Shown here: positions 1 through 12,426 of the stretch, one piece after another | Numbering within the stretch: the stretch's first letter is position 1 | Layout: every line of letters begins with the position of its first letter | Assembly (NCBI GenBank): GCA_035281005.1 | Contig: DATEEV010000153.1 | Location: 1 to 12,426 of the forward strand | Length of the DNA stretch: 12,426 bases | Reading direction: 5' to 3' | From: Microthrixaceae bacterium | GTDB lineage: Bacteria; Actinomycetota; Acidimicrobiia; Acidimicrobiales; Microtrichaceae | Translations under genes and position numbers: made by a program | Notes under the pieces: model-generated | Databases searched by the model: none | Told to the model about the DNA's origin: nothing | Seen by the model: only the letters and a program-made list of their open reading frames with translations

Positions 1-939
1 GCCCCCGCGCTCGGCGCCGGTCAGCCGGCCGGGTTCGAGCTCACCTACGACGGTTCGAGCCTGGTCACCCGGGTCGACGGCACCCTCGGCTACGACGCGG
101 GCGCGGGCGCCGGTCCGTCGGTGACGCTGCACCTCGAGTCCGGCCTGCTCGGCCTGAGCGGCACCGTGTGGGTCGCCGACCCCGCAGCCGGCGTGAACGT
201 CTCCGCCACCGGCCAGGTCGTGAGCTTCGGCGCCGACGCCCTGGGCAACGTGATCGGCCGCATCGACGGCGCGTCGCTGTCGATCGTCTTCTCGACCAGC
301 TCGGTCGCGGTCGCCCCCGGCACCGACCCCGCCCTCGAGGCGTTGCTCGCGACCGAGGCCACGTTCTGCCAGGACGCGCAACAGCGGCTCGCCGGCCTGC
401 TCGAGAGCGAGGTCCCACTCGCCTCGATCGCGAACTCCCGCGGCCTGAGCCGCGCCGCGTTCGCCAACGCGAAGTCCGGGCTCGTGCCGCTGGCGACGGT
501 CTCGTGGGCCGACACCACCGACGTGACCACCGAGTCGGGGGACCACGCGACGATCTCGCACCACATCAGCTGCAAGACCCGAGCCGCCGACCACGTCGCG
601 ACGACCGGGGTGACGACGTCAGCGACCGACGCGCCCTGCTCCACGCTGAACCAGCGTTCGATCGACCTGGCGCTCGCGCAGATGACCTTCGCCCAACAGG
701 CCGCCGTGACGCTCCCGACGCTGGTGCCCGACATCGTGCGCACGACGGGCTCGGAGTGGACGACGCCGCTGGCCCCGAGCGTCGAGTACTCGGCGGGACA
801 GCTCCGGGCCCACGCCCTGCTCACCCGCTGGAACGACCCGGCCTTCGAGCTCTTCCCGGACACGATCCGCGGGGTCCACTACTGCACCACCTGGTCGCCC
901 GCGTACGCCTACACGTTCCTCCTTGCCACACTTCCCTGA
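1..939 (+). CDS. Hypothetical protein, 5'-partial (Thr/Ser/Ala-rich, about 4 Cys; possibly exported). It is open to the window start. The stop TGA at 937-939 overlaps the ATG of the next gene.
   Basis: Frame 1 is open from nt 1 to 939. Composition is ordinary, with few W or C. The antisense ORF 90-863 shares the same wobble positions but is richer in W, C and S. The TGATG stop/start overlap with the downstream cupin gene supports this strand. Confidence 0.5.
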   Translation, partial: APALGAGQPAGFELTYDGSSLVTRVDGTLGYDAGAGAGPSVTLHLESGLLGLSGTVWVADPAAGVNVSATGQVVSFGADALGNVIGRIDGASLSIVFSTSSVAVAPGTDPALEALLATEATFCQDAQQRLAGLLESEVPLASIANSRGLSRAAFANAKSGLVPLATVSWADTTDVTTESGDHATISHHISCKTRAADHVATTGVTTSATDAPCSTLNQRSIDLALAQMTFAQQAAVTLPTLVPDIVRTTGSEWTTPLAPSVEYSAGQLRAHALLTRWNDPAFELFPDTIRGVHYCTTWSPAYAYTFLLATLP

Positions 940-1832
940 TGCGCCCTCACGTCGAGATCGTCGATTCCGCCGACCTGATCTGGCACCCCGCCGAGCTCCC
1001 GCTGTCCACGGGCTCGGCGCGCCAGCAGCACCTCGCCTACGACGAGGAGGACGGCTCGCTGTCCGCGAGGGTCCGCTTCGACACGGCCTGGAGCCGGCCG
1101 GCGGGGGTGCACGCGGCCGAGACGGAATGGTTCGTCCTCTCCGGCGAGGTGCGCCTCGGCGATGAGGTCCTGCGAGACGGTGGCTACTGGATGGCGCCGA
1201 CCGGGGTCCTGACGCCGGCGATCGAGGTCACCGAGGGCACCGAGATCCTGTTCTTCCGTGACTACGGCGACTGGAGCTTCGAGCCGGCGCAGGCCGACGC
1301 TCCCACGGTCCGCGACGACCAGGTGCTCGTCGTGGTGCACAGCGCGCAGATGGACTGGGTGCCGGTCGAGGTCGGCAGCCCCATGCGGTTCGACCTGGGC
1401 GGCACGCCGGTGCCGGGCCTGTTCATCAAGATGCTCCACCGCGACGAGACGACCGGCTTCTACACGCGCCTGATCAAGGCGCGCGAGGGCTGGCGCGAGC
1501 ACCCCCTCGCTCACCATCCCGTGTTCGAGGAGGCGTACTGCCTCGAAGGCGGGTTCGAGTACAACTTCGGCACCATGTGGCCGGGCACGTACTTCTTCCG
1601 GCCACCGCTGATCCGCCACGGCGACTTCACCGCCGCGCCCGAGTCGGGGTGCACCTGGATCGTGCGCTGCGACGGCGACCTGGTCGACTGGTACACCGAC
1701 GATGCCCGCATCGAGATGCACGGCACCCCGACCAACTGGGGGCCCGACCTGCCGCACACGATCGCACCCGTGCTGCCCCAGCCGGTCCGGTCACGCTCGA
1801 TCGGCGACATGCCCGACCGCGCCTACCAGTGA
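939..1832 (+). CDS. Cupin-fold protein with two cupin-like halves (ChrR/anti-sigma-like cupin). 297 aa from ATG 939 (MRPHVEIVDS...).
   Basis: The 168-1832 ORF has an Arg-rich N-terminus of poor quality. The protein-like part starts at ATG 939, in frame and overlapping the upstream stop by one nucleotide. Cupin-like motifs include ETEWFVLSGEVRLGDE..GGYWMAPTGV and PVFEEAYCLEGGFEY. The antisense ORF 909-1757 is a typical R/H/G-rich shadow. Confidence 0.7.
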   Translation: MRPHVEIVDSADLIWHPAELPLSTGSARQQHLAYDEEDGSLSARVRFDTAWSRPAGVHAAETEWFVLSGEVRLGDEVLRDGGYWMAPTGVLTPAIEVTEGTEILFFRDYGDWSFEPAQADAPTVRDDQVLVVVHSAQMDWVPVEVGSPMRFDLGGTPVPGLFIKMLHRDETTGFYTRLIKAREGWREHPLAHHPVFEEAYCLEGGFEYNFGTMWPGTYFFRPPLIRHGDFTAAPESGCTWIVRCDGDLVDWYTDDARIEMHGTPTNWGPDLPHTIAPVLPQPVRSRSIGDMPDRAYQ

Positions 1833-1847
1833 CCGACGCCCGGCGAT

Positions 1848-3704
1848 TCAGAGGTTCGTGCACACCGCCGCGGAGTTGACCGGGTCGCCGTCGAAGCGGT
1901 CGAGCAACCATGACGACGTCTCGGCCACGGTCTCCGAGGCCGCACCGCCGTGCCCGGCGTCGGGGTCGTTCAACAACTCGACGTCGGAGCCCGCCGCGCA
2001 CATCGCGGCCACGTTGGCCCGCGTCGTGTGCGGTTCGGTCGTCCCGCTCGGTCCGGTCGGGAAGAGGCTGTCGAGGCCGCCCGTGGTGATGAGCAACGGG
2101 CCCTCGATCGGCGCGTCGATCACGCTCTGGTCTTCGAGCACCGATCGAATCCCGTTCCACACGGGCGAGTCGGGGTCGGTGTAGGCCCCGGTGAACATCA
2201 TCGGCAGGCCGGGCTGCCAGATCCCCGCCGGATAGTTCAGCGGCCCGTTGTTGTAGCCGCCCGCGTAGTTGTAGAGCACGCCGCCCGGCGCGCCGTTGGT
2301 GGCCCACCCGCATCCCACGACCACCCGGTCCTCCCGGGGAATGGACCATGCGGAGTGCTTCCAGTCGAGGTCGTTGAACTCGTTGATCATCTGGTTCTTG
2401 TTCGGCGTGATCAGCGGCACCGACCCGGAGGGCATGGCCGACGGGCCGCTCGTGTACATGTTGTAGAAGGCGTTCCACCCGAGCGGGTCACCGCTGTTCA
2501 TCAGCGACGGGCCGACCGGGTTGAGCGACAGGTTGTTGAGCCGGATCGACTCCTGCGAGTTGTACAGATAGAAGCGGTTGAGCATCGTGCCGAGGTCGGG
2601 GAAGCCCGCGACGTCGGTGGACAGGCCCCAGAGGAGATGCGCACCGAGCGTCATCACGCTGGGCGAGTCGGGCGCGACCGCCCCGTCAGCCGGCCGCGGG
2701 TCGATGCCGCCGGCCTCGCCGGTCACCGCGTCGAGCCAGTAGTCGAAGCTCGCCTGGGGGTTCAGCGCCGGTGCCATCCCGATCGCGCCGACGAGATCGG
2801 TGCCGGCACCGTAGGTCGGCGCGAGCTTCGCCGCGGCGAGCGCGGCATGGCCGCCCTGAGAGTGACCCACCACCCCCCAGGTGAGGCTTGCCCCCACCGC
2901 CGACACCGCGCGCACGGCGTCGATCACGGTTCGGCCCGTCGTGTCGCGGGACAGGTACGGGTTGGAGTTGCCGGCCCAGTTCGGGCCGATCCCGATGTAG
3001 TACGGCGCCTGGACGACCTTGCCCTCCGCGAGGAACTCCGCAGCCAGGTCGGGCACGGCGACGGCCTCCGTCGAGCGGAGGGCCTCGATGAATTTCGCCG
3101 AGTAGGTGGCGTCGAGCGCCTGGTCGCAGGTGCTGTTGATGCCGGCGGTGCCGTGCGTGTACACGGCCTGGTCGGGCGACTGGCCCGAGATGACCGCGCT
3201 GGCTCGCATCGCCATCAGCGTCATCGCGTAGGCCTTCACACCGTTTGCGGTCTCGGTCACGTAGACGACCTGCGCGGCGATGCTGTTCTCGGGGTCGAAC
3301 GGTGACGGGACGACCGGTCGAACCTTGACCACCGAGCCGTTCACGGCGCCCCCGGGAGGGCTCACGCCGAGTGATGCCTCGATGTCGTTCTTGCAGATGT
3401 CGAGCAGGCTCGATGCGTGCAGCTCGGCGCTGAGGATCTCCCACGCCTGGCGCAGGTGGGCACGGTTCGCGGTCAGGCTCACCGAATCCCCGGTCCGGAT
3501 GATGAACTCGGGCAGGTTCGAGGGACACCCGTTGGGTCCGCCACCCGCGCCGGTGCCCGTGGTCGTCGCGCAACCGGCGAACACGAGCGCGACGACGAGG
3601 GCCGCCGCGATCAGTCCGCGGTGTCGCCTTCTACCGCTGTCGCGCCCAGCAGTGGCCGTGGCCACCTTCAGCACGACGCGCTCGCCCGCGCCGTCGTTGT
3701 GCAT
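1848..3704 (-). CDS. Secreted lipase of the LIP family (Pfam 'Secretory lipase'-like), a predicted lipoprotein. Catalytic serine motif is GHSQGG.
   Basis: The ORF is open to 3758. A better start is ATG at 3704 (MHNDGAGE...), with GGAG 7 nt upstream. An alternative is GTG about 15 codons further in. It has an N-terminal basic/hydrophobic signal (RRRHRGLIAAALVVALVFAGC) ending in a lipobox-like FAGC. The GHSQGG nucleophile elbow and a conserved YxxxxGxxxGP..W region are present. The 451-aa antisense ORF 1950-3305 is an R/G/V-rich shadow. Confidence 0.8.
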   Translation of the reverse strand: MHNDGAGERVVLKVATATAGRDSGRRRHRGLIAAALVVALVFAGCATTTGTGAGGGPNGCPSNLPEFIIRTGDSVSLTANRAHLRQAWEILSAELHASSLLDICKNDIEASLGVSPPGGAVNGSVVKVRPVVPSPFDPENSIAAQVVYVTETANGVKAYAMTLMAMRASAVISGQSPDQAVYTHGTAGINSTCDQALDATYSAKFIEALRSTEAVAVPDLAAEFLAEGKVVQAPYYIGIGPNWAGNSNPYLSRDTTGRTVIDAVRAVSAVGASLTWGVVGHSQGGHAALAAAKLAPTYGAGTDLVGAIGMAPALNPQASFDYWLDAVTGEAGGIDPRPADGAVAPDSPSVMTLGAHLLWGLSTDVAGFPDLGTMLNRFYLYNSQESIRLNNLSLNPVGPSLMNSGDPLGWNAFYNMYTSGPSAMPSGSVPLITPNKNQMINEFNDLDWKHSAWSIPREDRVVVGCGWATNGAPGGVLYNYAGGYNNGPLNYPAGIWQPGLPMMFTGAYTDPDSPVWNGIRSVLEDQSVIDAPIEGPLLITTGGLDSLFPTGPSGTTEPHTTRANVAAMCAAGSDVELLNDPDAGHGGAASETVAETSSWLLDRFDGDPVNSAAVCTNL

Positions 3705-3784
3705 TCGCCCGCTCCATCTCAGCTCCCTCGGCGAACGTATCAGTGCAACGACAGACACACCTCATGACCACCACCGCACGGGCC

Positions 3785-4297
3785 TCAACGGATGAGGGCG
3801 CGCGTCAGTGGCGGGCCGGCCTCACCCATCCAGGCATCGATCAGCGCGTCGGGCGCGTCGATGTCGTCGCCGGCGATGTAGAGGCCCGGCGCCGGGAGGC
3901 TGGCGCCGATCTCGGCCAGCACGGGGGTGAGGTGCAGGTTGACCGCCAGCGAGTGGTGGTAGGAGCCGCCCGTCATCAACGCGACGGTGGGCAGGCCGTC
4001 CAGCTCACCGTGGCCGAACTGGTCGAGAAAGAGCTTCACCAGGCCGGTGAAGGACGCCTTGTACGTCGGGCTCGCGACGACCAGCGCCCGCGCCGCGAGC
4101 ACCGAGGCCTTGGCGTCGCGGACCTGATCGCTTCCCCACTCGAGCAGGGCCGGACCGAGCTCGGCCAGGTCGATGGTGTCGACCGAGACGTCCGTTCCGG
4201 CGATCCGCGCCAGGTGAGCGCCGACACGTTCGGCCACGGACCGCGTCCGCGAGGCCCGTTGCGGATTGCCCACGACCACGACGATCGATTCGCTCAC
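3785..4297 (-). CDS. NADPH-dependent FMN reductase family protein (SsuE/MsuE-like flavin reductase), about 170 aa, GTG start.
   Basis: The ORF 3785-4645 begins with translated repeat DNA. The protein-like part starts at GTG (4297), with GAGGGAG 5 nt upstream (VSESIVVVVGNPQRASRTRS...). Family motifs are LVVASPTYKASFTGLVKLFLD and a Gly-rich N-terminal loop. It is the right length for this family. Confidence 0.75.
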   Translation of the reverse strand: MSESIVVVVGNPQRASRTRSVAERVGAHLARIAGTDVSVDTIDLAELGPALLEWGSDQVRDAKASVLAARALVVASPTYKASFTGLVKLFLDQFGHGELDGLPTVALMTGGSYHHSLAVNLHLTPVLAEIGASLPAPGLYIAGDDIDAPDALIDAWMGEAGPPLTRALIR

Positions 4298-4301
4298 GGC
4301 A

Positions 4302-4371
4302 GCTCCCTCGGTGCTGGTCCCTCGAGGCAGGTCCCTCGAGGGAGGTCCCTCGATGCTCGTCCCTCGTCGGC
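4302..4371. repeat. Phased tandem repeat of 5 x 14 bp. The core TCCCTCG starts at 4304, 4318, 4332, 4346 and 4360 (units gcTCCCTCGgtgct / ggTCCCTCGaggca / ggTCCCTCGaggga / ggTCCCTCGatgct / cgTCCCTCGtcggc).
   Basis: Direct reading of the sequence shows an exact 14-nt period. On the minus strand each unit reads CGAGGGA, a Shine-Dalgarno-like sequence. Unit 1 is the functional SD of the FMN reductase GTG start. The array lies in the divergent intergenic region 4298-4432. Confidence 0.8.
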
Positions 4372-4432
4372 TGGTTGCTAGCACGTCGACCCGTACGCTC
4401 GGGGCCGACGGACCGAAACGGGAGGTCGCGCG

Positions 4433-4699
4433 ATGCCTCACAAGCTCGGACACACCTTCGACCATTTCGCCAGTCGAACGGCGCGGGTCGCGGGAAGCGC
4501 CTATGCCTTCCAGCACTCGTCGAACAAGGATTCCGAGGCCATCCAGGTGAAGCTCGACGAGATCATCGCGGCGACCAGGGGAGCCAGCAACCGGCTGATC
4601 GCGATCGAGCACCGCGAGGACGATGAGCTCGAGGCCCTCGAGCAACGGTTCGAGCGCCTCGCTCGGCGAGCCAAGCCGTGCCCCCGGAACGACGCATGA
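4433..4699 (+). CDS. Low-affinity iron permease (Fet4-like, PF04120)-related small protein that lacks the central transmembrane core. 88 aa; either a soluble remnant or an in-frame deletion derivative.
   Basis: The ATG at 4433 is preceded by GGGAGG (8 nt). The N-terminus FDHFASRTARVAGSAYAF matches the family N-terminal motif (FxRFAxxxAxxxGSxxAF). The C-terminus QHSSNKDSEAIQVKLDEIIAATRGASNRLIAIE...ELEALEQRFERLARRA matches the family C-terminal motif (QNxQNxDxxAIxLKLDELIRAxxxAxNxLxxLE..EELE). The roughly 45-aa, two-helix membrane segment normally between them is absent. The family assignment is from memory of the motif. Confidence 0.6.
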   Translation: MPHKLGHTFDHFASRTARVAGSAYAFQHSSNKDSEAIQVKLDEIIAATRGASNRLIAIEHREDDELEALEQRFERLARRAKPCPRNDA

Positions 4700-5619
4700 A
4701 CGCGGCGGGAGATCACCCCGACGAGCGCGTGGTCGAGGAGATCTACGAGGCGATGGCGAGTCGAGCCTTCGACCGGCTCTTCGAGCTCGTGCACGAGGAC
4801 GTGGTGATCACTCAGGACCCGGCACTGCCGTGGGGCGGCCGCTTCGAGGGCCACGACGGCCTGGCCACCTTCGCGCTGGGCCTCACCGGCACCATCGAGT
4901 CGCAGGTCACCACCCAGGCGATCGCCCGCGAGGGCCGCCCCGACGAACCAGGCGACGTCGTGCAATGCGGCCACACCCGGGGCACCGTCGTCGCGACCGG
5001 GGTCCCGTTCGACGTCGCCGAGATCCACCGTTGGACGATCCGCGACGGTCGCGCCGTCCGCGCCCACTTCACCATCGAGACGGCGGCCATGCTCACGGCG
5101 CTCGGCGCCGAGGCCGAGACCTGTCCCGTCTGCGGTTTCGTGTGGTCGGCGGTGGCCCGCGAGGAGGTGGGAGCGCGGGTCGTCGCAGCGACTCGAGCCG
5201 TCGCCGACGAGCTGCGTTCACACTCCGACGACGCCGTTGCGCGCCGACCGGAGCCAACCCGCTGGTCGGCGCTCGAGTACGCCGCCCACATGCGAGACGC
5301 GCTCTATCACCTTCGCGACCGCTTCGTCATCGGCCTGGCCGAGGACGCCGCCACCTTCAAGCCGCTCTACCGCGACCTGCGGGTCGAGCTGGGGCTCTAC
5401 CGCGATGATCGACGGGAGGTCGTCGCGACCGAGCTCGAGCTCGCCGCCGACCTGTTCGCGCGGACCTTCGCCGTCCTCGACGACGCCCAGCTCGCGCGCC
5501 CGATCCTGTACACATATCCGGCCGAACAGGTCCGCACGTTGTTATGGATGGGCCAGCACGTGGTGCACGAGCTGGAGCACCATCGCGGCGACGTCGAGGC
5601 CGGCCTTCGGGCCGGCTGA
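4696..5619 (+). CDS. Two-domain protein. N-terminal SnoaL/NTF2-like (ketosteroid-isomerase-like) domain fused to a C-terminal DinB_2/mycothiol-maleylpyruvate-isomerase-N-like metal-binding domain, with a CPVCG Cys pair and a HELEHH motif.
   Basis: ATG 4696 overlaps the upstream TGA (ATGA). An in-frame GTG at 4678 is an alternative start. The first half has the alternating beta-strand pattern typical of SnoaL-like proteins (VVEEIYEAM...VHEDVVITQDP...WTIRDGRAVRAHFTIE). The second half has a DinB-like four-helix pattern with conserved His residues (YAAHMRDALYHL; HVVHELEHHRGD). Confidence 0.7.
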   Translation: MNAAGDHPDERVVEEIYEAMASRAFDRLFELVHEDVVITQDPALPWGGRFEGHDGLATFALGLTGTIESQVTTQAIAREGRPDEPGDVVQCGHTRGTVVATGVPFDVAEIHRWTIRDGRAVRAHFTIETAAMLTALGAEAETCPVCGFVWSAVAREEVGARVVAATRAVADELRSHSDDAVARRPEPTRWSALEYAAHMRDALYHLRDRFVIGLAEDAATFKPLYRDLRVELGLYRDDRREVVATELELAADLFARTFAVLDDAQLARPILYTYPAEQVRTLLWMGQHVVHELEHHRGDVEAGLRAG

Positions 5620-5629
5620 AGCTCAGCCG
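5599..5629. terminator. Two stacked GC hairpins at the convergent junction of genes 4696-5619(+) and 5623-5931(-). GCCGGCC-ttcg-GGCCGGC (5599-5616, UUCG-type tetraloop) and CGGCTGA-agc-TCAGCCG (5613-5629), the latter containing both stop codons.
   Basis: The inverted repeats were read directly. There is no U-tract, which is common for actinobacterial I-shaped terminators. A candidate bidirectional terminator or mRNA 3'-end stabiliser. Confidence 0.3.
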
Positions 5630-5931
5630 AGGATCTTGGCCTTCTGGGCCGCGAACTCCTCGTCGGTGAGCACCCCTGCCGCGTGGAGCTCACCGAGCTT
5701 GGTGAGCTGGTCGAGCACGTCGTCGCCACCACCGCTCGGGGCGGGAGCGGGAACCGGCGCAGGCGCCTGCTGGGCCATGTCCTGGTAGTAGGCCTGGTTG
5801 CGGTTCGCCATCGTCTGGGCGTCCTGCTCGGCAAACTTGCCAGCCTGGCGGCGAGCCACCCGTCCGCTGACCGCAGTGGCGGTGCCGGCGATGACGGCCG
5901 TCCGGGCCATCCCTCGCATGAGTCCTGGCAT
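5623..5931 (-). CDS. SHOCT-domain protein (C-terminal DDVLDQLTKLGELHAAGVLTDEEFAAQKAKIL), with an Ala/Gly-rich N-terminus and a Pro/Ala linker.
   Basis: ATG at 5931 has GAGAGGA 10 nt upstream, overlapping the stop of the preceding gene. The SHOCT motif was recognised by eye. Confidence 0.75.
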   Translation of the reverse strand: MPGLMRGMARTAVIAGTATAVSGRVARRQAGKFAEQDAQTMANRNQAYYQDMAQQAPAPVPAPAPSGGGDDVLDQLTKLGELHAAGVLTDEEFAAQKAKILG

Positions 5932-5944
5932 GTGCTTCGTCCTC

Positions 5945-6388
5945 TCAGTTGTCGAGCGCTTCGAGCGCGTCGAGCGTATCCATGATGTCCTGCCCCGGGA
6001 TCCGCAGGCTCGCGACGAGTTGGCCGCCGGCCTTGCGCGCCCCGGCCACGAAGGGGATCGCCCATGCGTTCTCGTAGACGATCAGCACGGCGACCGTTCC
6101 CGGCGCGATGGCATCGGCTGCCTCGGTGAGCTCATCGTCGCCGAGCAGACCCGATCGCGCACCGGCGAATGCCGCGAAGCCACCGACGGAATCGGGCTCG
6201 AGGTCGGTGATGTCGACGCCCGAGAACGTGCCATCCTCGTCCTTGCGGATGATGAGGAGGTCGTACAGCCGGATCACCCCACGTTCGATCAGGTCGAGCA
6301 GCGCCTCGGCCGCGTCAGCGCCCTTGCCGTTGCCCGGGAACTCGATCAGCACGGCGTCGATCGGCCCGTGCACCTCGATGTCACTCAT
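5945..6388 (-). CDS. Conserved hypothetical protein, 147 aa, acidic, no TM. N-terminal motif is GPIDAVLIEFPGNGKG. It resembles the actinobacterial DUF6325-type family (identifier from memory, unverified).
   Basis: ATG at 6388 has AAGGGAAG upstream. It sits 13 nt from the downstream SHOCT gene and 28 nt after the lipoprotein gene. Its helical, acidic composition supports this over the antisense frame. Confidence 0.65.
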   Translation of the reverse strand: MSDIEVHGPIDAVLIEFPGNGKGADAAEALLDLIERGVIRLYDLLIIRKDEDGTFSGVDITDLEPDSVGGFAAFAGARSGLLGDDELTEAADAIAPGTVAVLIVYENAWAIPFVAGARKAGGQLVASLRIPGQDIMDTLDALEALDN

Positions 6389-6416
6389 CTTCTTCCCTTC
6401 ACAGTTGCCCGTCAGA

Positions 6417-6827
6417 TCAGTCGTCGCCCGTGGTGCAGTCTGCCAGGCCCTGGAGCAAACCGTCCCAGGCGGCCTGCGAAACCTCGTCGACGTCCTCGCG
6501 AATGCTCTGCGCGCTGCGCTGGAGCACCGCGACGTCCTGTTGTAGCAGTTCGTCGTTGCCCTGTACCGAGTGCTCGGCGTAGTCGGCGAGGTTGTTGTCG
6601 ATGTCAGCGCGATCCTCGGCAGTGAACATGGCGTACTTTCCGGCGAGGTCGTCGAGTTGCTCGTCGACGTCCTCGAGGGCCTCCTCGCGGTCCTCCGGCG
6701 ACTCGGCCTCGCGCACGTCGCAGAGCGCTTCGCCGAGTTTCTTGCCGTCGCGCTCTGCGCTGTACTTCTGGCTGCAGCCGCTCGCCACGAGCACCAAGGC
6801 CGCTGTGATCAACACGAGTCGCTTCAT
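6417..6827 (-). CDS. Small, very acidic predicted lipoprotein. Signal peptide MKRLVLITAALVLVASG|C with lipobox LVASGC; the mature form is helical, D/E-rich, with two further Cys.
   Basis: ATG at 6827 has GAGAGAGGAAAG upstream. Only 1 nt separates it from the hdeD-like stop (TGAcATG). Confidence 0.7.
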   Translation of the reverse strand: MKRLVLITAALVLVASGCSQKYSAERDGKKLGEALCDVREAESPEDREEALEDVDEQLDDLAGKYAMFTAEDRADIDNNLADYAEHSVQGNDELLQQDVAVLQRSAQSIREDVDEVSQAAWDGLLQGLADCTTGDD

Positions 6828-6828
6828 G

Positions 6829-7407
6829 TCACTTTCCTCTCTCGACGGAGTGCTGAACAGAACGCAGCTGGAACGCCGTCACGATCTCGGTGATGCCCCG
6901 CATCACGGCGCCGATCCCCACCCACAACACGAGGAGCCACGATGAGCGGCCCGGATAGCCGAGGGCCCAGAGGCCGATGGCGATCTGAGCGATCCCGGCC
7001 GCGAGCAGCAGGCCCCAGAGGTCGAGCTCGTGGCGCGCCGCGATACTGAAGATCACATCGAAGATCCCCTTGAAGAGGAGGTACCACCCGATGAGGAGCG
7101 CCAGGATTCCGAACGTCTGGAACGGGCTCAGGAGCGCCGCGATGCCGGCGACGAGGAACAGGATGCCGAGCAGCGCGTGAAGCCATCGCCAACCCTCGAG
7201 CATCGCCGTGACCATGAACTCGTTGATCCCGGCCGCGATCAGCACGAAGCCCAGCATGTAGCCGATCGTCGCGGCGGAGGTCGGGTCGAATCCCAGGACC
7301 AGGAACGAGATCACGATCCATGCGATCCCGGTGAGCAGGAACAGCCACCAGGCCGGCGAGGTGTCGCGTTCCGCCTCCCTGATGTCCGCGTCGGTGACAA
7401 CGCTCAT
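6829..7407 (-). CDS. hdeD: HdeD-family (DUF308) acid-resistance-type integral membrane protein, 192 aa, about 6 TM segments (WWLFLLTGIAWIVISFLVLGF...).
   Basis: ATG at 7407 has a strong AAGGAGGAAACG RBS. The hydrophobic periodicity and the N-terminal WWL motif are typical of HdeD/DUF308. It is the first gene of a four-gene minus-strand cluster. Confidence 0.85.
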   Translation of the reverse strand: MSVVTDADIREAERDTSPAWWLFLLTGIAWIVISFLVLGFDPTSAATIGYMLGFVLIAAGINEFMVTAMLEGWRWLHALLGILFLVAGIAALLSPFQTFGILALLIGWYLLFKGIFDVIFSIAARHELDLWGLLLAAGIAQIAIGLWALGYPGRSSWLLVLWVGIGAVMRGITEIVTAFQLRSVQHSVERGK

Positions 7408-7517
7408 CGTTTCCTCCTTGTCGGCGGCGGCGGACGCCGCTCGTTCAGCTTGTCCAAAGCGTCAGACACCGTAGATCGGGGCGCATGGTCCCCGGCGGAT
7501 GATCGGACGAACTTCTG

Positions 7518-8438
7518 GTGAAGGTCTTCCTGCTCGGTGGCACCGGAGCGATCGGCCGTCCGGCGGTCGACGCGCTGGTCGCTGCGGGTCACGACGTGAG
7601 TGCGTTGGCCCGAAGCCCGGAACGAGCGCGCACGCTGCGCGCGTTCGGCGCGCGTCCGGTCGAGATCTCGATGTTCGATCTGCCCGCGCTCACCCAGGCC
7701 TTCGTCGGTCACGACGCGGTGGTGAACCTCGCCTCGGCGATGCCGTCGACCGTCCAGTTCGTGCGGCTCGGCGCATGGCGTGACACTCAGCGAATCCGCA
7801 CGGTCGGCTCCGCGCTCGTCGTCGACGCCGCCCTGGCGTCGGACGTGTCGATGCTCGTGCAGGAATCGGTGGCGATGCTGTATGCAGACAAGGGCGACTC
7901 ATGGATCGACGAGCACGCCGCGGTCGATCGGTATCCCATGGCACAGGGGAACCACGCCGCCGAGGCGAGTGCCGAGCGGTTCACCAGCGCCGGTCGAACT
8001 GGGATCGTCCTACGCTTCGGGCTCTTCTACGGACCCGGGGCTCGCCACAGCGAGCAGTTCCTCGCCATGGCCCGGCTCGGTGTGGTGCCCGTCCTCGGTC
8101 ATCCGAGCGGATATCTGTCGTCGATCCACGTTGCTGACGGCGGACGAGCCGTCCCCGCGGTGCTGAGTGCCGCCGCCGGTGTGTACAACGTCGTCGACGA
8201 CGAACCGCTCACGAAGCGCTCCTATGCCGACGCGCTGGCACACGGCGCAGGTCGTCGTCCGTGGCTCCGGGCTCCCGGACGCCTGGCGCAGTTGCTCGGA
8301 CATCGCACGACGTCACTCACCAGATCGATCCGGGTGACCAACGCCAAGCTCACCGCAGCGACCGGATGGGCCCCGGAGTTCCCCAGTGCCCGAGAGGGCT
8401 GGCTGGCGACCGCGACCGCGCTCCAGCGCGGGCGATGA
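7518..8438 (+). CDS. NAD(P)H-binding protein of the atypical SDR / NmrA-like / NAD-dependent epimerase-dehydratase family (N-terminal MKVFLLGGTGAIGRPAVDALVAAGHDV Rossmann motif).
   Basis: GTG at 7518, with GGACGA 7 nt upstream. The GxxGxxG Rossmann fingerprint is at the N-terminus. The gene is 306 aa and divergent from the hdeD-like cluster. Confidence 0.8.
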   Translation: MKVFLLGGTGAIGRPAVDALVAAGHDVSALARSPERARTLRAFGARPVEISMFDLPALTQAFVGHDAVVNLASAMPSTVQFVRLGAWRDTQRIRTVGSALVVDAALASDVSMLVQESVAMLYADKGDSWIDEHAAVDRYPMAQGNHAAEASAERFTSAGRTGIVLRFGLFYGPGARHSEQFLAMARLGVVPVLGHPSGYLSSIHVADGGRAVPAVLSAAAGVYNVVDDEPLTKRSYADALAHGAGRRPWLRAPGRLAQLLGHRTTSLTRSIRVTNAKLTAATGWAPEFPSAREGWLATATALQRGR

Positions 8439-8455
8439 CGGTGGCGGCCTGACCT

Positions 8456-10483
8456 CTAACCGTTCGGGCCCGGGATCGGCTCGTCGCCCGTGGGGTCGGA
8501 GTCGACAGCGTTCGCCTCGACGGGTTCGGTGCCACCGGGCTCGGCCCCACCGGCTGATGGGCCGTCGGACCCGTTGACACCGCCGTTGGAGAGGTTGCGC
8601 ATGAGCAACGCGCCGAGGCCACCGAGCACGCCGCCGTCGCCGCCGACCTGGATGTCGGGGACGATCTTCACGTTGCCGGCGCCGATCTCGCGCAGCGCCG
8701 CGACGAGCGCGGTCTGGTCCGAACCGATGGCCTCGCGCTGGGCGTCGAAGCCCTTCGCCCGGGCGAGGCCGAGGGCCTCCTCGGCCGAGGCGTTGGCGTT
8801 GCCGATGTCGCGGGTTCGCGAGGCTTCCGCCGCGCCGGTGACGGTGATGACCGCGGCCTCGCCGTCGGCACGGGCTCGGGCGGCCTCGGCGCGGGACTTC
8901 TCGATGTCGATCGAGACGTTCGCCTGGGCGAGCTGCGACTGCATGTCGGCCACGCCGCGCTGCTGCTCGAGGCTGACGCGGGCTTCCTGGGCCGAGCGCT
9001 GCTGGGCGAAGGTCGTCTTCTCCTGGGCCGCGATCTCACGGCTGGTCAGCACCTCGACGAGATCGACCGGGAACACCACGTCCTGGATGTACACACCGCG
9101 GGTCTCGACCTCGTAACGCGACAGGTACTGCTGGATGTAGCCCTCGGCCGCGTGCTGGACCTCGTCGCGCTTCTCGATGAACTCGGTCGCGCCGAGGGTC
9201 TGCAACTTGTTGCGGATGTAGTTGCCGACTGCCGACTGCAGCACCTCGTTGACGAGGTTCTGCATGGTGCCGACCATGCTGATGACCTTCGGGGCGCGGG
9301 TGTCGGGCACGTGGATCTGCACCTGCAGGTCGATGCTGAACGTGAACGCCTCCTTCGACTTGGCGTCGATCGGGGCGAGGCGCTCGTCGAGGCTGTGGGC
9401 CTCGCTCGTGGCATGCGACCAATTGAGGGTGAGGATCGAGGTCGGCACGATCTCGGCCTCGTAGATGCGCGGGTTGAGCGTGTACTTGCCGGTACGCAGC
9501 GGCTCGGACCAGATGCCCTGGTGGCCAGGTTTCACGATCGAGCCGAACTTGAACTCGGCGCCGGAGGTGTCCTCGGTGGGCAGGCCGACGTAGCTCTTGA
9601 TGACGGCCACCTCACCCTGGCGAACGACGAGCATCTCGCGCAGCTCGACCTTCACCAGGAACGGATTGAGCAGGTACGAGCCGTAGAGGAGGGGATCGTG
9701 CTGGAGGCCGATGCACCCGCCGTTCTCGAGGAACTTCTGGTAGTCCTGATAGTTGTCGTGCAGGTGGTTCTTCGACTTCAGGACCGCCTGGATCACCTGG
9801 CTGGCGGTGCCGGTCGCGCCCTCCATCTGGGTGACGTCGGTGAAGCCGCCGATGCGGCTGGCGATGTCGCCCGAGGGCGGGCCCTCGAGCGTGGTGACGA
9901 CGCCGACGAGGTCGCGGTCGCCCTGGGGTGTGATGTGGGTGACCATCAGCACCGACGGCTCGACCTGGCCGACGGCGGCGAGGGTGGTGTCGGAGATGAC
10001 CTTGCCGAAGACCTCGGCACTGGTGATGACGATGAAGCCGACCGGGTGGATCGGTGCGGTGGTGCCCGGCGGCAGGACGGGACGTTGGACGCCGCGCTGG
10101 CCGGCTTTGGAGAGGAACATTCGCAGATCGGCGAAGCTGCCGTAGTCGGGCAGGTACACGGCGGACTTGGCGCCCGTCGGGAGCGCCTCGCCGACCTGGG
10201 CGATGACGAGACCGATGTGGTCGGGCGGGACCTGGACCCAGGGGTATCGCTCGACCTTGAAGATCGGCCAGAGCTTGAAGCGCAGGCCGGGCATGAGCAG
10301 GTCGGCCTGGAAGCCGGCCTCGCCGTTCAACGCGACGAGCTGGTCGTCCTCGAGCTTGCGGCCGATCCGCTTGGTGACCAGACCGACCTGCGCCGGTCCC
10401 ACCGAGTGGAAGCTGTTGATCACCGGCAGGAGGATGAAGATGAACACCGCCACTGCGATGATCACCACGAGGAACACTCCCAT
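8456..10483 (-). CDS. Flotillin-family SPFH/band-7 membrane protein. It has an N-terminal TM helix, an SPFH domain, a long Ala/Glu/Gln/Arg-rich coiled-coil 'flotillin' region, and a C-terminal Gly/Pro/Asp-rich low-complexity tail.
   Basis: The ORF is open to 10528. The likely start is ATG 10483 (MGVFLVVIIAVAVFIFILLP...), with GAGAGG upstream. ATGs at 10528 and 10513 are alternatives. The SPFH core and EA-rich repeats (AQEKTTFAQQRSAQEARVSLEQQRGVADMQSQLAQANVSIDIEKSRAEAARARADGEAA) are characteristic. The 678-aa antisense ORF 9152-11188 is a shadow. Confidence 0.85.
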   Translation of the reverse strand: MGVFLVVIIAVAVFIFILLPVINSFHSVGPAQVGLVTKRIGRKLEDDQLVALNGEAGFQADLLMPGLRFKLWPIFKVERYPWVQVPPDHIGLVIAQVGEALPTGAKSAVYLPDYGSFADLRMFLSKAGQRGVQRPVLPPGTTAPIHPVGFIVITSAEVFGKVISDTTLAAVGQVEPSVLMVTHITPQGDRDLVGVVTTLEGPPSGDIASRIGGFTDVTQMEGATGTASQVIQAVLKSKNHLHDNYQDYQKFLENGGCIGLQHDPLLYGSYLLNPFLVKVELREMLVVRQGEVAVIKSYVGLPTEDTSGAEFKFGSIVKPGHQGIWSEPLRTGKYTLNPRIYEAEIVPTSILTLNWSHATSEAHSLDERLAPIDAKSKEAFTFSIDLQVQIHVPDTRAPKVISMVGTMQNLVNEVLQSAVGNYIRNKLQTLGATEFIEKRDEVQHAAEGYIQQYLSRYEVETRGVYIQDVVFPVDLVEVLTSREIAAQEKTTFAQQRSAQEARVSLEQQRGVADMQSQLAQANVSIDIEKSRAEAARARADGEAAVITVTGAAEASRTRDIGNANASAEEALGLARAKGFDAQREAIGSDQTALVAALREIGAGNVKIVPDIQVGGDGGVLGGLGALLMRNLSNGGVNGSDGPSAGGAEPGGTEPVEANAVDSDPTGDEPIPGPNG

Positions 10484-10555
10484 GAGCCCTGCCTCTCGCG
10501 GGCCGCACCCCATGCAGCCCTTCGTCACTGCCGAGGCTACGGCGGTGGAGCCGAT

Positions 10556-11299
10556 TCAGGACGCGAAGACGTCCTCGGTGCCGATCAGGGCGTAGCCGAG
10601 GTGGAGCCGGCCGGTCGTGACGCGGCCATCCACCTCGACGTCGACGCGTGCGGCGGGATAGACGACCGGTTCGAAGGAGCCGTCGGGCAGCACGGAACCG
10701 ACCCGGACGAGCTCGTGGCTTCCCAGGCGCTCGGTCCGCCAGACCGACTCGTCGTAGTCGGCGGTGACGAAGAGACCGCCCTCGGGGTTGAAGACGTCGT
10801 CGATGACGCGGAGCAGGGCGGGCTCGTCGGTGAGCCGGGACACGAGCTCTCGTGCGCAGTTGCTCGCCTCGCGGCCGCGGGTGAGCGCCGTGCGTGCCTG
10901 GTCGGGCCGAAACAGCCCGAACGTGATCTCGTCGCCGGCCGGGACCAATCGCAGATCGAGGCGGCGCTCGGCGCGGGCATCGGTGGCCGCGACGCGCCAC
11001 CGCTCGACGCGGCGAACATGGTCGAGGCGGGCGGCGTGCTCATCGGCGAGGTAGGAGCGGAGCTCGGCATCGCCGAAGGCGCGCTCGATGACCTCCCACT
11101 GTCGCTCGGGTGGCAGCAGGTCGAACACGGCGCGGACCACGCGGGCCCGCTCCTCCCGAGGGACTGCTTCGATGGCCTCCACCAGTGAGGCGGCGTCGGC
11201 CCGGTCATCGGCCGCGACGCGGGCTACCTCGGCGTGGATGCGCTTCGCGAGCTCGAGATAGGGCCCGAGGTCCTCGACCTCACCTGGCGTTGGTGCCAC
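10556..11299 (-). CDS. Hypothetical soluble protein, about 247 aa, immediately upstream of the flotillin gene (27-nt gap). I recognise no family, and it is not NfeD-like (no TM or OB-fold signature seen).
   Basis: The ORF is open to 11716, but the first roughly 140 codons are His/Asp-rich (DDHDDDQEP...). That is the antisense shadow of the Val-rich membrane gene on the + strand. The protein-like sequence begins near GTG 11299 (VAPTPGEVEDLGPYLELAKRIHAEV...). The start is uncertain because no good RBS is visible. Confidence 0.45.
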   Translation of the reverse strand: MAPTPGEVEDLGPYLELAKRIHAEVARVAADDRADAASLVEAIEAVPREERARVVRAVFDLLPPERQWEVIERAFGDAELRSYLADEHAARLDHVRRVERWRVAATDARAERRLDLRLVPAGDEITFGLFRPDQARTALTRGREASNCARELVSRLTDEPALLRVIDDVFNPEGGLFVTADYDESVWRTERLGSHELVRVGSVLPDGSFEPVVYPAARVDVEVDGRVTTGRLHLGYALIGTEDVFAS

Positions 11300-11344
11300 G
11301 CGGTCGAGGATACGGCTCGGGTTCCGCGGGCGCGGTCGGCCAGA

Positions 11345-11824
11345 ATGTCGTCGGTGGCCAAGACGGTGGTGGGACCCGACGGCCTCGAGTGGAAGGTGCG
11401 GCGCCGCTGGGTCCCGCGCCCGGGCACCGAGACGCTCTGGGGGCGGTTCCACCGCCGATTTCGGGCCGCCTTCCGACGAATGTCCGACCTCGACCCCGGC
11501 GTCGACCCGGGATGCAGCGTCGACGTCGGCGAGGGGTTCCTGGTCGTCATCGTGGTCGTCGTGGTGGTGTTGCTCGCGATCTACATCGGGTTCCCGTTGA
11601 TCATCGCCCTCGTCGAGGTCGTCGGACTGATCGTGTTGTTGATCGGCGGCGTCGTGGCGCGCGTCGTGTTCCGCCGCCCCTGGCTCGTGGACGCGCACGG
11701 TCCGGATGGCCTCCACCTGACCTGGCCGGTCGTCGGATGGCGCGCGAGCGGCCGGCGGCGCGACGAGATCGTGGCCGAGCTCGAGGCGGGGGCGATTCCA
11801 CAGGGCGGATCGAGCTCCACCTGA
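11345..11824 (+). CDS. Small membrane protein. A basic N-terminal region (LEWKVRRRWVPRPG) is followed by two strongly hydrophobic poly-Val/Ile/Leu TM helices and a short charged C-terminus.
   Basis: The frame is open from 11234. Codon-usage details (rare ATA/AGA before 11345) and the competing minus-strand gene favour a start at ATG 11345. GTG 11354 and ATG 11480 are alternatives. G/C third-position bias is strong from 11345 on. Confidence 0.5.
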   Translation: MSSVAKTVVGPDGLEWKVRRRWVPRPGTETLWGRFHRRFRAAFRRMSDLDPGVDPGCSVDVGEGFLVVIVVVVVVLLAIYIGFPLIIALVEVVGLIVLLIGGVVARVVFRRPWLVDAHGPDGLHLTWPVVGWRASGRRRDEIVAELEAGAIPQGGSSST

Positions 11825-11991
11825 GCCAGGCCGATTCGGGGCGCAGCAGAGCCGTGCCGGCGGTCAGGCGATGAGGAGTCGGCCGACGAGCATGTCGGCG
11901 GCCCAGTGGGTGAGGCGTTCGCCGCCCGCGGTGGGGCGTGCAGCGTCGGGGTCGATCGAGATGACGGGGGCGAGGTGGTCGGGTGGGGCGT

Positions 11992-12018
11992 GCACGTCGG
12001 GCACGCCCCAGCGTTTGG
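11992..12018. terminator. GC-rich hairpin with a 10-bp stem and 7-nt loop (tGGGGCGTGC-acgtcgg-GCACGCCCCa). It lies 30 nt downstream of the ADH stop on the minus strand and about 170 nt downstream of the + strand membrane-protein gene.
   Basis: The perfect inverted repeat was read directly. Only a weak T-tract (gcgTTTgg) follows on the + strand. Confidence 0.3.
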
Positions 12019-12047
12019 AGTGAGGGCCGGACCCGGCCGCCAGGACG

Positions 12048-12426
12048 CTACGGCTTGACGAGGATCTTGCAGTGCTCGTCGGGGTTGGCGAGCGCCTCGA
12101 ACGCGGACGGCATCTCGTCGAGGGACACCTCGGCGGTGATCATCGGCGTCACGTCGATCTCACCCTCCGCGATGTGGCGGAGCGTGTCGGCGAACTCCAT
12201 CGGGTCGTAGCCGAGCACGAACTGAACGCTCAGCTCCTTGCTGATCCCGAACAACGGATGGATCGAGTCGGTCTGCATGCACACGCCGACAACGACCAGC
12301 CGAGCCCGCGCCGGCGCGGACCGCATCGCGTCGTCGATGATCCCCGGCACGCCGATCGCCTCGAACACGACCAGGTCACGCGTGCCCCCCAACCGACGCC
12401 AGGCGTCGAACGCCGGCTCGTCACGA
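12048..12426 (-). CDS. Zinc-dependent alcohol dehydrogenase (MDR superfamily), C-terminal part only. The gene continues beyond the window end.
   Basis: The C-terminal MDR signature is DLVVFEAIGVPGIIDDAMRS...RLVVVGV...KELSVQFVLGYDPMEFADTLRHIAEGEIDVTPMITAEVSLDEMPSAFEALANPDEHCKILVKP. The frame stays open upstream of the annotated TTG at 12392 to nt 12426, so the gene is 5'-truncated by the window. Confidence 0.8.
   Translation of the reverse strand, partial: RDEPAFDAWRRLGGTRDLVVFEAIGVPGIIDDAMRSAPARARLVVVGVCMQTDSIHPLFGISKELSVQFVLGYDPMEFADTLRHIAEGEIDVTPMITAEVSLDEMPSAFEALANPDEHCKILVKP

Follow-up and report, generated by a model that had tools for sequence, protein, structure and literature searches.

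A five-unit 14-nt tandem repeat upstream of an FMN reductase gene in a Microthrixaceae bacterium resembles a lineage-specific slippage minisatellite

Introduction

Reiterated operators and iterons are exemplified by the direct-repeat boxes of response regulators and by heptad arrays that are bound by ribbon-helix-helix repressors. In the promoter repeats of Mycobacterium tuberculosis, the units mostly measure tens of base pairs. These promoter tandem repeats have been described as phase-variable (PMC12817950). Additional ribosome-attracting sequences are described as ribosome standby sites in 5' leaders, following de Smit and van Duin's model (PMC5934652, PMC5924895). The known ones consist of unstructured tails, frequently A/U-rich, that exert their effect by way of S1 or of non-specific 30S binding, and they are not phased arrays of Shine-Dalgarno (SD) copies. 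To our knowledge, reiterated SD mimics have not been characterised as a natural leader element, and a literature search on tandem or multiple Shine-Dalgarno sequences found nothing relevant.

Here we describe a tandem array of five 14-nt units in the window, a stretch of 12,426 nt with a G+C content of 69%, which is a contig of an NCBI TPA MAG of a Microthrixaceae bacterium (proteins HKY14480-82). Like bacterial intergenic minisatellites and VNTRs, those of M. tuberculosis promoters included, the array is head-to-tail, non-coding and situated in the promoter or leader region of an actinobacterial gene, and its degraded edges and plausible slippage origin are further points in common with intergenic minisatellites. 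In contrast to the M. tuberculosis promoter repeats, its unit is much shorter (14 bp), its copy number is the same in two variants, and the unit holds a ribosome-binding site (RBS) rather than demonstrated promoter elements. The array shares with standby sites the presence of extra ribosome-attracting sequence upstream of the true RBS in a presumed leader, but its copies are weaker than the real SD. A short invariant core, direct orientation, fixed spacing, divergent flanking genes and partial dyad symmetry are reminiscent of reiterated operators and iterons. Unlike those, the array has no cognate regulator nearby, no further sites and no conservation in homologous loci, and its period is 14 bp instead of ~10.5 or 7-8 bp.

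Sequence and layout of the array

In a 14-nt register from position 4298, the array reads GGCAGCTCCCTCGG / TGCTGGTCCCTCGA / GGCAGGTCCCTCGA / GGGAGGTCCCTCGA / TGCTCGTCCCTCGT, which are designated units 1 to 5. An earlier note, made from the sequence alone, had reported that TCCCTCG recurs five times at exact 14-nt intervals; both the register layout, in which the heptamer starts at 4304, 4318, 4332, 4346 and 4360, and TRF confirm this. The TRF call spans 4298-4366 with a period of 14, 4.9 copies, 80% matches and a score of 82, by which it exceeds every other array of the window, and it is the only one whose period and position are non-coding. On the array strand, the heptamer is found at only two other places in 12.4 kb (3724 and 5910), close to the ~1.5 copies per strand that we estimate from base composition. 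A simple calculation gives a chance of the order of 1e-9 or less for five identical heptamers at fixed spacing. This is beyond chance and identifies a true tandem duplication; the array is thus a tandem repeat or minisatellite in the usual sense of at least two head-to-tail copies of a 10-100 bp unit. A period-7 satellite, (TCCCTCG)n or built from two related heptads, was considered and rejected because the alternate heptads, GTGCTGG, AGGCAGG, AGGGAGG and ATGCTCG, match the TCCCTCG core at only 1-4 of 7 bases.

Likeness is greatest among the central units, and the end units are degraded on both sides. A 10-nt box, GGTCCCTCGA, is common to units 2-4, and unit 3 contains a perfect 12-nt palindrome, TCCCTCGAGGGA (4332-4343), at the centre of the array. 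Positions 4318-4329 form a copy of this palindrome with one mismatch, and the two could pair into a 10-bp hairpin or cruciform with arms at 4318-4327 and 4334-4343. The spacer types follow each other in the order GGCAG, TGCT, GGCAG, GGGAG and TGCT; their alternation suggests a multi-step duplication history with few independent mutations. The array had been said to fill the space between the divergent genes, which does not hold, as it covers 69 of the 135 intergenic bases (4298-4432). A decayed sixth unit at 4367-4381 is possible. As a separate observation, GGGAGGTCCCTCGATGC, within the array at 4340-4356, matches GGGAGGTCGCGCGATGC, which comprises the RBS and ATG of the plus-strand gene at 4420-4436, at 15 of 17 bases, the two lying 80 nt apart.

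All nine departures from the unit consensus fall outside the heptamer. In simulations, at least seven contiguous invariant columns arise with P = 0.012 when nine mismatches are placed at random. Since the spacer types imply that the differences are inherited rather than independent, a simulation with seven independent events was also considered, and it gives P = 0.07. The unit 1 core is constrained in any case as the true SD. Heptamer invariance is hence only marginally non-random, and a constraint on all five cores is at most suggested by the sequence pattern. The coordinates of the array and of the flanking features are collected in Table 1.

Table 1. Coordinates of the array and its flanking features in the window.
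Feature	Position	Strand	Basis or detail
LIP-like (secretory-lipase fold) gene, downstream of FMN reductase	1848..3704 (or 3758)	-	Pfam and gene call
NADPH-dependent FMN reductase, 170 aa, GTG start 4297	3785..4297	-	Pfam PF03358, 5.7e-24; ENA-contig gene call
Tandem array	4298..4366	.	consensus unit GGCAGGTCCCTCGA; TRF, register layout, two repeat families
Unit 1 core, working Shine-Dalgarno of FMN reductase	4304..4310	-	CGAGGGA(G); sequence and anti-SD duplex energy
Unit 2-5 cores	4318-4324, 4332-4338, 4346-4352, 4360-4366	-	each CGAGGGAC, weaker SD-like
Non-repeat half of intergenic region	4367..4432	.	TACGCT 4394-4399 (+); SD GGGAGG 4420-4425 (+)
Low-affinity iron permease fragment (Iron_permease), 88 aa	4433..4699	+	profile positions 61-116 of 128 only
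SnoaL_2 + DinB_2 fusion gene	4696..5619	+	Pfam, GC3

Flanking genes and the start of the FMN reductase gene

The array was originally placed between an FMN-reductase/lipase pair and a divergent pair made of an iron-permease remnant and a SnoaL-DinB gene, and these assignments are correct by Pfam and gene calls. Three features locate the start of the FMN reductase: position 3 of the FMN_red profile aligns to residue 5, the homologues start with M-S-x-S-I-x-V-V-G-N-P at the same place as GTG 4297, and GC3 collapses upstream of this codon. On this sequence evidence, GTG 4297 is the right start. A longer FMN reductase whose N-terminus would run through the array (ORF 3785-4645) was rejected on the basis of the GC3 drop and of the Pfam alignment beginning at residue 5, and it is also ruled out by a period that is not a multiple of three.

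The LIP-like gene, which is separated by an 80-nt spacer, is probably in the same operon as the FMN reductase. Within this spacer, the 11-mer CGAGGGAGCTG of the FMN reductase RBS is found again at 3720-3730 on the minus strand. Behind it, at a distance of 2 nt, lies an ATG (3717) whose frame differs from that of the called lipase start (3704). This copy could be a duplicated RBS segment or belong to a tiny upstream ORF. On the other side of the array, the stop codon of the iron-permease fragment overlaps the ATG of the next gene (ATGA at 4696-4699). The fragment has strong GC3 and a good SD, its membrane-spanning part is seemingly missing, and it may survive as a leader ORF for translational coupling. 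The plus strand of the array itself also holds a canonical SD, GGGAGG, which is followed by 7 nt and an ATG (4353) that opens a 65-codon ORF. This ORF was rejected as coding, as it has no GC3 signal and is out of frame with the Pfam-supported gene.

Shine-Dalgarno character of the units

Read on the minus strand, unit 1 runs into the gene as CGAGGGAGCTGCC-GTG, that is, GGGAG, then 5 nt, then the start codon GTG 4297. The claim that the gene-nearest unit is the actual SD of the FMN reductase is therefore upheld, the start being backed by Pfam and by the N-termini of the homologues, and the sequence likewise bears out the presence of an SD-like core on the minus strand of every unit. Unit 1 is in line with the purine-rich SDs of other genes on the contig, and it is the only unit in which complementarity to the 16S 3' end is placed 4-9 nt before a verified start. 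Units 2-5 read GAGGGAC where unit 1 reads GAGGGAG. The anti-SD duplex, calculated with a generic anti-SD and not with the MAG's own 16S, amounts to -8.5 kcal/mol for unit 1 versus -6.4 kcal/mol for units 2-5, and the contig's real SDs attain -9 to -12 kcal/mol with the generic anti-SD. No ATG, GTG or TTG lies within 7 nt behind any of units 2-5, so that these units create no uORFs. The base by which unit 1 departs from the others is precisely the one that improves its anti-SD pairing (GGGAG versus GGGAC), which makes selection visible on the real RBS only.

These properties bear on a translational role, in which the array would lie in the presumed FMN-reductase leader and its orphan SD-like motifs would form a 30S standby or loading platform, or would act as decoys that vie with the true SD for the single anti-SD-like stretch CCUCCCUCG of the leader. 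Unit 1 is necessarily transcribed, and no part of the array is more than 69 nt from the start codon; every unit pairs with the anti-SD, at -6.4 kcal/mol for the weaker copies, and the lack of uORFs is compatible with such a role. In the MFE fold of the leader the units take part in pairing, and the true SD has the lone CCUCCCUC as its pairing partner. The standby mechanism in 5' leaders is moreover established (PMC5934652, PMC5924895). Against this stand the weakness of units 2-5 relative to both unit 1 and the contig's real SDs, a minus-strand leader fold that is no better than its dinucleotide shuffles (z -0.57), and the absence of a homologue with such a leader, while known standby sites are unstructured tails and not SD arrays. 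The suggestion that the array is an enhancer or standby element made of reiterated SD sequences thus finds no support in the energies or in a structure signal of the leader, and we consider this role unlikely.

A second assembly and the copy number

The ENA metagenome contig k141_879038 (23.6 kb; L001) overlaps positions 1-8014 of the window with 34 substitutions in 8014 nt and carries the identical five-unit array. The presence of the same array in a non-identical second assembly rules out an assembly artefact. Not one substitution separates the two contigs between 3784 and 4879. As far as the rest of the overlap is concerned, the substitutions are strongly clustered, 13 of them in 5433-5767 and 5 in 2340-2451, and the long identical stretches are 3784-4879 and 6024-8014. 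This clustering may reflect mosaic strain variation or recombination.

No copy-number variation is seen between the two strain-level variants, which differ by 34 SNPs per 8 kb and both carry five units; the two assemblies are population consensus sequences, in which minor length variants would be missed. The result bears on the suggestion that the array is a hypermutable VNTR, a contingency locus whose copy number would shift the spacing between promoter and RBS or between promoter elements and thereby switch expression. The location of a tandem array in the promoter or leader region of an actinobacterium agrees with this suggestion, as does the precedent of phase-variable promoter tandem repeats in Mycobacterium tuberculosis (PMC12817950). 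The units, however, fall short of near-perfect identity: at 80% likeness, and with a 10-nt identical box in three units only, they would be a poor substrate for slippage, and the arrays of the two variants are identical in spite of the SNPs around them. A slippage-prone, expression-tuning VNTR, as proposed in the earlier note, is accordingly judged quite improbable.

Homologous loci

The closest homologue of the FMN reductase is 68% identical, and the four homologous loci (L122-L125; 62-68% identity) lie in contexts unrelated to the window, for example TauD plus ABC transporter, GntR/amidohydrolase and acyl-CoA dehydrogenase neighbourhoods. The repeat is absent upstream of the FMN_red homologues at all four. 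With a best homologue at only 68% identity, unrelated contexts and no repeats, there is no alignable orthologous intergenic region. For the LIP-like protein only 5 homologues were found, at about 60% identity. In all three recovered contexts, including L132 (3374-5827), the immediate divergent neighbour of the LIP-like gene is a small SnoaL_4 gene, and no FMN_red intervenes; in the window, the FMN reductase gene and the iron-permease fragment lie between the lipase gene and the SnoaL-DinB gene. L132, the one lipase locus with readable DNA, has no tandem repeat in its 213-nt intergenic region, which brings the readable upstream regions that lack the array to five of five (four FMN_red homologues and L132). 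The SnoaL proteins of the lipase loci show no detectable homology to the SnoaL-DinB protein of the window (E 0.14), and conserved synteny is therefore not claimed. The comparison suggests that the junction of FMN_red, array and iron-permease fragment is a lineage-specific rearrangement.

A comparison with related loci had been proposed as a check on the array. As far as the data allow, its outcome is orthologous loci that lack the repeat and an absence of copy-number variation, which on these two points is the result that the earlier note had named as refuting its view. The comparison set consists of two variants and includes no close relatives, and it is a weak test of both conservation and variation.

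Independent arrays in other genomes

Among 185,579 species genomes, a scan for TCCCTCG in triplicate with a 14-nt spacing gave at least 120 loci; the source genome is not among the matches listed. Among the 120 matches listed, 96 are heptamer satellites and 24 are true 14-nt arrays, whose spacers are unrelated to those of the window. The satellites are (TCCCTCG)n or two-heptad variants such as TCCCTCG/TCTTTCG (for instance L066 358-476, L114 1290-1464 and L046 5666-5882). Their hosts among the matches listed include Sorangium, Anatilimnocola, many Bacteroidota, Planctomycetota, Acidobacteriota, Gemmatimonadota and other MAGs; there are often several satellites per genome, and the C-rich heptamer is widespread across phyla.

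Three actinobacterial arrays were looked at alongside that of the window. In Streptomyces radicis DS1-2 (L120 2609-2643, reverse strand), three CGAGGGA cores lie 14 nt apart and the array ends 6 nt before the ATG of a ScfR/RamB-like regulator gene (HTH_3 + Peptidase_M78 + ScfRs; short-chain fatty acyl-CoA regulator). The RBS is thus situated in the last unit, the same layout as in the window, and the spacers are unrelated. At least five units are found upstream of a TacA-like antitoxin gene in an Actinomycetota MAG (L044), and four units of TCCCTCGGTTGCTG upstream of a gene in an Acidimicrobiaceae MAG (L030). The intergenic region of the latter, at ~4900-5170 on the reverse strand, holds three arrays side by side, GTGTCTCT x4, TCCCTCGGTTGCTG x4 and the 22-mer GCCGTCAGATCCGCTGGGTCGC x3. 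These three loci surfaced since the search pattern required a CGAGGGA core and 14-nt spacing, and, their spacers being unrelated, they do not share descent with the window array. Among the 24 listed true 14-nt arrays, that of S. radicis alone terminates with the SD of a gene verified by Pfam; no more than two others (L097, L116) lie next to ORFs, and these are doubtful. Arrays of this type arise again and again, each on its own, and they form no family.

Signals, regulators and possible protein binding

An Rfam 15 covariance search of both strands of 3600-5000 gave no match at E<=1, and a scan for sigma-70 consensus promoters and intrinsic terminators found none. The intergenic region has a single TANNNT (-10-like) hexamer, the plus-strand TACGCT at 4394-4399, which is outside the array and downstream of it on that strand. 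Folding of single-stranded DNA gave a z-score of -1.39, which is not significant. No regulator gene is adjacent, the neighbours being enzymes or DUFs; the nearest is an IclR gene ~4 kb away, which is paired with its own divergent operon. When up to 2 mismatches are allowed, the frequency of palindrome TCCCTCGAGGGA in the rest of the window and in L001 (~18.6 kb of the organism) is at chance level. In JGI metagenome contigs, a search for two GGTCCCTCGA boxes 14 nt apart returned 6 unrelated two-unit matches and no family.

These results bear on the proposal that the array is a set of phased operator sites. As a protein-binding array, the five GGTCCCTCGA-type boxes would be putative sites through which a DNA-binding protein controls one of the divergent promoters or both. 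The heptamer stays unchanged among varying spacers (P 0.012-0.07), the 10-nt box is identical in three units, and a perfect 12-nt palindrome occupies the centre. The array also lies between divergent operons, just upstream of the plus-strand gene's only -10-like hexamer. With regard to geometry, the earlier note was right that a 14-nt period is off the helical repeat: the units are out of helical phase (~10.5 bp or multiples), although three units make 42 bp, or four turns, so that every third box, and only every third, would lie on the same face of the helix. The off-helix spacing counts against protein binding, as do the lack of an adjacent regulator gene with the IclR gene so distant, the chance frequency of the palindrome and box in the window and L001, a metagenome recurrence limited to the few unrelated two-unit matches, and the absence of the array from the homologous loci. 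Binding of a regulator is for these reasons doubtful, albeit not negligible.

A rightward transcript would contain five copies of UCCCUCG, a C-rich RNA of anti-SD type that could be a small RNA or, as leader of the plus-strand gene, could mask the GGGAGG SD. SD sequences are complementary to UCCCUC, and the MFE fold of 4298-4450 on the plus strand pairs unit 1 with the SD region of the plus-strand gene. That fold is no better than its dinucleotide shuffles (z +0.21), the plus strand has its only -10-like hexamer downstream of the array, no terminator is predicted, and no Rfam family matches, actinobacterial C-rich sRNAs included. A functional plus-strand RNA is thus highly improbable.

Origin of the array

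The array has the look of an ordinary slippage repeat specific to its lineage, and not of a regulatory device that could be demonstrated. The regulatory readings are less likely and unsupported, and each of them has at least one tested feature against it. With somewhat better than even confidence, we regard the array as a lineage-specific minisatellite, by now partly decayed, in which slippage duplicated the segment with the RBS of the FMN reductase gene. Replication slippage of a 14-bp segment carrying this RBS would have produced the array, and the central palindrome TCCCTCGAGGGA may have aided slippage. The start-proximal unit would have stayed the working SD, leaving the four distal units as weaker copies with no start codon, which would be surplus DNA in the leader or promoter spacer of the FMN-reductase/lipase operon. 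The main effect would be ~56 extra bases between the RBS and an upstream promoter region shared with the divergent gene pair, and no dedicated regulatory role would be needed. The slippage origin, the transcription through the array and the near-neutrality of its units are what we infer.

Several observations favour slippage. Alike centre units with degraded ends are the usual pattern of slippage-homogenised arrays; selection is visible at the real RBS only; the repeat is absent from the readable homologous loci, its unit is not dispersed, and there is no Rfam or fold signal; the second assembly has an identical array; and many bacteria possess 14-nt and 7-nt arrays that contain this heptamer and are otherwise unrelated. 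Other points speak against it. With units that diverge by ~13%, the array would predate the 0.4% split of the two variants by far, but its unit number has neither shrunk nor grown. The site between divergent transcription units is where cis-regulatory sites are expected. Finally, the confinement of all mismatches to positions outside the heptamer (P 0.012-0.07) hints at constraint. Were all five cores under selection, the array would be an undescribed cis-element, either a phased platform in the leader whose weak SD mimics shield the true RBS from CCUCCCUCG as decoy or standby, or a 14-bp-register array for an undescribed factor that coordinates two divergent stress-type operons; we hold this to be distinctly unlikely.

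Implications

A tandem repeat in an intergenic or leader region is a known kind of element, and the layout with the RBS in the last unit recurs by chance duplication, as in S. radicis. If the array is simply a slippage repeat, it is of minor importance: it exemplifies how the leader of a high-GC actinobacterial gene can gain copies of an RBS-bearing segment, and it cautions that translational control does not follow from SD-like cores in a repeat. Its importance would be greater if the extra units were shown to tune translation or transcription, and the locus of Streptomyces radicis, which has the same layout, would offer a culturable test system.

Follow-up and report, generated by a model that had tools for sequence, protein, structure and literature searches.

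What kind of gene is an iron permease homologue whose product has no membrane helix, and how did it come to lie where it does? The question is raised by an 88-residue open reading frame, labelled 'low affinity iron permease family protein' in the NCBI annotation (HKY14482.1), in DNA from a Microthrixaceae bacterium. The whole stretch of DNA that was analysed, 12,426 nucleotides long and a complete contig of an NCBI third-party MAG, is called the window. A sequence-only reading of it had placed the frame at 4433-4699, with a good ribosome-binding site and an ATGA overlap with the next gene, and all of this was confirmed from the sequence. The features needed to follow the argument are these.

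4421..4425, plus strand: GGAGG ribosome-binding site, 7 nt 5' of the ATG of the 88-residue frame, as read from the sequence
4433..4699, plus strand: 88-residue open reading frame with ATG start, a PF04120 derivative without transmembrane helices
4439..4510, plus strand: residues 3-26, N-terminal cytoplasmic segment (F-D-x-F-A...G-S-x-x-A-F), positions 8-31 of our own family HMM
4510..4511, plus strand: deletion junction F26/Q27, where 42 residues (126 bp: TM1, loop and TM2) are gone
4511..4681, plus strand: residues 27-83, conserved cytoplasmic C-terminal helical region (Q-x-x-x-N-K-D...KLDEII...ASNRL...)
4696..4699, plus strand: ATGA, in which the stop of the 88-residue frame overlaps the ATG of the downstream SnoaL_2-DinB_2 gene
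4696..5619, plus strand: SnoaL_2-DinB_2 fusion, a product of 307 aa when read from ATG 4696

The GC content of the frame by codon position (0.66/0.45/0.83) shows the coding pattern that the adjacent genes have as well; the window as a whole has 69% GC. A scan of 4200-4800 with Rfam gave no matches. A sigma-70 promoter and terminator scan of 4100-5800 detected none, a result which is uninformative at 69% GC.

Two conserved ends and a missing hairpin

The name of the family, 'low affinity iron permease' (PF04120, Iron_permease), is taken from yeast Fet4. The small bacterial members are about 120-200 aa long and have two transmembrane helices. Our literature search found no experimental study of the bacterial PF04120 proteins. 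No solved structure emerged either when the family profile was run against the PDB sequences; the top match (E = 0.021) is coiled-coil-like and due to chance.

It had been claimed from the sequence that the 88-residue protein keeps both conserved ends of this family, and this was borne out. Residues 27-82 match positions 61-116 of the 128 positions of the Pfam model with 57.8 bits (E = 1.3e-15), against a gathering cut-off of 25 bits; no NCBIfam model matches the protein. The local alignment made by Pfam stops short of the N-terminus, and a family HMM was built from 85 full-length relatives found in an exhaustive search. With this HMM the C-terminal part (residues 27-83) aligns to positions 74-130 with 79 bits. 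Taken by itself, the stretch of the first 26 residues has a score of 12.7 bits, which was reached by none of 2000 shuffled sequences, the highest of which had 3.7 bits. The pattern FDHFAS..AR..GS..AF is common to the 88-residue protein and the full-length relative P0012, and more generally the family and the 88-residue protein share F-D-x-F-A...G-S-x-x-A-F at one end and Q-x-x-Q-N-K/R-D...KLDE-I/L-I...A-x-N-x-L... at the other. In an alignment which includes the 88-residue protein (A1) all 13 invariant columns lie in the C-terminal region, from Q27 to E59.

What differs from the small bacterial members is the 42-residue hairpin between these ends. Positions 32-73 of our HMM, that is TM1, the FSDTWQL loop and TM2 up to MVFLI, are skipped in frame, and alignments A1 and A4 place an identical 42-residue gap in the protein. 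The HMM search and the alignment to full-length homologues, which the sequence-only reading had put forward as a check, thus give a PF04120 match and fix the bounds of the deletion. The further claim that the two-helix segment is precisely missing with the frame preserved holds, with the junction at F26/Q27. The highest Kyte-Doolittle hydropathy over 19 residues is 0.42, compared with at least 2.0 in the full-length relatives. The protein therefore has a Pfam score above the cut-off and the N-terminal cytoplasmic segment which precedes TM1 in PF04120, and it lacks the two transmembrane helices of the family (TM1, the FSDTWQL loop and TM2 ending in MVFLIQ). Measured against its functional homologues it has, like a gene remnant, lost an essential part, the transmembrane hairpin, in frame.

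The 88-residue product is without a membrane anchor. Since it has no membrane helices, it would be incapable of acting as a permease or of any other transport role, and because the defining membrane core of the family is absent it is not to be counted among the functional members of PF04120.

A single protein among many relatives

A phmmer search against 1.84 billion cluster representatives (E <= 1e-3) returned 1794 relatives of the 88-residue protein. For 159 retrieved proteins, which include the best 150 of the 1794 relatives, we scored how far each covers the N-terminus, the core and the C-terminus of the HMM. Among these best 150 only the protein of the window itself (P0001) has the N-terminus and the C-terminus without the core, and it is the one member of its cluster at 90% identity. 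The closest full-length relatives are 46-58% identical to it over the retained part. A metagenome scan with the 88-residue protein found no relatives.

The exhaustive search also gave many matches of 66-100 aa, and at first sight these might speak for a distinct, naturally soluble family of small proteins related to the C-terminal domain of PF04120. The short matches that were inspected tell against such a family. They start inside TM2 (MVFLIQ...) or have unrelated, out-of-frame N-termini typical of frame-shifted gene calls, and none of them joins the N-terminal motif to the C-terminal domain without the core. The best match of all, P0011, is instructive. It was called as a protein of 91 aa (58% identity) and is in fact a PF04120 gene of full length, at 4810-5276 of the 484-kb contig L019, in which two frameshifts, probably sequencing errors, spread the coding sequence over three frames. 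On inspection of the short matches the idea of a distinct soluble family was rejected; it is largely refuted, and we give it hardly any credence. That the protein is a deletion derivative and not one of a widespread soluble family, as had been proposed, agrees with its being the sole core-less architecture among the best 150 of 1794 relatives.

Smaller losses are seen in other sequences. P0018, P0095 and P0122 have, like the protein of the window, the ends of the family and an internal in-frame loss within the transmembrane core, of 32, 26 and 29 aa, respectively, and each is a one-member cluster from public metagenomes. P0018 and P0095 keep one hydrophobic helix and P0122 an intact TM2, whereas the protein of the window alone has lost the whole hairpin. 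From these sequences PF04120 appears to hold no soluble subfamily, just sporadic deletion variants.

That the other sporadic core-deleted members are metagenome singletons too, and that the sources here are short-read metagenome assemblies (k141 contigs), raises the suspicion of an assembly or binning artefact, for example a collapsed or chimeric join which mimics a deletion of 126 bp. The suspicion can be met with a second contig. In the ENA contig L001, of 23.6 kb, the 88-residue frame and the whole 431-bp segment around it, described below, are found unchanged. The two contigs differ at 34 of 8014 shared positions, many of the differences being synonymous changes in the neighbouring genes. 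Moreover, the join is in frame and no repeat lies across the junction. An assembly artefact behind the deletion is unlikely because two strain-level assemblies, 34 differences apart, share it, and we regard such a join as very improbable. Within the shared 8 kb the 34 differences leave one stretch of 1.1 kb, 3784-4879, with none at all, where about 4-5 would be expected.

The locus in relatives

The frame lies in a segment which is itself peculiar to this lineage.

3785..4297, minus strand: NAD(P)H-dependent FMN reductase, 170 aa, the divergent upstream gene
4298..4728, no strand assigned: lineage-specific segment of 431 bp, where the close relative L023 has 106 unrelated bp instead
4298..4366, no strand assigned: 4.9 tandem copies of the 14-bp unit GGCAGGTCCCTCGA (palindromic core TCCCTCGAGGGA), in the region between the divergent genes

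The comparison rests on L023, a short contig which shares its ENA sample with L001 and is the third sequence in the 90% cluster of the SnoaL-DinB protein. Its bases 1-371 align to 3927-4297 of the window, within the FMN reductase gene, with 91.9% nucleotide identity, and its bases 478-1584 align to 4729-5799 with 87.5% identity. Between these flanks L023 has 106 bases which show no similarity above shuffled controls to the 431 bases of the window and no trace of a PF04120 gene. The segment of the window holds the tandem repeat, the 88-residue frame and a new N-terminus of the downstream gene.

The same picture emerges further away. Six loci with orthologues of the SnoaL-DinB fusion (60-67% amino acid identity) have no PF04120 gene in the upstream gap; in all six a divergent minus-strand gene lies upstream and the gap is at most about 100 bases, the called genes at P0169 even overlapping by 2 bases. 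In the 41 loci which hold SnoaL-DinB relatives (L002-L018, L021-L044), tblastn with full-length proteins of the family detected no PF04120 sequence. Genome and metagenome scans with the SnoaL-DinB protein gave distant loci only, none with a PF04120 gene.

These results bear on the question whether the window shows a resident, vertically inherited full-length gene in decay, of which L023 would have lost everything and the lineage of the window only the core. The sequence-only reading had named a pseudogene in the making as one possibility, and had suggested looking for the full-length membrane form at the orthologous loci of relatives. None was found there, the spacer of L023 being 106 unrelated bases, and with L023 and the six orthologous loci free of a PF04120 gene the claim is left unsupported. 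It is true that P0018, P0095 and P0122 show that in-frame core deletions arise, or at least that they assemble. In none of the sampled relatives, however, is this locus occupied by a PF04120 gene, and the spacer of L023 is without a trace of one. The N-terminus of the SnoaL-DinB protein in L023 is furthermore like that of the outgroups, a state which is unlikely to have been restored by a clean deletion of the neighbouring gene. We therefore hold decay in place to be improbable.

The same N-terminus suggests the direction of the change. In L023 it reads MPTEDVAVVEE... and resembles the outgroups; in the window it is longer and atypical (MNAAGDHPDERVVEE...). Because of this difference it is most parsimonious to regard the lineage of the window as carrying the derived state, a polarity drawn from one directly comparable relative (L023) and outgroups with a different upstream gene. 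With this polarity the event is later than the split from the nearest sampled relative, at about 10% nucleotide divergence, and earlier than the split at 0.4% between the two strains.

As to how the segment arrived, a repeat analysis around the 431 bp showed none of the marks of a mobile element, neither terminal inverted repeats nor target-site duplications. No microhomology at the deletion junction was shown, the closest full-length genes (L019, L020) being too diverged at the DNA level. L023 does not have the 14-bp tandem repeat, which may serve as an array of operators or may have arisen as a side product when the region was rearranged. A degenerate fifth copy of the repeat, at 4420-4436 (15 of 17 bases), coincides with the ribosome-binding site and the ATG of the 88-residue frame.

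Some observations on the surrounding genes may be added. The start of the downstream gene differs between sources: NCBI places it at GTG 4678, for a product of 313 aa, and the gene call of ENA at ATG 4696, for one of 307 aa. With either start the N-terminus is longer than in the relatives (M..D/E-V-x-V-V-E) and does not resemble theirs, which fits a remodelled 5' end. The SnoaL_2-DinB_2 fusion, with a CPVCGF motif between its domains, is kept in 15 full-length metagenome proteins (56-67% identity) named 'ketosteroid isomerase-like'. Downstream of it, on the minus strand at 5623-7407, follows a block of SHOCT, DUF6325, a lipoprotein-like protein of 136 aa and DUF308; the order SHOCT, DUF6325, unnamed gene, DUF308 is shared by the contig of one SnoaL-DinB orthologue (67% identity). 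Still further on, at 8456-10528 of the minus strand, lies a frame of 690 aa; a membrane segment stands at its N-terminus, and its C-terminal half is long, charged and coiled-coil-like. The best relative of the FMN reductase is 68% identical; one relative of it was inspected, and its place in a TauD/ABC sulfonate operon tells nothing about the locus.

Origin, selection and possible function

Our preferred interpretation is that the 88-residue frame is a young, lineage-specific remnant of a PF04120 gene, in a segment which replaced the spacer, and that it most likely has no function of its own; we consider this interpretation as a whole to be probable. The 431-bp segment would have replaced an ancestral spacer of about 106 bp between the FMN reductase and SnoaL-DinB genes, and would have brought with it the 14-bp repeat, the core-less frame and a new downstream start which overlaps that frame. 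With the 42-residue transmembrane hairpin removed in frame, the N-terminal helix is joined directly to the C-terminal helical region. Such a deletion would let the ribosomes run on to a stop which overlaps the new downstream start, and the frame may still be intact because the event is recent.

The state of the frame has to be read with this youth in mind. No decay is seen in it: the frame is intact, the residues invariant in A1 are kept and the two strains do not differ by a single SNP within it, so that this pair of strains carries no information on selection. In a leave-one-out scoring with the HMM the retained N-terminal segment ranks at the 81st percentile of the full-length members and the C-terminal one at the 88th, percentiles biased upward by a set chosen for its similarity to the query. 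Intactness is no proof of selection since the event is too young, falling after the split at about 10% nucleotide divergence; the intact frame, the GC3 of 0.83 and the absence of SNPs fit either youth or selection.

The frame may simply be tolerated, or it may be kept as a translationally coupled leader. A role as leader is possible because its stop overlaps the downstream start and because neither of the two proposed starts, ATG 4696 or GTG 4678, is preceded by a ribosome-binding site of the GGAGG type (as far as can be read from the sequence). The frame overlaps the downstream gene under either start, the GTG 4678 of NCBI included. This resembles the translationally coupled frames of bacterial operons with an ATGA, in which stop and start likewise overlap and the downstream gene would be without a strong ribosome-binding site. 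It differs from the typical case in that the 88-residue frame is a gene remnant in a new segment and in that the coupling is putative, with an alternative GTG start.

A functional role for the product deserves to be weighed against this. The protein could be a soluble micro-protein which binds or regulates a full-length PF04120 paralogue, for instance by joining the oligomer of the paralogue through its conserved C-terminal helices, or which acts together with the co-translated SnoaL-DinB protein. An intact frame with a good ribosome-binding site, conserved residues with scores at or above those typical of the family and the overlap with the downstream gene are what one would expect of it. With the whole hairpin lost both parts would, judging from the two-helix topology, lie on the same, cytoplasmic side. 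Three helices are predicted in its secondary structure, albeit from a structure model of low confidence made from a shallow alignment (pLDDT 55.8, pTM 0.24); the model of the full-length relative P0002 is of low confidence as well (pLDDT 59.7, shallow alignment). On the other hand, besides the weakness of the model, the protein is a singleton conserved in two near-identical strains only, it has no known partner, the close relative L023 manages without the frame, and the youth of the event deprives its intactness of value as a signal of selection. Taken together a functional micro-protein of this kind seems unlikely. The further proposition that the joined cytoplasmic ends have been kept, either as a soluble micro-protein (a dominant-negative or regulatory partner of PF04120) or as a required coupling leader, is in our opinion rather improbable, and a newly born soluble micro-protein as such lies somewhere between improbable and unlikely. 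A young remnant is the interpretation we retain, with a product most probably without any function of its own.

The 88-residue frame is a real and correctly described singleton, and its chief use is as an annotation caveat. The public label 'permease' is misleading for a protein without a membrane segment, and HKY14482.1 should be excluded from inventories of metal transporters. The locus also offers a small and clean example of a remodelled intergenic region which has gained a translatable gene fragment, putatively coupled to the gene that follows. Were the product expressed and functional, it would show a route from a membrane protein to a soluble micro-protein, and the birth of such a protein from the gene of a membrane protein would here have been caught in the act.

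Follow-up and report, generated by a model that had tools for sequence, protein, structure and literature searches.

The DUF308/HdeD family of membrane proteins is very widespread, and in enterobacteria it takes part in resistance to acid, heat and chlorine. In Klebsiella pneumoniae, hdeD belongs to an hdeDB operon and its deletion lowers acid survival (PMC6394985). Within the tLST, a large mobile island that also carries sHSPs, ClpK and KefB, the gene for an HdeD homologue lies in a cluster with those for YfdX/Psc proteins, which are secreted, alpha-helical and heat-stable, and pscA, pscB and hdeD_GI are all required for heat and chlorine resistance (PMC8407380).

A related arrangement was analysed in a window of 12,426 nucleotides from a Microthrixaceae MAG, in which four consecutive genes encode a DUF308 membrane protein (A), a small acidic lipoprotein (B), a soluble acidic DUF6325 protein (C) and a SHOCT protein (D). 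As in hdeD-hdeB of Klebsiella and in hdeAB/hdeD of the E. coli acid fitness island, a DUF308/HdeD gene lies here directly upstream of the gene for a small, secreted, acidic, helical protein, probably in one operon with it; in the case of B this protein probably contains a disulfide. The original prediction had drawn on the enterobacterial precedent, and the literature on Klebsiella hdeDB and tLST pscA-pscB-hdeD agrees with it in placing HdeD-family genes of Proteobacteria in operons with those of small secreted helical stress proteins. Unlike the hosts of hdeDB, the host of the window is a monoderm actinobacterium with no outer-membrane-bounded periplasm, and no genes for sHSPs, ClpK or KefB were found flanking its cluster. 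The reading preferred here, as likely as not to be right, is that the cluster is a composite operon of two independently conserved two-gene cassettes, A-B and C-D, with membrane/envelope stress or ion/pH homeostasis as the likely theme.

Gene organization and transcription signals

The ORF listing and the sequence place genes A (6829..7407, 192 aa), B (6417..6827, 136 aa), C (5945..6388, 147 aa) and D (5623..5931, 102 aa) on the minus strand with intergenic gaps of 1, 28 and 13 nt, the ATG of gene B lying 1 nt past the stop of gene A. Each gene is preceded by a minus-strand Shine-Dalgarno site: AAGGAGGA at 7419-7412 for A; GAGAGAGGAAAG, which ends at 6832 and abuts the stop codon of gene A (6831-6829), for B; GAAGGGAAG within the 28-nt B-C spacer for C; and GAGAGGA at 5946-5940, overlapping the stop codon of gene C (5947-5945), for D. 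No terminator-like site was found by scanning between the four genes. The tight packing and one-operon layout that had been predicted were thus recovered, as were the gene calls and domain labels, with Pfam assigning DUF308 to A, DUF6325 to C and SHOCT to D, and B being an acidic lipoprotein. From this layout of a single strand, short gaps and no internal terminator-like site, A-B-C-D is probably one operon.

The intergenic region at 7408..7517, between gene A and a divergent NAD-epimerase gene on the plus strand (7518-8438), contains the Shine-Dalgarno site of gene A and is presumed to hold the promoter and 5' UTR of the cluster on the minus strand. A simple scan of this region found no sigma-70-type promoter upstream of A, and a search of Rfam matched no family. 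When 18 upstream regions (the window and 17 other A-B loci) were compared by k-mers, the only common element was the Shine-Dalgarno site, with no common operator and no ECF-type promoter. At the other end, a GC-rich hairpin on the minus strand (5599-5616, GCCGGCC-CGAA-GGCCGGC, 7-bp stem) starts 6 nt past the stop of gene D, within the 3' end of a convergent gene (4678-5619). The 56-nt stretch around the hairpin is no more stable than shuffled sequence (z = -0.9), and the hairpin has no T-tract and was not called by the terminator scan; it may mark the transcript end, on weak evidence. Searches for tRNAs and repeats gave nothing relevant.

Conservation of gene neighbourhoods

Across genomes, in which neighbouring genes were called with a crude gene caller, the four genes resolved into two pairs. 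A was directly upstream of B in 20 of the 21 loci found through B, and B was directly downstream of A in all nine loci found through A, for which the loci of four further A homologues were fetched, with A-B gaps ranging from -4 to about 60 nt. The pair was seen almost only in Acidimicrobiia MAGs. The association of the lipoprotein with the hdeD-like gene, as originally predicted, therefore holds well beyond the window, and B is a dedicated partner of A in a strict pair. D likewise comes after C in 60 of the 64 distinct loci with room for it (median gap about 11 nt), and one Acidimicrobiales and one Euzebyales genome carry C-D with no A-B nearby.

The two pairs are seldom joined. C was near A/B in just three of the roughly 20 loci ascertained through A or B (L008, L012 and L019), and A-B was near C in just three of the 74 loci ascertained through C (L039, L046 and L047). 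The order A-B-C-D occurred only in the window's own genome, and where the pairs touch in other genomes the usual order is C-D-A-B. The prediction of a conserved four-gene module did not survive this comparison. A single dedicated envelope-stress machine, with all four proteins as obligate subunits spanning the membrane, would be in keeping with the 1, 28 and 13 nt spacing and coupled ribosome-binding sites of the window, with the coverage of both membrane faces by the four proteins, and with locus L012, in which all four genes are also tightly packed (gaps of 13, 26 and 27 nt). However, neither C nor D lies within 3-4 kb in about 85% of the loci ascertained through A/B, A-B is lacking from about 96% of C-D loci, gene order varies between genomes, L039 has C-A-B without D, and the D-like ORF of L008 lacks the SHOCT domain. 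Such a machine is largely refuted by these synteny data and is considered very unlikely.

The opposite explanation, that the two cassettes are functionally unrelated and became neighbours through rearrangement or operon drift, with read-through of no functional meaning, is consistent with the full conservation of each cassette alone in many genomes and with the otherwise highly variable flanking genes. It is harder to reconcile with the adjacency of the pairs in seven or more loci, where both lie on one strand every time and two different orders occur. The C genes adjoining A-B fall in at least three to four separate branches of a rough NJ tree, indicating repeated juxtaposition of the pairs. 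C-D is also found beside other DUF308 proteins in L041 and L103, and more often beside other small multi-pass membrane proteins. For a gene with a few copies per genome, such a pattern is hard to obtain by chance. An absence of any functional relationship is accordingly judged rather improbable, while being the most serious competitor to the two-cassette reading. Any link between the cassettes is facultative, since C-D is absent from the majority of A-B loci and a DUF308 gene from the majority of C-D loci, and the combined pattern suggests a loose functional association rather than one machine.

Upstream of C-D, the neighbours included DUF7144 (10/40), DUF1269 (5/40) and SulP (4/40) genes, and downstream a PLP decarboxylase (4/33), Ion_trans_2 (4/33) and DUF308 (2/33). 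The ion transport and decarboxylase themes among these neighbours are minority associations obtained with the crude gene caller. Between DUF7144 and the A family, hhalign matched just a 22-column W-x-W-x-H-L-x-G motif (probability 29%), by which homology is not established.

The DUF308 protein and its lipoprotein partner

Protein A matches Pfam DUF308 (PF03729) at 73.7 bits (cut-off 25) over three repeat stretches. Against the NCBIfam equivalog for HdeD (NF007577) it scores 37.4 bits, far below the cut-off of 189, and in this it differs from E. coli HdeD: by these profile scores, A is a member of the DUF308 family and not an HdeD orthologue. Hydropathy indicates about six hydrophobic spans (window scores 1.7-2.5), a topology in which both termini would be cytoplasmic, and the motifs PFQTFG and GYPGRS, invariant in the A-family alignment, are located in predicted outward loops.

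Protein B begins with a signal peptide composed of MKR, a hydrophobic core and the lipobox VASGC with Cys18 at +1, as in lipoproteins, and no exception to Cys18 occurs among 27 close and 18 divergent homologues; B is therefore predicted to be lipid-anchored at this residue. The mature protein has 119 residues. Apart from Cys18 there are exactly two cysteines, C36 and C131, as had been noted from the window alone; each has a conservation of 90% or more, the two disappear jointly in a single outlier (P0316), and they probably form a disulfide. In the AF2 model, which is all-helical (pLDDT 86.6) and predicts a helical bundle, C36 is near the C-terminal end of helix H1 and C131 near that of H5.

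B is a new, small family. No Pfam family matched it, and a Foldseek search with its model returned nothing at E < 0.5. For the suggestion that B is a non-homologous analogue of HdeA/HdeB, the parallel is one of organisation only, with no likeness in sequence or fold. HdeA/HdeB gave no match in Pfam or NCBIfam at E <= 1 or in a profile search against every PDB sequence (E <= 10), both were absent from the fold matches of B, and the model does not show an HdeA-type fold. B does have the generic profile of HdeA/HdeB, being small, acidic, exported and helical with one probable disulfide, properties that are no proof of membership. Unlike the soluble HdeA/HdeB of about 90 residues, it is predicted to be a non-homologous, lipid-anchored bundle of about 119 residues. 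Unlike the secreted proteins of the tLST, it also lacks a match to YfdX, which was found neither for B nor for its 18 divergent relatives at E <= 1, nor in PDB sequence and fold searches.

A weak resemblance was seen to the cyanobacterial general/salt-stress family of Sll1863, the most strongly salt-induced Synechocystis protein, the knockout of which has no salt phenotype (PMC8670252). B scores 17.8 bits against NCBIfam NF052504, below the curated cut-off of 35, and subthreshold matches were obtained for four of the 18 divergent family members, the window protein included (27.8, 20.1, 17.8 and 16.2 bits). These matches are co-linear, aligning helices 2-5 of the B family with model positions 6-90 (best relative 27.8 bits, E 2.2e-6), and their repetition makes a distant kinship between B and Sll1863 possible.

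The composition of B, with 33 D+E against 10 K+R in the mature protein and a pI of 4.05, could instead indicate an extracytoplasmic buffer or sensor that binds cations (Ca2+, Mg2+ or a metal) and works with A in ion homeostasis rather than in a chaperone-like role. Among close relatives E25, E71, D72, D82, E85, H86 and D98 are invariant, and genes for P-type cation ATPases lie directly after or beside A-B in several loci (L016, L019, L009/L010 and L111-113, and about 6 kb off in L006), with SulP transporter genes also near A-B loci. However, the conservation of H86 and of most acidic positions does not extend to divergent members, no metal-binding family or fold was specifically matched, and the ATPase association is confined to a minority of loci and is absent from the window, which makes this role unlikely. 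Less probable again is that B is a ligand-sensing four-helix bundle, comparable to the periplasmic sensor domains of TorS, NarX, Tar or QseE, that signals through A to C-D. In the list of fold matches, de novo bundles, alpha-catenin, cytochrome b562 and PsbQ have the same scores as these sensor domains, the match being to a generic fold, and no kinase, cyclase or transcription factor gene is consistently next to A-B.

The DUF6325 and SHOCT proteins

Protein C, the product of the first gene of the widespread C-D pair, matches Pfam DUF6325 (PF19850) over residues 7-142 at 43.8 bits (cut-off 23.4), as do all 31 of its aligned homologues, from a total of 2164. It has a pI of 4.05 and carries the motif HGPID..VLIEFPG, in which G8, P9, D11 and F17 are invariant in the 31 homologues. 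There is no clear stretch of transmembrane grade, the peak window score being 1.59 against 1.7-2.5 for the spans of A, and C is predicted to be a soluble protein with an alpha/beta fold.

The alignment of C with DUF1269 (PF06897) covers a beta-alpha-beta N-terminus and a C-terminal alpha-beta-alpha part, and C is missing the central glycine-zipper transmembrane insert of that family. C itself did not match DUF1269 at E <= 1; weak matches were obtained for eight of the 31 homologues (best E 0.027), hhalign aligned 114 columns (E 4e-4, probability 34%), which is below any family threshold, and two homologues (P0228 and P0240) bear the NCBI name DUF1269. Weak matches to Rotamase_2 in 18 of the 31 homologues (best E 9e-4) had no backing from the fold search. 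Fused DUF6325-SHOCT proteins were considered among the longer C homologues and rejected, the extra length being N-terminal and arising from start-codon miscalls. No paper mentioning DUF6325 was found, and the titles and abstracts of papers that mention DUF1269 or DUF7144 are not about function.

Protein D has three parts: the motif MPGLLRGVARTAVVAGTATAVSGRVQRRQAE at its N-terminus, a linker rich in Pro, Gln and Ala, and at its C-terminus a SHOCT hairpin (residues 74-101) that aligns with model positions 1-28 of Pfam PF09851 at 42.2 bits (cut-off 27). In an alignment of 61 orthologues the N-terminal motif is near-invariant and better kept than the SHOCT domain itself. Hydropathy indicated no transmembrane segment, and the N-terminal segment is not clearly hydrophobic and only modestly amphipathic at most, with a hydrophobic moment that is not decisive for an amphipathic helix. 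D resembles other SHOCT proteins (Band-7-SHOCT and PSP-associated SHOCT-like) in its canonical 28-residue hairpin at the end of the protein, and differs from them in that it is a small protein standing alone, carries an invariant motif of its own at the N-terminus and has DUF6325 as an obligate partner, an architecture of which no description was found in the literature. The description of SHOCT as an oligomerisation motif went beyond the evidence, as the test made in the founding paper itself failed to support oligomerisation (PMC3581485); a predicted role of SHOCT is that of a tether for domains at the inner leaflet (PMC11237479).

Possible functions of the two cassettes

Under the two-cassette reading, the first cassette would combine a six-TM DUF308 protein, A, with a translationally coupled lipoprotein, B, which would be exported and anchored through Cys18 as a helical bundle stapled by a C36-C131 disulfide. 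B may then be located at the outside of the cytoplasmic membrane, in contact with the conserved outward PFQTFG and GYPGRS loops of A, and the two could act as a unit for protection or sensing outside the cytoplasm, corresponding in organisation to HdeD with HdeB or YfdX in Proteobacteria. The analogy to HdeA, HdeB and YfdX is drawn only from gene organisation and gross properties, since B has no detectable homology to them, and no paper linking DUF308 with a lipoprotein partner was found. The second cassette would consist of soluble C and small D, the invariant N-terminal peptide of D possibly binding C, and its SHOCT hairpin would keep C-D beneath the membrane or attached to the cytoplasmic side of small membrane proteins. 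In Actinomycetota as a whole, C-D lies next to interchangeable small membrane proteins (DUF7144, DUF1269 and DUF308), and next to K+ channels, SulP transporters and PLP decarboxylases; in the window genome its local membrane neighbour is A. The physiological theme is likely to be membrane/envelope stress or ion/pH homeostasis, and the case for an envelope-stress role of the cluster, as originally proposed, is circumstantial.

A more far-reaching version, in which DUF6325-SHOCT is a general cytoplasmic adaptor docking on small HdeD-like membrane proteins (DUF308, DUF7144 and DUF1269) throughout Actinomycetota, the DUF308 member of Acidimicrobiia adds a disulfide-stapled lipoprotein outside, and A-B-C-D is a complete trans-membrane complex for stress sensing or protection, is speculative and improbable. 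If true, it would reveal the role of the long-enigmatic HdeD/DUF308 family.

On the preferred two-cassette reading, the four-gene module is best studied as two cassettes. The occurrence of the A-B pair in a distant phylum leads to the hypothesis that HdeD-type proteins are membrane platforms for small secreted helical proteins, for which the pair would be a tractable test case. The DUF6325-SHOCT pair, with thousands of members and no literature, could help to define the role of SHOCT. Should neither cassette have a stress phenotype, they would be merely another pair of conserved hypothetical operons.

PDB sequence searches with A, B, C and D returned no match, and there is no solved structure for any of the four families. 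No genes for PspA, PspC, LiaF or Toastrack proteins were found near the window's cluster. PADLOC assigned none of the four proteins to a defence system and gave nothing for A, C or D, the one match being a marginal one of B to PbeC (E 0.0011, 15.9 bits). A gene for a Band_7 protein lies about 1 kb upstream of the cluster.

Gene organisation

As originally predicted, four consecutive genes were confirmed on the minus strand of the window: A at 6829-7407 (192 aa; Pfam DUF308, 73.7 bits), B at 6417-6827 (136 aa; no Pfam family match), C at 5945-6388 (147 aa; Pfam DUF6325, 43.8 bits) and D at 5623-5931 (102 aa; Pfam SHOCT, 42.2 bits). The spacers in the ORF listing were 1, 28 and 13 nt, and a purine-rich Shine-Dalgarno site could be read before each gene, that of B abutting the stop codon of A and that of D overlapping the stop codon of C. 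The terminator scan found no terminator-like site inside the cluster. A GC hairpin follows D at 5599-5616, within the last codons of the convergent gene, and folding gave the surrounding stretch no extra stability compared with shuffled sequence. The four genes are probably transcribed together, as a composite operon of two conserved cassettes. All four are also present on an ENA contig, and a Microthrixaceae MAG encodes a hypothetical protein identical (100%) to B.

Conservation and linkage of the two gene pairs

The expectation that the four-gene arrangement would recur as a conserved unit was not borne out; instead, it splits into an A-B pair and a C-D pair. A scan of the B-family alignment against one genome per species gave 15 loci, all from MAGs and labelled mostly as Acidimicrobiia, with four labelled merely as Actinomycetota or Actinomycetes. 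When these were combined with the loci fetched for identical B proteins, A was found by phmmer directly upstream of B in 20 of the 21 loci, the exception (L020) carrying a truncated and divergent B homologue (3944-4291; a 115-aa ORF lacking signal peptide and lipobox, with no DUF308 gene upstream) that may be a decayed copy. In the reverse test, which used four further A homologues, B lay directly downstream of A in nine of nine loci. A/B junctions ranged from a 4-nt overlap to a gap of approximately 60 nt. The DUF308 match in L006 (5393-5960) and L018 (3396-3942) is split into two overlapping pieces in different frames, which suggests frameshifts, through either assembly errors or pseudogenisation.

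Homologues of C numbered 2164, and the few with taxon names were labelled Microthrixaceae, Acidimicrobiales or Euzebyales. Among 74 distinct metagenomic loci, D directly followed C in 60 of the 64 having room for it, at a median gap of approximately 11 nt. The pair occurs with neither A nor B nearby in an Acidimicrobiales genome (DUF7144-C-D) and a Euzebyales genome (DUF1269-C-D). One Acidimicrobiales locus (L022) carries two DUF6325 paralogues within 4 kb (1-342 and 4001-4435), so the family is multi-copy in some genomes.

Contact between the pairs was rare. C or D was nearby in only three of the loci found through A or B (L008, L012, L019), and A-B adjoined C in only three of the 74 C loci (L039, L046, L047), D being absent from the first of these (C-A-B). 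Every instance of A-B touching C-D has both pairs on one strand. The window alone shows A-B-C-D; at the other loci the order is C-D-A-B, tightly packed in L012 (gaps of 13, 26 and 27 nt). Two further C-D pairs (L041, L103) adjoin more distant DUF308 proteins. In a rough neighbour-joining tree of C, built without support values and including taxonomically unassigned metagenomic loci, the C genes adjoining A-B sit on at least three to four separate branches, and those closest to the window's C (71% identity) are flanked by DUF1269 rather than by A-B. These patterns suggest that A-B and C-D are loosely linked, and their adjacency looks like repeated juxtaposition rather than one inherited block.

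Neighbourhoods of A-B and C-D

P-type cation ATPases often lie beside A-B (L009/L010, L016, L019, L111-113), and SulP transporters also occur among its neighbours. A 123-aa SpoIIAA-like gene (PF11964) directly follows A-B in L002-L005 (6434-6805 in L002), where a TetR gene precedes the pair, and is an alternative to C-D as the third gene; the corresponding 123-aa gene in L012 (4443-4814) was recognised by eye from its N-terminal sequence only.

Directly upstream of C-D were DUF7144 (10/40), DUF1269 (5/40), SulP (4/40), PLDc_N (2/40) and SHOCT (2/40) genes, and directly downstream were PLP-dependent decarboxylases (4/33), Ion_trans_2 K+ channels (4/33) and DUF308 genes (2/33), all minority associations obtained with a crude gene caller, as are those of A-B. 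The decarboxylase and K+ channel neighbours hint at a pH or ion-homeostasis context, and in both neighbourhoods the recurrent combination is one of ion- or pH-handling genes and small multi-pass membrane proteins. The decarboxylases or channels directly follow C-D in L049, L068, L069, L058 and L079, and also in L024, L089 and L092; some of the decarboxylases appeared glutamate-decarboxylase-like when their N-termini were judged by eye. DUF7144, a family of small membrane proteins and the commonest upstream neighbour (loci including L022, L058, L076, L078, L079, L080, L085, L095 and L102), has a W-x-W-x-H-L-x-G motif in common with A; the profile comparison aligned 22 columns only.

Predicted properties of the proteins

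Protein A is a DUF308 family member with approximately six hydrophobic spans by hydropathy. Under the positive-inside rule both termini would be cytoplasmic and three short loops would face outward, two of which contain the motifs PFQTFG and GYPGRS, invariant in 11 A orthologues. A was rejected as an HdeD orthologue, scoring 37.4 bits against the NCBIfam HdeD equivalog cut-off of 189.

Protein B (pI 4.05) has a signal peptide with lipobox VASG-C18 and two cysteines besides the anchor, C36 and C131. Its family is small, with 229 clusters at 90% identity and only 76 at 50% identity among 1.84 billion representatives, many of the 76 being fragments. Cys18 is invariant, and C36 and C131 are conserved in at least 90% of divergent members, both being absent together in the sole outlier (P0316). 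The AF2 model is all-helical (pLDDT 86.6; helices 20-40, 44-65, 70-89, 92-110 and 115-132), with each of the two cysteines towards the C terminus of its helix; were B an up-down bundle, these helices would be parallel, a placement compatible with a disulfide. Just one named lead emerged: co-linear matches of B-family proteins to the sll1863 stress-protein model (27.8, 20.1, 17.8 and 16.2 bits), all below the cut-off of 35. Sll1863, which has no assigned function, is the protein most strongly induced by salt in Synechocystis (PMC8670252).

Protein D consists of an N-terminal part with the near-invariant motif MPGLLRGVARTAVVAGTATAVSGRVQRRQAE, better conserved than the SHOCT domain, a Pro/Gln/Ala-rich middle linker and a C-terminal SHOCT hairpin. 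Hydropathy gave no transmembrane segment, and the motif had no clear amphipathic character. Between C and A in L008 (approximately 3140-3325), a 60-aa ORF retains the motif (ARTAAVVGTTAVVAHGV-RRR) and continues into a tail rich in Arg and Asp, which replaces the linker and SHOCT domain; the essential part of D may therefore be its N-terminal motif. Oligomerisation was the role proposed in the founding SHOCT paper, whose own experiment failed to support it (PMC3581485); a later comparative study predicted inner-leaflet anchoring of proteins by SHOCT-like domains (PMC11237479). No mention of DUF6325 was found in the literature searched.

Comparison with known systems

In Klebsiella, hdeD and hdeB share one operon with yfdX adjacent, and deletion of hdeD or yfdX reduces acid survival (PMC6394985). 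In the Proteobacterial tLST island, heat and chlorine resistance requires each of hdeD_GI and the YfdX proteins pscA and pscB (PMC8407380). There is thus precedent for an HdeD-family membrane protein being encoded alongside a small, secreted, helical protein, an organisation that A-B shares while being non-homologous and actinobacterial. A-B is best read as a membrane protein with a putative outer-face, disulfide-stapled lipoprotein partner, and C-D as a cytoplasmic pair tending to adjoin small membrane proteins. Precedent and neighbourhood suggest a stress or ion-homeostasis role for the cluster. The observation behind the original prediction of an envelope-stress module stands and its interpretation holds in part, while neither a single four-part system nor a structural analogy of B to HdeA/HdeB was supported.

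Genomic surroundings

Approximately 1 kb upstream of the cluster, a minus-strand gene (8456-10528) encodes a Band_7/SPFH (flotillin-like) protein of 690 aa that appears to have a membrane segment at its N terminus; only a divergent NAD-epimerase gene lies between it and A. Band-7 domains are the commonest fusion partners of SHOCT (PMC3581485), and the closeness of this gene to the cluster may be meaningful or else coincidence. Nothing relevant came from searching the entire window for Rfam families and tRNAs, or positions 5400-7700 for repeats. Downstream, a plus-strand gene for a SnoaL_2 and DinB_2 two-domain protein (4678-5619) converges on D, the stop codons being 3 nt apart; SnoaL_2 genes near C-D or A-B occur also in L022 and possibly in L007, where the label comes from visual inspection only. 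A plus-strand 88-aa ORF (4433-4699) overlaps the start of this two-domain gene by 22 nt; it matches only the C-terminal half of the low-affinity iron permease model PF04120 (positions 61-116 of 128) and may be either a remnant or a short form that stands alone.
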